The translations under genes and the position numbers were made by a program. A stretch of 64,000 bases of DNA from a virus: IMG/VR virus record IMGVR_UViG_3300025108_000024, positions 28,306-92,305 of that record; one strand, written 5' to 3'. The notes under the pieces were generated by a model, which made no database searches, was not told the origin of the DNA, and saw only the letters and a list, made by a program, of their open reading frames with translations. This document shows, piece after piece, positions 1 to 64,000 of this stretch (position 1 is the stretch's first letter; every line of letters starts with the position of its first letter).

Positions 1-2
1 TT

Positions 3-1889
3 TAATCCTTCATTAATTGTTTTAACAAGATCATCAAGTTGCTTTTCTCTTTCTTCTCTCTTTTTTGCAAATTCTTCTTTATTAAAAACACGGTTGAATG
101 TATCAGGTGCAACATTATATATAAGTTTGTTTCCACCACCTAATATACCACCTGTTGCAAAACCAGACATAAATACTTCAAAACCTTGTGCAGACATTTG
201 ACTCTGTATTGCACTATCTAAAGAAGCATTATATAAATATCTTTTATTAGCAGCTGGATCTTTTATCAAACCAGAATAATAATCAACAACACCAACCTGC
301 ATTGCTTCTTGATAAAGTTCCTGAACACCTTCTGATATGTTACCAGCAAAAAATCTTAATGCACCCTGTGCTCCAAACCTTACATAATCACCAAAGTTAT
401 AAACCTCAGATCTCTGTCTCCAACCTTCTTTTGTCCAAAGTGATTTTTTTCTTCCTACTACATTCTCTTGTATCTTACCATTCTTTACAAACTTTTTAGT
501 TTGCATTATTTTTTTACCAGCAGCACCAAGATTATTATCTAAAACTCTCCTAAGCCCACGGCTAAATGGAGTTACCATTGCACCAAAAGTAACTCTGTTT
601 GTTAAATAGATTAGACCTGCATTACCTTTAAGCGTTGTAAAAGCACCAGCGGCTGCTTGTTCTTGTATATCTTTTAACTGTTTTTCTGATAAATCAGTAT
701 TACCATTTTTAAACTGTTCTATAGCCATACCATTGCTTACTAAATCATTGTAAACAAAACCAGCTTCTAACCTAGACTCATCTAATGCTAGATCAATCAT
801 TCTCATATCTCTATAAAAACCACCAAAACCTGCAGCAGCTTTACCAAACTTACCCAAGCCATTAGCTACATCTTTTGTTCTATCAAAAGATCTTAATGCT
901 TGCATTGTTTCAGGTAGAAAGATTCTACCAACAACATTTTTCCCAGTTCCAAAAGCAGTCCAAAAATCTCTTGCTTTTTCTGCACTTTTTAAAGTCTTTA
1001 CCATTTGGTAACCACCATTAAACATTCTACCTACAGAAGTAGCATTACCCATTTGCCTCATTGTACGAAGCATCTTTGCAAATCTTCCTGCATTATAAAC
1101 AGATCTTGCTGCAGCAGCAGTACCTGTAGCAGCCGCTGCCGCACCAGATACACCAAATGTAGCTGGAGTTGCTGCAGTCAAAGCAGCTGTTGCTCCCCAC
1201 ATTGCTAGCTCTTCAGCTGCAATACTACTCATAATACTTATACTGTAAGCACTATTTAAAGCAAATCTATTAAATGCACCACCAAAACCTTCAGAGCTAT
1301 CATTACCTATTCTCATAGCTTCAGCCATGTCTACTGCAGCTTCTGTATCTGGATCACTGTCAAATAAATCAAAAACACCTTGGTTGTTATTGTCAAACAG
1401 GGCATCGGATAAACCAAAGAAAGAAAAACCTGGAGCAAAGTTTTTTCCAAATTGACCCATAGATCTTGAAAAGTTATCTACCCAATCAGAATTTTCATTA
1501 TAAAACTCTTCATTATTTCTTGTAGGACTAAAGCCTAATCTATGATATTGAGGATGTGCATAAAAGTGATCAAAGTTTGTATTTCTAATACTAAATGCTT
1601 CTCTTGGTTTTACATCTCTTTGTGTTGGTTTATCAAAAACTTTGTTAGCAGCAAACCAATCATCAGGATCTATTGCTGTTTGTGTTTGTGATGTAGCTTT
1701 ATTAGTAACAGGTGATCCCATATAAGGAGCAATCGTTGTTACCATATCAAGATATTCATCATCAACTGACATCAAGTAATCAGGATCATAACCTAATTCT
1801 AATATATCTGCTGGCTCCATTGAGGCAGAGTTGTCTACTATATTGTTAGATGTAGGTTCACTTAATGGGCTATCAAAGTTGTTCTCCAT
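3..1889 (-). CDS. N-terminal part of a very large virion ejection/cargo protein (possibly the virion RNA polymerase-associated giant protein); runs off the left edge
   Basis: ATG at 1889 (MENNFDSPLSEP...); no stop seen in the portion I translated; Ala/Gly-rich hydrophobic segment (LAMWGATAALTAATPATFGVSGAAAAATGTAAAA); follows three cargo-like genes as in crAss-like phages; absent from the ORF track, consistent with no stop inside the window. Confidence 0.7.
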   Translation of the reverse strand, partial: MENNFDSPLSEPTSNNIVDNSASMEPADILELGYDPDYLMSVDDEYLDMVTTIAPYMGSPVTNKATSQTQTAIDPDDWFAANKVFDKPTQRDVKPREAFSIRNTNFDHFYAHPQYHRLGFSPTRNNEEFYNENSDWVDNFSRSMGQFGKNFAPGFSFFGLSDALFDNNNQGVFDLFDSDPDTEAAVDMAEAMRIGNDSSEGFGGAFNRFALNSAYSISIMSSIAAEELAMWGATAALTAATPATFGVSGAAAAATGTAAAARSVYNAGRFAKMLRTMRQMGNATSVGRMFNGGYQMVKTLKSAEKARDFWTAFGTGKNVVGRIFLPETMQALRSFDRTKDVANGLGKFGKAAAGFGGFYRDMRMIDLALDESRLEAGFVYNDLVSNGMAIEQFKNGNTDLSEKQLKDIQEQAAAGAFTTLKGNAGLIYLTNRVTFGAMVTPFSRGLRRVLDNNLGAAGKKIMQTKKFVKNGKIQENVVGRKKSLWTKEGWRQRSEVYNFGDYVRFGAQGALRFFAGNISEGVQELYQEAMQVGVVDYYSGLIKDPAANKRYLYNASLDSAIQSQMSAQGFEVFMSGFATGGILGGGNKLIYNVAPDTFNRVFNKEEFAKKREEREKQLDDLVKTINEGL

Positions 1890-1912
1890 GTCTAAATATT
1901 CTTAAAATTGGT

Positions 1913-4900
1913 TTATTTTTTATTTCTCTTATTGATAAGTGCTTGATTAGATTCAAATGTTTCCATAAGTCTAACGTTTTGCATGAAATCAGCAACTTGC
2001 TGTATGTCAGCTCTTGTAACAGGTTGACCATATCTATCTCCATATGATTGTGGATAAACAACTTTTCTTGTTCCTAAAGTATTTGTTACAAAACCATTTA
2101 CAGCTTTAGGATCATCAGGAGCATATATCTGTTCTTCTATTGAAGTTACATAACTATCTCCGTCTTTCCAAATCTTAAATGAACCAGCTTCTGGTACGTT
2201 TCTATAATAAGAACCTGTAAAGTCTATATCTGTATCAACTGAATTATATGTATATTGACTTTGTCCATACCCACTTACATCTTGATCTGAGTTGACCAAT
2301 ACTGTTACAGTTGAATATAATTCTTTTTCTTGCTTTCCAATTATACCTGTACCTGGTGCATTATCTCCAACTAACCCTACAGATTTATTCATGGCTGTTT
2401 GATCAAATCTAATCACATAAGCACCTTGGCTTTGATCACCACCTTGAGCACCATATGCATCAATATATGTTACAGTAAACAAACCTTTCTTATCATCAGC
2501 CGCTATACCTGCACTTAAATCCATCATACTTTGATTGACCATTTTTTGTGCTTTACTACCAGTTGCTTCTATTCTTTCATTTAAATCATCTTGATCAACA
2601 GTCTTAACATCACCAGCTAAAAACTGAACTCCTCCAGCATTTAATTGACTAATGAAATCACTTAAAACAACTCTCTGTTCTCCCGGCATATTAGCAAGTG
2701 TTTTAGGAGATACTAAACCTGTAGTATATGTATTAGACATAAAAGCAGTTTCATCTGTCATAAGATTAGCTGAACCACCTCTCATCAAAGTATGAATACC
2801 ATATGCTTGATAACCAGGTTCTACATCTTGAGGATTATCTCCTGCTCTTGATTGATCATAATTATAGAATCCATTTAAGGTTCTATTCATTGCATTGTAT
2901 TGTCTTGAGTATGCTTCCTTAGCCGATTCTGTAGCCCACTTTTCATCAAAGTACTGTTTACCAGTAGCATATGCACCACCTCCCATACCTGGACCATAAT
3001 AGATATTAGAATTTGCATACTCCATTCTATAAAAGGTTTCATCTATACGTGTTTTATCTGTAAATTTCTTTTCACGTGCTTTTTCAACTGCTATCTTTAC
3101 ATATTCATCTTCAGTAAGAACTTTATTATCCTTTATTATACTAGGAGCACCATACTCCTCAATGTCTTCAATAATCTCTGGTACACCTGTTGTATTTTTA
3201 AAATTTAACAACTTAGAATAATTCTCAGAAGCTCTTTTATTAAATTCCTTTTCTGCATTTACTATTCTACTTGCTAAACCAGATGTAGTATTTATTTGAT
3301 TTTTTATAACTAACGCATCTCTTGTAGATATACCAGGTGCATATTTTTTTCTATCTTCTTCTGTTGCAAAATTGTTTGATATGGTTTCATACTTAGAATT
3401 TAAAAAAGCTTGATTCTCTGGCTTTCTTAATATTTCTCTTGCTTCATTAATAGTATAAGCTTTGTCACCATTTGGACCCGGTATGTTAATTGTTTCAGGT
3501 TTTCCATTCATACCAAGAGATGCTTGATCTTTTTGATGAAAATATAATAAAGTTTCTATTTGATCATTTCTTACTTTATCTTGAGCATCTCCTAACTCTG
3601 CATTTTTTTGTGCGTAAATATCAGTATCTGCATTTGGATTACCATCTGCATCTGTATTAAATGCTACATTACCTGATAAGCCACCACTAAAATTATCTAA
3701 TGCTTTTTTTATTGCTGGATCAATATAAGCACCAGCTGCCTTTAATTCATTTATTCTATTTAATCTATTCTCCTCTGCTTTAAACGCATTATTCTGAGCA
3801 TCTCTAATCATATTAAGTTTATGTCTTTCTATATCTCTTTGAAAGTCATTTACCATAGGAACTCTTTTGGCTCCTTGCATAGAGTAAGATTTAGCAGCTG
3901 CTCTTAAATCATCACTAATATTCCAATTCATTAAAGAACCATAGGCTCTGTTTAAAAGACTTTCTTCATCCGTAGTAAGTTGTCCCATCTTTTCAACCAA
4001 CTCAGAATTAGCAGTAGCTTGTTCTTCTACTTCTTGTCTCTCAGTCATCACATCTAAATAAGAGTCCTTTTCTATTTGTGTTAGATTTTCTTCTCCTACT
4101 TCTTTTATTCTATTTTCATGCTTTTGTCTAAGCTCATCTAATTCTTTACTCTTTCCTTCAAACTGAAGTTGTAGTTCGTTAGCTTTAAAAGTAATATCAG
4201 AAATTGTGTTCTCAGCCCAAGCAACTCTACCTTCATTGATTGTAGAATATTGCCCAGCTTCAACTCCTCTTTCTGCATGTCTTCTTGCTTGTACGTAACT
4301 ATCTGCAGCATATGCTTGTTGTACTTTACCATTTGTTGCTAAAGCTCTTTTAACTCTATCATATGAAGCATCATATATTAAACTACCATTTGTTTGTTTA
4401 ATAATAAACTTCTTGTCTTTTGTAAAATAAAAATCTTCTGCCTCAATACCTGATTCCTTAAGATAATCTAATGCCATATCATACAGGTTGGCATTAGCTA
4501 CATACTTAGGCATTGGTTTATTCATAGCTTCCTCTGGGCTTGCATTAATAAAATCATCCATTTGATAATTCATATAATCAATACCTGTCTGCCAATATTG
4601 TTGACTAGCTTTTAAATTTGGAGCATCCAATAAACTTTGAGCCCTGCCTAATTCTCCTTTATACTTAGCAGTTCTATATATGTCTTGTTGGATTAGTTTG
4701 TTTTCTATAAATGGATTAAACACACCTTTTGCTGCATCTACATTTTTACCTATAGATAAATCCATATCTGCAATTTTATTAATAGAGGGCACAAGCTTAT
4801 CAGCAAATTGATCTCTCTGTGCTTTAGTGTCTTCTCTACTCATATCGGCATAAATCACACTGCCATATAAATCATTTAATTGCTTGTAGTTGGTATCATA

Positions 4901-5005
4901 TCTATCCTGTCTTGTACTTAAAACAGCTTGAGCAAACTTAAAGTCTGGTTCAAAAGCTGTGTACTCCGGTGTATATGATTCTATTCCTGGTATATAAGTT
5001 GCCAT
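1913..5005 (-). CDS. Ejection/cargo protein (1030 aa, coiled-coil rich)
   Basis: Long ORF, helical/coiled-coil composition, located between tail genes and the giant protein as in Crassvirales. Confidence 0.6.
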   Translation of the reverse strand: MATYIPGIESYTPEYTAFEPDFKFAQAVLSTRQDRYDTNYKQLNDLYGSVIYADMSREDTKAQRDQFADKLVPSINKIADMDLSIGKNVDAAKGVFNPFIENKLIQQDIYRTAKYKGELGRAQSLLDAPNLKASQQYWQTGIDYMNYQMDDFINASPEEAMNKPMPKYVANANLYDMALDYLKESGIEAEDFYFTKDKKFIIKQTNGSLIYDASYDRVKRALATNGKVQQAYAADSYVQARRHAERGVEAGQYSTINEGRVAWAENTISDITFKANELQLQFEGKSKELDELRQKHENRIKEVGEENLTQIEKDSYLDVMTERQEVEEQATANSELVEKMGQLTTDEESLLNRAYGSLMNWNISDDLRAAAKSYSMQGAKRVPMVNDFQRDIERHKLNMIRDAQNNAFKAEENRLNRINELKAAGAYIDPAIKKALDNFSGGLSGNVAFNTDADGNPNADTDIYAQKNAELGDAQDKVRNDQIETLLYFHQKDQASLGMNGKPETINIPGPNGDKAYTINEAREILRKPENQAFLNSKYETISNNFATEEDRKKYAPGISTRDALVIKNQINTTSGLASRIVNAEKEFNKRASENYSKLLNFKNTTGVPEIIEDIEEYGAPSIIKDNKVLTEDEYVKIAVEKAREKKFTDKTRIDETFYRMEYANSNIYYGPGMGGGAYATGKQYFDEKWATESAKEAYSRQYNAMNRTLNGFYNYDQSRAGDNPQDVEPGYQAYGIHTLMRGGSANLMTDETAFMSNTYTTGLVSPKTLANMPGEQRVVLSDFISQLNAGGVQFLAGDVKTVDQDDLNERIEATGSKAQKMVNQSMMDLSAGIAADDKKGLFTVTYIDAYGAQGGDQSQGAYVIRFDQTAMNKSVGLVGDNAPGTGIIGKQEKELYSTVTVLVNSDQDVSGYGQSQYTYNSVDTDIDFTGSYYRNVPEAGSFKIWKDGDSYVTSIEEQIYAPDDPKAVNGFVTNTLGTRKVVYPQSYGDRYGQPVTRADIQQVADFMQNVRLMETFESNQALINKRNKK

Positions 5006-5064
5006 AGGTCTAAATTACTAAAATTTTTTAAGTTTTAAAAGGTTTTTCATTACACTTTTAGGGT

Positions 5065-7584
5065 TTACATTAACGTAGTCCCTGTATAAAATGGCGTTGC
5101 ATAAGGCTTTATTTCTTTACCATTTTTCCCTGTGGCACCATTAGCTGCATTAATTGCAGCTATCATCTCTGGAGTAATTCCCATTTGATTTGCTCTATTG
5201 CCACCAGGTACAACAGTACTTTCTGTAGCAACACCACTATCCATATACTTTAATAAGTCTCCCTTAAGACCTGATTCACCAAACTGATTATAAAGATCTT
5301 GTATGTTTGATAAACGTTGTTGTCTTAAAGCTTCTGCATTTTGCGTTTTAGAACCTTTTATTTTTCTACCATCTGTAAAGTCTATTGCTCCACCTGCTAC
5401 TGGATCAATATTAAACTGATCATAAAGACTATTTAGATTGTAAGCACGGTTTGCATTTGTTAATGCATCGGCTTGCCAATTCATAAAGTCATTCATGTCT
5501 TTATTTTTTTCATTTAATCTTTGTTGTTGTGCTACAACAGTACCATCATATTCAAAGTCTGTTCTCTTTGCATCCTCAAGATTAAAACGTGCATCTAATT
5601 GAGCATTCATTGCTTTACCTTGATTAATTGTACCAATATTAAATTTTTTATTTCTAGCAAATACATTTGCTGCATTCTTCATTCCCATACCAGATTGCTT
5701 TGCTAAACTAGCATCTAACCCTTGACGTCCCCCAAAAGAACCTAATACATTAGCAGCTATATTATACTTTTCATTAACATCTGCTATTTCTCTTGTTGGA
5801 TCATTTAGTACATAATCAACACGTGATCTTTCTAATTTTTTTCTGAATGGTTCAAAGTAATCTCTTTTTCTTAATCCAATAGCAGCTCCTTTATAAAGGT
5901 CTTGTGTATAGAAATCCATTTCAGGTTTTCTAAAGTCTTGTATTTCTTCTGGATCATCTAACTCTTCTACTTTCTTTTTCTCTTCCACTTCCTTTTCGTA
6001 AGGATCTATTTCAAAAGTTCCTGGTAATCTAGATGATGTCCAATCTCCAAGTTTACCATCTACTCCATTAGCTGAACCTTCTCCTCCAGGGAACCCCATG
6101 TTTTTTGTCATGTCAGTTCTCATTGCAAGAAGCTGATCTTCACTCATGGCTTTATAACCCTTTTCTATTCTTTCCTTCTCTATACTTGAAACAAACTCCG
6201 GTATATATGTATCATTAACATACTGTTGGAATGCTGCAACTTTTGGATTTCTTGCACCTGCAGGATAATCTTTTAATGAATCTACTATTTCTTGTATTTT
6301 ATCTTCTCCGTAAATAGGTCCCCACTTAGCTTGCCATGTTTCCATATTAGCAGAAGCCTTATCATAAAGACCCGTCTCTTTATCTAATCTTTGTCTACCT
6401 GGCATACTAGTAGTACCAAGCCCTGCAAAATCTACATGAATACCTTTTCCATCTAAAAGTTCAAAGTAACTTTGATCAATTGTATTTTTTCTTTTAGACT
6501 TAGGTGTTGATTTTGTAGGCTTTTTGGTTGTCTGTGCAGCAGGTGGATTTTCTTCCTCTTGTGAGCTACCGGATCCAGTAAATTGTTTCTTTATACCTGC
6601 CAATGTTTGATCTAAACCAGTTTTTCCATTTGCTTGATATGCATCTTTTGCTTGCTGTACCAGTTTGGCTATTGTCTCGTTATTTAATGCAGCGGGTGTA
6701 TTTAAAGTTATTAAAGTTTCAAAGTCCTCATCACTCTCCGGATCTCCAGCAATATCAGGTAGACTATCTTGAGCTTTTGGTAACATTTCTGCACCATACT
6801 TAGCTGTTGGCCCTTGACCACTTCTGCTGATTAAGTCTTGCATAGCTAACATTTGAGCTTGTTGTTCTGGGCTCATACCATCAAACATTCTTTGTGCTGC
6901 TTGCTCTCTTGTTATATTTTCTACCTTTTGTGTAAATTCTATAGGATCTATTCCTTGTGACATAAGATAAGGATGAGCTGTAACAGGAACACCATCACTA
7001 AACTGTTTCTTAGACTCTTGTCCAAAGGCTAGCTTAGATAAACTCATTTGATTTTTTTCTCTCATAAGTTCAGCACTCTTTAATTTAATGTCATCAATAA
7101 AAGGATCACTCATTGCACCAATGAATTCATTTAATTGAAACTTTTTTGATACATCTGCTGGAGTCATTTTTTTTCTAGATTCTACACCAAACTCTGCAAG
7201 CTCTTGTCTGTTGAACTTCATCTTTTGTGTATCAGAAAAAATAAATGACTGTTCTGGTAAGTACATAGGGACACCGCCACTACTATGTCTTGGACCAGTT
7301 ATATTATAAAGACCAAATTTGCCATCATCACTTAAATCTGTAAGAACTGTTTCACCACCTTCAGCTTCAAGATTTGCCATTTCTCTAGGAACAGAAGATA
7401 ATGAATATCTTACACCATCACTATTGGTGCCATTAGAGTTCATACCATATCCTTCTTGAGAAGTAACTAAACCAAAATCAAACTGATCTCCAGTAGTTAA
7501 ACCACCGCGTTGTAGTTTTTTTACAACCTTACCATCTTTAAGTTCAAAACCTTTGGGTAAACTATTTATTTTAATCTTTGCCAT
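5065..7584 (-). CDS. Ejection/cargo protein (839 aa)
   Basis: N-terminal EAEGGETV...GPRHSSGGV motif pair, which I recognise from Bacteroidota phage virion proteins; Q/M-rich; synteny. Confidence 0.6.
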   Translation of the reverse strand: MAKIKINSLPKGFELKDGKVVKKLQRGGLTTGDQFDFGLVTSQEGYGMNSNGTNSDGVRYSLSSVPREMANLEAEGGETVLTDLSDDGKFGLYNITGPRHSSGGVPMYLPEQSFIFSDTQKMKFNRQELAEFGVESRKKMTPADVSKKFQLNEFIGAMSDPFIDDIKLKSAELMREKNQMSLSKLAFGQESKKQFSDGVPVTAHPYLMSQGIDPIEFTQKVENITREQAAQRMFDGMSPEQQAQMLAMQDLISRSGQGPTAKYGAEMLPKAQDSLPDIAGDPESDEDFETLITLNTPAALNNETIAKLVQQAKDAYQANGKTGLDQTLAGIKKQFTGSGSSQEEENPPAAQTTKKPTKSTPKSKRKNTIDQSYFELLDGKGIHVDFAGLGTTSMPGRQRLDKETGLYDKASANMETWQAKWGPIYGEDKIQEIVDSLKDYPAGARNPKVAAFQQYVNDTYIPEFVSSIEKERIEKGYKAMSEDQLLAMRTDMTKNMGFPGGEGSANGVDGKLGDWTSSRLPGTFEIDPYEKEVEEKKKVEELDDPEEIQDFRKPEMDFYTQDLYKGAAIGLRKRDYFEPFRKKLERSRVDYVLNDPTREIADVNEKYNIAANVLGSFGGRQGLDASLAKQSGMGMKNAANVFARNKKFNIGTINQGKAMNAQLDARFNLEDAKRTDFEYDGTVVAQQQRLNEKNKDMNDFMNWQADALTNANRAYNLNSLYDQFNIDPVAGGAIDFTDGRKIKGSKTQNAEALRQQRLSNIQDLYNQFGESGLKGDLLKYMDSGVATESTVVPGGNRANQMGITPEMIAAINAANGATGKNGKEIKPYATPFYTGTTLM

Positions 7585-7586
7585 AA

Positions 7587-9860
7587 TTATAATATTTCTA
7601 TATCAGCACCTGCTGCTATTAATGCAGCTAATGTATCATTATCAACTTCTATTTCTCCACCACCTTGCATTTCATCTTTATGAAGATAACCTAGTTTCTT
7701 CATTCTTTCATGATCAGCTGGTTCATTGGCTTTATATCCTTTACCTGTTTTAGGATCAAACATCATATGTGCTTCAAACTCACCACCTTTTTTTAGTTCA
7801 GCACCATATCTTGTAAGTTGTTGAGCATAAGCATCTACAAGCATATCATTTTCATTCAGACCATATTGATCTGTTGTCCCTCTTTTATTTAGTGGATTTT
7901 CAACTGTAGCAAAAATGTCATCTGCACCAAAGCCACGTAGCTCTTTATCCCGTTTTTTTGCTTTGTTTTCTGCATATATTTCATTTGCAAGGTTACTTGC
8001 CTTAACAAGGAAATTAGCACCTGCCCCAACGGCTTGAACTGTAGGATCGTTCTTTATAAAGTTCTGAGCCTTTTTTATACCTGTCCCTATACTTCTATTT
8101 CTTTCTACAGTTGGAGTTGTAGCTTGTAGATCTAAAGTTGCTTCAGCAGTTGCTTCATCTACATATGGGGGTGTTGTTGTTTGATCTGTATTTGATTTTT
8201 TACCTGCTTGTAATTGAGCGTCTTTAACAATTTGAGTATCTCTTTTATAATCAGTCATGGGATTAAAGTAATTACTAAAATCCCCTGATTCTAAAATATT
8301 TTTTCCAAAAAGACCTTGTTGTTCTTGAAAAGGTGTTGGCCCCATAGGAGAATCTGATGGTATGTTTAAATTATTTAAAAAGCTCATGTCTGGTAAACTA
8401 TATTGAGCTTTTGGTAATAGTCCACCGTATTTTTTGTTTTCTAACATTTCCATGACAGACTTAGCTTTATCTTCTATAAAAGGTGCTGCTTTGTCATTTA
8501 TAAAAGACTTAGCTCCATTAACACCATTATTAAAAAAGGCTCCTAACTTAGACATTGCTTCTTCAAGATCTGATTTTGATGGAGCTTCTGGTTGACTTGG
8601 TGTATCATTTAAATAATTGTTATAGTCTTGCTTTGCAGTACCAGTCATTCTTGTAACTGGATCTTTCATAGCCCATTCCTTAAACGTTAGTTTTGAATCA
8701 GTACTTAAAATGCTTTTGTCCTTTTCTAGAATACTAGTATTGGTATCCTCAACTGGAACTGCGTCTGTAACACCACTATAAATAAAGGGATTATCATTAC
8801 TCATAGATTTATTACCCAACATTAAATCTTTGTAGTCTGCTTTCTTATTTTCTAATTGTTCTTTAGACAATGTACTACCATCATAGCTTGATCTGTTAAG
8901 ATTAAGACCTTGATCAGAATCATATTTTTTAGATGCTAGCATCATTTCTAAATCAGTAAGATCCGTGGTTTTTAAATTTTCTACTACATTATTGTATGTA
9001 TTGTCAAAATTAAGTTTCTTTTTTTGATCTTTACCTAATAGCTTGTAGTCTTCTTCACTGCTTGCATTTATTGATTCATATTTTTTAGTGTCCGTATTAA
9101 AATCTAATAAGCTGTATTTTTGTAAATCACTATTAAACTGATCATTAGTTCTTAAAGTATTATTTGTTAAATCTGTAAAGTTTAAATTATAATCTTCAAT
9201 GTTAGAACCATTGCTATTTATAGTAAATTCATTTAATGCTTCTTGGCTTCTTTTAAACCTAGCTCTTTTAGCTCCCATATCACTAAAAGCACCATCTCTT
9301 AAACCATCTCCGTTTAAGTCTTTTGTTCCAAATAAATCACCAGCTGCATCATCTAATAACATAGCAGCTCCCATAAGATTACCTGTTGCTGCTACAGGTG
9401 GTAAGTATAATGGTCTACGTGGTTGACCTGAACCAAAGAGAGGACCTCTTCCACTATTACCACTACCACCAAATTGCATTTGAGGTTGACTTGTGCTTTG
9501 TGCAGCTTGTTTAGCCATCTCAATAATACTTTCTTGGCTTGGAGCTTGATCATTAGGATCTTGCTGTTGCTGAGGTTGTTGAAGCTGCTGTTCTTGTTGT
9601 TGTTGTTGTTGTAAATTTTGTTTCTCTAAAATTTCTGCTGATTGAAATAAATCAACAACTGCACTTGGTGAATAACCAACTGCTTCAAGTACTTGACTCA
9701 TTTGAGAAGCCTCTACACCTTCAGCCATTAACTTAATTATAATTTCTTCAGGAGTCTGACCATCATTAGCCATCATCTTAAATTCATCATAAATAGGTTG
9801 TATAGCAACATTAATTGATTGCTGATCTCTGCTGTCTACACTTTTATTGTTTAAATCCAT
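7587..9860 (-). CDS. Ejection/cargo protein (757 aa, poly-Q, repeated MQxGG-type motifs)
   Basis: Low-complexity Q-rich ORF; shares the LPKAQxSLPD block with the 5065-7584 protein. Confidence 0.55.
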   Translation of the reverse strand: MDLNNKSVDSRDQQSINVAIQPIYDEFKMMANDGQTPEEIIIKLMAEGVEASQMSQVLEAVGYSPSAVVDLFQSAEILEKQNLQQQQQQEQQLQQPQQQQDPNDQAPSQESIIEMAKQAAQSTSQPQMQFGGSGNSGRGPLFGSGQPRRPLYLPPVAATGNLMGAAMLLDDAAGDLFGTKDLNGDGLRDGAFSDMGAKRARFKRSQEALNEFTINSNGSNIEDYNLNFTDLTNNTLRTNDQFNSDLQKYSLLDFNTDTKKYESINASSEEDYKLLGKDQKKKLNFDNTYNNVVENLKTTDLTDLEMMLASKKYDSDQGLNLNRSSYDGSTLSKEQLENKKADYKDLMLGNKSMSNDNPFIYSGVTDAVPVEDTNTSILEKDKSILSTDSKLTFKEWAMKDPVTRMTGTAKQDYNNYLNDTPSQPEAPSKSDLEEAMSKLGAFFNNGVNGAKSFINDKAAPFIEDKAKSVMEMLENKKYGGLLPKAQYSLPDMSFLNNLNIPSDSPMGPTPFQEQQGLFGKNILESGDFSNYFNPMTDYKRDTQIVKDAQLQAGKKSNTDQTTTPPYVDEATAEATLDLQATTPTVERNRSIGTGIKKAQNFIKNDPTVQAVGAGANFLVKASNLANEIYAENKAKKRDKELRGFGADDIFATVENPLNKRGTTDQYGLNENDMLVDAYAQQLTRYGAELKKGGEFEAHMMFDPKTGKGYKANEPADHERMKKLGYLHKDEMQGGGEIEVDNDTLAALIAAGADIEIL

Positions 9861-9880
9861 TGCCTATATAGTATAACATT

Positions 9881-9890
9881 AATATACAAA
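9881..9890 (-). promoter_or_regulatory. Late promoter motif TTTGTATATT (copy upstream of the cargo genes)
   Basis: One of six exact intergenic, co-oriented copies. Confidence 0.7.
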
Positions 9891-9906
9891 TAATTGAGGA
9901 GAATGC

Positions 9907-12900
9907 CTAATTATCAGTTTGTTTGATTACTTTACTTATTATATAATTTGGAACTGTCATTCCTTCTTGTTTAGCTTCTTTATAATGTTTTACATTAAGT
10001 TTGTCATATAATTTTGCTGCACTTTTTTCTCTAGATGTACCATCATATTTACCATATATATAGTTATTGTATACACCATACTCTCCTCCTTGTGCCATGG
10101 ATGACATTTCAAAAGGTGATGTATTTTCTTCAACAGCAGCAAATGATTCAGGAAATAAATCTGATCTGTAGCTATTTACCTTTTTAATATAAGAGTCAGC
10201 AGGACGTACAGATCCGGGCATTCCTTCTGGTAGTATTTGACCCATTTTAAAAGCAGCATCAGCTATGGCAGGAACATATTTATAGTTGGTTGAATTAATA
10301 TCTAATAATGTAGCATCATATAAATCTCTTAAAGCTTTTACTTCTTCACTTGAACTTCTATTATCATCTACACGCCCTGTTTTTAATAATCTGTTAGCTC
10401 CTTGATTATATGCTAAGATGGACATATTTCTAATATCAGTTTCTGTTAAACCTAATGAAGGATATTCTTTTGCATAGTCTTTAAAAAGCTCATAGTTTTT
10501 AGTTATCGTATATGTTATTGCATCTAAACCTTTATTGTCATCTTTAAGGTCTTCTACACTATTAATATCAAAATACTTTTTTGCAAAAGCGTCTAATGAA
10601 GCAAGTTTGGTTTTACCAATACCTAATGAAATATCTTTATCTTCTTTCCCTTCAATATCATAAAATACACCTCTAGCAACATTTTTTAAAGTTCCTGTAG
10701 TAACATCATCTCTTGATCTTGGGACACTACTACCAACACCTGTTTCAACACCTGTTATACCAATAACAGTTGACTCAAGCCATTTAGGATCTACCGAAGA
10801 ATTTAATATCTCAGGAATCTTTAAAGAGTTATATTTTGTTCTTTTAAATATATTTTGAAGTTGCTCAAGCCTGGCTCCTTGATACTCAACATTTTTACCA
10901 TCAGAACCAGAATATCTAAATGCTAAATTTTGTATTGCTAAATCATTAACTTCTATATCTTCTATTCCATCAACATTATATCTTGACTTAATCTCAAGAT
11001 TTTCATTTGGTCTTTTTATCCATCCAGTAACTAGTTCATTATATGGTTGTTGTAAAACAGAACCGTTAACATTATGTGTGATAATTGGAATACCATCAAC
11101 TACATCTGAAACAAAACCGCTATGAGTATTATGAGTTTTAGAGTTTAGTGTTTCTTGATGATGACTTGAACCATCCCAATACAAACCAACTATATCACCT
11201 ATTTTATAATCTGATGCTTTTGTTTGTTTTCTCTTTTTTACTTCTTTAGTAACTCTTTTAAGATCTGCTACTGAGTTAACATTTTGAAATGCAGTATCAT
11301 CATATATATTAAAAACAGTATTACTATTTTCACTTTTGTCCATGTTTTCAAATATGTCCCAAGCATCTTTATATTTAACACCCAACGCCTCTGTCATTAC
11401 TTCATTTCCTTCAAGTATAGTACACATACCAGCTGCACATCTTGTCTCATCTAGTTTGCTTGGTATAAAATTAAAAACTTGAGCTTGAGGATCTTCTTGC
11501 GTATTTGCTGTGTTATATGCATCCAATGCCTCTTTAGTTTGATCACCAAATTTTCCATCAATGCTACTTGCATTTCTATTAGTTAGTGTAGGGGAAAGAT
11601 AACCTTCATCAACAAGTTTTTGTTGAATACCCATTACTTCTTTTTCAGTGTCTATAGAATACTTGTTATGATATCTAGATATTGCTGTAGGATTTAAATT
11701 TAAATCATCCACCATGGCTTCATGAGCCTGATATGTTTTAGGTCCGTATACACCATCTTTACCAGTTTTACCAATGTTATATCCTTTTTCTAATAACACT
11801 TCTTGTAAATCTTCAATTTCTTTTTCACTAGCTTCACTCATATCTTTCCAACCTCTTGAATATTCATTGGACTTTTTAATAAAGTCAGCTGTAAGATTAG
11901 GACTGTTATATGGTGTATCTACTAATTTTTCTTCTTCTGATATTTCTTGCATCAACTTTTCAAAATCAACCTCAGACATTGGCTCTGAGTTAGGAAGTAA
12001 TGCTAATTTATTTAATTTGTTATTACTTATAGCTGTATTATCTTGTGCAACTCTTCTTTCATTTATAAGAGTATCATTAACTTGATTAGGATTATCATCA
12101 GCTAAAAAGTCTAGTAATGCTGTATTTTTTTTAAAATCTAAATTAGGTGAAACATTATATCTAGGTCTAACAATTCTAGTATTATCTTGTGCTACAGCAT
12201 ATCTTTCTTCACCGTTACCATATTGAAATGTTTTATATCCATTCTTAATACCTTCTTTTTCTGCAGCTTTTTTACTTTCTAAGAAACTAGCTCTGTCTCC
12301 ATCAGCCTCTACATTTTTATGACCCGTTAACCATACGTCTAAAGAAGATATATTACCGTCTACAAAATCTGAAAGCTTTGTTTTTGACTCAATTAAATTT
12401 GCTAAAAATAATGCGTACTGATCTTCTGAAGATAGTTGATCAGCTGATTTAGCATTTATAATACTATCTTTTATAGTAAAGCCTTTTGCGTTTGCAACAT
12501 TTTTATATCTTTTTAATGCTGTATCAAATGACTCACCTTCAAATTGAAATAAACCTCTACCAGGTCCACCTTGATATTGTTTAGCTTTTGGATCCATTCT
12601 TGACCAAGGGCTTGATTCATGATAAGCAATTGTATCTGCTAATTGACCCCACGTATCTACTGTTCCTCCTCTAGTGTCTACTAAATAATTAGATAAAGCA
12701 TTATAGTCTAATACATTAGAATTTTTAGACACTCCTGCTTTTGGTATAGGAGGAGACCTATCTATTTTATTTGGTAATACTAATTGTTGACCTAACTTTA
12801 AATTTTCATAATCTAAATTAGGGTTAGCTTCTTTTAATGCTTCCCATGGTATTTTATTTTTATTAGCAATACCATAAAATGTATCTCCACTTGCTACTTT

Positions 12901-13209
12901 ATATTCACCCTTTGACTGAAACATTTCTATTCCTCTTTGTGCTAAAGGGACTTCAATAACATGATCTGCATCTCCGTAGTTATAGTTCTTTACCCCAGGT
13001 TTCATATCATGAACAACACCATTGTTTCCATATCCCCTAACTGGAAAATCTACACCTTCCATAGTAATATTACTTGATGGTATGATGTTATAAGGATTGT
13101 TTACATCAGGACTATTTCTTTTATATCCTTCTGTACTAAACATTTCTGATACATGTGTTATGTATTCATTTGGTCCCCCTGGTAGCCCTATACTTTTTTT
13201 ATTTGCCAT
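9907..13209 (-). CDS. Virion-associated multi-domain peptidoglycan hydrolase (LysM, lysozyme-like, 2x PG-binding, CHAP/NlpC-like, second lysozyme-like)
   Basis: LysM YKVASGDTFYGIA...NPNL..LKLGQQLVLP; IAYHESS...GRGLFQFE; LQEVLLEKGY..DGVYGPKT and IQQKLVDEGY..DGKFGDQT; CAAG...GDIVGLY...HSGFV; GVET...AYNQG. Confidence 0.75.
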   Translation of the reverse strand: MANKKSIGLPGGPNEYITHVSEMFSTEGYKRNSPDVNNPYNIIPSSNITMEGVDFPVRGYGNNGVVHDMKPGVKNYNYGDADHVIEVPLAQRGIEMFQSKGEYKVASGDTFYGIANKNKIPWEALKEANPNLDYENLKLGQQLVLPNKIDRSPPIPKAGVSKNSNVLDYNALSNYLVDTRGGTVDTWGQLADTIAYHESSPWSRMDPKAKQYQGGPGRGLFQFEGESFDTALKRYKNVANAKGFTIKDSIINAKSADQLSSEDQYALFLANLIESKTKLSDFVDGNISSLDVWLTGHKNVEADGDRASFLESKKAAEKEGIKNGYKTFQYGNGEERYAVAQDNTRIVRPRYNVSPNLDFKKNTALLDFLADDNPNQVNDTLINERRVAQDNTAISNNKLNKLALLPNSEPMSEVDFEKLMQEISEEEKLVDTPYNSPNLTADFIKKSNEYSRGWKDMSEASEKEIEDLQEVLLEKGYNIGKTGKDGVYGPKTYQAHEAMVDDLNLNPTAISRYHNKYSIDTEKEVMGIQQKLVDEGYLSPTLTNRNASSIDGKFGDQTKEALDAYNTANTQEDPQAQVFNFIPSKLDETRCAAGMCTILEGNEVMTEALGVKYKDAWDIFENMDKSENSNTVFNIYDDTAFQNVNSVADLKRVTKEVKKRKQTKASDYKIGDIVGLYWDGSSHHQETLNSKTHNTHSGFVSDVVDGIPIITHNVNGSVLQQPYNELVTGWIKRPNENLEIKSRYNVDGIEDIEVNDLAIQNLAFRYSGSDGKNVEYQGARLEQLQNIFKRTKYNSLKIPEILNSSVDPKWLESTVIGITGVETGVGSSVPRSRDDVTTGTLKNVARGVFYDIEGKEDKDISLGIGKTKLASLDAFAKKYFDINSVEDLKDDNKGLDAITYTITKNYELFKDYAKEYPSLGLTETDIRNMSILAYNQGANRLLKTGRVDDNRSSSEEVKALRDLYDATLLDINSTNYKYVPAIADAAFKMGQILPEGMPGSVRPADSYIKKVNSYRSDLFPESFAAVEENTSPFEMSSMAQGGEYGVYNNYIYGKYDGTSREKSAAKLYDKLNVKHYKEAKQEGMTVPNYIISKVIKQTDN

Positions 13210-16200
13210 TATCTAATTGATAAATTTAGTTTAGTAGTAGCTAGCTTTAAAAGCATTTTTCTATCACCTGAAATTCTTCTTCTTAATAATACTTTATTAT
13301 AATAATGTCTAAATCTTTTATGTTGAGTTTCTTCCTTAGCATAATTAAGATTTGCGTTATTTAAGTCTCTAATGTATCCATTTACCTGAGTGATAAAGAT
13401 ATTCTGTTGAACAGTACTAAATTCACCTCTATCCATAGTCACATCCCAAAACTGATTAAATCTATATTTCTGTTCTTCTTTAGAATACAATATTCTCATA
13501 TCATTAAAACCAATCACAGGATATTGTACCATAGCAAAAGGATCATTCTTAGGAGTCAAGTCTAATTTTAAAAGACCTGATACTTGTTCTGTATTATGTA
13601 TTATTGCTTCATCAAAATTAAAGTCTAAATCATGCCATCTATCATCAGCACAACCATTTAATAAATCTCCACCATATACATATGATTCAAGCATGTATTC
13701 AACACTACGTAATGTATTAACCTTGTTACCAGTATTTTCTATAATTTCAACTTCCCAAGGATAATCTTTACCGTAGTAATTAACATACTGTGCACATGTA
13801 GCATTGTGTCTCCATATACCACCGGTGCCATCAGACAACCTAGTCTTAGTAGTAAAGAAATGATTTATACTAGGTATTACAAGCTCAGGGTGCCAATCAT
13901 GGAAAGATATCCATGCTCTTGTTTTAGGATCATATGAAACTGTCCATGAAGCTTGTTGAAAAAATACAGGATCTCCAATTTCAATTTCAATCTCTCCACC
14001 AGTCTCAGGAAAATATATAAATGAATTAGTTATTGTATTAAATTCTACACAACCACCCTGTGGTCCTTTTGTTCTAAAAGGGTCATATCCACTTCTTCCA
14101 TCATCACATAAATAACTTTCTCTAAGTTTATAATCAGTTTTAGTAAAATAAACTATGTCATAGTTAGGATCATATATTGTCTGACAACCAACACCTTTAA
14201 TAGGGTTATCACTTAAAGGACTTTGTTCCAATGCTGGAAACTGTCTTATTAAAATAGAAGGAAGGTATTTATTAAACCACTGCTTCATTCCATTGTTGGC
14301 TATATTTTCTAACTTACCTGTATAATGAAATATTTTACCTTGTGCTTGAGATACAAAGAACACTCCCATTGGTGTATTTACCACACCTCGTGCACTTTCG
14401 GATGAACCATATTCATTAGATAAATCACTATTAACAATATTTTGAAAAGGTTGATTAAATAAACCACCATCTCCTACTGTTAATTTAGTACCCATATCTG
14501 TTTGTAGTGTATCAACACCTTGTAACATTTTGGGTGATTGATAAGGAAAAAGAATTAAGGCTCCTGTCTTACTTATTGGTTTAATTACATTTACTTTACT
14601 TTTAAAGTCTTTATAATTATTTGGTAAGAAAACTCTCCAAAAATCTTTCTTTGCTTCAAGCTTAGCTTGTAAAGAGTATAGCAATCTTTTAGGATAATAC
14701 TGATAACAATTTTCAGCAACATACGGATCATAGTCTCTTGGCTGTACAGATCCAAATGATACTACTTGTGTTACAAATTTAGACGGACTTAGTGACAAAT
14801 CATATTTATAAAGATTGCCTTTTTTAATATGATCAGCATGAAACATTTCATCTTTATCAGTGAAACTAAATTCATCATAGTGTCTTTCGTAACTATTATC
14901 ACCCCAATCTCTTTGTGCTAAATTATACTCTGATTCTACATAAAAATCTTGAACTCCATTTACGTGAGTATACATATAAGCGTATGTCATTGCAAATGCA
15001 TGGTTAGGATCAGATCCGTTTCCAAACACTGCTTGCAGACCTGAAGCTGTACTATTTGTTCCTCTGTCTAAATAAAACAAATCATTAGGCATTGCATTTT
15101 CAGAGTTGGTTAAACCTAATGATATAATCTCACTAGCTAACTCAGCTGTATCAAACTTTCTAGTATCCATCCAAAATCTTGGATAAGGAATATTAACTCT
15201 TTTTAAATAGTCATAAGCAAATTCATTAGGTTGACCATTTAAGAAATCTGTAAAAATTGGCATTACCGTTTTTTCAGTAAATCTACCCACATAGGTATCA
15301 CCAGAAAAAATAGGCTGTGAATTAAATTTTTGTTGAGTGCTTACGGGTTCTATTAATTCAATACAACCTCTCATATGAATTTGTTTTATACCATCTAATT
15401 GACCATATTGATTTTCAAATTCAAATTTAATTCCGCCATATAAAGCGGATATATTTCTTTTTCTTTCTTGACCTGGTCTCCTAAGATAAGTATCACCTGT
15501 ATCACTGTCTGCGTCTCCACCAATTTGATACCTAGATTTATCAACTACTGTAGGAATATCTACTTCATCTTCTGTAGCAAGTGCTACAGTTAAAGGTCTA
15601 AATAAGTTATTTATTTTATAGCCATTAAACTCTTGAAAACTACCTCCTACATAGTTTGCATTTATTGTTTTAGTTCTATATTGTTGAGAATCTAATAACC
15701 TTTTAAATTCATAATAAAATCCATGAGAGTTGTGTTTGAAAGCAAAGTCTTGCTCTTTTACCATATTATAAAATAAATCTATAATTTCTTGTGCACCTAT
15801 TGCTATGTTTGTTCTAGCTATAATAGCAGATAAGAATACATTTATAACAGTTGGTATTGCACCTGTTGGATTTTTAATTTCATACTTTGTATTGTATTGA
15901 CCAGAATCAACCCCAGGTATAGAAGCAAATCCATTGTTTGCAACATTTTGGAGTTGTAAATTTAATTTATTAGCAAAACCACCACCACTATATAAAGACG
16001 CAATACTTGTAAGGTCACTAAGTAGTTCATTTAATAAAGCATTACCAATAGCATTTTTAGCAACTGCAACCCCCGCACCGGCTGCACTAGCAGCTACTGA
16101 TGTTAAATAACCAGTACCAGGAATTGAAGTAGCAAAACCACCTACTAAATCAGGAAATACACCCGACATCCCATTTGATAGTCCTGTATACTCATAAGTC

Positions 16201-18281
16201 TCTTGACCTTTTACTGCAGAAATAGCATAACCAACACCAACAAGACCTGCTATCAAAGCAGCTCCATTTCTTATTAATTTATTTTGTGGGTGATTTTCTG
16301 ATTTTACAAAGTAACCATTTGCTTCACCACTTAACTCACCATAAATTCTTGTTTCATAAGCATTTAAAAAAGGCTTTCTAAACATTAAATCAGGTGCGTG
16401 AAAAGTAAACACATCTTTTTTATATCCAGTTAAAGGAGCAAAAGCAGCTTTTGATTGTGTATAATTATGTTGACCATCAGTTCTATAGTTACTATTTCCA
16501 TTGTGAAAATATGTATCAGGTCTTAAATCATTGTATGGATAATTAGGATACAAACCTTTAGAACCTGTACCTGTTGTTTGACCACCTTCAGGAATATCAT
16601 ATTCCCTCATATTTCTAAGCAAGCCTTTTGCAAGAATAGATCTTTGACCCTCTCTTGATCCTCTTAATATTTCATAACCAACTATATTTTCTATTAGGTT
16701 ACCATCATTGTTGACTGGAGCTTGAATGTCTTCAAACGCTACACCTAGTATTCTAATTTTAGTTGCATCAGAATTTGTTAAACGCACTTCATCTGCTGTT
16801 TCTTCCGTTGGCATTTTATGATGTCTTATAGGTAAGCCACATAAATCCTCCCAAATATCTGGTCTAATAGGATTATATTTTTCTGTTGACTCCCAATAAC
16901 CCATATCTCCATTTGCTATTAAAACACCACCATCAACAAGTGGTACATTAGTAGTCTGTAATTTCTGAGCTGTATTGTAAACTTGCCAATTTTTTTCATC
17001 AATAGATAATGCATTTAAATTTCCCGTTGCACTTCCTGTTTCATTTATAGATTGTTGAAACTGAGTAAATCCATTAGTTCTTGGTGCTCTACCCGGTATG
17101 TGATAAGATGAAGATCTTTCACCTGTATTATATATCCATCTAATAAAAAAAGCATATTGTTCATCACGCATTAAACCAGTCTTGTTACCACCTTTTAGAT
17201 AATAATCTGATTCATATTCTACTATTGTCCACTTTGCTTTTATTTTATTTGCTAAAGGTTGATAATTAAAATCAAACTGTTCATAAGGACCTTTACGTAT
17301 TAGGTAATCATTTACTACAAACATAGCATCTGATTTTTCATATGCTGGATTGCGTAAAGGAATTAATTCTAAAGGTACAGTTACCAAAGAAGGATCTATA
17401 TAATCAACTTCTACAAATTGTGTTTCTGTACTGTATAAACCTATTCTTTTTGCTACTTGTGCTTCTTGATTATTAGAAAGTATTACTAACTCATAAAAAT
17501 CAAATTCTTTATCTAGGTTTGATACATTGATAGATAAACCACCGCTTGTTCCCTGGTGATCAAATAATGATTGAAGATTTGAGATACCTATGTAGTCTGT
17601 TACTTTTTGCTCATTAACTGTGTATGCTATGAATGCTTGATACATTCCATTTCTTAATTGACCACCACTCTCTGCTTTTGAAAGGTTAACGCAAGGTGTG
17701 TCTAATAAAGGTGCTAATCTAATTTTTTCACAATCTAATTCTGTTGTGTCCTCATAGATAACACAGGGATCATTTCCTGAAGTTACTATTTGTTTCCATG
17801 GTACGTTGTCTATGTTTAAAACTCTAGATGGATTATTACCATCATCCCAATAAGTTGACCAAGTGCAATCAAAATTTTCTTTAGCTGCTCCTTGTATTAA
17901 ATAGTTTCTATTAAAATTAAGACAGGGTGCATTAACAATTATTTCATATTTGCACATGCTATCATCAAACCTACCTATTTCTGAATTTGTATCATTAGTA
18001 GAATAAATAACCCATTGATCTGCATATAAGTGAATTGCTCCTATTATTGTATAAGGGGCACTACCACATTCTATATTTGCTGGTTCATTTCCCAATGTAG
18101 CAATATCACCATCAACTGAATTATTTATAGCATTTCTTGCATGAGACCATGATTCTTTTGCTTGAAAAGAAGCATTAGTGTCTTTCACCATTCCTTTTAA
18201 AAAAGTCCTGATGTCAACACTTGACGTGTTTTGCATTCTTGGTTGTGCTGCTTGTGAGCGTGCTCTTCTTTTCTTTGCCAT
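13209..18281 (-). CDS. Tail stabilisation / nozzle (muzzle) protein, P22 gp10-like
   Basis: 1690 aa, beta-rich; N-terminal FLKGMVKD and WTVSYDPK..WISFHDWHP motifs; follows tail tubular genes as in crAss-like phages. Confidence 0.75.
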   Translation of the reverse strand: MAKKRRARSQAAQPRMQNTSSVDIRTFLKGMVKDTNASFQAKESWSHARNAINNSVDGDIATLGNEPANIECGSAPYTIIGAIHLYADQWVIYSTNDTNSEIGRFDDSMCKYEIIVNAPCLNFNRNYLIQGAAKENFDCTWSTYWDDGNNPSRVLNIDNVPWKQIVTSGNDPCVIYEDTTELDCEKIRLAPLLDTPCVNLSKAESGGQLRNGMYQAFIAYTVNEQKVTDYIGISNLQSLFDHQGTSGGLSINVSNLDKEFDFYELVILSNNQEAQVAKRIGLYSTETQFVEVDYIDPSLVTVPLELIPLRNPAYEKSDAMFVVNDYLIRKGPYEQFDFNYQPLANKIKAKWTIVEYESDYYLKGGNKTGLMRDEQYAFFIRWIYNTGERSSSYHIPGRAPRTNGFTQFQQSINETGSATGNLNALSIDEKNWQVYNTAQKLQTTNVPLVDGGVLIANGDMGYWESTEKYNPIRPDIWEDLCGLPIRHHKMPTEETADEVRLTNSDATKIRILGVAFEDIQAPVNNDGNLIENIVGYEILRGSREGQRSILAKGLLRNMREYDIPEGGQTTGTGSKGLYPNYPYNDLRPDTYFHNGNSNYRTDGQHNYTQSKAAFAPLTGYKKDVFTFHAPDLMFRKPFLNAYETRIYGELSGEANGYFVKSENHPQNKLIRNGAALIAGLVGVGYAISAVKGQETYEYTGLSNGMSGVFPDLVGGFATSIPGTGYLTSVAASAAGAGVAVAKNAIGNALLNELLSDLTSIASLYSGGGFANKLNLQLQNVANNGFASIPGVDSGQYNTKYEIKNPTGAIPTVINVFLSAIIARTNIAIGAQEIIDLFYNMVKEQDFAFKHNSHGFYYEFKRLLDSQQYRTKTINANYVGGSFQEFNGYKINNLFRPLTVALATEDEVDIPTVVDKSRYQIGGDADSDTGDTYLRRPGQERKRNISALYGGIKFEFENQYGQLDGIKQIHMRGCIELIEPVSTQQKFNSQPIFSGDTYVGRFTEKTVMPIFTDFLNGQPNEFAYDYLKRVNIPYPRFWMDTRKFDTAELASEIISLGLTNSENAMPNDLFYLDRGTNSTASGLQAVFGNGSDPNHAFAMTYAYMYTHVNGVQDFYVESEYNLAQRDWGDNSYERHYDEFSFTDKDEMFHADHIKKGNLYKYDLSLSPSKFVTQVVSFGSVQPRDYDPYVAENCYQYYPKRLLYSLQAKLEAKKDFWRVFLPNNYKDFKSKVNVIKPISKTGALILFPYQSPKMLQGVDTLQTDMGTKLTVGDGGLFNQPFQNIVNSDLSNEYGSSESARGVVNTPMGVFFVSQAQGKIFHYTGKLENIANNGMKQWFNKYLPSILIRQFPALEQSPLSDNPIKGVGCQTIYDPNYDIVYFTKTDYKLRESYLCDDGRSGYDPFRTKGPQGGCVEFNTITNSFIYFPETGGEIEIEIGDPVFFQQASWTVSYDPKTRAWISFHDWHPELVIPSINHFFTTKTRLSDGTGGIWRHNATCAQYVNYYGKDYPWEVEIIENTGNKVNTLRSVEYMLESYVYGGDLLNGCADDRWHDLDFNFDEAIIHNTEQVSGLLKLDLTPKNDPFAMVQYPVIGFNDMRILYSKEEQKYRFNQFWDVTMDRGEFSTVQQNIFITQVNGYIRDLNNANLNYAKEETQHKRFRHYYNKVLLRRRISGDRKMLLKLATTKLNLSIR

Positions 18282-18285
18282 GATT

Positions 18286-19167
18286 TTATCCTAATGTAGG
18301 TCCGCTTTTAAACATATTGTAATAATTGTGGTATTGTGCTTTTCTATTTACTTCCCACATTTTTTTAAGCTCTGCAAAATCAGGGGTGTTAACAAATGAC
18401 AATGCATTATTTCTTGAAGCTCTTAATCTCCCTTCTATAAGGCCTAATTGATTACTAACATTTTCTCCATTAAAAATCATGTTTTCTAATATTCTTTGTT
18501 TTAATGCATATTCATAATATTCATTACAATATGGATGATCTAAAACTAATAGTCTTCCATCAGCATCTTCCATTGCACCTTGAAAATTAATATATACTTT
18601 ACCGGTCTTAAAGTTTGTTTTTAAAAAACCATCTTTAATCTCTCCTACCATTTCAGACCGTACATTAATATTAGGACAATCACATGTAGCATCATTGACG
18701 TTAGCTATACGTAAAGACTCAAAAGCAGTATAACTTCTATACTCCCCGGCTCCTACTTTTTGTACTAATTTATGGCCTGTTCCATTATCACATTCTTTTA
18801 CTATACATACATCATTACACCCAGGATCTTCACATGGACCTGAGCTACCTGGAGCAGGAACATAATCTACAGCAACATCTTCTACATGTGTGCCTGATGG
18901 CATACTCTGTTGTACTGTATAGCTGCCACATATAAATGCATAATTTAAATATGCAAAATCATGTGGTAGTTTAGCTTTTCCATGCTCTATGTCTAATACT
19001 ACTTGTTTTGTTCTATGAATCCTTATTCCTAAGTCATAGTTTACTCTTGTTGCTACTTTAATCAACTGAGCAGAATCTATCATTCCATCTAACGCATAGC
19101 TGGAAAAATCAATAGATACATCTTCCATTAAACTATCAAACGTTCTGTATTTATGTGATATTGCCAT
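18286..19167 (-). CDS. Tail tubular / ring protein
   Basis: AKLPHDF and KTNFKTGKVYINF motifs; directly upstream of the stabilisation gene and tightly coupled to it. Confidence 0.65.
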   Translation of the reverse strand: MAISHKYRTFDSLMEDVSIDFSSYALDGMIDSAQLIKVATRVNYDLGIRIHRTKQVVLDIEHGKAKLPHDFAYLNYAFICGSYTVQQSMPSGTHVEDVAVDYVPAPGSSGPCEDPGCNDVCIVKECDNGTGHKLVQKVGAGEYRSYTAFESLRIANVNDATCDCPNINVRSEMVGEIKDGFLKTNFKTGKVYINFQGAMEDADGRLLVLDHPYCNEYYEYALKQRILENMIFNGENVSNQLGLIEGRLRASRNNALSFVNTPDFAELKKMWEVNRKAQYHNYYNMFKSGPTLG

Positions 19168-19838
19168 TATCTATGTAAATTAATTTTGTTATCTGAATCT
19201 TCTGCTGGTATCTTTAGTGTATTCATCATTACAGCAAGAACCTGTTGTTCTATTTCTGCAAACAATGCTTCTGGTATATTCATCTCATGTTCATACCTTG
19301 GCTTACAATCATCTTCTGAGTTACATAACCAATCAGATATATCATCATCAAAAACACCTTCTAGCTTTATTGCATCCCATTCTATATTTGGGAAGTATAA
19401 ATAGCCGTTCAAATACCAAAAATATTTTTGATTGTTATATCTAAAAGATGTTGTTTTAGTCATAGAAGTATAAGTACCGGGATGAGTTGCTTGTAGCTCA
19501 ATAGATCCATCAATAGAACTTACTGTTCTAATTAGTGGTCCCCAATAACCTTGCAACATATTAGGTAATTTAATCTTTGTACGTTTTATTGTACATCCAG
19601 ATTGTATACCTGTACACTCTGCCTCTACTTTGTCTACTTCTATTAATTCAATAAATGGGAGTGATTTCCATATTGCATTAAATTTCATAAGCTTATTTGC
19701 ACTGTCTTGTCTTCTGATTAGAAGTTGTGCAAACTTTTGTATCAAGCTATATACATATCTGTCGGTAACAAAAGCATCTTGTACTTCTGCTTTAACTTGA
19801 CCTCTTATTCTTGATATTACTGATCCTATACTTGTCAT
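19167..19838 (-). CDS. Tail ring / adaptor protein
   Basis: KYFWYLNGYLYF..IKLEGVF motif typical of crAss-like ring proteins; TAATG overlap with the next gene. Confidence 0.6.
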   Translation of the reverse strand: MTSIGSVISRIRGQVKAEVQDAFVTDRYVYSLIQKFAQLLIRRQDSANKLMKFNAIWKSLPFIELIEVDKVEAECTGIQSGCTIKRTKIKLPNMLQGYWGPLIRTVSSIDGSIELQATHPGTYTSMTKTTSFRYNNQKYFWYLNGYLYFPNIEWDAIKLEGVFDDDISDWLCNSEDDCKPRYEHEMNIPEALFAEIEQQVLAVMMNTLKIPAEDSDNKINLHR

Positions 19839-19843
19839 GATGT

Positions 19844-20410
19844 TTATGTTTCAAATTCATCATAGTCCTTAAGTTTGTTATTAGTACTTTCTGAATTTGG
19901 ATCATACAGATGTGAAACTTTCATTTTGTTTTGCATCTTAATGTATTTTGTCCAGTTAGTTGGATATTCTTGTGCAACTGATCTTTTAAAATCTCTGCAG
20001 GCAACAAATGACCACAGCTCTCTATTTTTAAATCTATATTTTGTTGACCAATTTGTATAAAATATTTTACCAATGTTACCGTCCGTATTCCAATTTTTAT
20101 TTCTCAGTACCTTACCATATTCATTTGATTTGGAATAATCAATGTTTACATTCTTTGCCGGTGGGCAAGTTCCTATAAACAAATAACCTAATGAATCTGG
20201 CATTTCCACTCCGTCTCTATGTTTTATTACGCCTTCCCATAATCCTCTATTATATAATTTTATTATTTGTTTTAATTTAGTATTATTTATATTAGAGTAT
20301 AATGGTCTCTTCTCTTTAAATTCTTTAAATGTTTCTTTGTTTAGTAAACCTAAAGTCTTTCTCCTATATCTAGGAGCTGTCAGATCAGGTTTTTTGAAAT
20401 TACTAATCAT
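19844..20410 (-). CDS. IHF/HU-like DNA-binding protein
   Basis: Basic protein with GVEMPDSLGYLFI motif; position matches the IHF-like gene of the crAss-like tail block. Confidence 0.55.
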   Translation of the reverse strand: MISNFKKPDLTAPRYRRKTLGLLNKETFKEFKEKRPLYSNINNTKLKQIIKLYNRGLWEGVIKHRDGVEMPDSLGYLFIGTCPPAKNVNIDYSKSNEYGKVLRNKNWNTDGNIGKIFYTNWSTKYRFKNRELWSFVACRDFKRSVAQEYPTNWTKYIKMQNKMKVSHLYDPNSESTNNKLKDYDEFET

Positions 20411-20430
20411 AGTTTATATTATTAATTTAC

Positions 20431-20468
20431 AAAAAAAACAGCACTTATGAAAGTTTCACGTGCTGTTC
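20431..20468 (-). terminator. Intrinsic terminator after the phosphoesterase gene
   Basis: Minus strand reads AACAGCAC-GTGAAACTTTCATAA-GTGCTG followed by a T8 run. Confidence 0.7.
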
Positions 20469-20469
20469 T

Positions 20470-21702
20470 TTAGATTGCTTGATAGGTTAATTCACAAATG
20501 TTACCCATTATAGGGTGTTGTAGTTCTAGTTTACCGGATCTTCTATTACATACATATTTATTAGAGTAATGATAATAATCCGTTTTACCCAGACTAGGTA
20601 AAGTTTTTTCTATAAAACCTGCTGTTTCATTAGAAGTCATATATTCTACTCTTCTATCTGTATGAATGTGTCCTTTGAATAATGATCTGTTTATAGTAGC
20701 TCCCCATTGTTTGGGGTATTCACTAGCATATATTAAAGGATTATTTTTACTTCTTTTATCTCCGTGTTCAAAAGCGTTAAAGTTATTACCAAATACATGG
20801 ACTTTTCTTTCCTCATATTTAATATCCCAAACTATTTCTTTTGATTTTATAGAGTTAGCTAAAGCATGTACCAAATGAAATGAAGATAATCTGTCATGAT
20901 TTCCAGGTACATATACAATTACTAGTTCCTTACAAAAAGCTTTGATATAATTAATAGCCCAGTGCATAGCATCAAATGCCTGCATATAAGCTTCTGTTGC
21001 AGACATACAGTTATCTAGACCAGTTCCACTTGTTGTTGTACCATCAAATGTGTCCATGTTTATTAAATCACCACCTACAACAAAATACATTTTTTCTATA
21101 TAGTGTGAAGTAACTGCTCTTTGTATAAGATTTTTTACTGTATCTTCAAAGTCTTTATCTATTGTATCATTACCTTCTTTTCCAAAATGAATGTCTTGTA
21201 AAGACATAACACCACATACAAGCTCTCTGTTGCTCTTTTTAATCTTTGATGATGGTATTGTATAAGTCTTAGGCTTCCATCTTTCTAGAAGCTCTTTAAA
21301 TAGTTTTTCCTCTGGATTTTTAACTTGTGATACTAAAGCAGATACTCTCCAGTGATCACCCATTTGTTTATTCCAATACTGAGACAGCTTCCACTTATCA
21401 GTATCTATTTTTAGCAATTGAATTATTTCTTCTGCACTTTTAGGTTCATGATCAAAGGTACCTGATATCTTACCCTCTCCTTTTTCTAAATCTATTGCTT
21501 CTGCTATTTCAGCATTTTTAGATGCTAAACCAAAAAACTTACGTTTTTTTCTATCTTTTTTCCTTTCAGTTTTTCTTTCTTGTAATACTTCTTCTTTAAG
21601 TTTAATGTACTCAGCTTCACTAATACCCAGTCTTTTACTACTGATAGAAGGATGCTTTTTCCATTTTAAACTTTCTTTTACTTTTTGCTTTATGCTTGCC
21701 AT
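20470..21702 (-). CDS. Calcineurin-like metallophosphoesterase with basic N-terminal domain
   Basis: All five motifs present: DIHFG, GGDLI, PGNHD, HGD, GHIH. Confidence 0.85.
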   Translation of the reverse strand: MASIKQKVKESLKWKKHPSISSKRLGISEAEYIKLKEEVLQERKTERKKDRKKRKFFGLASKNAEIAEAIDLEKGEGKISGTFDHEPKSAEEIIQLLKIDTDKWKLSQYWNKQMGDHWRVSALVSQVKNPEEKLFKELLERWKPKTYTIPSSKIKKSNRELVCGVMSLQDIHFGKEGNDTIDKDFEDTVKNLIQRAVTSHYIEKMYFVVGGDLINMDTFDGTTTSGTGLDNCMSATEAYMQAFDAMHWAINYIKAFCKELVIVYVPGNHDRLSSFHLVHALANSIKSKEIVWDIKYEERKVHVFGNNFNAFEHGDKRSKNNPLIYASEYPKQWGATINRSLFKGHIHTDRRVEYMTSNETAGFIEKTLPSLGKTDYYHYSNKYVCNRRSGKLELQHPIMGNICELTYQAI

Positions 21703-21744
21703 AATAAAAATTTAAAGGTTTTCCAAATATATTAAAAATTTTTA

Positions 21745-21814
21745 TAAAAAAAAAGAAGGCCCCCGTAGGGACCTTCTCCAACGTCAGTAGTAGAAAACCA
21801 ACAAACCACTACTT
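21745..21814 (-). ncRNA. Candidate small RNA: 8-bp hairpin with a 12-nt U/G loop, followed by a UACG-capped intrinsic terminator
   Basis: AGTAGTGG-TTTGTTGGTTTT-CTACTACT, then AGAAGGTCCC-TACG-GGGCCTTCT and a T run. Confidence 0.5.
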
Positions 21815-21821
21815 CTTGTTG

Positions 21822-22409
21822 TTAAGCTAATGTACTTACTAAAATTTCTACAGAAGAACATGTTGATGCTCCTGCAATTGCAAGTATTTTAAATTTATAT
21901 TCTGTGTCTGGTAATAGATTAGTTACTTCAAATGTTGTTTCTGTAGGAACTATAACTGCTGTATTTGCTTGAACCCATCCTGTTGGTGTTACAACAGTAT
22001 CAAAATAAATATTAAATCCTGTACTTAAAGAAGATATACCATCCCAAACAATTGTTAGTTTGTTATTATTCACTGCTTCTGAATAAACGTTATATGGTGC
22101 ATGATGTACATTATCTGCAGTACATGCTCCTAAACCGTTAGCAATCATTAAAGCAAATTTTTGTACAATTTGATCTAATCTTTCTCCTGATTGAATTTTT
22201 AATAAACCAGATGCGGTCTCTATTTGAAAAGTACTACCACAATAACTTACACATTCAGTACACTGAACATCATGACACCTTTCATTTCCTGTTGTACATA
22301 AACTGTAACCACAAGGACCAGATGGAGTTACATCTTTGCAACCACATGGTATATTAGAACAACCACAATCATGTTGTTTTATATTGTTATTATCTTCCCT
22401 ATCTCCCAT
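21822..22409 (-). CDS. Cys-rich virion protein with C-terminal fibronectin type III domain
   Basis: Dense Cys cluster at the N-terminus; LTIVWD...FNIYF...VTNLLPDTEYKFKILA FN3 signature. Confidence 0.7.
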   Translation of the reverse strand: MGDREDNNNIKQHDCGCSNIPCGCKDVTPSGPCGYSLCTTGNERCHDVQCTECVSYCGSTFQIETASGLLKIQSGERLDQIVQKFALMIANGLGACTADNVHHAPYNVYSEAVNNNKLTIVWDGISSLSTGFNIYFDTVVTPTGWVQANTAVIVPTETTFEVTNLLPDTEYKFKILAIAGASTCSSVEILVSTLA

Positions 22410-22427
22410 TTTTAATTTTTTAATATT

Positions 22428-24512
22428 TTATATAAATTCACTGTCATCAATAGTCCATGAAGTTGTTCCACCATTTGTACCTCCTGGAGACGTTATTCTA
22501 ATCCATACTACACTACTAGTTGATTGGGCTTTAGTAAAACTAAATTCAAAATGACCATCACTATGTAAACAAGTATTTGGTGTTTCACCAAAACATTGAC
22601 CAGTACCTCCTATCTGGAAGTTATTTGAACCACCTCTTGCCTGTCCATTTGGATTAGCAACTGTTTTAGAAGTTGTATTATTACAAACGATAGAGTCTAT
22701 TATTTGAATTGTTACTGTTCCCGTTCCTGTCTGATCCCATTCATTTTGTCCTCCAGCATTTCCATTACCAGCACCTACATAATTAAATTGATCTAGACCT
22801 TGATAAACCCCGTTCTGTGGATTAGTAGCAGTTACACTATCACCTACATATAAAGAGTCTGCTACTACTTGTCCTAAAGCTATATCATTTGAGGCAGAGC
22901 TATATATTGCTTGTATTCTATCTGGAACACCTTGTGCATCAAACATAACACGTAATGTACCAGGACCAGTACCAACTGTAAATCCTATTAGATACTCACC
23001 TGCATTACCTCCTGCTGTAATATTGTCACCAGGAGAAATTCCTATTGAAGGTACATTAAATGTAACAGGATTACATCCTACTTCATTACCATTTAAGCTA
23101 ACAGATATTGCAACCGAATAATTTGTATCATCAACTAAATTTGTCAATTGTATTGTTGCATTTACTGGTAGACCACTTTGACTAAATGAAGTAAGTTGAG
23201 TATTATTATCTGTATTAGTAACAACAAATAAATATACTGCAGCTGTACCTAAATAATGATTAAAGGTTATGCTTGCTGTTCCAGCATTTTCATCTATATC
23301 AACCACCTGAACATTTTCTGGACATTGTAGAGCACCTTCAGTTGTATCTGTTACTACAGCATCACATGTATCCTGACCATCTGTAATACAAAAATTAATT
23401 GAAGTAGTTAGTGTACCTACTGTTGTTAAACTAGTATTTGTTAAATCAAAAATATAAGGTGTTGTTGTGCCTGCATAATTTACAAATGAAAATACGTCTT
23501 GTGCTGTAACACCATTAGAATCAGTTATTGTTATTGTTGTACTTCCTCCACAATCATTCCATCCAGATGGTATAACTGATCCTTGAAAAGTTAATTCTAC
23601 ACCCGTTGGATTACCTGAATTATTAACTATTATTTCAGAATCAAAATCAAAGATTATTGAATCACATACACCAGGGCAGCAATTTAATTGTATATCTTGT
23701 ATTGCTTGGTGCATATCACATATGACAATCCAAGCATTTCCCACAGCATGTGCTAGGGTTGTAGGTGAAGCTACCCATCCAGCTACACCACCATATGTTC
23801 CTGGTGATGAAAGCATAGGTTCAGAGCTTGTTACACAGCTTGCTTGATTTACAGCATTTCCAATTAATGGAGGTGCACCTACTGCAGTTTCTAAATCACA
23901 GTATCTCTCTTCTAAAGCTATTAATAATACAGATGCTGCTATTGTTTGATTTTCTAATATACAACTTGAAAAAACTTGAGGATCTCCTCCTCCTATACTA
24001 CAATTACCATCTGCATCTAAAACACAGTCTTCAAGAATAGTTAATCTAATTTCATGATCTGCTAATGTAACTTGAATAATTTGTACTGCTTGAATCAAAG
24101 TACATATCTCATCAGCAAGCAGTATTGCATATTGATCTAATGGTAATGATGTAAATTGATTTCCTTGGTCATCTGTATAAGGAGATAAACAAGCAGGAAG
24201 TGGTATAATAGGTAATTGATAACCGGGCTCATCTTCTTCATCACAAATATAATCTATGATAAATTGAAGTACGTCCTTAACTGTATCTGGTTGAGACTGT
24301 CCTGCTGGAAGCGTACATAGTAAATCTAAACCATCTAAATTTGGTTCAGGTATTACTAGATCACAAAGTTGTTGGGCAAGGGCAGCTATTACATCAGAGA
24401 CTGTATCACCTGTACACAAATCAATACATGGGATATTTGGTCCTTGCCAAATAACACAATTAGAAGATATATTTGAGCACGGTGCTGTGCTGGTTTCAGT
24501 CTTTGGTAACAT
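22428..24512 (-). CDS. Cys-rich acidic structural (head/tail fibre or decoration) protein with FN3-like domain
   Basis: PCSNISSNCVIWQG N-terminus, many Cys, LTNLVDDTNYSVAISV FN3-like strand; preceded by its own promoter motif. Confidence 0.55.
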   Translation of the reverse strand: MLPKTETSTAPCSNISSNCVIWQGPNIPCIDLCTGDTVSDVIAALAQQLCDLVIPEPNLDGLDLLCTLPAGQSQPDTVKDVLQFIIDYICDEEDEPGYQLPIIPLPACLSPYTDDQGNQFTSLPLDQYAILLADEICTLIQAVQIIQVTLADHEIRLTILEDCVLDADGNCSIGGGDPQVFSSCILENQTIAASVLLIALEERYCDLETAVGAPPLIGNAVNQASCVTSSEPMLSSPGTYGGVAGWVASPTTLAHAVGNAWIVICDMHQAIQDIQLNCCPGVCDSIIFDFDSEIIVNNSGNPTGVELTFQGSVIPSGWNDCGGSTTITITDSNGVTAQDVFSFVNYAGTTTPYIFDLTNTSLTTVGTLTTSINFCITDGQDTCDAVVTDTTEGALQCPENVQVVDIDENAGTASITFNHYLGTAAVYLFVVTNTDNNTQLTSFSQSGLPVNATIQLTNLVDDTNYSVAISVSLNGNEVGCNPVTFNVPSIGISPGDNITAGGNAGEYLIGFTVGTGPGTLRVMFDAQGVPDRIQAIYSSASNDIALGQVVADSLYVGDSVTATNPQNGVYQGLDQFNYVGAGNGNAGGQNEWDQTGTGTVTIQIIDSIVCNNTTSKTVANPNGQARGGSNNFQIGGTGQCFGETPNTCLHSDGHFEFSFTKAQSTSSVVWIRITSPGGTNGGTTSWTIDDSEFI

Positions 24513-24558
24513 AAATATCCTATTTTACTACTAATTAAACTAACTAGTATACTACTTT

Positions 24559-24568
24559 AATATACAAA
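24559..24568 (-). promoter_or_regulatory. Late promoter motif TTTGTATATT
   Basis: Exact copy upstream of the gene starting at 24512. Confidence 0.7.
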
Positions 24569-24644
24569 AGTTTTTGTAAACAAACAAGAAGCTTGAATAC
24601 TATTAAGCAGTAAAATAGGATATATTAAAAAAGTATAGTATAGA

Positions 24645-24917
24645 TTATTCTTTTACTTTTTCTATTTCTGTAATAGATCCATCAGCTAGAGATATATTAA
24701 CATGACCATAATTGTCTTGTAATGTACTAGTGAACTTTTGCATTTCTAATTTCATTTCTGCATGATCTTGCAGTAATTCATATTTAGCTATTTCAATGTT
24801 AGCTAAATTATTTATAGCATTTGATAAGCTTTTTTGCAATCCTTGTAAAGTTTCTAACTCACTACTTGTAATAGTTTTAGAAACCGGTGCTGCTTTTTTT
24901 GTTGATTTTTTTGCCAT
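24645..24917 (-). CDS. Hypothetical coiled-coil protein (90 aa)
   Basis: Helical heptad pattern ending YGHVNISLADGSI; last gene of the fibre block. Confidence 0.6.
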   Translation of the reverse strand: MAKKSTKKAAPVSKTITSSELETLQGLQKSLSNAINNLANIEIAKYELLQDHAEMKLEMQKFTSTLQDNYGHVNISLADGSITEIEKVKE

Positions 24918-24977
24918 GACGCATTTGATTTATTTGTTATTATACAAATATAGTAAATTAATTTTAATTTCCTTTTA

Positions 24978-25838
24978 TTATCTTTTTCCTTCTATATTAC
25001 ACATTGCAACCCCAAATTGAGTACCATCTTCCAAAGTTACTGTAATACACATAGCTCTACTATCAACAACCCATCCTGTTATTGCTGCTGGTTTTTGACC
25101 GTCATAACTTACTTCAAATCCACCACCATCTGCACCAGCGGGTCCTTGTGGCCCTTGAGGTCCAGTTGCTCCAGTTGCTCCTTTAGTACCGTTACTACCA
25201 GCAGGCCCTTGTGGCCCAGCAGGTCCTTGAGGTCCTGTATTACCCGTATTTCCTTTTGCTCCGGCTGCACCTGTGTCTCCCTTTGCACCTGCAGGACCCC
25301 TTGCTCCAGCAGCTCCGGCTGCACCTGTATCTCCTTTTGACCCGGCTGGTCCTCTTGCACCAGCTGCACCATCTGATCCAGCTGCTCCAGCGGGTCCCCT
25401 AGCTCCAGCTGCACCGTCTGCCCCAGCTGTTCCTGCCGGACCTCTTGAACCTGCATCACCTTTATCACCTTTGGCTCCAGCTGCTCCATCTGTCCCAGCT
25501 GGCCCTCTAGCTCCAGCATCTCCGGTATCTCCTTTGTCACCCTTAGCACCTCTTGCTCCAGCATCACCAGTATCCCCTTTGTCTCCTTTAGCTCCAGCAT
25601 CTCCTTTAGCTCCAGCATCTCCTTTAGCTCCCCTGTCTCCTTTGGCACCGTCTGATCCGTTTGTACCTGCATCTCCTTTGGCACCTGCATCTCCTTTGGC
25701 ACCTGCGTCACCTTTGTCTCCTTTAGGTCCTTGGCCGCCAGTTGCACCTACAAACTGTGGAAAGTTTGCTGTGTTAAAATTACCAGTGTGTAATACTTCA
25801 TTACCACCTACTGTTGTTCCTTGTTTTAAATCTGCCAT
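24978..25838 (-). CDS. Collagen-like (Gly-X-Y) fibre protein
   Basis: About 200 aa of uninterrupted GXY repeats (GAKGDA, GPAGA). Confidence 0.9.
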   Translation of the reverse strand: MADLKQGTTVGGNEVLHTGNFNTANFPQFVGATGGQGPKGDKGDAGAKGDAGAKGDAGTNGSDGAKGDRGAKGDAGAKGDAGAKGDKGDTGDAGARGAKGDKGDTGDAGARGPAGTDGAAGAKGDKGDAGSRGPAGTAGADGAAGARGPAGAAGSDGAAGARGPAGSKGDTGAAGAAGARGPAGAKGDTGAAGAKGNTGNTGPQGPAGPQGPAGSNGTKGATGATGPQGPQGPAGADGGGFEVSYDGQKPAAITGWVVDSRAMCITVTLEDGTQFGVAMCNIEGKR

Positions 25839-25839
25839 T

Positions 25840-25941
25840 TTATTGTAAGTTTTGATTTAGTGAAACTAAACATTCATTTTCAGAACATCCACTAGAAGTT
25901 CCTCCACATTCAGTGCACATATATTCGTTATTATTTTTCAT
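25840..25941 (-). CDS. Small Cys-rich peptide (33 aa, MKNNNEYMCTECGGTSSGCSENECLVSLNQNLQ)
   Basis: Fills the gap between two genes exactly; CxxC-x6-C-x4-C; below the ORF-track length cutoff. Confidence 0.5.
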   Translation of the reverse strand: MKNNNEYMCTECGGTSSGCSENECLVSLNQNLQ

Positions 25942-27787
25942 TTGATACTTCTTTTATATCTATACCATGTAACTGTCCTAATGTTTGTATATCCATAGGA
26001 TCTACTTCATATATACCAGGTAAAGCCCACCATGTTTTATGTTGTCTAGTACCATTATAATAATCCAACCATCTTAAATGTATTTGATCATCTGATTCTT
26101 TAAATCTAGATACTCTAATATTACCTCCGTTAGCTCCTACACTACCTAAAGTTTTAGTTAAATTATCTGCACTTCCATTTTCATAATTACCAAAAGCCCT
26201 ACACCAATTTTTACTATAAAATTCATTTCCTTGAGCATCAGTAAACCAATGTGGTAAAAACCAATAAGCCATTAAAGACCATTTGTCCTTTTCTATATTA
26301 TAATATGCCGGATAATGTGAGTAAGGATTTGTTGTATTACCAGTGCCAGAATAAGCATATGTAGGTACTTGTGAACCATTACTTCGTGTATGCGTACCAA
26401 AATAATTATTACCACCGGTTTTTTCTTTACAATTCATCCATATTAATCCTACATACATTTTATTAGAATCTATGTTAACATAACCTATATCATTGTATCT
26501 ATTAGAATCACTTGTTAGATTTTTACCTTCATGGATAGAATATTCATTTCTTGCTGTAAGTGTCCTATCAAACCATCTTACATCTTGTGAATCAAAACCA
26601 GACCCAAGTCTTGAATCTCCTAAATTTGGTTGATTAGTTAAGTTTCTATCTGATGCCCAAAGGTTATAATATGATGTAGCATCTCCTAGCTTAAAACCTA
26701 TATGCTCTGATATATGTCTAGCTGACATTACATTATTTTGCAAACAGACTGTCTTTTTAGTTTGTGGTTTAAATCCACATCTTTGAATTTGTATATTTCT
26801 TATAGAGGAAACACCTGTATCTATATTACTAGGCATATGATAATGACCAGTTCTTAAATATTTAGCTGCAGCGTTTCCTGTATTACTTCCACTTGCTGTA
26901 TCTGCTGCTCTATCCCATCTATAAAAAAGCTCAAATGTTTCCCATTCTACAGAATAATTACTAACAGCAGAAGATCTAATCCAACCATCTGTATCTGATG
27001 CACTCCAAAAATAAGAAGTTACTTTACCACCTGCGTTTAATCTATCTAGACTAACTTTTTGTTGACCTGTCATTCTAACATATTCTCCATCATACAAGGA
27101 GTTTCTACCTGTTTCATCTATAGTAAAATATTTATGATGAAAACCGTATCCTGTACTGGCATAGTTTATTTCAACTATGCTTTCTCCATTTGTAATTTCT
27201 GGACCATATCCCTCAGCTCCTAGCATATCCCAATCATCAGATACTGAAAATGTTACGTAAGCTGCATCTGCACCACTTGTATTTGAGTGTAATGCTTCTT
27301 TTATAATTCCTAATCTGCTTGTTCCTATTGCAGCGTATGGATGCCTGTGAGTTGGTCCATTTGGTAAGCCTGGTAATTTAAACCAGTGGTTAGCTCTTAC
27401 TAAATTCATTGCATCTGCAAGACCTGAATTAGTTCCTATAGCATCAAAAGAAGACATACAATAAATGACATTTCCTAATTCACCTGATTGTATATCCATT
27501 AATTTTTTTGCCAAATTATCTCTCTCAAGTTCTGAACCATATACGTCATATCTTCTAATAGAAGTTACAAGCTCCATAGTACCATGATCTAAAATTGCTA
27601 AGGATATTCCTCTACCTCCAACGTTTTCTCCTTGTTGTTTTCCTTCTCTATTTATCCAACGGATATATCCAACCCCGGTATCATTAGCATTATAACTAGT
27701 ACCTTTAACTTGGATATTAGCAACTAAGTCTCCTTGTGGTTCAGAAAACTCATTATGTTTTAATTCTCTTAAAGTTGTTAAATCCAT
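25931..27787 (-). CDS. Tail-associated protein with ILEI/FAM3 (GG-type lectin) domain plus CBM-like domains
   Basis: GRGISLAILD...YDVY...SSFDA...RHPYAAIG matches the ILEI pattern; aromatic-rich beta-sandwich C-terminus. Confidence 0.6.
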   Translation of the reverse strand: MDLTTLRELKHNEFSEPQGDLVANIQVKGTSYNANDTGVGYIRWINREGKQQGENVGGRGISLAILDHGTMELVTSIRRYDVYGSELERDNLAKKLMDIQSGELGNVIYCMSSFDAIGTNSGLADAMNLVRANHWFKLPGLPNGPTHRHPYAAIGTSRLGIIKEALHSNTSGADAAYVTFSVSDDWDMLGAEGYGPEITNGESIVEINYASTGYGFHHKYFTIDETGRNSLYDGEYVRMTGQQKVSLDRLNAGGKVTSYFWSASDTDGWIRSSAVSNYSVEWETFELFYRWDRAADTASGSNTGNAAAKYLRTGHYHMPSNIDTGVSSIRNIQIQRCGFKPQTKKTVCLQNNVMSARHISEHIGFKLGDATSYYNLWASDRNLTNQPNLGDSRLGSGFDSQDVRWFDRTLTARNEYSIHEGKNLTSDSNRYNDIGYVNIDSNKMYVGLIWMNCKEKTGGNNYFGTHTRSNGSQVPTYAYSGTGNTTNPYSHYPAYYNIEKDKWSLMAYWFLPHWFTDAQGNEFYSKNWCRAFGNYENGSADNLTKTLGSVGANGGNIRVSRFKESDDQIHLRWLDYYNGTRQHKTWWALPGIYEVDPMDIQTLGQLHGIDIKEVSNEK

Positions 27788-27797
27788 TGATTTAGTA

Positions 27798-29300
27798 TTA
27801 TACTGTAAATCTCATAGTTACTCCATCAAAAGAAATACCAGATCCGGCAATTCCTAAAGTAGTACCACTAAAAGTTAAGTTTGATTCTGCTTGTACAGTT
27901 GATCCACCTGTTGCTGTAATTACTCTATTATTAGCATTTGATGTTACAGCTAAAGTATCACCAGTATCTCCCTTATCTCCCTTATCACCTTTGTCTCCTT
28001 TGTCTCCTTTTGATCCATTTGTTCCGTCTGTGCCATTTGTCCCGTCTATTCCGTCTTTTCCGTTTGTTCCGTTTGTTCCAGGGTCACCTTTATCTCCCTT
28101 ATCTCCTTTTGATCCGTTAGTCCCATCAGTTCCATTAGTTCCAGGATCACCCTTGTCTCCTTTATCCCCTTTAGCTCCATCAGTTCCATTTGTACCATCG
28201 GTACCATTAGTTCCATCTGCTCCAGGTAATCCACGTGAACCGTCTGATCCATCTGTACCATTCGTTCCTGGATCTCCTTTATCACCTTTTGCACCTTTAC
28301 CTCCATCAACACCGTCAGTACCATTTGTACCTGGATCACCTTTGTCCCCCTTGGGTCCTCTTGCCCCATCTGTTCCATCAGTTCCGTCAGTCCCATCAGT
28401 TCCTGCGTCACCCTTATCACCTTTATCACCTTTAAGTCCTCTAGGTCCAGTTTGCCAAGATGTTAAACCACTATCAGCATTATAGTCTGTATCATTTGGT
28501 AATATTATAACACCCGGCATCCACTTTAAAGATCCTGTATCTGCATTATGTTGAGCTATCAGTAACCATTCTTCATCAGGAAGAACTGAAGCTCCATTGT
28601 AATCAAGAACTTTAAGGCTTCCTGTATTATATGCTTTACCTGCTTGATGTACCCAATATACACCGTGCCAACTTGGAACTTGAATACCTGTATTAGCTGG
28701 AATATCTATGTGTCCATTAGTACTAAAGTTTTTACTTACAGGTATACATATAATTCTACTTGACCATTTTAATGTAGACCCAGTCCAAGTAACAGTCCCA
28801 CCACCACTCATTGAGTAGTTAGCATGTGCATTCTCAATTATAGGACTAAGATCTTGATCTACCCTTGCACCAGCTTGAATACCATCTAATTTTGTTTTTA
28901 ATGCTGCTGTAAAGTTTTTGGTAGTTAGGCCACCATCACCTACGGAATAAGTAGTATCTTTATCTACAGTTGTAACGCTAGATGTTGTAGCATCTGCATG
29001 TGTGAAAGTTATAGTATCATTATCTACAGATGCTGATACAATAGGATTTTTAGTCTTATCAAGTTTGTCACCAATCTGACTAGATATTGTTGTAGCAAAG
29101 TTTGGATCATCACCAAGTGCAGCAGCCAATTCATTTAATGTATCTAATGTATTAGGAGCTGAATCAATTAAATTTGTTATAGAAGTTGTTACAAATTCTT
29201 TTGTAGCAACCGTTTTACCTAAGTGAGTCATTACATCCGTAGATGCAATTTGTTCTCCGCTTATGTTTAATTCTCTTTTAGATGGTGTAGTTGTTGCCAT
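27798..29300 (-). CDS. Tail fibre with collagen-like segment
   Basis: LIDSAPNTLDTLNELAAALGDDPNFATT fibre motif; about 165 aa of GXY repeats (GDKGDK, GTNGTD). Confidence 0.85.
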   Translation of the reverse strand: MATTTPSKRELNISGEQIASTDVMTHLGKTVATKEFVTTSITNLIDSAPNTLDTLNELAAALGDDPNFATTISSQIGDKLDKTKNPIVSASVDNDTITFTHADATTSSVTTVDKDTTYSVGDGGLTTKNFTAALKTKLDGIQAGARVDQDLSPIIENAHANYSMSGGGTVTWTGSTLKWSSRIICIPVSKNFSTNGHIDIPANTGIQVPSWHGVYWVHQAGKAYNTGSLKVLDYNGASVLPDEEWLLIAQHNADTGSLKWMPGVIILPNDTDYNADSGLTSWQTGPRGLKGDKGDKGDAGTDGTDGTDGTDGARGPKGDKGDPGTNGTDGVDGGKGAKGDKGDPGTNGTDGSDGSRGLPGADGTNGTDGTNGTDGAKGDKGDKGDPGTNGTDGTNGSKGDKGDKGDPGTNGTNGKDGIDGTNGTDGTNGSKGDKGDKGDKGDKGDTGDTLAVTSNANNRVITATGGSTVQAESNLTFSGTTLGIAGSGISFDGVTMRFTV

Positions 29301-31075
29301 TATCTTAGTCTTTTTCTATTGTGTTTATGTTTAATGTTAGTCCTTTTTGCTGCATCATGCATAGATGAATAATTTACACTCATAGCAGAAGCCTCAACAC
29401 GAAAAGGGCTTTTGTCATAAAAACCTTTAGCTGAGATCTTTACTTTTAATTGTGTCCCTGTAGAAGAAAACACGTGAGATTCATTTGATGCTTTATCATA
29501 AGCTTCATACGTTGAACCATTATCATTAGACACTTGTACATTAACGCTACAATCAGCAGGTATAACAAATGAATCCATGTTATGTAAAAATACCATATCA
29601 ACATTTGCATTGTTTTCTAATGTAAATGTTCCATATGTTACTTCCCAATCACCTATAAGTTCATACGGATGTTGATCTTCCCTATGTATTTTAATTGAAT
29701 GACCATCTGAACCATAACCCAATCTTATCCAGTATTTACTACCATTTGCTGATTCCATTAAAACAGGTGAATGACCATAGTCACTTTGTGCAGTACTTCC
29801 TCTACCGTTAGTAGTTGTATCTTCTTTATGACTAGATCTTCTTTTACTAGCCCAAGTTTTACCTGTACCTATGTCATGATAGCAGAAGTCCATCATTGCC
29901 CATCCTCTATCTGCACCAACAAACATAAAATTCTTTGAACCTGGTAGCTTATCAGTAGGCGTTCCTTCTGTTTTTTGATACTTAGCTCCTACTCTTAGAT
30001 AACCTGGTTGATTAACATTTGTAGTTACATTGTTTAGTGCGTTAGCTTCCATTACATTTGGAACTCCTCCGGTAAAACACGGTGTGTAATCTACTTTTAG
30101 TATATAATCATACCCTCCACACATGATGATATTTGGTTCTGAGTTAGGATTTACAATAAATAAACCAGGATCTCTGTTATAACCATTGACAGTCTTAGCC
30201 GAATTAGCTGAAGTTGTATCTTCTAAATCACACCATAATGTCTGAGGTGTGGATGTTGATGCATTTAATATTACTGTAAAACCACCATTACCTTCATAAT
30301 TCCAATAGTACATTCTATCATTTACTTCATCATAAGATAAAGAAGCACGGTAACCATTTCTATCATTGGTTGCAGAACCCTCATATTTGTATACTGAAGA
30401 TTCAAGCATTTGCTGTTCTCCTGTACGCAAGTTTCTTCTTGGAAATTTTCTATAATGTCTTGCATCATGTTCACTTGCATATATCCAATCACCAGCAGCA
30501 CATAAACCACCAGCATACCAGTACCCTGTTCTTCTAACATACCCGTTAGCTCTTGAATTTGTACCGGATGGATCTATAAAGTCTGTTGGATTTGGGTGTG
30601 TTGGTCTATCTTCTCTAATTACAAGACCACCATTAGTTGTACCATCTTTAGCACCTCTATAGTCAAATATAGAATAACCGTATACATTGTAACTCATTAC
30701 AACGGCTTTTCCTACGCCTTTAGCCATTGCTGCAGATTGCATGTGATTATATGTAGAACCAGTGTCTCTCCATAAAGCATGACTATCATGATATAGTTTT
30801 GTCATAGACCCATCATTGTTAAGTCTTCTAAAAGCAACACCGTCTCCCCAACCACAAGTCATTAATATATCTCCATCTATATCATATGAATTATGTCCAC
30901 CTATACATCTTTCACCACCATCATATTCACCTGATCCACTATTAACAATAGCATTACTCATACCTCCCTTTTGAACAGGGCCTAACGTATGAGTACCTTC
31001 ATGGTCTGACATAAAACAACCAGTGACAACTGAAGCTGAATTTCTATCTAATATTGCGCTTGAAAATCTAGCCAT
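29300..31075 (-). CDS. Tail-associated protein, probable beta-propeller / receptor-binding
   Basis: 591 aa, beta-rich; C-terminal VQVSNDNGSTY...FSSTGTQLKVK motif; lies within the fibre block. Confidence 0.45.
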   Translation of the reverse strand: MARFSSAILDRNSASVVTGCFMSDHEGTHTLGPVQKGGMSNAIVNSGSGEYDGGERCIGGHNSYDIDGDILMTCGWGDGVAFRRLNNDGSMTKLYHDSHALWRDTGSTYNHMQSAAMAKGVGKAVVMSYNVYGYSIFDYRGAKDGTTNGGLVIREDRPTHPNPTDFIDPSGTNSRANGYVRRTGYWYAGGLCAAGDWIYASEHDARHYRKFPRRNLRTGEQQMLESSVYKYEGSATNDRNGYRASLSYDEVNDRMYYWNYEGNGGFTVILNASTSTPQTLWCDLEDTTSANSAKTVNGYNRDPGLFIVNPNSEPNIIMCGGYDYILKVDYTPCFTGGVPNVMEANALNNVTTNVNQPGYLRVGAKYQKTEGTPTDKLPGSKNFMFVGADRGWAMMDFCYHDIGTGKTWASKRRSSHKEDTTTNGRGSTAQSDYGHSPVLMESANGSKYWIRLGYGSDGHSIKIHREDQHPYELIGDWEVTYGTFTLENNANVDMVFLHNMDSFVIPADCSVNVQVSNDNGSTYEAYDKASNESHVFSSTGTQLKVKISAKGFYDKSPFRVEASAMSVNYSSMHDAAKRTNIKHKHNRKRLR

Positions 31076-31229
31076 TCTTTAAGTTTTTTATTTTTTCTTC
31101 ACAATGTAGTATACCTTTCTCTAGTAAAACTTTTAAAGTTAAGTCACTATTTTCTATAGAAGTTTCATTTTCTAAATCAGCTTTATATTGCTCTAATTGC
31201 AATTCCCAATATTCTAAACTTTCTTCCAT
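31068..31229 (-). CDS. Small acidic helical protein (53 aa, MEESLEYWELQ...), possible fibre chaperone
   Basis: Fills the gap between two fibre genes and overlaps the next start; not in the ORF track. Confidence 0.6.
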   Translation of the reverse strand: MEESLEYWELQLEQYKADLENETSIENSDLTLKVLLEKGILHCEEKIKNLKNG

Positions 31230-31230
31230 A

Positions 31231-34200
31231 TTAATTATATATTACGTCAACCCAAAACTGAGTAAAGTTATCATCTTTTGATACAGCATGCATAAATGAA
31301 GTATTTAATCCATCATATAATAGTGTAGCATTAGCCTTGCTTAAAGAACCTTTGTCAGCATGAGTTTGCCCATATAGTTTATAAGTGTTTATAAACCTTG
31401 AGTTAATTGAAGGTTGATCCCATTGAATAAAGTGAGCTGTATTTAAAGAAACAGTATATATATTTGCTACATCATTAGTTGGTGTAGTATAATCAATTGC
31501 TGCTGTCAAAGGATCGGAATAAATACCATTCCTCACAGCATAAACTCTATAATGTATTTTACCTGATTCTGTAAATGAGTCATCTATAACACTCATATTC
31601 TTTGCAAAATCTTCAGGAGAAAAAACTGATATTAAACCAAAGCTACTATCATTAACAGCACTAAATACCAAATACTCATGATTAGCTTCACCAGCTTGTT
31701 CAAAGGTTACATTAATAGTATCATTTACAACACTTAATGATAAGTTAACTGGTTTAGCAGGTTTAGATATTCCTAAATTTGCAGCAGTTAACGTTCTTGT
31801 AGAATGTGATTGAATAACACCATCAGTCATATTTAACTGATCAATTACTATTGCACCACTTGTATTAATATCTGAATCAGTACCAATTATTGTATTGAAT
31901 GCTAGACTTGGTTTATTAAGTATTAAAGCATCACCGCTTGTTGCATTCCAATCTGCCTGAACATTCTTTTCAGCATCAACAGGAGCATAGGAAGTAGGAA
32001 TGTTATCTGCTGTTACATTTCCTGAAACAATAAGATTTGCATTTCCATTACTAGCAGGTTTTAAAACCATTGCATCATAAAGAGTACTTCCTGAAGGTGT
32101 AAATCTCCATCTCCACCAATCATTATTATTGTCATCAGTTAAATTAAAATCAAAGTAAGTATGCGTACCATCTATAGTTGTTGTTATAGATGCAGCATCT
32201 GATGATTGTGCAGCAAATGTCAAGTTTGTAACTCCTGTTAATGAAGTATGATTGTGACTACTTGGTGCAAACGTACTAGGTTTGTTTTTTATAAACGCAT
32301 CACCTGAAGTAGCATTCCAGTCTGATTGTACGTTTTTCTCAGCATCTGTAGGTGCATGAGTTGCTTGACTATGTGTATATGCAGTATCCCAATTAGAATC
32401 TTTTCTTGTTCCTGCTCCAGTTCCACTTGCAGGTTTAGAATATATACCTTCTTTATACATTAACTTACCATCGGCAAGTATTGTGATATCTGTTTCAGTA
32501 CCACCTATAACAAACGATTCACCACTACCATAAGAAGCACTATTTGAGTGACTATATTTAATATGTCCAATTTGAGAATCAGGGACATTAGTACTAAATG
32601 TAAGATTAGTAGGTTGACCATTTATTGTGGATCTTAAATTAAGTGCATCACCATTTTGTTCTATTGTTATAGCACCATTAAACGTTCCACCATTTTTAGC
32701 AGAGACAAAATCTGTAGGAATAGTTCCTGTGGCATAACCTGCATCAGCATGGTTACCCCATCCATGTGCTGTTACCCCATTAGCAACATCTGTCACGCTA
32801 AAATCTAAACTATGATGATATCTTCTCCAATCAGACCATACAGTATTGTATCCTCTTGAATATAAGTCTCCTGTTTGAAAATGAGTTGCTAATTGACCTG
32901 TTACATTACCACCATTACCAAAAGTAGATATAGCATAATGTTCATTTGTTGGGTTTTTAGTAGTAGGATTTATTCTTCTGCTTGAAGGTGTTTGATAATC
33001 AGGAGTTGATCCATCACCTATTTGCTTAACAAAACCTAAGCTGTCAATACCATCTAGTTTTTCAGAGTCGGCAGCCTTAGCGTTAGATGCAAGGTAACCT
33101 CCTTTAGCGTGGTCACCCCATCCATATGCAGTAACTCCGTTAGCAACATCCGTTGTAGAAAAGTTATCTGTTGTGTGAACTTGTGCCCAGTCTTCTTGCC
33201 AAGTACCACTTCTTTTATTTCTTATATGAAGCTCTCTTTGATGAAAGTCTTCAAACATCTGAACTGCCCAATCTGATGAATCCCAATACTTAGTGGTTAG
33301 TATACCATCTGATGCTCCAACTGGATCATCTGATGCACCACTTACATCCCATATATGAATACCTGATTGTTTTACAGTATCACCATTTGCATTTAATCTA
33401 GGGTTTAATTTTAAATATCTACCATCATGGTTGTGACTTGAAGGATCAAATGTAGTAGGTTTGTCTTCTATTTCACTCCAAGTAGGTTTATGACCTTCAG
33501 AATATAAGGCATTGCCATTATGTTTTAAAAGACTGCTTGCATTTGTAGCAAAAGCAATACCATCATTAGAATCGTTCTGTGAACTAATAACTAAAACTGA
33601 ACCACCGTGACCACCAGTGTTTTCAGTGTGACTTATATAAGCTCTATCTGAAAAATCTGTTGTGCCTTCTTTATCAAAGCCGGTGAAATCAATCATTCTA
33701 CCTTGATTAGCCGTTGTAACGTCACCTGTTAAAAGTATATTACCTTTTATACTAAGGTCACCGGTCATAGTATCTCCTGTAACATTTACATAATCAGCAT
33801 CGTGATTATGAGATCCAGATGCAAAACCTTGACTACCTACCCATGTTTGTGTTGCTAAATTATCACCTGCGGATTTTGGTAATGCTTGAAAGTTTACACT
33901 TCCACTATAATCCCAAGTCCAAGGGTCTAATGTTTGACCACCAGAATAATTACTTAATAAAAATAAACTCTGAAACTGAAAATAATCATGAGATGCATCA
34001 GTCCAATCAATATCAATCTCAACACGCATCTCGTTTTTACCATCATGTAAAGAACTAGTTGTGTGCACATTCATACCACGTTGGAAATTGGAATAAGTCC
34101 ATCTGGTCTTTTCATTCCAATTAGTTCCGTCAAACGTTTCTATTTTAACATCACATGTATGATCTTTTGTGTCTGACCAAGAACCTTGCAAAACAAACAA

Positions 34201-35316
34201 AGCTGTTGTTGGCCATCCACTACTTCTATTTATAACAAATCTAAAACGCTTGTTTGCGTGTTGTAAACTAAAACCAGTTTCTTCTCTACCATCAAATAAA
34301 ACATCTAAACTTTGACTCCAAGCTTCCCAAGCAGTTCCATTCCAAAATTCAACGTCTTTATAGCTTCTAAATCTAAAAGTATCAAAAACACTATTTTCAG
34401 TAAATAAACGTAAATAGTTTGCTTGATTATAAGAATCATAAAACTGCTGTCCATCAGAAAATGAATGATACTTGTGACCTAAATATTCATAACGTCCATC
34501 TAAGTCTACTGTTTGATTTGTATTACCTGTTACAGTAAGAGTTAGTTTACCATTACTAGTACTAAAGCTAGCACCTGATAAATAATGATTTGTATCTGTA
34601 TTTGTATCTGTAGAAGTTATTGTTACTTTACCTCCAGCACCGTAGCTAAGTGAAACATTTGTTCCTCCAATAAGGTCTAATGTTCCTCCAGACTGTACGG
34701 AAGTACGTTGTACACCGTTAGTCTTTAAATTCCATGATGTATAGTTATCATATACAAGACTATCTATGTAAGACCAAATTCCCCCACTTTTAACTAAAGC
34801 ACCACTATTTTGTGTAGGTACACTATTAACAATAGGCCCTATATTAACTTGACCCGTTTCTGTATCAGTTGATGTACTTATAGAAACACCATCACCACCT
34901 ACAGACTGTATAGGAGCTATATCTAATATGCTGTCATTAATATAAGTCCATATAGTTCCACTAGTAACTAATGCTGTACCCGTTTCTGTAATTGTATTAT
35001 TAAAAATAGGAGTTACAACAACCTCACCTGTATCAAGATCTGTGATTGTACTAATTGTTGTACCGTTACCCCTAACTGCTTGAACATATCTACCATCAAG
35101 GTCAATTGTAACATCTGCAGAACCAGTTACTGTTGCAGTTAAAACACCAGTACCTGTATCAAAAGATAAACCGGAAAGAAACTTATTGCTTCCTGTTGAT
35201 TGTGTTGCCCATGTTAATTGACCTGAACCATCAGTTACTAAAACTTGACCGTTGGTTCCATCTGTCATGGGGAAATAAAATTCCCCATGTTTTAGATGTG
35301 ATAGTGATTTGATCAT
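31231..35316 (-). CDS. Long modular tail fibre (1361 aa) with internal repeats, HxH sites, knob-like domains and C-terminal FN3-like domains
   Basis: DGTNGQVLVTDGSGQLTW, repeated LDGRY, GWG.HA, Q.DWNATSGDA.I.NKP and SHNH motifs. Confidence 0.85.
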   Translation of the reverse strand: MIKSLSHLKHGEFYFPMTDGTNGQVLVTDGSGQLTWATQSTGSNKFLSGLSFDTGTGVLTATVTGSADVTIDLDGRYVQAVRGNGTTISTITDLDTGEVVVTPIFNNTITETGTALVTSGTIWTYINDSILDIAPIQSVGGDGVSISTSTDTETGQVNIGPIVNSVPTQNSGALVKSGGIWSYIDSLVYDNYTSWNLKTNGVQRTSVQSGGTLDLIGGTNVSLSYGAGGKVTITSTDTNTDTNHYLSGASFSTSNGKLTLTVTGNTNQTVDLDGRYEYLGHKYHSFSDGQQFYDSYNQANYLRLFTENSVFDTFRFRSYKDVEFWNGTAWEAWSQSLDVLFDGREETGFSLQHANKRFRFVINRSSGWPTTALFVLQGSWSDTKDHTCDVKIETFDGTNWNEKTRWTYSNFQRGMNVHTTSSLHDGKNEMRVEIDIDWTDASHDYFQFQSLFLLSNYSGGQTLDPWTWDYSGSVNFQALPKSAGDNLATQTWVGSQGFASGSHNHDADYVNVTGDTMTGDLSIKGNILLTGDVTTANQGRMIDFTGFDKEGTTDFSDRAYISHTENTGGHGGSVLVISSQNDSNDGIAFATNASSLLKHNGNALYSEGHKPTWSEIEDKPTTFDPSSHNHDGRYLKLNPRLNANGDTVKQSGIHIWDVSGASDDPVGASDGILTTKYWDSSDWAVQMFEDFHQRELHIRNKRSGTWQEDWAQVHTTDNFSTTDVANGVTAYGWGDHAKGGYLASNAKAADSEKLDGIDSLGFVKQIGDGSTPDYQTPSSRRINPTTKNPTNEHYAISTFGNGGNVTGQLATHFQTGDLYSRGYNTVWSDWRRYHHSLDFSVTDVANGVTAHGWGNHADAGYATGTIPTDFVSAKNGGTFNGAITIEQNGDALNLRSTINGQPTNLTFSTNVPDSQIGHIKYSHSNSASYGSGESFVIGGTETDITILADGKLMYKEGIYSKPASGTGAGTRKDSNWDTAYTHSQATHAPTDAEKNVQSDWNATSGDAFIKNKPSTFAPSSHNHTSLTGVTNLTFAAQSSDAASITTTIDGTHTYFDFNLTDDNNNDWWRWRFTPSGSTLYDAMVLKPASNGNANLIVSGNVTADNIPTSYAPVDAEKNVQADWNATSGDALILNKPSLAFNTIIGTDSDINTSGAIVIDQLNMTDGVIQSHSTRTLTAANLGISKPAKPVNLSLSVVNDTINVTFEQAGEANHEYLVFSAVNDSSFGLISVFSPEDFAKNMSVIDDSFTESGKIHYRVYAVRNGIYSDPLTAAIDYTTPTNDVANIYTVSLNTAHFIQWDQPSINSRFINTYKLYGQTHADKGSLSKANATLLYDGLNTSFMHAVSKDDNFTQFWVDVIYN

Positions 35317-35338
35317 AATTAATTATTATAAATTTATT

Positions 35339-37297
35339 TTAGCATACTGCTATAATACATACTTCAAGCATTCCTGCAGGTATCATATCTGTTTGTATAA
35401 CTACCTTCATTTTATCTACTTGTATTATACTGGTATGAACTACTTCTTTTATATCTGCTACTTCTACTTGACCAAATACAGGTTCTTTTGGTTGAGTTAT
35501 CATCCACACTTGAACAATAATATGCTCACAGTTAAGACCATGCTCTACCGGAAGTCCTTCTTTAACAAATTCTTCAGCTTGATATTGTTTAACAAATCTT
35601 TTAGCGGCTTGTCTATTTGCAACTAAATCACTAGCTGCTTTAGGAGTTACTGCTCTTTCAGTATCAGTACCTGCAATTGCTTCAGCACTTGTTGCTAATT
35701 CAACAACACCTAATTGATCTACGCTGGTAGTATCAACAGTTAAAGCTACAACAGAACCTTCACCCGATCCAGAACCATTCAATGCACCACTTGTACTAAG
35801 TGTTGCTACATAGTCTCCTGTTGTATCTGTACCTAGGGCAACAGAGTCAGGAGCTACACCAGATGCAACAACAGTTGCCGTAAGAGTTACATCCGCACTA
35901 CCATCAATTTCTACAGAACCAGTAGCATCTCCTGCTAAAGTAATTGTTCTTGCTGTAGTCCATTTATTAGCATCAGCTGCAGTTCCATCTAAATCACCAA
36001 TGAATGCATTAGCACGTACGTCATAACTAGCACCAAAGTCCCATCTATCACCTGCTTCATCCCAAAGTAAGAATACATTGTCTGATGTACCTCTTTGAAT
36101 TTCAATACCCGCATTTTCAGTAGGAGCTCCAGTTTCTTCTGCATTTAATTTAATAATAGCATCTCCTATGTTTACTTCATTAGCATCTTTAGTAAGTAAA
36201 GTACCAGCAACAGTTAAGTTACCAGGAATAGAAACAGTTGTTGTTCCTCCACCAATTGTAAGTATTTTTGCACCAATAGAAGCTGCAATAGAAGCATCTG
36301 CTGCAGTAAAGTCTAATCCAGTTAAACCAGCTATAGAAGTTGACGTACCACCAAGAGCTACCGTAGTAGATCCATATGTTACACTACTATTTTTTAGTTT
36401 TCCATTCTCTATACTAAGAGCATCAATACCTAAAGTAATGGTACCACTAGTAGTAATAGGAGAACCACTCACACTAATTCCATCATTACCTGTAACTTCT
36501 ACAGACGTTACACCTGTAAAATTGTTAAATGGTAAATCTGATAATTTATAACTTCTAGCTTCAGCAGCTGTTTTATCTTCTCCTTCAACAAAACTTGAAA
36601 GTAGTACATCAAATTCCGGAGTAACTTTTACCTTACCAGCACCACCGGCTAATACAACGTTATCTCCTTCTTCATAATCTACATCTACAGTTACAGAACC
36701 ACCCAATGCTACTGCACCACCAGTTGTTAAACCGTCACCAGCCGTAATAGTAACACTACTATTTGCAAGTGAACTATTAGGTATACTTGAAAGGCCTAAC
36801 TTAATAGTCCCTGAAGTTGTAATTGGTGAACCTGAATCTACATCAATACCGTCTGAACCTTCAATTGTTACAGAAGTAACTGTACCTAAATTATCTGTAA
36901 ACGGTAATGCAGCTACATCATAATACTTTACATCATCATTTGTATCAGATACTGCAATATGCATTGCTGTACTAACATCTCCGGTACCTGCACCAGCAGC
37001 TAAAATAAAGTTATCTGCACCAGCATAATCTACATCCACTGTTACTGAACCGGAAGTACCACCCCCAGTTAAACCTGTACCAGCTACTACTCCTGTAATA
37101 TCACCTGCTGCACTGACCCATGCAGCACCATCCCACACCTCAAGAGCTTTATCTGTTGAGTTGTATATAATTTGTCCTGCACCTGGAGATGCAGGTTTTG
37201 ACGTTGCAGCTACATTATGAACTACAGCATTCTGCAATTCATATCCCTGCATGTCAATGTTCAACGTCTCTAAATGAGACAAATACTTAATTGCCAT
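35339..37297 (-). CDS. Tail fibre protein (652 aa)
   Basis: GDITGVVAGTGLTGGG, TARTITLAGDATGS and GVVELATSAEAIAGTDTERAVTPK fibre motifs. Confidence 0.85.
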   Translation of the reverse strand: MAIKYLSHLETLNIDMQGYELQNAVVHNVAATSKPASPGAGQIIYNSTDKALEVWDGAAWVSAAGDITGVVAGTGLTGGGTSGSVTVDVDYAGADNFILAAGAGTGDVSTAMHIAVSDTNDDVKYYDVAALPFTDNLGTVTSVTIEGSDGIDVDSGSPITTSGTIKLGLSSIPNSSLANSSVTITAGDGLTTGGAVALGGSVTVDVDYEEGDNVVLAGGAGKVKVTPEFDVLLSSFVEGEDKTAAEARSYKLSDLPFNNFTGVTSVEVTGNDGISVSGSPITTSGTITLGIDALSIENGKLKNSSVTYGSTTVALGGTSTSIAGLTGLDFTAADASIAASIGAKILTIGGGTTTVSIPGNLTVAGTLLTKDANEVNIGDAIIKLNAEETGAPTENAGIEIQRGTSDNVFLLWDEAGDRWDFGASYDVRANAFIGDLDGTAADANKWTTARTITLAGDATGSVEIDGSADVTLTATVVASGVAPDSVALGTDTTGDYVATLSTSGALNGSGSGEGSVVALTVDTTSVDQLGVVELATSAEAIAGTDTERAVTPKAASDLVANRQAAKRFVKQYQAEEFVKEGLPVEHGLNCEHIIVQVWMITQPKEPVFGQVEVADIKEVVHTSIIQVDKMKVVIQTDMIPAGMLEVCIIAVC

Positions 37298-37332
37298 AAT
37301 TGTTTTTTTTATTTATTAATTAGTTGTTTACT

Positions 37333-37887
37333 CTATGTTAAATAAGCTCTTCCAGAAACTGCAACGTCAAAGGTAACAAGCATATTATTTTTATCTATAT
37401 TAGTTATTTCTCCTTGTATATCTGTACCATCTAATAACTCAAGTCTTACATTTGGATACTTATCTAAATTGTGTTCTATTTCCCATGTTATAGAATCTTC
37501 TGGTTGTGTAAATACATAATCATCATCTTTCTGACTATCAATTCTTGAAGTTAATTCTTGAATAGATTTTAATATATTATCCAATACACTTGTGTCAGGA
37601 CAATATGTTACAGGAGCACATGAAGCTGTTTTAGCACTTGATGTACTAGGAGCTTCTTGATAAGGTGTACTCTTCAAAAATCCTTTTGATTCAACAGCAG
37701 TGTCATTACATGTCTGTTCACATGTAGCTTTTTCTTGCCAATCACATAACTCTTTATTTATAGTGGCTGCTTCCTCATCTATAATACAACAAGGATTCAT
37801 CCCAAACCTAAGAGATACAAAGTTTTTGTACACTGCAGTTGCAAATTTTCTTTCTATTTCAATTTTTTTGATCAGTGTATTATCCAT
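37333..37887 (-). CDS. Tail/collar structural protein
   Basis: WEIEHNLDKYPNV...SGRAYL C-terminal motif seen in Bacteroidota phage tail proteins; Cys-rich N-terminus. Confidence 0.5.
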   Translation of the reverse strand: MDNTLIKKIEIERKFATAVYKNFVSLRFGMNPCCIIDEEAATINKELCDWQEKATCEQTCNDTAVESKGFLKSTPYQEAPSTSSAKTASCAPVTYCPDTSVLDNILKSIQELTSRIDSQKDDDYVFTQPEDSITWEIEHNLDKYPNVRLELLDGTDIQGEITNIDKNNMLVTFDVAVSGRAYLT

Positions 37888-37891
37888 TTTA

Positions 37892-38023
37892 TTATTTTTT
37901 TACAGTACTTTTTAAATCTGCTTCATAAGAAGTCTTACATGTTTTATGTACTGTTGCTCCATCTTTAGCCCGTGTTTTTTGACAACCGCACGTAAATGGT
38001 TTTTTACATTTTACACAATTCAT
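37892..38023 (-). CDS. Small zinc-finger-like protein (43 aa, MNCVKCKKPFTCGCQK...HKTC)
   Basis: CxxC, CxC and HxxC motifs; AAACCAA leader; fills the intergenic gap. Confidence 0.7.
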   Translation of the reverse strand: MNCVKCKKPFTCGCQKTRAKDGATVHKTCKTSYEADLKSTVKK

Positions 38024-38041
38024 AGTTTGGTTTATTTATAT

Positions 38042-38593
38042 TTAACAACCTGCAGTTTTGCAAGATATTTTCTGTAATCTTTTTTTAGCATAGTCATATA
38101 ATGAAATACCTTCTTGTGGGCTATTGCAATATTCTACTTTAGCTACAGCTGCATCTATAAGAGTTCTTATATATTTCATTTCATCTATTAGTTCTTTTCT
38201 TTCACTATGTGGCTCACAGTCTTTTACATCAATATGACATAGAGTTTCATAGTATAAAGTAAGTAAGCTAGTAACTCTTAAGTGATTATATTCAACATAT
38301 ACTTTCTCAACAGGAGCTACACTATATCTTATTACATAAATACCATCTCTGAGGTTAGTCCTTACTGTTCCACAATTTTCTGTTTGAACTGCAAGTTGAC
38401 ATGCATTTAAATGTAAATTGAAGTCTGGATCAACTTCTATTAATACGGGTACATTATACCCAGGGGATGTTATAAGTAGTTCACTGCAATCTATATCTAA
38501 ATTAGAAGAGTATTGACTAGTGTCACGGACACTAAATATCTCTCTATTAGATACTGTAGGAACTTCTAAACTTAATATATGCTTATCAGCCAT
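38042..38593 (-). CDS. Tail hub / fibre-docking structural protein
   Basis: LRDGIYVIRYSVAP motif as in crAss-like tail hub proteins; first gene of the fibre operon. Confidence 0.5.
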   Translation of the reverse strand: MADKHILSLEVPTVSNREIFSVRDTSQYSSNLDIDCSELLITSPGYNVPVLIEVDPDFNLHLNACQLAVQTENCGTVRTNLRDGIYVIRYSVAPVEKVYVEYNHLRVTSLLTLYYETLCHIDVKDCEPHSERKELIDEMKYIRTLIDAAVAKVEYCNSPQEGISLYDYAKKRLQKISCKTAGC

Positions 38594-38629
38594 AATGAAT
38601 AAATTTTATAAATACTATACTACATAGAT

Positions 38630-38639
38630 AATATACAAA
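38630..38639 (-). promoter_or_regulatory. Late promoter motif TTTGTATATT
   Basis: Exact copy upstream of the fibre operon, just after a terminator. Confidence 0.7.
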
Positions 38640-38660
38640 AAATCAAGGAGATTTGAAAAT

Positions 38661-38692
38661 AAAAAAGGTGAAGGATTTCTCCCTCACCTTTT
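38661..38692 (-). terminator. Intrinsic terminator (potentially bidirectional)
   Basis: AAAAGGTGAGG-loop-CCTTCACCTTTTTT. Confidence 0.8.
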
Positions 38693-38724
38693 GTTTATAA
38701 TAGATTTTTTATTTTAACCTATTC

Positions 38725-39942
38725 TTATGGATTAGTTTGTTGATCAATAGCAGTTTCTCTTACTAGTGGATTACCAGATTGATTAGCTGCATCAACTAAA
38801 GCATCAAGTAAACCTTCCACTGCAGCTTGAGTTGCCGTATCATCACATTTTACAAACACCTCATATACATATTGATCATTATCAAATACACTTGTTGCAT
38901 TGTTCAAACGTGGAATGCTGTGTTGTACATAATAAGTCTTGTATAGAGCAGAACGATCTACTGCAGAAATTACTTCTTCAGAACCTTCAATCTCACGCAT
39001 ACGTATTGCATCTACATTTCCTTGGTGGAATGGTGCTTGTCCGTAAGATTCAGTTAATAGAATATTTCTAAGTACACCTTCTCCAGAAGTTTGTTGCATT
39101 GTACCTGCTGTACTTGTTACAGTACCACAGTCATTACATGGATTTCCTGTTTCATCTAGCATTGAAGCTACTAATTGAACTGGTTCTTTTCCGTGATAAT
39201 CACGTGTATCAAAAGAACAGTCTCCAAACTTAGTATCTACATAAGCACCTTGAAAACTAATTGCTGCAGTTACTTCGTCACCTACTGGATCTGTTGATGG
39301 AGTATAAGTTCCATCTACTATTTCAGCAAATGTATATGATGTAGCTACACCAGCTACTGTTACTACAATTCCACCTTCTTTAATGAATGGAGCAACAATA
39401 GGATCTGCAATTATCATTCTACCAATTTTTGCTAACGCTACTGCTGGATCAAGAAATTCTTGTCCTTCAATACAACATAAACCTGGATCACTACCTTCTC
39501 CGATAGAATCTCCAATAGCATATGCATTACGGTTTAAGAAACGTAAAGCTGGTGCACCTTTTACGTCTAAACGTAACATTAGGTTTTCACCACATGGATG
39601 ACATTTTGATCCTACTGCAACTGTTACACTTGCTGGAGTTGCATTAATACATTCTGATTCCCAGATTCTTGTTAAATACTTAGGATTGATTCCTTTTGAT
39701 TTAACTGATTCTGCATAACCACCATGATTGCCGTTTCCACCAATAGTGTCACTTGCGTGTAAAGATCCTTGTACTAAGTAAGCCAAACCAGGTACTGCTA
39801 AAGCACCAGTGTTTGCTTTCCAAGTTTTTCCATCAACTAGTGCAAGTTGTCCTGCAGCTAAGTCTTGGGTTTTTGTTCCATTAGCAGCACTTGCGTCAAC
39901 TGCTAAAAAGCTTTTATAAAAAGCATGATTAAAATAAGCCAT
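38725..39942 (-). CDS. Auxiliary capsid / abundant structural protein
   Basis: 405 aa with its own promoter motif and terminator; position in the crAss-like capsid block. Confidence 0.55.
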   Translation of the reverse strand: MAYFNHAFYKSFLAVDASAANGTKTQDLAAGQLALVDGKTWKANTGALAVPGLAYLVQGSLHASDTIGGNGNHGGYAESVKSKGINPKYLTRIWESECINATPASVTVAVGSKCHPCGENLMLRLDVKGAPALRFLNRNAYAIGDSIGEGSDPGLCCIEGQEFLDPAVALAKIGRMIIADPIVAPFIKEGGIVVTVAGVATSYTFAEIVDGTYTPSTDPVGDEVTAAISFQGAYVDTKFGDCSFDTRDYHGKEPVQLVASMLDETGNPCNDCGTVTSTAGTMQQTSGEGVLRNILLTESYGQAPFHQGNVDAIRMREIEGSEEVISAVDRSALYKTYYVQHSIPRLNNATSVFDNDQYVYEVFVKCDDTATQAAVEGLLDALVDAANQSGNPLVRETAIDQQTNP

Positions 39943-39994
39943 TGTTTTTCAATTTTAAATTATAAATAAAGTTATTGTACGTTTGTACATATAT

Positions 39995-40004
39995 AATATA
40001 CAAA
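39995..40004 (-). promoter_or_regulatory. Late promoter motif TTTGTATATT
   Basis: Exact copy upstream of the gene starting at 39942. Confidence 0.7.
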
Positions 40005-40023
40005 TATTTTTTCATATAAGCAA

Positions 40024-40503
40024 TTAGCTAAGGAATAATAGTTTATACTTAGCTGAATTAATTTCATCTTTTATTAAATCTAGATTACTTACTATTTCAG
40101 AATGAGGCATACAGTATTGTAATTCATCTATCTGAGATGTAAGCATTCTCATATAATCTAAAGCACCATCTACATTTGTTAAAGTTGCAGGTGCTTTATC
40201 TGGATACATTAATATTACTTCACAAGCACCTTGATATCCTTCTGCTATAGTATCTACTAAATCAGGTAATGAATCATATAATTCATTTAATGCTTTATGT
40301 TGTGCAAAAGAACCATCACCTGTTACTTGTAAATGTAATTTATGAAAGCTTGTACGTGCATTCATTATTTCAACAACTAATGATGCTGTCTTTGCATCTA
40401 CTTCTTTCATTTCATTAGATCTAGTACCCATAACTTTTTTGGTTGATGGTCTAGATAGTTTACCCGTAGCTTTGGCTTTTAAAGGTCTTTTATACGTATC
40501 CAT
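40024..40503 (-). CDS. Dps/ferritin-like protein (DUF5856-type) with Lys-rich N-terminal tail
   Basis: HKLHLQVTG.GSFAQHKALNELYD...D.IAEGYQG ferroxidase-type pattern. Confidence 0.75.
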   Translation of the reverse strand: MDTYKRPLKAKATGKLSRPSTKKVMGTRSNEMKEVDAKTASLVVEIMNARTSFHKLHLQVTGDGSFAQHKALNELYDSLPDLVDTIAEGYQGACEVILMYPDKAPATLTNVDGALDYMRMLTSQIDELQYCMPHSEIVSNLDLIKDEINSAKYKLLFLS

Positions 40504-41204
40504 TAATTATTTCTTTCTGCTGTTTGTTGATTAGTTTGATACTGATTAAAGTTTTCTATGTCACCTGCAATTAAAGATGCAGTTTCATCTATTAATACTT
40601 CTACTATATCATCTTTAAACTCAGATTCAACTTGAGTTCCAGTTGCAGTACCATCAAATGGATTTTGACAACCTAGTATTTCTATACGTCTTGGTTGTCT
40701 ATAGTAAGTTAAATCAACATCTGTAATAGTAAAATCTCTTCTATATACTCTTATATCATTACCTATCCAAGTACAGAATGTTTCTCCCCATTCATAATCT
40801 GGTCTTTTTAAAGGATCTCTTAAAATTAAATCTACATTAGCTTCTTCTGCTAAGTAAACTGTCATTGATCTAGGATCAGGACAACAATCACTTGTAGCAA
40901 AAGCAGATATCCTTTTAAATTCCATATAGTTATCTGGTATAGCTGTTGATTCAAAATAATCATTTGTAGAAAAACCAGGTAAGTTTACCTCTGTTAAAAG
41001 TATTTGAAGATCATCTATTCTTCTCTTAGACATCTCATCACCTTCACGGTACATATTATTACCGTGAAGCTGACGTCTTACCCATTCAACTTGAGCTTTA
41101 TTAAATGCCTCTACAATTTGCCAACATTCAATGTTATCAAAATCATTGCTAGAAAGCTTATTAAGCCTTTGTTTTATTTTAATTTGTAGAGTTGAGTTAT
41201 TCAT
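40503..41204 (-). CDS. Head-tail connector / ring protein
   Basis: FNKAQ...R.IDDLQ.L and YYRQP motifs; crAss-like capsid block synteny. Confidence 0.6.
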   Translation of the reverse strand: MNNSTLQIKIKQRLNKLSSNDFDNIECWQIVEAFNKAQVEWVRRQLHGNNMYREGDEMSKRRIDDLQILLTEVNLPGFSTNDYFESTAIPDNYMEFKRISAFATSDCCPDPRSMTVYLAEEANVDLILRDPLKRPDYEWGETFCTWIGNDIRVYRRDFTITDVDLTYYRQPRRIEILGCQNPFDGTATGTQVESEFKDDIVEVLIDETASLIAGDIENFNQYQTNQQTAERNN

Positions 41205-41215
41205 TATATGTTAAG

Positions 41216-42232
41216 TTATGAGTTCCAATAAGGTTCTACTTTAGATAGTAAACTTAACAATGTATCTTCATTACCTGGATCTTTAAGATATTCAATTACT
41301 TCACCAGATCTTTTACCTAGTTTTTCTGAACTATCCATTGACTCAATCCAACCTGAAGATTTAGGAACTAAGAATCTGTAGTACATAGCATCTTTTACTA
41401 ATGCTCTGATTTTAAGATCTTCCATAGAACTATTAGATGCTTCTAAAAATTGCTTAGATGCTCTTTTTCTATTTCCTTCTGTTCCTTCACCGTTAATGTA
41501 CATATCCATATTTTCGTACATTATGTCATTTGGTGTAGACTTTGTGTATTGAACACTTTCTAAATCTACACACTTTGCAACATACATCAACTTAGTTGTA
41601 TCAGTATCATACATATTTTGTAAAGCAACTAAAGCTTTATTTCTCAGCTTAGTATACTCTGTTCTTTCACTAATGGTTTCTTCTAGTTGGTCTAAATAAA
41701 ACTTTGGTGGATTTACAGCTTTCTTAGCTTCTTTCAATGATTTACCTACCATTGAAAATCCACCTGCATTTATAGCATATATCTTTATAAGATCATATGG
41801 ATCTTTTACAGGATCTAAGAATACTGGATCATTACCACATCTTAGGCTTATTCTTGACCAGAACTTATCATTGTCTGGTTTTAATAATGTTACTTTATTC
41901 CAAAAATCTTTATCTTCAAGATCTATGACATTAGACGCTAATTCAGCTTCTAATTGAGCAACTACTTTTCTTATCTCTTTTACTTTTACTTCTTTATCTC
42001 CTGGAGGTAACATCTTTACATCTGGTGCAAATTCATTTAGTCCAGTAACATATCTTTTAACTCCATTTAGTTCTAGACATGCTAAAGATTCTTCATGCCA
42101 TACTCCTTCATGAAGTGCCATACCATATTGTTCAAGCCCCATGTTTTGTCTGCTTGGGTTAAAGTACGGTCTTACAGCAATAGCATTATTTTTGCCAAGC
42201 TGATATTTTTCTACAATAGTGTAATCACTCAT
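41216..42232 (-). CDS. Conserved capsid-module protein (crAss gene-75 position)
   Basis: Immediately downstream of the major capsid gene, 338 aa. Confidence 0.5.
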   Translation of the reverse strand: MSDYTIVEKYQLGKNNAIAVRPYFNPSRQNMGLEQYGMALHEGVWHEESLACLELNGVKRYVTGLNEFAPDVKMLPPGDKEVKVKEIRKVVAQLEAELASNVIDLEDKDFWNKVTLLKPDNDKFWSRISLRCGNDPVFLDPVKDPYDLIKIYAINAGGFSMVGKSLKEAKKAVNPPKFYLDQLEETISERTEYTKLRNKALVALQNMYDTDTTKLMYVAKCVDLESVQYTKSTPNDIMYENMDMYINGEGTEGNRKRASKQFLEASNSSMEDLKIRALVKDAMYYRFLVPKSSGWIESMDSSEKLGKRSGEVIEYLKDPGNEDTLLSLLSKVEPYWNS

Positions 42233-42375
42233 TTTTTTGGTTTTTAAAAATTAATAATGTTTGTTTTCAACTCAAAAGTAGATATTTATCTACAATTATT
42301 ATTAATATTTCTAAAGCCAGGATTTACCTGACTATAGTTATTTGAGGAGAATAACACTTAACTCACATTAAAAAT

Positions 42376-42409
42376 AAAAAAAGGAGGAAGTTTTACCCAC
42401 CTCCTTTTT
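42376..42409 (-). terminator. Intrinsic terminator after the major capsid gene
   Basis: AAAAAGGAGG...CCTCCTTTTTTT. Confidence 0.8.
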
Positions 42410-42425
42410 AGTTATTAAGTATATA

Positions 42426-44045
42426 TTAGAATGAACCTCCTGTTACAGGATTTCTCATTACAATTTTTAATACTTTGGTTGGATCCTTCACCCAGATAGC
42501 TGGCATGGTTTGAGTCATATAAACTCTATAACCATTAAAGTTACCTGTAGAAGCAAAACCTTGAGTTCTTCCCATGTAGTCCATAGTACCATTTTGGTAG
42601 AACCACTTAAGTTGATTATCCCAAGATAACTTCAATAAGTGAATGTTATCATTTCCATTTTCTGTCACATCAAAGATAATGAAGCTATAAGAGCTTAAAG
42701 GACGTCCATCAATTAATGGATTCTCTACATCATTTGTGTGAAGATTATCAAATGCAGGGTTAAGTACAAACTTAACGTTAGCAAGGAAAGGAATAGTAAA
42801 GCTTGTGTAAGCAAAACCGAAATCTAAATCCATTCCTGAACCTTTTACTGCACCAATATCACTAGCGTTTTGAACTAATCCAGAACCATATACTTCATCA
42901 GCAATAGCTTTGTTGATTAATTGCATTCCACCAATACCTGTTTGTACAACAAGTTGTCTACTTGGGTCTGGCCCTTTGAACTCAACTTTACCTTGATAGA
43001 AGTTGTATAGCTCAGACTTGAACATATCAAGTGAGAAAGCAGACTTGTTATATACTCTTTTGAAAGAGTTATCTAACTGAGACCAAAGACCTACAGATAA
43101 TCTAATATCATCTGGTCCATCTTGTTTTACTTTTCCACCTTTACCCCACATTAGGTAAGTTTCAATATCATTTGCAATCTTGCTCAAGTGAGCAGCTTCC
43201 ATGTTTGTAACGAAAGTTCTAGACAAACGTCCATCTTCAAATGCTTCTCTAGCACCTGCTTTTCCCATTCCAGCTACCAACTCATCAATTGATGATACAG
43301 AAGGATTGTTTGGATCTTGGTCAAAGTTTCTCCAGATCTCTGTTACAGGTACAGTACCATCAGCATTCAAACCACCTTTAATCATAAGATCAGCACGGCT
43401 AGAAATAGAATAGTGTACATGTGCCTCAGCTCCACCAACAAAGTTGTAGAACTCACGGAATCCAGAACCAGTTTCAATATCAGAGAATCTTTCACCATAT
43501 TCACCTCTTGCAGAACCTTTTCTAAAGAATTTAGTTCCTGGAGCTAAGTATGCGTTATCTAATGATGCTGCACTGTTATTGTTTACAAGTTGTACAGTGT
43601 AGATGTATCCATCACCTGCAGGGATAATATCATCTGCAGTAATGTACAATTCTAAACCGTTGTACTTGTCATAAGTAATGATATCACCATGACCAAAGCT
43701 TCTTTTTGAAACTTTAATCTTGAATGTAGTACCATCTACACCTTTTGTGTCATTTGCTGGCTCAATGTCAGCTACAACAAAAGGTAAATCTTGAGCGATT
43801 GGAGTTTGCCATTTATACTCCCCACGCGCGTTGTCTACCATGATTGTGTTCTTTCCACCAAAAGAAGCCATTTGATACAAAGGCATTTCTACCTTTTGGG
43901 TCATTGCCCAAAGATCAACTGGTCCCATATCCATAGGCTCAGAAGATCCAAGCATTTGGGTTAGGTGATAAGAATCAACATGAGAGCTCGCTTTGTAAGC
44001 AGTATCTCTTAGGAAAATTCCATTGTTTAATACAGGAGTTGCCAT
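42426..44045 (-). CDS. Major capsid protein (crAss-like)
   Basis: 539 aa; order terminase-portal-acidic scaffold-this gene, followed by a strong terminator; codon usage of a highly expressed gene. Confidence 0.85.
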   Translation of the reverse strand: MATPVLNNGIFLRDTAYKASSHVDSYHLTQMLGSSEPMDMGPVDLWAMTQKVEMPLYQMASFGGKNTIMVDNARGEYKWQTPIAQDLPFVVADIEPANDTKGVDGTTFKIKVSKRSFGHGDIITYDKYNGLELYITADDIIPAGDGYIYTVQLVNNNSAASLDNAYLAPGTKFFRKGSARGEYGERFSDIETGSGFREFYNFVGGAEAHVHYSISSRADLMIKGGLNADGTVPVTEIWRNFDQDPNNPSVSSIDELVAGMGKAGAREAFEDGRLSRTFVTNMEAAHLSKIANDIETYLMWGKGGKVKQDGPDDIRLSVGLWSQLDNSFKRVYNKSAFSLDMFKSELYNFYQGKVEFKGPDPSRQLVVQTGIGGMQLINKAIADEVYGSGLVQNASDIGAVKGSGMDLDFGFAYTSFTIPFLANVKFVLNPAFDNLHTNDVENPLIDGRPLSSYSFIIFDVTENGNDNIHLLKLSWDNQLKWFYQNGTMDYMGRTQGFASTGNFNGYRVYMTQTMPAIWVKDPTKVLKIVMRNPVTGGSF

Positions 44046-44096
44046 AATTGTTAATTGTTATTTAAGTTAATTATTAATTGTTATTTATTCTTGTTA

Positions 44097-45386
44097 CTAA
44101 AATCTTTTAAATATGTTGTTACTTCTAGGTAACTTTTTCTTGGTAGACTTTTTTCTACCTTCTGTCTCACGCTCTTGTACTCCAAGAGATGATCCTCCAC
44201 TATTGCTTTGTTCAGTCTTTAACTTTCTTACTGTGCTTTCTACACTCTTCTGTGCACCCTTCTCCATTATTCTGGTCTTATAACCATCTGGATCTGATAG
44301 TAACCATAGAGCTTCAGAAATCAATGTATAGTTTGGTTCAACAAACTGATACTTCTCAAGCAAATGACCTAACAAGTTCGTATTTCTTCCACTTACTGAA
44401 GGATAATTTGGTTGAACTAATCCGTTGTATAGCATAGACTGTGTCTTTCTATCAACTTTTAATTCTCCTAAGCTACCTTCTTTAAGAGTATTATATACGT
44501 TCTCCATATATTGCTTTGAAGCTTGTTCTTGCTGTGCCTTGCGCATTTCCTGCTCTTCAAGTTTTTTAGCTAAAACTTTTTCTTGCATCTTATCCAATTT
44601 AGGTTTAAACTTTGAAGCTTGACTTTCAAGCTTACCTAAATCTTTCCAGATTTCAATTTCTTCTGCAATCTCTTCAGCATCACCATATCCTGTAGCTTGT
44701 AGGTAATCTCTGATTATTACTTCTTGATCACTTTCTTTTTTAACATCTAAGCTCTTTTTTTCTTCAGCTTGTGCTAGAGTTGAAAATAATCCTTTTAAAT
44801 CAGTACCACCATCAGCCACATAACGTGCTGCTATTTGGAGTTCTTGCGGCAAACTTTCAAAGAACTGTTTTGGAGTTTCTCTTCTAACTTGGTTTGCCTT
44901 TTCTTCCAAGTTAGCTTCTATTAATTCCTCCCAATCTTTAGCAGAATAATCATCAAAAGATTTGTCATCATCAAAAGGAACAATTTTATCATCTTTTATA
45001 AGCTTGTTAAATACATCACCTATTCCAGAAATTTTCTTTCTTCCTCTTTTAACTTTCTTATCTTCTACTTCATCTGCTTCATCTACTTCTAATGCATCAA
45101 ATATATCATCTGCATCTTCTGTAGTTTTAGCATCATCTGCTTTTTTTTCTTCTGTATCTACTTCAGCTGATGCTTCTGTTTCAACTTCTTTTGTTACTTC
45201 TTTTTCTTCTTCTATTTCAGTAAAAGAAAAATCTGCTTCTTTAGTTGGTTTACTAAATACTGACTTAGGTTTGCTTTCTTCTGGTACTGTTACACTATCT
45301 GCTCCAGCGGCTCCGTCAAAAAGGCTATCTAAATCAATGTTTTCTTGAGTAACTTTACTCTCTACTGTTTTAGTATCTGTTGCCAT
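44097..45386 (-). CDS. Acidic scaffold-like capsid assembly protein (crAss gene-77 position)
   Basis: Very E/D-rich N-terminus, coiled coil, lies between portal and major capsid genes. Confidence 0.6.
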   Translation of the reverse strand: MATDTKTVESKVTQENIDLDSLFDGAAGADSVTVPEESKPKSVFSKPTKEADFSFTEIEEEKEVTKEVETEASAEVDTEEKKADDAKTTEDADDIFDALEVDEADEVEDKKVKRGRKKISGIGDVFNKLIKDDKIVPFDDDKSFDDYSAKDWEELIEANLEEKANQVRRETPKQFFESLPQELQIAARYVADGGTDLKGLFSTLAQAEEKKSLDVKKESDQEVIIRDYLQATGYGDAEEIAEEIEIWKDLGKLESQASKFKPKLDKMQEKVLAKKLEEQEMRKAQQEQASKQYMENVYNTLKEGSLGELKVDRKTQSMLYNGLVQPNYPSVSGRNTNLLGHLLEKYQFVEPNYTLISEALWLLSDPDGYKTRIMEKGAQKSVESTVRKLKTEQSNSGGSSLGVQERETEGRKKSTKKKLPRSNNIFKRF

Positions 45387-45426
45387 TTTATTGTTGGTTT
45401 TTGTAATTGTTAATTCTTACATATAC

Positions 45427-45436
45427 AATATACAAA
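45427..45436 (-). promoter_or_regulatory. Late promoter motif TTTGTATATT
   Basis: Exact copy upstream of the scaffold-capsid operon. Confidence 0.7.
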
Positions 45437-45525
45437 CATTTTTACAAATAAACTTAAGAAATGCATACAACATAAATCATTTTGTGCAGTATATAGCTAT
45501 CTATATTTTTTCTTCTTAATTAAGC

Positions 45526-48291
45526 TTATTTTTTTGGTTTGTTATCCTTCTTATTGGACTTAACATCATATTTATTTTTATTCTCTCTTGCAATTTGTAA
45601 TTGCTTATCTGCAATTTCTCTTTGAGTAGAAAGCTTTTCTCTATCAATGTTTAATTTATCTGTAGTAAATGAGTTTTTAACTGAGGCTTGTTCTCTCTTA
45701 AAGTTCATTTCCTCACGTTTTTCATTATTCCTCCTAATATCTTTCATGCTATCCTGGAAGTCAGATACTTGATTTTGATTTATATCACTTTGTGCACCAT
45801 ATCCAGCAGATCTAATCTCAGCAACTTGGAGTTTGTTTTGACGTTCTTTGTCATTTTCACTTATCTCCATTTGTATTTTTGCTTGAGCCTCTTCTGCTTG
45901 AGCTTTTAATTGTTGCTCTTGCATTTGTCTCTGTTGCTGCATTTCTTGTTCTCTTTGTGATTGAGTTTTCATTTCAGCTTCCTTCAAGATATCAGATACT
46001 TCAGCAATAGACTCAGCTTTAATAATATTACCTAAGTCATAAATACTAGCACCACTTGTGTTATTTTGTATTGCAAGTTGTTTTAATTGATCCAGTATAG
46101 ATCTATGATTTGTTTTAGTTGTTGCAAAAACATTAAAGTCTCTCAATAAAAGATCAGTACCGTTTATTTGAAAGTTTACTTTTTCTGCCTCAGAGCTTAT
46201 ATAAGAGAGTCTAACGCTTGGGTTAGTACTATAGTAGTGTTGAGCTAGATCTGTTCTCATTTGATGTACTCTAGGCATTAGGTGATCTGAATGCTGTGTA
46301 AAGTAGACTTCAGTTTGAGCATATGATTGATTCATTGCTTGTGTAACACCTGTTGCTGTTTGTTGAGCTATAGGAGCACCCAGTCTTTGTGGATTAATAC
46401 CTATTGCATCAAATGCTTGTTGTTTAAAATAATTAGCTAATTGAATACGTGACATTAATCTACCAGTCTGCTCCATGTTAAGAGTTTGGTAATGATTAAA
46501 GTTTGTAGCATTTTCTGTATTAGTAATTGAAGTATCTAAAGGTAGCATTTGGAAATCTTTCATTGCTACATAGGCTTTTGCATAATTGCCCTTACCCCAA
46601 TCTTCACCCATAGAATGACGTGGTAAAGCATTTTGATCAAACATAATAACAGTACCTAGTTCATCTACTAGTATATCTGCTATTTGATTATTAACCATAT
46701 TATAACCTACTTGATAAGCTTTCATTAAATCAACCAATGAAGTAGATCTTGTATTTCTATCAGAGAATACTCTCCCTTCTACAGGTAGTTTACATCCATA
46801 TAATGAACTATCACCTTTAAACTGAAATGGTATTCTACCGGGTTTCTTTCTGTTAATACCTAAATAAATAGGATTCATATCTTTTGATGAATCAGCTTTC
46901 CAAAAACCTGGGAAATTAGCACCAATTTTGACACCACCCCAAACTTCATTAATCCAAATCCAATCTATATGCTCTCCCTGTACTAAAGTATTTTTGCTTT
47001 TGTTTTTAAATATAGTAGAATCATATATTGGTTTTTCTGTAACTTTAAATGTTTCATCAATGATCTCTTGCATTACTTGACCATCTTCTGTTATCTTAGT
47101 TAAATGACCAACTTTACGTTGTGTTTTCCAATACGTAGTTGTAACCCTCATTAAAGATCCCTCACCCCAGTTAGGTAAATCATCTCCTTCATTTAAAATA
47201 GAACCTATTATATCACCACCACTTGTTGAGTTGCTAGCCCAGTTACTCATAAACTGTCTGTAGCCTAAACTAGGAGCGTTTGTATTCCACTCGTGAGATT
47301 TAGTAGCATCATAATAAGTACCATCATTTTGATATCCGGATACTTGGTATTTAGCTGATTTAGCAGGATATATTTTTTGTAAGGATGTTAATTGCTTTTC
47401 ATCCATTAAGTAACCATACTTATCTATCACATCTGCAATAGTCATTAAATCAACTTTACCTGCATAGTTAGATTGAGATATATATCTTGCATCTGGTGAC
47501 TTCTGATAAAATGTTAATACCGGATTCCATAACTCTACATCATAGTCATCTTCCATCATTCTAAAATGCCAGAATTCTCTATCTGTAATAAGCATGTCTC
47601 TAAAAGCTCTTTCTTCCAGTTCTTGCATATTAAATCTCTCAGTATCAACATTCAATTGATGAGTGGCCCATTCTTCTACTAATGATCTATAATCCTTTGT
47701 AAAAAAATCTTGTATCTCTGGTAATGATTTTAATGCTTCAGGGTTCATTTTTTTCTGAGCTTCTTCTGATTCAGGATCCATTCCCATTTGAATCATGTTC
47801 ATCATCATTTTGTTTGAAGCATCTCTTAAAAGATTTTCTTCAATCATAGCTCTTTTCTGCTCAAGCATTTCATTATAAGAAAGATCATCAACAGCTCTGA
47901 ATTGCACTCTGCTTAATCTTTTAGAAAATTCTCCAGATAGTACGTTTATAACGTTTGGAATAATAGGATAAAATTTTAATTCCAGTGCTGACTCATCTTC
48001 TTGAGTAAGTGTATCTAGTAAATCTTTATATTCATTGTCATCTTCAACTATATAGTCTGTTTTATCTATAATTCCTTTAGCAAGCTTATAGTTTTTCAAT
48101 AATTTTCTAGCATTCTGTTTTAGAAACTGCATACCTTGCACTTCTAACCAATCTAAATTCCAAGCAGCCCAATCATCATCTTTCTTTTTAGCCGGCAAGA
48201 ATTGTATAGGTTGTGTCAAACTAGAAGAAGCACCAGAGCCTGATTCAGCTTTAGCACCATTCTTCAATTGCATTGCGTTATATACTTTCAT
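45526..48291 (-). CDS. Portal protein
   Basis: 921 aa directly after terL; FYPIIPNVINVLSGEF, WIWINEVWGG, GINPQRLG motifs; C-terminal Q-rich coiled-coil barrel. Confidence 0.9.
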   Translation of the reverse strand: MKVYNAMQLKNGAKAESGSGASSSLTQPIQFLPAKKKDDDWAAWNLDWLEVQGMQFLKQNARKLLKNYKLAKGIIDKTDYIVEDDNEYKDLLDTLTQEDESALELKFYPIIPNVINVLSGEFSKRLSRVQFRAVDDLSYNEMLEQKRAMIEENLLRDASNKMMMNMIQMGMDPESEEAQKKMNPEALKSLPEIQDFFTKDYRSLVEEWATHQLNVDTERFNMQELEERAFRDMLITDREFWHFRMMEDDYDVELWNPVLTFYQKSPDARYISQSNYAGKVDLMTIADVIDKYGYLMDEKQLTSLQKIYPAKSAKYQVSGYQNDGTYYDATKSHEWNTNAPSLGYRQFMSNWASNSTSGGDIIGSILNEGDDLPNWGEGSLMRVTTTYWKTQRKVGHLTKITEDGQVMQEIIDETFKVTEKPIYDSTIFKNKSKNTLVQGEHIDWIWINEVWGGVKIGANFPGFWKADSSKDMNPIYLGINRKKPGRIPFQFKGDSSLYGCKLPVEGRVFSDRNTRSTSLVDLMKAYQVGYNMVNNQIADILVDELGTVIMFDQNALPRHSMGEDWGKGNYAKAYVAMKDFQMLPLDTSITNTENATNFNHYQTLNMEQTGRLMSRIQLANYFKQQAFDAIGINPQRLGAPIAQQTATGVTQAMNQSYAQTEVYFTQHSDHLMPRVHQMRTDLAQHYYSTNPSVRLSYISSEAEKVNFQINGTDLLLRDFNVFATTKTNHRSILDQLKQLAIQNNTSGASIYDLGNIIKAESIAEVSDILKEAEMKTQSQREQEMQQQRQMQEQQLKAQAEEAQAKIQMEISENDKERQNKLQVAEIRSAGYGAQSDINQNQVSDFQDSMKDIRRNNEKREEMNFKREQASVKNSFTTDKLNIDREKLSTQREIADKQLQIARENKNKYDVKSNKKDNKPKK

Positions 48292-48293
48292 AT

Positions 48294-50483
48294 TTATCTA
48301 AAATTTTTATAGGCAGATCTTTTGATCTTTTTCCCGCCAATACTAGTTTTTCCCCTTGCTAAATTTTTAAACGGACTATACTTTAATTTATACAAATTTT
48401 TTGAATTTACCAAAGAATTGTCTGATTCACTTTCTCTTCTTTTCAAATAACCACGGTTTGATTGTTGAATTCTTACAAAAGCAACTAATGCTCCAAAAGC
48501 AACCAACCTATCCACGTTTAAACCAGGGTAGTAAGCAAGCATTTCTTTTAAAAGCATAGGATCTGGTATTCTTTCAATACCTAATGTTGTTGAAATGGTG
48601 TTTCCATCTTGGTCTGTTTCTTCATCTATTTCTTCTCTTAAGAATTCTATAGCATAAGATATTAAATGACTCTTGAATAAAGTACCTGTATTTTTCCATC
48701 CGTATTCTTGATATACAGTTCTGTTAGAACCTAGATCTTTCAGAAAAAGAATTTGTTGTTTTGGCACAAGGTATTTTTGTTTTTTCTTAGCAATCATGTG
48801 CTGAATAAAAAGAGATATGTTATTCTCAACAAGAGTCCATGCGTTAAACCATTCAATAATTAATTCTAACTGACCATGTGTTTTATTTATATCATCATAT
48901 CTACCACACCAAGCAGCTACAATCTTATCTTTTTCTATAAAATGTTCTAAGCCAGCCTGAGTTTCTCTAGAAACTTCCATTGCATTCTTATAAACAAAGA
49001 TACTACATAAGGAATCAGATGTTGTTGTTTTACCTTCTGACACGGGGTCAATAGAAGCATAGTAGGTTCCAAATTGTGGATTTGCAATAGGTCTTTCCCA
49101 AACAACTAAACAACCTGTTTTATCTTGTGCTTTTTTATTAGCAGGAAATTCTGATATAGGTAGCTTATTAGATCTTTTAGCTTCTATACCATCTTGTGTT
49201 CTTTCTAACTCAATGTGTTCATATGCATATTCTTTATCTTCAATTTTCTTCATTTGCTTTGAAATGATACCTTGAGGGAATATAGATTCTTTTCTATAAG
49301 CAAATGCTTCTGCTATGTTAGTTGGTTTTTGAGATATACGTAACTGATATTGTTCTGGATTTAAATCAGCCTTCCATTTTTTTCTTTCTAATGTTATTGC
49401 ATTGAGTGCTTCCTCTATTTTAGAGTTACCGTATGCATCAATATAAGGCGGCATAGACCACTGTTCTGGAATAAACAGACCTGCCATATTAATTGTACCA
49501 TCAGCGTCCATTAGATTTGTTTCTACAGCATATATATCATTTGCTTTAGGATTGAGTATCATTTCCTTTAATGGCTCACATTGATCCAAATCACCAACAG
49601 AACCTGCTGCTATAAACATACCCGTTGTAACCATACCTGAAGACATTGCAGGACGCAAGTACTCATAGGTCTGCATCATCTTTGGTGCTATACCTGCTTC
49701 TTCATGAAAAAAGTAACTTGTTGGTCCACCTACACCAGTTGTTGCATTTTTTTCAAATGAGGCACCTTGTATTTTAGATTTTAAACCTCTAGATGTTTTT
49801 CTATTACCTACTTTGACTTCTATCTGCTGTTGCCATAGTAAAACCTTTTCTGGATTACTGGGCCTATACCACGCAGTGTGCTCATTTAAAAATGTTTTAT
49901 ACTCATCTAAAAACTTCCAGGAACCTTTATCATTTATGTAATCTTTTAGTGATGCACCAATCTTACAAGTACTACCTTCTTCAAACCAGTATGTATTAAT
50001 TATTTTTCCCATGTGAAAATAGGAAGAAGCAATTTGACGTTTTTTTAGTATTGCTGAGTGTTGATAGTTAAGTTCAGCTAACAGTTCATATAATGCCATA
50101 TGATATTGAGCATCTCTTACTTTAGCAAAACCATACTTTTTTTCTTCTTTGTCATATATAGGTAAAAAGTTTAACCACATATAATAATCTCTTGTTAAAT
50201 ACCAAGTGTAAGGACCTTCTTTATAGATGACCCCTACACGGCATTTATCTTTTTGATCATTCCAATATGTTATAAAGTCTTTTGATCTGAAAGGAGCTGA
50301 ACAATAAAAACCATCTTTGTTGAAGTTTCTGGCTTCTTTGTTAAACAGTAAAGCTGATTTAGTAAAGTTATATAGACCGGGTTCTTTAAATATAGATTCT
50401 ATAAATTCATTAAATGAATCTCTAGTTTCAAATTTAGTCACTGTCCAGTTACCATTTTCAAACGTTGGGACTTCTTTAAACAT
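48294..50483 (-). CDS. terL: Terminase large subunit
   Basis: ILKKRQIASSY (Walker A-like), FFHEEAG (Walker B), YASIDP nuclease motif, NVDRL. Confidence 0.93.
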   Translation of the reverse strand: MFKEVPTFENGNWTVTKFETRDSFNEFIESIFKEPGLYNFTKSALLFNKEARNFNKDGFYCSAPFRSKDFITYWNDQKDKCRVGVIYKEGPYTWYLTRDYYMWLNFLPIYDKEEKKYGFAKVRDAQYHMALYELLAELNYQHSAILKKRQIASSYFHMGKIINTYWFEEGSTCKIGASLKDYINDKGSWKFLDEYKTFLNEHTAWYRPSNPEKVLLWQQQIEVKVGNRKTSRGLKSKIQGASFEKNATTGVGGPTSYFFHEEAGIAPKMMQTYEYLRPAMSSGMVTTGMFIAAGSVGDLDQCEPLKEMILNPKANDIYAVETNLMDADGTINMAGLFIPEQWSMPPYIDAYGNSKIEEALNAITLERKKWKADLNPEQYQLRISQKPTNIAEAFAYRKESIFPQGIISKQMKKIEDKEYAYEHIELERTQDGIEAKRSNKLPISEFPANKKAQDKTGCLVVWERPIANPQFGTYYASIDPVSEGKTTTSDSLCSIFVYKNAMEVSRETQAGLEHFIEKDKIVAAWCGRYDDINKTHGQLELIIEWFNAWTLVENNISLFIQHMIAKKKQKYLVPKQQILFLKDLGSNRTVYQEYGWKNTGTLFKSHLISYAIEFLREEIDEETDQDGNTISTTLGIERIPDPMLLKEMLAYYPGLNVDRLVAFGALVAFVRIQQSNRGYLKRRESESDNSLVNSKNLYKLKYSPFKNLARGKTSIGGKKIKRSAYKNFR

Positions 50484-50767
50484 TACTCTATTTCTTTAAT
50501 TATAGCAAACACGTCTCCTGCATTAATTAATAAATGTTTTGATCCATTGTGTTCTACCTCTTGAGGAACAGAATATTCTGCATATTGCACTAAATCATCT
50601 ACAACAATTTCTTGTACTTCTGCACCAACTCCAACAACAAAACCTTTGTATTCTTTCTCTAATGCAGAATCAGGAATTATTATATTAGTACCTGGTACAG
50701 TTCTAACTGCCTCCTTTGGTCTTATTAGAACTTTTTTTCCAACTGGTACAATCTTTGTTTTTTTCAT
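50483..50767 (-). CDS. groES: Co-chaperonin GroES (Cpn10)
   Basis: IVPVGKKVLI...IIIPDSA...G.VVGVG...V.D.V.Y...LLINAGDVFA. Confidence 0.88.
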   Translation of the reverse strand: MKKTKIVPVGKKVLIRPKEAVRTVPGTNIIIPDSALEKEYKGFVVGVGAEVQEIVVDDLVQYAEYSVPQEVEHNGSKHLLINAGDVFAIIKEIE

Positions 50768-50841
50768 CTTTATTATTTTTTGGTTTTAATATTAAGGGTT
50801 CATCCCAATAACAGAATACCCATTCTTGTTTACTACTCATT

Positions 50842-51360
50842 TTATAATTGATCATATGCTAATCCAGCACCACCTCTAACGGAACTTTCTTGTTCTTGTT
50901 TCATATCACTAAACGCTCCTTTATAAGATTGTCTAATTTGCTCAAACTTGGCAGCAGCATTAATCATAGAATTCATATTACCATCTCTTCCATGTTCAAT
51001 TGGTGTTACTTCCATGTATCTAGCCAATCTATCAAGCATAGCTTTTATACCTACATAAGCTCTATAGGTAGGTGTCTCATACATTTTTTTACACATATCA
51101 ATTGAGTATCTAATTTTAGAATCTTCAGGTGACTCTTCCAAACCTATCTCTTCAATTATTATATCTTCTTTCTCATGTTCTGGTAAATTAAAGAAAGGAT
51201 TTAAATCTGGATTTGGACAAGTCATATAAAATAAATATTGATATATACTCATATAACTATCAGGATACTGCTCCATTAAATCTTTTAAGAAATTTAAAGT
51301 ATAACAGTGTTCTGTTGGAATTACTTTTCCATTTTGTACATCAAATAATCTAACTATCAT
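50842..51360 (-). CDS. Conserved protein upstream of terminase (possible small terminase subunit)
   Basis: 172 aa, helical, ends SSVRGG; function inferred from position only. Confidence 0.4.
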   Translation of the reverse strand: MIVRLFDVQNGKVIPTEHCYTLNFLKDLMEQYPDSYMSIYQYLFYMTCPNPDLNPFFNLPEHEKEDIIIEEIGLEESPEDSKIRYSIDMCKKMYETPTYRAYVGIKAMLDRLARYMEVTPIEHGRDGNMNSMINAAAKFEQIRQSYKGAFSDMKQEQESSVRGGAGLAYDQL

Positions 51361-51650
51361 GGTTCTTCAGTTTTAGGTTCTTCCAGTAATGCTTTAATAT
51401 CTGCATAAGTTCCTTTAACATCCATTTCTGAAAAAAAGGCAGCTACTACGGGACCTGGCCCACCTGAGAATTGTAAAGGACCACCTGCTAAATATAAAGT
51501 TGTAACATTATCATTAAAATTTATATTAGATTCATTTTTTTTCATGTATGCTATAATAAAGTTAGTTTCTATAGTAACTAATACTTCACTGTATGCTATT
51601 AAACCTTTATTTGAATTTTGTATTAATCTTGTTAATTCTATCTTTGCCAT
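51357..51650 (-). CDS. Hypothetical protein
   Basis: ORF coupled to neighbours on both sides. Confidence 0.55.
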   Translation of the reverse strand: MAKIELTRLIQNSNKGLIAYSEVLVTIETNFIIAYMKKNESNINFNDNVTTLYLAGGPLQFSGGPGPVVAAFFSEMDVKGTYADIKALLEEPKTEEP

Positions 51651-52465
51651 TATTTCTTATTGTCTTTAAACCACATTATAAGATTCCTTACTTCATCTTT
51701 TAAGTATGGTAATTTATACATTTTAACTTCTTGTATCACAGGTTCTCCATTGACTTTTTCATTTATTGGATAACCATTTTTATCTGTACCAACTTGTTTA
51801 AATTTAACATGCTGTACCACTAGATCACCTATCTTCAGTTTAGGGTTGTGCTTTTTAATAATATACGCATAAATACTGAGTTGTAAGTTATAATGATTCA
51901 AATTACAATCATCTAAATGATTAACAGGGTTATAAAGTTTAGATGTAATACCCTCCCAATTAGTAAAACCTTTTTCTTTTATTTCCTTGTTTGTTTTGTA
52001 ATCTGTTATATTTATATAGCCATTTACAACCTCAACTAAATCAGCTTGACCACAAAGACCAACTGATTTTAAATATACTAAATGTTCAGGATATACACCT
52101 TCTTCAATTTTCTGGACTGGTGCAATTTTAATTCCGTCATCATTAATAATAGGCTTAATGATAGGGACTTCTACTCCATGTCTTCCTATTGTTTTAAGAT
52201 CTAACATATCTGATTCACGTTGATTATGATACCAGTTACCTAAGCCTATAGCTCTATCTGTTTCATTGCTCCAAGCAAGAAGTATTTCTTTTTCAGTCAT
52301 ACCATACCACTTGGATCTTTTATTTTTAGCAGATTTTTTTGCTTGTCCTTTAGCATCAAACTTAGGTTTAAATTTTCCTATAAATGATGTGACACTTGTC
52401 CAATTTATTTTGTCTTGGTCAGAGCTTTCATAAACATGCCCTTCTTCTTTAAATATAATAGCCAT
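51650..52465 (-). CDS. PD-(D/E)xK exonuclease
   Basis: SVTSFI, GNWYH, E..V...LCGQADLV...ITDYKT, YNLQLSIY; likely start MAIIFKE at 52465. Confidence 0.85.
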   Translation of the reverse strand: MAIIFKEEGHVYESSDQDKINWTSVTSFIGKFKPKFDAKGQAKKSAKNKRSKWYGMTEKEILLAWSNETDRAIGLGNWYHNQRESDMLDLKTIGRHGVEVPIIKPIINDDGIKIAPVQKIEEGVYPEHLVYLKSVGLCGQADLVEVVNGYINITDYKTNKEIKEKGFTNWEGITSKLYNPVNHLDDCNLNHYNLQLSIYAYIIKKHNPKLKIGDLVVQHVKFKQVGTDKNGYPINEKVNGEPVIQEVKMYKLPYLKDEVRNLIMWFKDNKK

Positions 52466-52467
52466 AA

Positions 52468-52557
52468 TTATAGTGTTGTTGTAGTGTACCACCACAAACC
52501 TTCTGTGTTAGCTTCTACAGTTATTGTTTCTTCTTTGTATATGTAATTAATCTTCAT
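52468..52557 (-). CDS. Small hypothetical protein (29 aa, MKINYIYKEETITVEANTEGLWWYTTTTL)
   Basis: Fills the gap exactly and overlaps the upstream stop. Confidence 0.4.
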   Translation of the reverse strand: MKINYIYKEETITVEANTEGLWWYTTTTL

Positions 52558-52864
52558 CTGTTATATCAGTTAAAAGTTCTTCTTGATCTTCTGTAATTAA
52601 TGCTTCCCACTTATCTTGAGGACAGCTAGAAGATAAAGACCTTGTTTTAAATTTTAAACTACAACCACAGTCAGAACAGCACGGTTGTGTACCAGGAGCA
52701 AAACAGTTAACTCCTTGATTATCAAGTTCTTTGCAATTTTTACAAATATTAAATCTTTCTTTTGCTACTTTTTCTACTTCTTCTTTTGTAAAAATAGTAT
52801 TCAATACACCTTCAGTAATCTTATCAAAACTTCTAAGTGCGTTTATTAGATTTTTTATTTTCAT
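52547..52864 (-). CDS. Cys-rich metal-binding protein
   Basis: R..ICKNC...C...CCSDCGC.L..K......CP..KW. Confidence 0.65.
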   Translation of the reverse strand: MKIKNLINALRSFDKITEGVLNTIFTKEEVEKVAKERFNICKNCKELDNQGVNCFAPGTQPCCSDCGCSLKFKTRSLSSSCPQDKWEALITEDQEELLTDITDED

Positions 52865-53219
52865 TTCTTTTTTGCTTAAACTCTTTTTTTTCTTTCTCTA
52901 AACCTTCTATTAACTCTTTAGCATTTTGTAGCATATCTAATTTTTCTACAACACCTATATGTTTTTCATAACCTTTATATGTGTTTTTAACTAAATTACC
53001 TAAGATGCTTTTATTCTTCTTAATTGTTTTATTAAGTATTTTTTTTCTTAAATGAAAAGTACCTAATCCATATACTGTAATACTTGGATATGTTATATTA
53101 GATAAATTTTTTCTAAGCTTAGCATAATAAAAAGTTATAAAGTCTTCCACCACTTCTGGATGAACACCTACTTCTTCTGCTATTCCTTTTTTGAATTCTT
53201 TATGACTCTTGGGTCTCAA
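52833..53219 (-). CDS. HU/IHF-like DNA-binding protein
   Basis: IAEEVGV....VE.FI...SITVYGLGTF. Confidence 0.7.
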   Translation of the reverse strand: MRPKSHKEFKKGIAEEVGVHPEVVEDFITFYYAKLRKNLSNITYPSITVYGLGTFHLRKKILNKTIKKNKSILGNLVKNTYKGYEKHIGVVEKLDMLQNAKELIEGLEKEKKEFKQKRNENKKSNKRT

Positions 53220-53571
53220 TACCTAAAATTTTATAATCCAATAAAACAGGACCGGTTATTTGTACATTCATATCTTTATTTAAAAAAATCTTCTTTCTAT
53301 TTTTCCCGTCTTTAGTTACAAGGTTCTTTTTGCTTGCTTTTGTTATTGCATTACGTGCTGACTGGGCACTTTTAAAAATACCCAAATCAGTCACGTCATT
53401 GCAAAATAAAGTAAGCTCTACTTTTTCAGTTTTAGCTAACTCAGCTAAACACTTTAGATCAGAATTACTAATCTGAATATTATTAAAAAAACAGTATGTA
53501 ACTATTTGATACTTTATTGTAGTATCTATGTTTACTTTTGCTTTTTGATCAACTTTATTTACTATTGCCAT
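53200..53571 (-). CDS. Probable winged-HTH DNA-binding protein
   Basis: SAQSARNAITKASKKNLVTKDG pattern. Confidence 0.45.
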   Translation of the reverse strand: MAIVNKVDQKAKVNIDTTIKYQIVTYCFFNNIQISNSDLKCLAELAKTEKVELTLFCNDVTDLGIFKSAQSARNAITKASKKNLVTKDGKNRKKIFLNKDMNVQITGPVLLDYKILGIETQES

Positions 53572-53572
53572 A

Positions 53573-54487
53573 TTATAAACTTAAAAGCATATCAATTAAA
53601 CTTGGATGAGGATATGCATCAAACTTATCCTTTCTCACATTAGTATGCGTTAATAATCCTTTTATTTTACCGTAGTATGCATCTTCTTGGAATTCAAATG
53701 CTTTATAAGGTCCAACTTTTTTAATCCACTGTACAAGACCTTCTCTTAAATCAATGTTATCTCTTTCACCCACATACCTTAACCATTTTTCTAACTCAAT
53801 AATTTGTTTGTCTGTATAGTTGTGCCATGTAGTAAATCCTTTAAAAGGTTCTTCCAAAGTACATATTTGTGATTCAAGTGCTCGGCTTCCTTGATATGCT
53901 TTACCATTTTTTAAGTAACCAAAATTGTTAATCTCTATTCCAACTGAATGACGGTTCATAAAACCTGATCCAGTTTTACCTAAGTGCCAACCTTGACATC
54001 CTTCTGGAAATGCTTGTACCATAACACCATCATACTCATCATCACCGTTTGTAATCTTTTGACCACCTAATACAAATTCCGTTGCTACTCGGCCACGTGT
54101 ATCTCTACCCCAATGATCAATTGTTTTATAAGGGTTATTCCAACCTGCTGTATGATGAATAAAAATATAGTCATTAGATATATTTCCTTTTACATACTCA
54201 CCTTTTGGTAAGAAGTATCTATGTATAATTTGACCATAGTTTGTTGTAAAGTGTTGCCCTCTGATGTCTGTATCCTCATCAATTGCTTCTTTCTCTGGAC
54301 CTCTACTTAGTAATAATGTCCAGGTATCATTCCCAACTACACCATCTGGATGTAAGCCTGCACCTAATTGAAACCTTACTACGTATTTTTTTGTAGTAGG
54401 ACCAAAGTCTCCGTCTGCTTTCACACCTAATAGGCGTTGTAGTTTCTTTACGGCTTCTCCTTTTGAGCCAAGACTTATCATTTCCAT
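53573..54487 (-). CDS. Endolysin: PG-binding domain plus N-acetylmuramoyl-L-alanine amidase (Amidase_2)
   Basis: GSKGEAVKKLQRLLG..ADGDFGP.T...FQ...DGVVG..TW; IFIHHTAG, WHLG, SVGIEI, THTNVRKDKFD. Confidence 0.9.
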   Translation of the reverse strand: MEMISLGSKGEAVKKLQRLLGVKADGDFGPTTKKYVVRFQLGAGLHPDGVVGNDTWTLLLSRGPEKEAIDEDTDIRGQHFTTNYGQIIHRYFLPKGEYVKGNISNDYIFIHHTAGWNNPYKTIDHWGRDTRGRVATEFVLGGQKITNGDDEYDGVMVQAFPEGCQGWHLGKTGSGFMNRHSVGIEINNFGYLKNGKAYQGSRALESQICTLEEPFKGFTTWHNYTDKQIIELEKWLRYVGERDNIDLREGLVQWIKKVGPYKAFEFQEDAYYGKIKGLLTHTNVRKDKFDAYPHPSLIDMLLSL

Positions 54488-54783
54488 TATGTGCGTTTTA
54501 GTTTTCTACGAGATTCTTCTTGCTCCATAGCAACTTTGAAGTCTGCTTCTGCACCTTCTTCATCTGTGCTATTGGTTTCATCTGCACCGTATGCTTGAGC
54601 TAAAAACATTTGTGCTTGCACACGTTCTGCTCTTGCCTTCTCAACATCCCTTAATAGTTCTTCATACTCTTTCTGAACTTTAAGATGCTTAATGTTTTCT
54701 TTGTAGAAATTAGTAATCTCTAATCTACGTGCTTGTAGTTCCTCCTTTGAAAGTTGAACTTCTTCTTGATTTTCCTTTGACAT
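54487..54783 (-). CDS. Hypothetical coiled-coil protein
   Basis: 98 aa, helical; AAACCAA leader; TAATG-coupled to the endolysin. Confidence 0.6.
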   Translation of the reverse strand: MSKENQEEVQLSKEELQARRLEITNFYKENIKHLKVQKEYEELLRDVEKARAERVQAQMFLAQAYGADETNSTDEEGAEADFKVAMEQEESRRKLKRT

Positions 54784-54856
54784 TTTATTTGGTTTTAAAT
54801 GTTATTCCAACAAATATAACCAAAAAGTTTAAATAAAAGAAGTTTAACGCACTTAT

Positions 54857-55291
54857 TTATAATTGGATTTTTAATCCTACGTGTAAATAGTTTAGATTAC
54901 GATTTATTTGAAGAACGCCTGCGGTTGCCCACAACCTCTTATATATTTTAAGATCTGCGCCTACTCTACCCATAATTAAAGTTGGGTTATGATTCAACCT
55001 GTAAGCTGGACCACCATACAGTCTAGATCTACCAAAAGGTACCTCATACTGTAAAAATGTATAAGTTGCACCATGGTGACCTTTACCCATTGCTAATATC
55101 CCAAGAAACATCTTGTCATATCCAACTTCTGCCACCACACCTCTTGCATGAAGACAAGCTACATAACCAATGGATGCTGACTTATTCTTATCTAACTTGT
55201 AGTGATGAGGTTTGGAAAATGGGCTACACTCTTGACTAAATGCAATACTGGTAATTAGAATACACAATACTACGGCTATTCTCTTAATCAT
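54857..55291 (-). CDS. Secreted protein, probable small outer-membrane beta-barrel
   Basis: Signal peptide MIKRIAVVLCILITSIAFS|Q; alternating beta-strands; terminal strand YLHVGLKIQL. Confidence 0.55.
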   Translation of the reverse strand: MIKRIAVVLCILITSIAFSQECSPFSKPHHYKLDKNKSASIGYVACLHARGVVAEVGYDKMFLGILAMGKGHHGATYTFLQYEVPFGRSRLYGGPAYRLNHNPTLIMGRVGADLKIYKRLWATAGVLQINRNLNYLHVGLKIQL

Positions 55292-55599
55292 GCTGTAAGT
55301 ATTTTATGAATGGCTGCACACTTCTCATACTCCTCTTTTTCTTGAAAGTATATAATTATGTTTTCTAAATCTGTGTTTGAAGGTCCATCATCTGTGTTAT
55401 GAGCTACAGCAGTATAAGAAAACATTTTATTATCATTTGCTCTTTCCTCAATTAAATCTGAGAAACTTATTTCTTCTGTGATTATTCTAAAAGAATTATT
55501 AAATGCCTGTTCCATTAGTGCATCCTCTTCTTCTATTTTTTCTATCTCAGACATCCCTGCAAAGATATCATCATCAAAGTCATCATAGTTATCATCCAT
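55288..55599 (-). CDS. Acidic protein with C-terminal UVR-like helical hairpin
   Basis: YFQEKEEYEKCAAIHKIL. Confidence 0.55.
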   Translation of the reverse strand: MDDNYDDFDDDIFAGMSEIEKIEEEDALMEQAFNNSFRIITEEISFSDLIEERANDNKMFSYTAVAHNTDDGPSNTDLENIIIYFQEKEEYEKCAAIHKILTA

Positions 55600-55618
55600 G
55601 TGTGTAGTTTATATAATC

Positions 55619-55628
55619 AATATACAAA
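55619..55628 (-). promoter_or_regulatory. Late promoter motif TTTGTATATT
   Basis: Exact copy upstream of the first minus-strand gene. Confidence 0.7.
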
Positions 55629-55894
55629 ATTAAATTATTATACTAAAACAGAATTACCAGAGAGATGACAATTAACATACGGGCAATGCACTAAAAAAAG
55701 AGTGAAACAAAAAATAATTTTTTTAATTTTTAATTTCTGAGTCCATAAACTATATATATTATTTAGTCCTCTGCCCCCCCGGCCCTGCAAAAGTTTTGTG
55801 TATGGCATTTTCAAGATGTCATAGGCTACGGCTCCCCTCCAATTAATTGACGGTGGTGTACCCCACCATAATGTATAACTTAAATTTTTAACAA

Positions 55895-56245
55895 ATGTCA
55901 AACAATTCAGTTTATTTCCGCAAGATGAGAATCAATGAGAACACTAAGAACGTGACCATTTATGTCACATCTAAACCACTGACACAGTCAGAAACCAACT
56001 TCCTTGGCTTTGACGTGACAGTCCGTGACCAAGATACTATTGTATCAGGTCAGCTTAACTTTGTTGATCCAAAGACCAAAAAGACCATGACTTCTAATCA
56101 CCCAATGGTGAAGAAGCTCAAGGCAACTAAGCCTGGAACAGAGATTAAAGGTTTCACCATCAATACTGACGCACCTGTGCGTAATATTGAAACTGGTGAT
56201 CCACTTCGTAATCTCTACTGGGTAGAAGCTGTTGCATCTGAATAG
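55895..56245 (+). CDS. First early gene, hypothetical beta-rich protein
   Basis: Clean ORF, visibly higher GC, rich in AAG/AAC codons. Confidence 0.75.
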   Translation: MSNNSVYFRKMRINENTKNVTIYVTSKPLTQSETNFLGFDVTVRDQDTIVSGQLNFVDPKTKKTMTSNHPMVKKLKATKPGTEIKGFTINTDAPVRNIETGDPLRNLYWVEAVASE

Positions 56246-56246
56246 A

Positions 56247-56400
56247 TGCACAGCTTGCCCGCAAGGGTTTGCACTATATGATTGACATGCATTGTTACGT
56301 CCATTCCAGGCGTGATGTGCATGTTACCCATATGATTACACAGTTTACGCTTAAACTACCTGGCTGGCGTTGAAAGTTACCAGGAACTGTGTTTATTTTA
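56247..56400 (+). ncRNA. Candidate structured RNA (three consecutive stem-loops)
   Basis: CCC-GCAA-GGG; GACATGCAT.GTTACGTC / GGCGTGAT.GTGCATGTT (G-U rich); ACACAGTT..CCTGG / CCAGG-AACTGTGT then a T-rich tail. Confidence 0.4.
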
Positions 56401-56650
56401 TTTGTTTGTGTGTTAAGTTGTAAAGATGTGACCATATATGCCATAATCATTGGTTGTATGTTCATCATAATTGCAGTCACACAGTATAATATAAATATAG
56501 CTATAATAGTTACGTGCACTCAACAAGCACTCTAATTATAATTGCATTGTGTATTATGTTCTTCTCTCTATGTATCTATATAAAGAGTAGTATTATATTA
56601 CCCGCAATATTGAACTCACCTAAAGCTGTAGAGCATTGTACTATTACATT

Positions 56651-56992
56651 ATGAATTTATTCAAAGAAAACGTTATACTGACCAAAAAATATACTAGATA
56701 TGGAGGAGACTCTGAATCAGTCTTAGGTCTTGTAACTGACCACAAAGGTTATACTTATCTTTACAGTGATGCTGAAACATTTAATAACCATACCATGGGA
56801 CTATGTAGGTTATTTAGTATAACTTCTTGTCCTGAATATACTAAATGGTTGTTTAGTAATTCCATGGACTTATTAAATATGATCCATGATGACTATCCTT
56901 ATGGTGACTTCTATAATGATAGAACTGTTCGTGATGGTAGAAAGAAAGAGTTTCTTTATCTACTAAAAAAACTTAATGAAGATTTAAACTAA
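56651..56992 (+). CDS. Hypothetical protein
   Basis: ORF; ATG 56651 chosen because it sits 7 nt after a repeat that also precedes the next gene. Confidence 0.65.
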   Translation: MNLFKENVILTKKYTRYGGDSESVLGLVTDHKGYTYLYSDAETFNNHTMGLCRLFSITSCPEYTKWLFSNSMDLLNMIHDDYPYGDFYNDRTVRDGRKKEFLYLLKKLNEDLN

Positions 56993-57020
56993 AAGCTGGA
57001 GAGCATCGTACTAAATCGTT

Positions 57021-57221
57021 ATGATTAAAACCAAAACAATGCTGGTAAGCGTAAGCACGTTTATAATAACAGTACTAATATTTAATACAATCGTATGGTA
57101 TCTAGAAGATACTTGGACATTCAAAGAATGCTTTGCTCATGGTGCAACCATTGGCATGTCAGTAATATTTGGATGGGTACCTGCTTATATAGTAGCAGAT
57201 GATTACTACAAACGTATTTAA
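57021..57221 (+). CDS. Small two-TM membrane protein
   Basis: Two hydrophobic segments. Confidence 0.65.
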   Translation: MIKTKTMLVSVSTFIITVLIFNTIVWYLEDTWTFKECFAHGATIGMSVIFGWVPAYIVADDYYKRI

Positions 57222-57434
57222 GATAATACCCGTGAAGCTAGCGGGAGTGTTAGGTGTCACTATGTACACTTAGAGGAATAGCCTGTCAGCTTATCTTCGT
57301 ACACGTTAGGTCAAAGTAGGGCCGTTGGGTTTGACATCCCTGAATTGTGTATTTGTCTTGTCTGTGGGATATGTAACAGTCACCGTCAACCGGGTAAACG
57401 GTCGTTAAGAGGTAACCATGCTCTTTATTTTTTC
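57220..57434 (+). ncRNA. Candidate structured ncRNA of about 210 nt ending in an intrinsic terminator
   Basis: GC-enriched gap lacking an ORF, with multiple nested stems (see findings). Confidence 0.5.
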
Positions 57435-57453
57435 ACCTTAAAACAAAAACATC

Positions 57454-57630
57454 ATGCTAACAAGAATCTTAGTAGTGCTATTAACAATATTTGTAGCATT
57501 CAACTGCTTTAGAGCAGGACATGATGCATCAACAAATGGAGATACTGCTAGTGCAGTATTACTCTTCATTATTGGAGTTGCATCGTTATATATACCATTA
57601 ATCCTAAAAGAAGAACCTAATAATACCTAA
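57454..57630 (+). CDS. Small two-TM membrane protein (58 aa)
   Basis: MLTRILVVLLTIFVAF...AVLLFIIGVASLYIPLIL; not in the ORF track. Confidence 0.65.
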   Translation: MLTRILVVLLTIFVAFNCFRAGHDASTNGDTASAVLLFIIGVASLYIPLILKEEPNNT

Positions 57631-57635
57631 ACATC

Positions 57636-57920
57636 ATGAGAATATATGTAAAAAACCCAGGCAGATTTGCTAAGTACAAGGGTCAAGTTGTACTAACACA
57701 CTTTCAAGACACTAATAATACTATAATCCGTGACAATTACGGAGATATACAACGTGTCAATACAGATAAGTTAGAAGCAATCAGTATTGTAGAGCTTAAT
57801 GAAGCTTTAGAATCTGATGAATCGTTACGTGAAGTAGCGTCACATGAAGAGTATATCACTGTTGGAGAACCCAAGTATGATGATGTATCTTACATGAAGT
57901 ATGTTGCATTACACTGTTAA
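57636..57920 (+). CDS. Hypothetical protein
   Basis: ORF followed by hairpin CAGGTAGGGTT-GTAT-AAACTCTACCTG. Confidence 0.65.
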   Translation: MRIYVKNPGRFAKYKGQVVLTHFQDTNNTIIRDNYGDIQRVNTDKLEAISIVELNEALESDESLREVASHEEYITVGEPKYDDVSYMKYVALHC

Positions 57921-57983
57921 ATTTATCAGGTAGGGTTGTATAAACTCTACCTGTTACATATCTTTACTTCAAACAATTAGATT

Positions 57984-58139
57984 ATGGAAGATCAAGAATG
58001 TACTTACAGCTATTACTTAGATGGACTAGAATATATTACTCCATCTTTAGATTATGCAATAGAAAAAACAGATAGAAAGACCATCGTTGCAAAATGTTAT
58101 GGTCTTAAACCAAAAATAATAGAATTAAATAATCTTTAA
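57984..58139 (+). CDS. Small hypothetical protein (51 aa)
   Basis: MEDQECTYSYYLDG...; fills the gap. Confidence 0.55.
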   Translation: MEDQECTYSYYLDGLEYITPSLDYAIEKTDRKTIVAKCYGLKPKIIELNNL

Positions 58140-58150
58140 AAACCAATTTT

Positions 58151-58279
58151 ATGTATAGACCAAAATTTAGTTTTCACGTAACCTTTGCTGAATTTATAGG
58201 CTTAGGTATAGCATGGCAAAGAGACCGTGTAGCAATTATCCTTCCCTTTGTAATGTTTGAAGTGTCATGGAGAAATTAG
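58151..58279 (+). CDS. Small hydrophobic protein (42 aa)
   Basis: MYRPKFSFHVTFAEFIGLGIAW...; AAACCAA leader. Confidence 0.55.
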   Translation: MYRPKFSFHVTFAEFIGLGIAWQRDRVAIILPFVMFEVSWRN

Positions 58280-58857
58280 TTAAACAATTAATAGACGCTA
58301 GAAAAACAAAGACTCATGTAGGAAAAAGTCAATCATATGAACTAAACATACTTAAACTTGAAAGAGGTGTAGTATGTAAAGGCCACAGAGGTAGTATTGT
58401 TTACGGAAAGAATGGTGATAACCAATATTTACGTACACATAATAGCTACTATGATGGTCATATAGCATTTGAATATAATTTTCAAGGTGATTATTCACGT
58501 ATTGATGTAAGTATAACTGCGGATAATCCAAAGTACTTACAAAGATTTCATAGTAAGATCACAGAGAAAGGAAAATATACTGTTGGGATTGATTCTCCTA
58601 AATCAATCTTAGATAATAGTACTGAATTAATGTTTGATCATAGCTGGTTATGTATAAAGCATAGTATAGTTATGCCATCATTTGTGCCACTAAGTCACTA
58701 TGAAAACATCAAGTTGGTAGAATCTATGAGAATGATTCTCAAAAGATTTAAATCTATCATACGTGAGAACGCAAACAGTAATGAATTTTGTAATTCAGTT
58801 ACATTCAAATGTGATAAGAAGAAAGAGGTTTACATAGCTAAATCTTTATACAATTAA
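58267..58857 (+). CDS. Hypothetical protein
   Basis: 196-aa ORF. Confidence 0.65.
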   Translation: MEKLVKQLIDARKTKTHVGKSQSYELNILKLERGVVCKGHRGSIVYGKNGDNQYLRTHNSYYDGHIAFEYNFQGDYSRIDVSITADNPKYLQRFHSKITEKGKYTVGIDSPKSILDNSTELMFDHSWLCIKHSIVMPSFVPLSHYENIKLVESMRMILKRFKSIIRENANSNEFCNSVTFKCDKKKEVYIAKSLYN

Positions 58858-59036
58858 TAAGTGCAGCATATTGCATACTAACAGTACCAGTATTCTAATA
58901 GAGTATATTACTATAAGTAAAAACTGCAATATATTGCCATAACTTATGTTTAGGTGATGTAAAAGTAACTTGTTCTTTAACAGACGCAAGCTTATAATAG
59001 GCAAGTTATTTTTCTAAACACTAATTTTTATTTAAC

Positions 59037-59576
59037 ATGGCTAAAGTCAGCAATAAAACAGTAGAGAATATATTTAAAAAATGTTTTGATAATAAAACAC
59101 ATATCAATTATAACCATGCAATTAAAGCTATACTAGCAAATCTACAAGATGAACAGATGGAATTAGTACTTGATTTGCTTAGTTCTGATGAACCATATGA
59201 GCCTATTAATAGGAATGACTATGTAAAGGCTGATATACAGGACTATCATCTAAGAAAATACTTTAATTATGATACCCTTAAAGAAATGGGTCTTATATGT
59301 AAAGATACAGATAAGGTTTATGCCAGAATTGTAGATGATACAAGTTGGGGTAGTTCATATAACGCTTATAATGGTCAGTTTAAAGTAGTTTATTTATATC
59401 ACAATGATAAAAATGAGCTACAAGAACATGAAGATACTGTACACTCTATTGGTTTACAAAAAGTAAACAAAGAAGATATATTATACTTTAAAAATTTAAA
59501 CAATGGCAAAGATAAGCAAGCCTCTACTCAGAGAGGAGATAAAGAAGTGGGGAACGTTGAAGAGAATGTATTCTAG
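59037..59576 (+). CDS. Hypothetical protein
   Basis: 179-aa ORF. Confidence 0.65.
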   Translation: MAKVSNKTVENIFKKCFDNKTHINYNHAIKAILANLQDEQMELVLDLLSSDEPYEPINRNDYVKADIQDYHLRKYFNYDTLKEMGLICKDTDKVYARIVDDTSWGSSYNAYNGQFKVVYLYHNDKNELQEHEDTVHSIGLQKVNKEDILYFKNLNNGKDKQASTQRGDKEVGNVEENVF

Positions 59577-59700
59577 ACAAGTTCATAGCTTCGGTAGTTA
59601 TATGAATAAAAAGTACTTAATGAGAAGTACAAATTTAGCAGATGCAAAAACATCTATATCTGCTATAAGATTAATTCTTGAACATCATGTCGTATACTAA
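59503..59700 (+). CDS. Small basic hypothetical protein
   Basis: 65-aa ORF overlapping both neighbours. Confidence 0.5.
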   Translation: MAKISKPLLREEIKKWGTLKRMYSRQVHSFGSYMNKKYLMRSTNLADAKTSISAIRLILEHHVVY

Positions 59701-59935
59701 ACGTTTTGGTATAGTGAGTCAAGAAGTTTTACAAGATCCTGAGCTAAGTATTCAAGCAAAAGGTTTATATAGTTTATTATGTACATACGCTGATAAAAAT
59801 AGAGAGTGTTTTCCTTCAATAAATACACTAGCAGATCACTGCAATAAATCAGTAAGAAGTATATCATATCTTATCTCTGAACTAAAAAACAAGAAATATT
59901 TAACAAGAAATGGTAGAATAATCACATTAAAATAA
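59678..59935 (+). CDS. Stand-alone winged-HTH protein (HTH_36 / replication-initiator N-terminal type)
   Basis: D.ELSIQAKGLYSLL..YA.....CFPS..TLA.......SI...I.EL....YL. Confidence 0.8.
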   Translation: MNIMSYTKRFGIVSQEVLQDPELSIQAKGLYSLLCTYADKNRECFPSINTLADHCNKSVRSISYLISELKNKKYLTRNGRIITLK

Positions 59936-60045
59936 AATAGTTAGCTATATACTGCTAATTATTTGCAGAACAACATCATTAATCTCTTAATTATACTTCT
60001 ATAGTAGCATTTATATTCATACTTTTACAATAATTGTAAAACAAA

Positions 60046-60321
60046 ATGATATACCAGTTACCAAATGGACGTATAATTGAATTATCTGTAGAACAGTTTC
60101 TTGAACTGAATGATACAGAGGTTAACGAGCTTAATGGTTTAAGTTCAGCATATAGTCTTGAGTGTAATAATCCTTTTTATAACTTATTTGCTAAAGGAGA
60201 CAAAGAATCAAAGAGAGTAGCTAAAGAACTTGTTAATGAACAAGAGTTTGAGCCAAGTCTTTTTGACATTGATCCTTTAGAAAAGTTAGAAGATGATTAT
60301 TTTCATCCAGATGACATCTAA
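60046..60321 (+). CDS. Acidic hypothetical protein
   Basis: MIYQLPNGRIIELSVEQFL. Confidence 0.7.
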   Translation: MIYQLPNGRIIELSVEQFLELNDTEVNELNGLSSAYSLECNNPFYNLFAKGDKESKRVAKELVNEQEFEPSLFDIDPLEKLEDDYFHPDDI

Positions 60322-60346
60322 AAGTTTAACCTTTAATAATTTAAAA

Positions 60347-60940
60347 ATGAATAACAAAGTTCAAATTATCCCTGATGATTTAGGGAACGTAATCCGTGTA
60401 TCTCAAAACAATTCAGAATTTGGTCATGTAAGACTAGAACAACAAAGAATTATCTTTGGCAACACAGGATGGGTAGACAGAAAACCCGTATCAACACTAT
60501 TACATGGTAAAGTAGAAAACCTTCAAGCTATGGGTCTTGCAGACCTAACTGAGATGGATGGTAAGATTGTAATAAATGAGTCTTTAGAGCCATTTAACAA
60601 GAAAGATCCAGACCGTGACCTTAAAATTGCTGGTAAAACAGGAATTATTTGCTGTCAAGATGGACAACCTATTTATAGGAAAACAGTCTTTTTATCAGAT
60701 ATCAATGCAAAAGATACATTAATAGCACACAACAATGGTGATGCAATTAAAGAAGCTAATGCATTACAGTATGAAGAATCTAATCAACCAAAGTTAACTG
60801 TTACAGCAGAAGAAGCATTTGGAACTGATGATGATAACCAAATAGACTTAGAAGATTCTATCAATGAAGTACAAGCTTCAGAAGTAGATGTTGAATCAGA
60901 AGAAGTAGTAGAGCTAGAAGACTCTACATTTGAGCTATAG
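60347..60940 (+). CDS. Putative single-stranded DNA-binding protein
   Basis: Beta-rich body (KIAGKTGIICCQDGQPIYR), long acidic tail ending STFEL; likely start at 60347. Confidence 0.45.
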   Translation: MNNKVQIIPDDLGNVIRVSQNNSEFGHVRLEQQRIIFGNTGWVDRKPVSTLLHGKVENLQAMGLADLTEMDGKIVINESLEPFNKKDPDRDLKIAGKTGIICCQDGQPIYRKTVFLSDINAKDTLIAHNNGDAIKEANALQYEESNQPKLTVTAEEAFGTDDDNQIDLEDSINEVQASEVDVESEEVVELEDSTFEL

Positions 60941-60963
60941 TAATATAGCGTAGTACACTTATC

Positions 60964-61001
60964 AAAAGGGGCTGGTAGAAATACTAGCCCTTTTTATTTT
61001 T
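60964..61001 (+). terminator. Intrinsic terminator
   Basis: GGGCTGGTA-GAAA-TACTAGCCC-TTTTT. Confidence 0.85.
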
Positions 61002-61026
61002 CACCTTTATAAACACACTTTAAAAC

Positions 61027-61539
61027 ATGCTAACTAATGAACAAAAAGAAATCCTTAGAATTGAAAGACAAATTAATGAGATTGAGAAACGTAAGTCACG
61101 TTATGAGTATTTAGGTATACTAAGTGAATATCAATTACAACCTGAAATCATGGCTCAGTGCCTTGATTACACTAAACTTAATCCCACACAACACTTTTTA
61201 TTTAAAAGAGTGTTACATGGACTTAATGTATATACTCCAGAAGAAAGGAGTAAACTTCATTGGGACAAAGCAAGAAGAATAAAAAAAGTATGGCAAAGAG
61301 GACAAAGAGAAGTTAATGCTTGGAAACAAGTTATAACTGCTAAGAAAGTTCAGCCAATATTTAGTATATTTACAGGAACACCACTTGGTCGTGCTCTTGC
61401 AGCGTTTCCTATAGATGAGACAGATCCTACTGTTATTAACAAGATTAGTTTTAAAGATCTTGGAATAAAATATGAAGATTTAATCTTGTTTTATATGAAG
61501 AAAGGGCTACTGCCTAGAAATTATCTTACGTTAAAATGA
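61027..61539 (+). CDS. Hypothetical protein
   Basis: 170-aa ORF, ATGA-coupled to the next gene. Confidence 0.65.
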   Translation: MLTNEQKEILRIERQINEIEKRKSRYEYLGILSEYQLQPEIMAQCLDYTKLNPTQHFLFKRVLHGLNVYTPEERSKLHWDKARRIKKVWQRGQREVNAWKQVITAKKVQPIFSIFTGTPLGRALAAFPIDETDPTVINKISFKDLGIKYEDLILFYMKKGLLPRNYLTLK

Positions 61540-61937
61540 TTAAGCAGAAAAAGAAACTATGTAACAATTGCAATACGGAACAATTTATCTGGAAAAATGA
61601 TAAAGGAAGCCGTTATTGCAAAAGTTGCTGGTATAAATCAAAAGAAGTTAAAAAACCATTACAAAGGAAACCCATTAATAAAAAATCAAAAATGATGGTA
61701 GCATTAGATTCAGCTTACAGTAAACTTAGAAGAAAGTTTATGGAAGAGAATCCAATGTGTCAAGCCGCTTTACCTTGTTGTACAGGAGCATCAACTGATG
61801 TTCATCATAAACAAGGGAGGGGTGAAAATCATTTAAAAGTAAGTACATGGTTGTCTGTATGTAGGCAATGTCACATGTATATTGAGGAACATCCAAAAGA
61901 AGCAATTGAATTAGGATTCTCTATTAAAAGAATTTAA
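61536..61937 (+). CDS. Zn-finger plus HNH-like nuclease (Ref/NinG-like)
   Basis: CNNC..CKSC; CQ...C...STDVHHK.GR...VCRQCH. Confidence 0.75.
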   Translation: MIKQKKKLCNNCNTEQFIWKNDKGSRYCKSCWYKSKEVKKPLQRKPINKKSKMMVALDSAYSKLRRKFMEENPMCQAALPCCTGASTDVHHKQGRGENHLKVSTWLSVCRQCHMYIEEHPKEAIELGFSIKRI

Positions 61938-61955
61938 ATTTGTTACTTCACATTA

Positions 61956-62029
61956 GGTCCTATAGCTCAATTGGATAGAGCAACAGCCTTCTAAGCTGTA
62001 GGTTCAAGGTTCAAGTCCTTGTGGGATCA
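61956..62029 (+). tRNA. tRNA-Arg(UCU)
   Basis: Cloverleaf: GGTCCTA/TGGGATC, GCTC/GAGC, ACAGC-CTTCTAA-GCTGT, CAAGG-TTCAAGT-CCTTG; no encoded CCA. Confidence 0.95.
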
Positions 62030-62034
62030 CTGAT

Positions 62035-62123
62035 GGCCGGATGATGAAATTGGTAGACATGACAGACTTAAAATCTGTTGAGCATTAATGCTCGTATGGG
62101 TTCAAGTCCCATTCCGGCTACCA
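62035..62123 (+). tRNA. tRNA-Leu(UAA)
   Basis: GGCCGGA/TCCGGCT, ACAGA-CTTAAAA-TCTGT, long variable arm GAGCATTAATGCTC, encoded CCA. Confidence 0.95.
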
Positions 62124-62197
62124 GCACTCTTAGCTCAGTTGGTTAGAGCAATTCACTCATAATGAAAAGGTCACAGGTTCAAGTCCTGTAGGGTGCA
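62124..62197 (+). tRNA. tRNA with CAU anticodon (elongator Met or lysidine-modified Ile2)
   Basis: GCACTCT/AGGGTGC, TTCA-CTCATAA-TGAA, ACAGG-TTCAAGT-CCTGT; paired 1:72 and no three G-C anticodon-stem pairs, so not an initiator. Confidence 0.9.
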
Positions 62198-62218
62198 CCT
62201 TTATAAAACTAAAAAATC

Positions 62219-62383
62219 ATGAATCACTTTGCAAACAATGGAAAAGAATATTTAAGAAAATATGAATCACCTGGACAGGGTAGAACAAAAAACCAATATA
62301 AACATAGTTTTATAGTTTTTGCCATAGCCTTTATAGGTATATGTGTTGTAGGTTCTGTTCTAATATTAATAGAATTTTTATGA
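62219..62383 (+). CDS. Small single-TM protein (54 aa)
   Basis: C-terminal hydrophobic helix; ATGA overlap with the helicase. Confidence 0.6.
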   Translation: MNHFANNGKEYLRKYESPGQGRTKNQYKHSFIVFAIAFIGICVVGSVLILIEFL

Positions 62384-63477
62384 AACATAGAGAAGTAGTG
62401 CAAGCAGATGCATTATCAATAGCAGTACAACATAAAAGATGTGGATTAGGTATATCAATGGGTGTAGGTAAAACTAGAATAGCAATACAACACTTTCAGA
62501 GAAATTATGATCCTTTTATAAAAGCATTAGTAGTAATACCAAAATTATCTATAAAAGATTCTTGGATTGCAGAACTAAAAAAAATGAATCTATCAAACTT
62601 AGAATCTCATTTAACCTTTACAACTTACTTATCTATAAACAAACATGATCCTGCAGATTATCAACTTGTATATTTAGATGAGTGTCATAGTTTATTACAT
62701 AATCATAAACCATTTTTATCTAACTTTAAAGGTAAGATACTAGGGTTAACTGGTACACCACCAGTACGTAAAGGAACAGAAAAATATGAGATGGTATCAC
62801 AGTATTGTCCTATACGTTATAGGTTTACTGTTGATGAAGCTACTGATAGTAATATTCTTAATGATTATCAAATAGTTGTGCATGAGCTTTTATTAGCTAA
62901 GACACCTACTTATAAAAAAAAGAATAAGAAAGGTGGTCAATGGTACACATCAGAGTATAAAGATTACATGTATGTAGAAAGTAGATTTAATGATGCAGTT
63001 ACACCAAAGCAAAAACAGTTTTCTGCTATTATGAGAATGAGAGCTCTTATGGACTATACAAGCAAAGAAGCTTATGTAAAGTCTATATTAGGTAATATAA
63101 AATCTAAATGTATTGTCTTTGCAAATACTCAAGCACAAGCAGATAGAGTTTCTAAACACTCATTTCATTCATCAAATCCAAACTCAGAAGATAATCTACA
63201 ATTGTTTTCTGATGGCCGCATCAATCAATTATCTTGTGTATTACAGTTATCAGAGGGTGTTACTATACCTAACTTAAAACAAGGTATTATTATGCATACA
63301 TATGGTAATGAAACTAAGACCGCACAACGTATTGGACGTTTACTTAGACTTAATCCTACAGAAAAATCTACATGTCATATTCTTTGTTATAAAGGAACTG
63401 CAGATGAAAGATGGGTTAAGAATGCATTGAAGACATTTGATAAGAACAAAATTAAATATTATAATCCTTTAGACTAA
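62380..63477 (+). CDS. Superfamily 2 (DExH) helicase
   Basis: MGVGKT, LDECH, GLTGTP, IVFA, EGVTIP, QRIGRLLR; start likely 62380. Confidence 0.92.
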   Translation: MKHREVVQADALSIAVQHKRCGLGISMGVGKTRIAIQHFQRNYDPFIKALVVIPKLSIKDSWIAELKKMNLSNLESHLTFTTYLSINKHDPADYQLVYLDECHSLLHNHKPFLSNFKGKILGLTGTPPVRKGTEKYEMVSQYCPIRYRFTVDEATDSNILNDYQIVVHELLLAKTPTYKKKNKKGGQWYTSEYKDYMYVESRFNDAVTPKQKQFSAIMRMRALMDYTSKEAYVKSILGNIKSKCIVFANTQAQADRVSKHSFHSSNPNSEDNLQLFSDGRINQLSCVLQLSEGVTIPNLKQGIIMHTYGNETKTAQRIGRLLRLNPTEKSTCHILCYKGTADERWVKNALKTFDKNKIKYYNPLD

Positions 63478-63481
63478 AATT

Positions 63482-63712
63482 ATGGGAAGAATGAAAGAAA
63501 TATTTATGAGAGAAGTACAAGAAAAGTATGGCTCTTATGAAAACTATACAAAACAGCTCAATGAAACAGCTGCTAAACAGTGGGTACATACGGAGACTCC
63601 TTGTCCTAACTGTATGAATACTACGCTCTTACAAAACCAACACCTAAACATTGTATGTGATAGTTGTGGTCAAGAGTTTATAGAAGTAGAAGGTGCACTT
63701 AGATTTAAATAG
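63482..63712 (+). CDS. Zn-ribbon protein
   Basis: CPNC...CDSC. Confidence 0.7.
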   Translation: MGRMKEIFMREVQEKYGSYENYTKQLNETAAKQWVHTETPCPNCMNTTLLQNQHLNIVCDSCGQEFIEVEGALRFK

Positions 63713-63714
63713 AG

Positions 63715-63855
63715 ATGAGAAGGTATTGGAATAAATTTCTTAATTGGTTAATACCAAAAAGAAGAGCAAGGTTACTTGCTGAAATAATGAAACGAGACCA
63801 AGAGTTAGGTCTTTATGATGAAACCTTTAAAACCAAAGATGATACAGAACGATAG
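63715..63855 (+). CDS. Small hypothetical protein (46 aa)
   Basis: MRRYWNKFLNWL...DQELGLYD. Confidence 0.55.
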   Translation: MRRYWNKFLNWLIPKRRARLLAEIMKRDQELGLYDETFKTKDDTER

Positions 63856-63880
63856 GGTTTTGTGTCTTTAAATGAACATT

Positions 63881-64000
63881 ATGTCAAGTAAACTGCGCAA
63901 GATAGTTGACACCAACAAAAGGTGTAAGCACATCAAAAGAGAAGGTGAGAGTTGCAGATTAAACAACAACTGCACTTACCCCAATTGTAAAATAGAAACC
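63881..64000 (+). CDS. Small Cys-containing protein, truncated by the window end
   Basis: MSSKLRK...CKH...CRLNNNCTYPNC. Confidence 0.45.
   Translation, partial: MSSKLRKIVDTNKRCKHIKREGESCRLNNNCTYPNCKIET

Follow-up and report, generated by a model that had tools for sequence, protein, structure and literature searches.

Can the 3' end of a phage transcript control, through base-pairing, the translation of other messages of the same phage? This question is raised by a short region on the minus strand of the window, i.e., the whole 64,000-nucleotide stretch of DNA analyzed here, which is part of a 92-kb virus record. In this region, a hairpin with a 12-nt loop is followed by an intrinsic terminator, and the first-pass annotation of the sequence pointed out that the loop is the reverse complement of a motif, AAACCAA, that recurs shortly upstream of the start codons of several genes in the window. 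The locus was accordingly proposed to encode a small RNA that targets a phage-specific leader code, either repressing the respective genes or acting as an adaptor.

Gene context of the hairpin in a crAss-related phage

The gene upstream of this region (21822..22409, minus strand) encodes a Cys-rich protein of 195 aa that contains a fibronectin type III (FN3) domain (Pfam fn3, E = 1e-7); its stop codon, TAA, occupies positions 21824-21822, and the hairpin sits within its 3' UTR. The downstream gene (20470..21702, minus strand), which starts 120 nt past the 195-aa gene and has a promoter-like box of its own (TATATTTGG), encodes an SbcD/Mre11-like DNA repair exonuclease (phrog_704, E = 2e-41) and is the synteny anchor in both clades of relatives described below. 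The phage encodes a crAss-type portal, a capsid protein and a 5054-aa virion RNA polymerase, so that the kinship with Crassvirales assumed in the first-pass annotation holds in the broad sense of a crAss-related phage; however, it is remote from the named Crassvirales. A search of the window DNA against a phage database gave zero matches, and the protein search with the portal found distant isolates only, namely Leptolyngbya phage Lbo-JY46 (34% identity), Cellulophaga phage phi4:1 (26%) and members of Crassvirales (22%). We infer a Bacteroidota host for these phages.

A promoter-like box, UUUGUAUAUUGUAUAUGUAAG or UUUGUAUAUU, recurs ahead of several genes (~45420-45445, 24540, 38610, 39960, 55620, 9880 (minus)). 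Another box, of the host type TAnnTTTG (e.g., TATATTTGG), is located ahead of the exonuclease gene and of a 98-aa gene. These observations suggest two classes of promoters in the genome of this phage.

A hairpin with an invariant loop and a covarying stem

Along the minus strand, the stop codon of the FN3 gene is followed by CAAC, AGUAGUGG, UUUGUUGGUUUU, CUACUACU, GACGUUGG and the terminator, in this order. The seed hairpin (21786..21813), delineated from sequence, fold and covariation, consists of an 8-bp stem that includes one G-U pair and of which 7 bp are conserved, with the arms AGUAGUGG (21813-21806) and CUACUACU (21793-21786) enclosing the 12-nt loop UUUGUUGGUUUU (21794..21805). The terminator (21742..21779, recognized from sequence and fold) comprises a 12-bp GC-rich stem capped by a UACG loop (GGAGAAGGUCCC-UACG-GGGGCCUUCU) and a U-run, and likely forms the 3' end of the RNA, at about position 21742. 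In the minimum free energy (MFE) structure, the hairpin is clamped by an outer helix (21779..21821) in which CAAC (21821-21818) pairs with GUUG (21782-21779). The 96-nt stretch folds as predicted, with an MFE of -32.4 kcal/mol (z = -4.8 compared to 200 shuffles). The stem, the loop and the UACG-capped terminator described after the 21822-22409 gene are real.

Relatives of this locus were fetched via the exonuclease and the FN3 gene, yielding 95 loci (hereinafter clade A). The loop sequence is present in a single copy and at the same position in 92 of these, and alignments of 57 and 52 distinct sequences show no or almost no variation at its 12 positions. The stem does vary (GUAGUGG/CUACUAC, GUGAUGG/CUAUCAC, GUGGCGG/CUGUCAC, GCAAUAA/UUAUUGC and others) in such a way that six of the eight pairs vary on both sides; none of 500 shuffles reached the observed covariation values, and the covariation collapses in slid registers. 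The terminator, likewise, is altered in sequence with its pairing preserved. A covariance model built for clade A finds one strong copy per genome in five of five genomes, and nothing else. G-U pairs are frequent in the stems (e.g., 46 of 57 sequences at one position, and up to 2-3 of the 7-8 pairs in a stem); given that a G-U pair corresponds to A-C on the opposite strand, the hairpin is therefore an RNA of the minus strand rather than a DNA helix. Thus, both the structured RNA with a single-stranded loop ahead of a terminator and the combination of loop conservation with stem covariation, which the first-pass annotation had put forward as a check, are borne out by the clade A loci. In clade A, seed and target may covary in one case: the loop of L183 has an additional U, and the L253 leader reads AAACCAAA.

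The same layout with unrelated stems in a second clade

Scans of IMG/VR with two variant loops used as exact 14-mers returned mostly random low-complexity matches, but one of them, L555, led to a second clade (clade B), which consists of the relatives (59 loci) of a 6-kb contig with a 12-bp hairpin, the loop UUUAGUUGGUUUU, a terminator and then an exonuclease 30% identical to that of the window. All but one of the 59 loci share the layout of hairpin plus terminator upstream of the exonuclease gene. The hairpins of these loci come in 26 distinct versions, the stems of which bear no relation to those of clade A (e.g., AUCCUGU/ACAGGGU, ACUCCAUUG/CGAUGGAGU and AGUCUAUAAUUU/AAAUUGUAGAUU) and have 3-5 kinds of base pair at every one of the six inner positions; the clade A covariance model has no significant matches in clade B. 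The loops always include UUGGUUU, the core that the alignments show to be invariant in both clades, and the commonest complete loop of clade B, UUUGUUGGUUUU, is identical to that of clade A. Across the clades, the loop is 10-13 nt long and U-rich, and is separated from a strong terminator by 6-8 nt. The loop core is the sole feature that selection has held fixed between clades A and B. The more than 80 distinct natural variants of the hairpin stem represent a ready-made covariation set.

In the only clade B locus without a hairpin upstream of the exonuclease gene (L666, record G019), the terminator stands alone, and the leader of the scaffold gene still carries AAAACCAAA; the record is 44% complete, and the hairpin may be located elsewhere.

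Clade A retains CAAC and GUUG(G) on either side of the hairpin, and the outer helix formed by CAAC and GUUG is absent from the clade B hairpins, i.e., is specific to clade A. The conserved 5' flank of the clade A hairpins, CAACAA (21814-21825, minus strand), which is not found in clade B, is complementary both to the loop's 5' half (UUGUUG) and to the 3' flank GUUG, and because of this dual complementarity the clade A RNAs could alternate between a state with the loop free and a pseudoknot that masks it.

A leader motif at Shine-Dalgarno-like spacing

The hexamer AACCAA is present in 8 of the 76 leaders of the window's genome, compared to 0.79 expected, and is the top-ranked hexamer that contains G or C; among the permutations of A4C2, only overlapping pieces of AAAACCAA are over-represented in leaders. 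Across seven genomes, AACCAA occurs in 2.5-12% of the leaders, and the other A4C2 hexamers are at background (0-8). The enrichment of AAACCAA in leaders over background that the first-pass annotation anticipated is therefore genuine. The motif is oriented, with 65 sense and 5 antisense occurrences in leaders as opposed to equal representation of the two orientations in coding sequence, and it is positioned: in 33 of 66 copies, AACCAA ends 5-8 nt before the ATG (p = 1.5e-10), an effect that is seen in each clade separately and fits a preference of the Shine-Dalgarno (SD) type, about 5-9 nt from the start codon, whereas control hexamers show flat spacing. With SD-like 4-mers in just 3-7% of the leaders, the notion of a phage-specific leader motif in SD-poor genomes stands as well. 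The leaders are unstructured, leaving the motif accessible, and the leader variants AAACCAAU, AAACCAACG and AAAUCAA retain pairing with the loop via G-U. The decisive support for a match between loop and leaders above chance is comparative.

The relationship of the motif to promoters differs between the two clades. In the scaffold leaders of clade B, it lies at a fixed distance of 6-8 nt from a promoter-like TTTACA and, because of this fixed distance, may have a role at the transcript start; in clade A, the distance to the promoter-like element ranges from 2 to ~30 nt. AACCAA is also found within operons, without a promoter.

A second leader motif, AACUACAU(U), immediately precedes the ATG of many clade B genes (G015, G011, G013; L732-L749; structural-gene leaders), and often lies downstream of AAACCAA in the arrangement AAACCAA-N3-10-AACUACAUU-AUG. 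This motif has no counterpart in clade A.

Leader sites in the window and their conservation

The one further occurrence of AAAACCAACAA in the window (45401-45391, minus strand) is a leader site located 5 nt ahead of the ATG (45386) of a 429-aa gene (44097-45386) that we denote scaffold-like, a label based only on its position between the portal and the capsid protein and on its acidic composition. This is the 11-nt complement of the loop to which the first-pass annotation had drawn attention, now confirmed, and it forms the best loop/leader duplex (-12.4 kcal/mol). The sequence (A)AAACCAA(C/U) precedes the scaffold-like gene in 80 of 80 fetched relatives while the neighboring leader sequence drifts, and is found also in 5 of 5 more divergent clade A genomes and in 10 of 10 clade B relatives (95 of 95 in total), the protein identity in the ten clade B homologs being 25-28%. 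Two lineages have 2-3 tandem copies of AACCAA before this gene. Tandem copies spaced 7-8 nt apart were observed in the scaffold-like leaders of L121, L122, L130, L133 and L143.

The other sites named in the first-pass annotation are all present as well; they differ in conservation. The AAACCAA (42237..42243, minus strand) that lies 4 nt ahead of the 338-aa gene (41216-42232) located after the capsid gene is found in nearly all clade A relatives fetched and in four of four genomes, and thus, together with the site before 45386, was scored as kept in all relatives. Kept in part are the site (38027..38033, minus strand; gap 3) before a conserved 43-aa Cys-rich ORF (37892-38023), which is present in most relatives and in two of three genomes, and the site (50780..50786, minus strand; gap 12) before a GroES-like gene (50483-50767), which is seen in close relatives only (two of four genomes) and reads AAAUCAA in some. 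The remaining three are lineage-specific: the site before the 98-aa gene (54487-54783; site 54789..54795, minus strand; gap 5) is retained in one of four genomes, with the leader often reading AAAAUCAACA in relatives; and the window scan combined with genome comparison shows no conservation for AAACCAA at 58140..58146 (plus strand), 4 nt before a 42-aa ORF (58151), possibly a chance occurrence, or at 1908..1914 (minus strand), 18 nt ahead of the ATG (1889) of the gene for the 5054-aa virion RNA polymerase, probably a chance occurrence. The leader of the major capsid gene is without the AACCAA motif. The 429-aa and 338-aa proteins have no sequence match in Pfam, PHROG or PDB. The 43-aa ORF (37892-38023, minus strand) is unannotated, has the pattern CxxC...CGC...C and is found in most relatives at 45-75% identity.

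Taken together, these comparisons establish that both elements, the hairpin loop and the leader motif, exist, are conserved, are specific with respect to strand and position, and are complementary to each other.

Host signals and other phages

UUGGUU is missing from 58 of 59 16S rRNA genes that were recovered by a Bacteroidota-type 3'-end pattern (more than 30 of them from Flavobacteriaceae; the sample may not include the host of this phage), the single exception being an unrelated site, and pairing with host 16S rRNA as the reader of the motif was rejected on these grounds. A host-wide leader signal was rejected, too, for one Flavobacterium genome, in the 292 leaders of which AACCAA is an average A4C2 hexamer without enrichment. 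The bS21 gene is absent from the phages examined, which rules out a phage bS21 as the reader.

Among the isolated phages, the Cellulophaga phage phi14:2, a true member of Crassvirales, has AACCAA in 1 of 115 leaders and no hairpin of this kind. In phi4:1, a phage of the same host species, 9 of 180 leaders contain AACCAA, among them those of the capsid-region genes gp064 and gp063; the leader of its helicase gene (L264:8846-8964, record ~92200-92320) contains a candidate 8-bp hairpin with a 17-nt loop, CAUUUGGUUUUCUGGUA, the relatives of which are all at least 99% identical and hence uninformative as to conservation. From these features, phi4:1 may represent a third lineage of the same system. 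A minus-strand candidate for a hairpin plus terminator in phi4:1 was discarded because it is the complement of a plus-strand leader. In Lbo-JY46 (L752:19430-19500), the syntenic place, a 410-nt gap ahead of the exonuclease region, contains a weak, 7-bp, AU-only hairpin with the loop UUUGUUGGUUG and a terminator; the leaders of its scaffold-like gene and of the gene after the capsid gene read AAACAAUAAACAA and AACAACAACAAAAA, without AACCAA. The clade A covariance model has no matches in phi4:1, and none at E <= 0.1 in phi14:2 or Lbo-JY46. The co-occurrence of hairpin and motif across phages is thus not clean, as Lbo-JY46 and phi4:1 illustrate.

Do the loop and the leaders pair?

The reading that we favor, with modest confidence and from sequence comparison, is that the region encodes a trans-acting, base-pairing 3'-end RNA that pairs with leaders of the phage's own messages. 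The core of the loop, which does not vary, is exactly complementary to the only leader motif that is over-represented, and the loop is displayed on a stem ahead of a terminator, similarly to known seed regions. The module is a conserved non-coding RNA at the 3' end of the fiber/FN3 transcription unit, composed of a hairpin of any stem sequence, a U-rich loop of 10-13 nt with a fixed UUGGUUU and an intrinsic terminator, and it would either survive as a terminator-protected 3' fragment or act inside the 3' UTR of the full mRNA. Its loop would pair in trans with (A)AAACCAA in the 5' leaders of several phage mRNAs, the target motif typically ending 5-8 nt upstream of the AUG; the most constant targets would be the 429-aa scaffold-like gene and the 338-aa gene. 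The duplex would then occupy the place where the 30S subunit must bind the unstructured, A-rich leader, and the reduced initiation would tune the head-assembly proteins against the expression of tail and fiber. Occlusion of the initiation region, and hence repression, is the likelier outcome: the 30S subunit should be impeded by a hairpin-borne duplex at -5 to -15, and activation through the opening of an inhibitory leader structure was rejected, the leaders being unstructured. What we infer is that loop and leaders meet as RNAs, that the RNA is stable, and the sign of the effect.

Several observations weigh against this reading. Only 2-4 target leaders are conserved within clade A, and the capsid gene is without the motif; the uneven co-occurrence of hairpin and motif in Lbo-JY46 and phi4:1 and the promoter-like TTTACA in the clade B scaffold leaders count against it as well. 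In the duplex-energy comparison of the loop with the leaders of the window's genome, another of the checks proposed in the first-pass annotation, the leader at 45386 is an outlier but the others are not: in most leaders, only the 7-8 nt AU-rich core pairs, at about -7 kcal/mol, no better than in shuffled leaders (one genome). The UUGGUUU/AACCAA core is invariant on both sides, loop and leader, and outside the core there is no covariation between the two in clade B, where the base that precedes UUGG (G, A or U) has no matching partner in the base that follows AACCAA in the leader of the scaffold gene.

The leading alternative, which we consider unlikely, is that the hairpin binds a protein: the invariant loop would be recognized by an RNA-binding protein of the phage or the host, for instance, to shield the 3' end, to allow processing or to regulate read-through into the exonuclease unit, and the leader motif would be a separate signal, with the complementarity coincidental. 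An invariant loop on a stem of free sequence is typical of protein-bound hairpins, too; the loop flanks do not covary with the leaders; the position between two transcription units is fixed in both clades; and Lbo-JY46 keeps a hairpin-like element without the leader motif. However, the loop 7-mer is exactly complementary to the over-represented leader hexamer/heptamer, a coincidence with a rough chance estimate of <1 in 100 once the search behind the first-pass annotation is allowed for; there is no known candidate protein, and a nut-like function is ill-suited to a 12-nt loop placed directly on a strong terminator.

Somewhat further from what the data favor is a positive adaptor, which we regard as rather improbable. 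Under this scenario, AAACCAA would be a phage-private SD-like element, and the hairpin RNA would be its trans partner that places or stabilizes mRNAs on ribosomes with an unused anti-SD or, in a variant, protects the 5' ends of the motif-bearing mRNAs. The SD-like spacing of 5-8 nt in both clades, the scarcity of SD in genomes where the motif is as common as SD-like 4-mers or commoner, and the absence of its complement from the 16S rRNA genes sampled all agree with such a role, as do the strong conservation and tandem duplication of the motif, which suggest a positive signal, and the leaders, which are without the inhibitory structure that a repressor-independent model would need. Against this, only the loop is conserved between the clades, leaving nothing for docking to the ribosome; the capsid protein, the most abundant late protein, is without the motif; a hairpin-bound duplex at -5 to -15 is expected to clash with the 30S platform; and we know of no precedent. 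A private translation-initiation code, in which the phage supplies the 'anti-SD' in trans and AAACCAA is unreadable by host rRNA, is rather improbable as well.

An element that acts at the DNA level, i.e., a double-stranded AAACCAA/TTGGTTT site or a DNA hairpin to which a phage protein binds both here and at promoters, is very improbable. The occurrence of the motif in both orientations on the genome would be natural for a DNA site, and the fixed distance to the promoter-like box in the clade B scaffold leaders fits it, but in DNA up to 2-3 of the 7-8 stem pairs would be G-T or A-C mismatches, and the motif in leaders is nearly all in the sense orientation, is positioned relative to the ATG, with the promoter-like element at variable distances in clade A, and is present inside operons that have no promoter. 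Finally, an ordinary 3' UTR stem by a terminator, without a sequence-specific role and with the AAACCAA matches stemming from A-rich leaders, in which A-rich hexamers are generally enriched 5-8 times, is hardly credible and already contradicted by the comparative data, considering the invariance of the loop between clades of 25-30% protein identity in which stems and terminators have diverged, the lack of enrichment of composition-matched hexamers and the spacing peak before the ATG.

Novelty and comparison with known systems

The crAss-related phages are abundant in water and gut samples, and the selection of translation starts in Bacteroidota and their phages is poorly understood because SD pairing is not used. 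The finding of a defined, SD-spaced motif proper to the phage rather than the host, and of one conserved phage RNA exactly complementary to it, makes this question testable. If the head-assembly genes are repressed by a base-pairing RNA that comes from the 3' end of the fiber operon, this would be a new way of balancing head and tail production; if, instead, the motif is a private code, phage messages would have their own route to, or gate on, the ribosomes of an SD-blind host. To our knowledge, this would be, if borne out, the first regulatory RNA described for crAss-related phages, the likely host phylum of which, as far as we know, lacks Hfq.

We found no Rfam family and no published description of this hairpin/leader-motif system. 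In the Rfam search of the window, only tRNAs pass the gathering threshold and no family matches the hairpin; the best sub-threshold matches (sbrA, 25 bits compared to 45 needed) reflect the generic shape of a hairpin plus terminator. An antitermination hairpin of the nut/boxB type was ruled out, given the U-rich loop of 10-13 nt instead of a GNRA-like pentaloop and its location 6-8 nt before a strong terminator. What is new is the phage group, the shared leader motif at SD-like spacing as a putative target, and the conservation across clades at 25-30% protein identity.

The closest phage RNA is the c4 antisense RNA of P1/P7, which, through its exposed loops, base-pairs around the ribosome-binding region of a phage gene, the translation of which is thereby blocked; c4 is processed from the transcript that also carries its target and serves immunity by controlling a single operon (icd/ant). 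The element described here is, likewise, phage-encoded, with an exposed loop complementary to the ribosome-binding region of a phage gene, but its putative targets are on separate transcripts tens of kb away, several per genome, and there is no similarity between c4 and this hairpin in sequence or structure. The SD/anti-SD pair is comparable in that an RNA complements a short leader element, rich in purines or in A, with a preferred distance of 5-8 nt to the start codon; here, however, the complement is in a predicted phage transcript and not in the 16S genes sampled.

Other phage-derived sRNAs (OOP, aQ, PAK_P4as15, StxS, DicF and others) are similarly encoded by phage genomes and act by base-pairing, but those covered by a 2025 review (PMC12197685) are cis-antisense or have host genes as targets and come mostly from temperate coliphages or Pseudomonas phages; crAss-related and Bacteroidota phages are not represented in it, nor is any RNA with a shared leader motif as its target. 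The class that the element most resembles in layout is that of the 3'-UTR-derived, terminator-ended base-pairing sRNAs of bacteria (reviewed in PMC9438474). The differences are that the phage element comes from a lytic-type phage, would be aimed at the phage's own genes, and has as its predicted target, instead of diverse sites, a single motif that several leaders share at SD-like spacing. As in that class, a single-stranded seed lies upstream of the mRNA's own intrinsic terminator, directly after the stop codon, and a seed of 7-12 nt is complementary to the ribosome-binding regions of several mRNAs; the phage element combines a conserved seed, a 3' end predicted to be formed by a terminator after a stop codon, and conserved sites at initiation regions.
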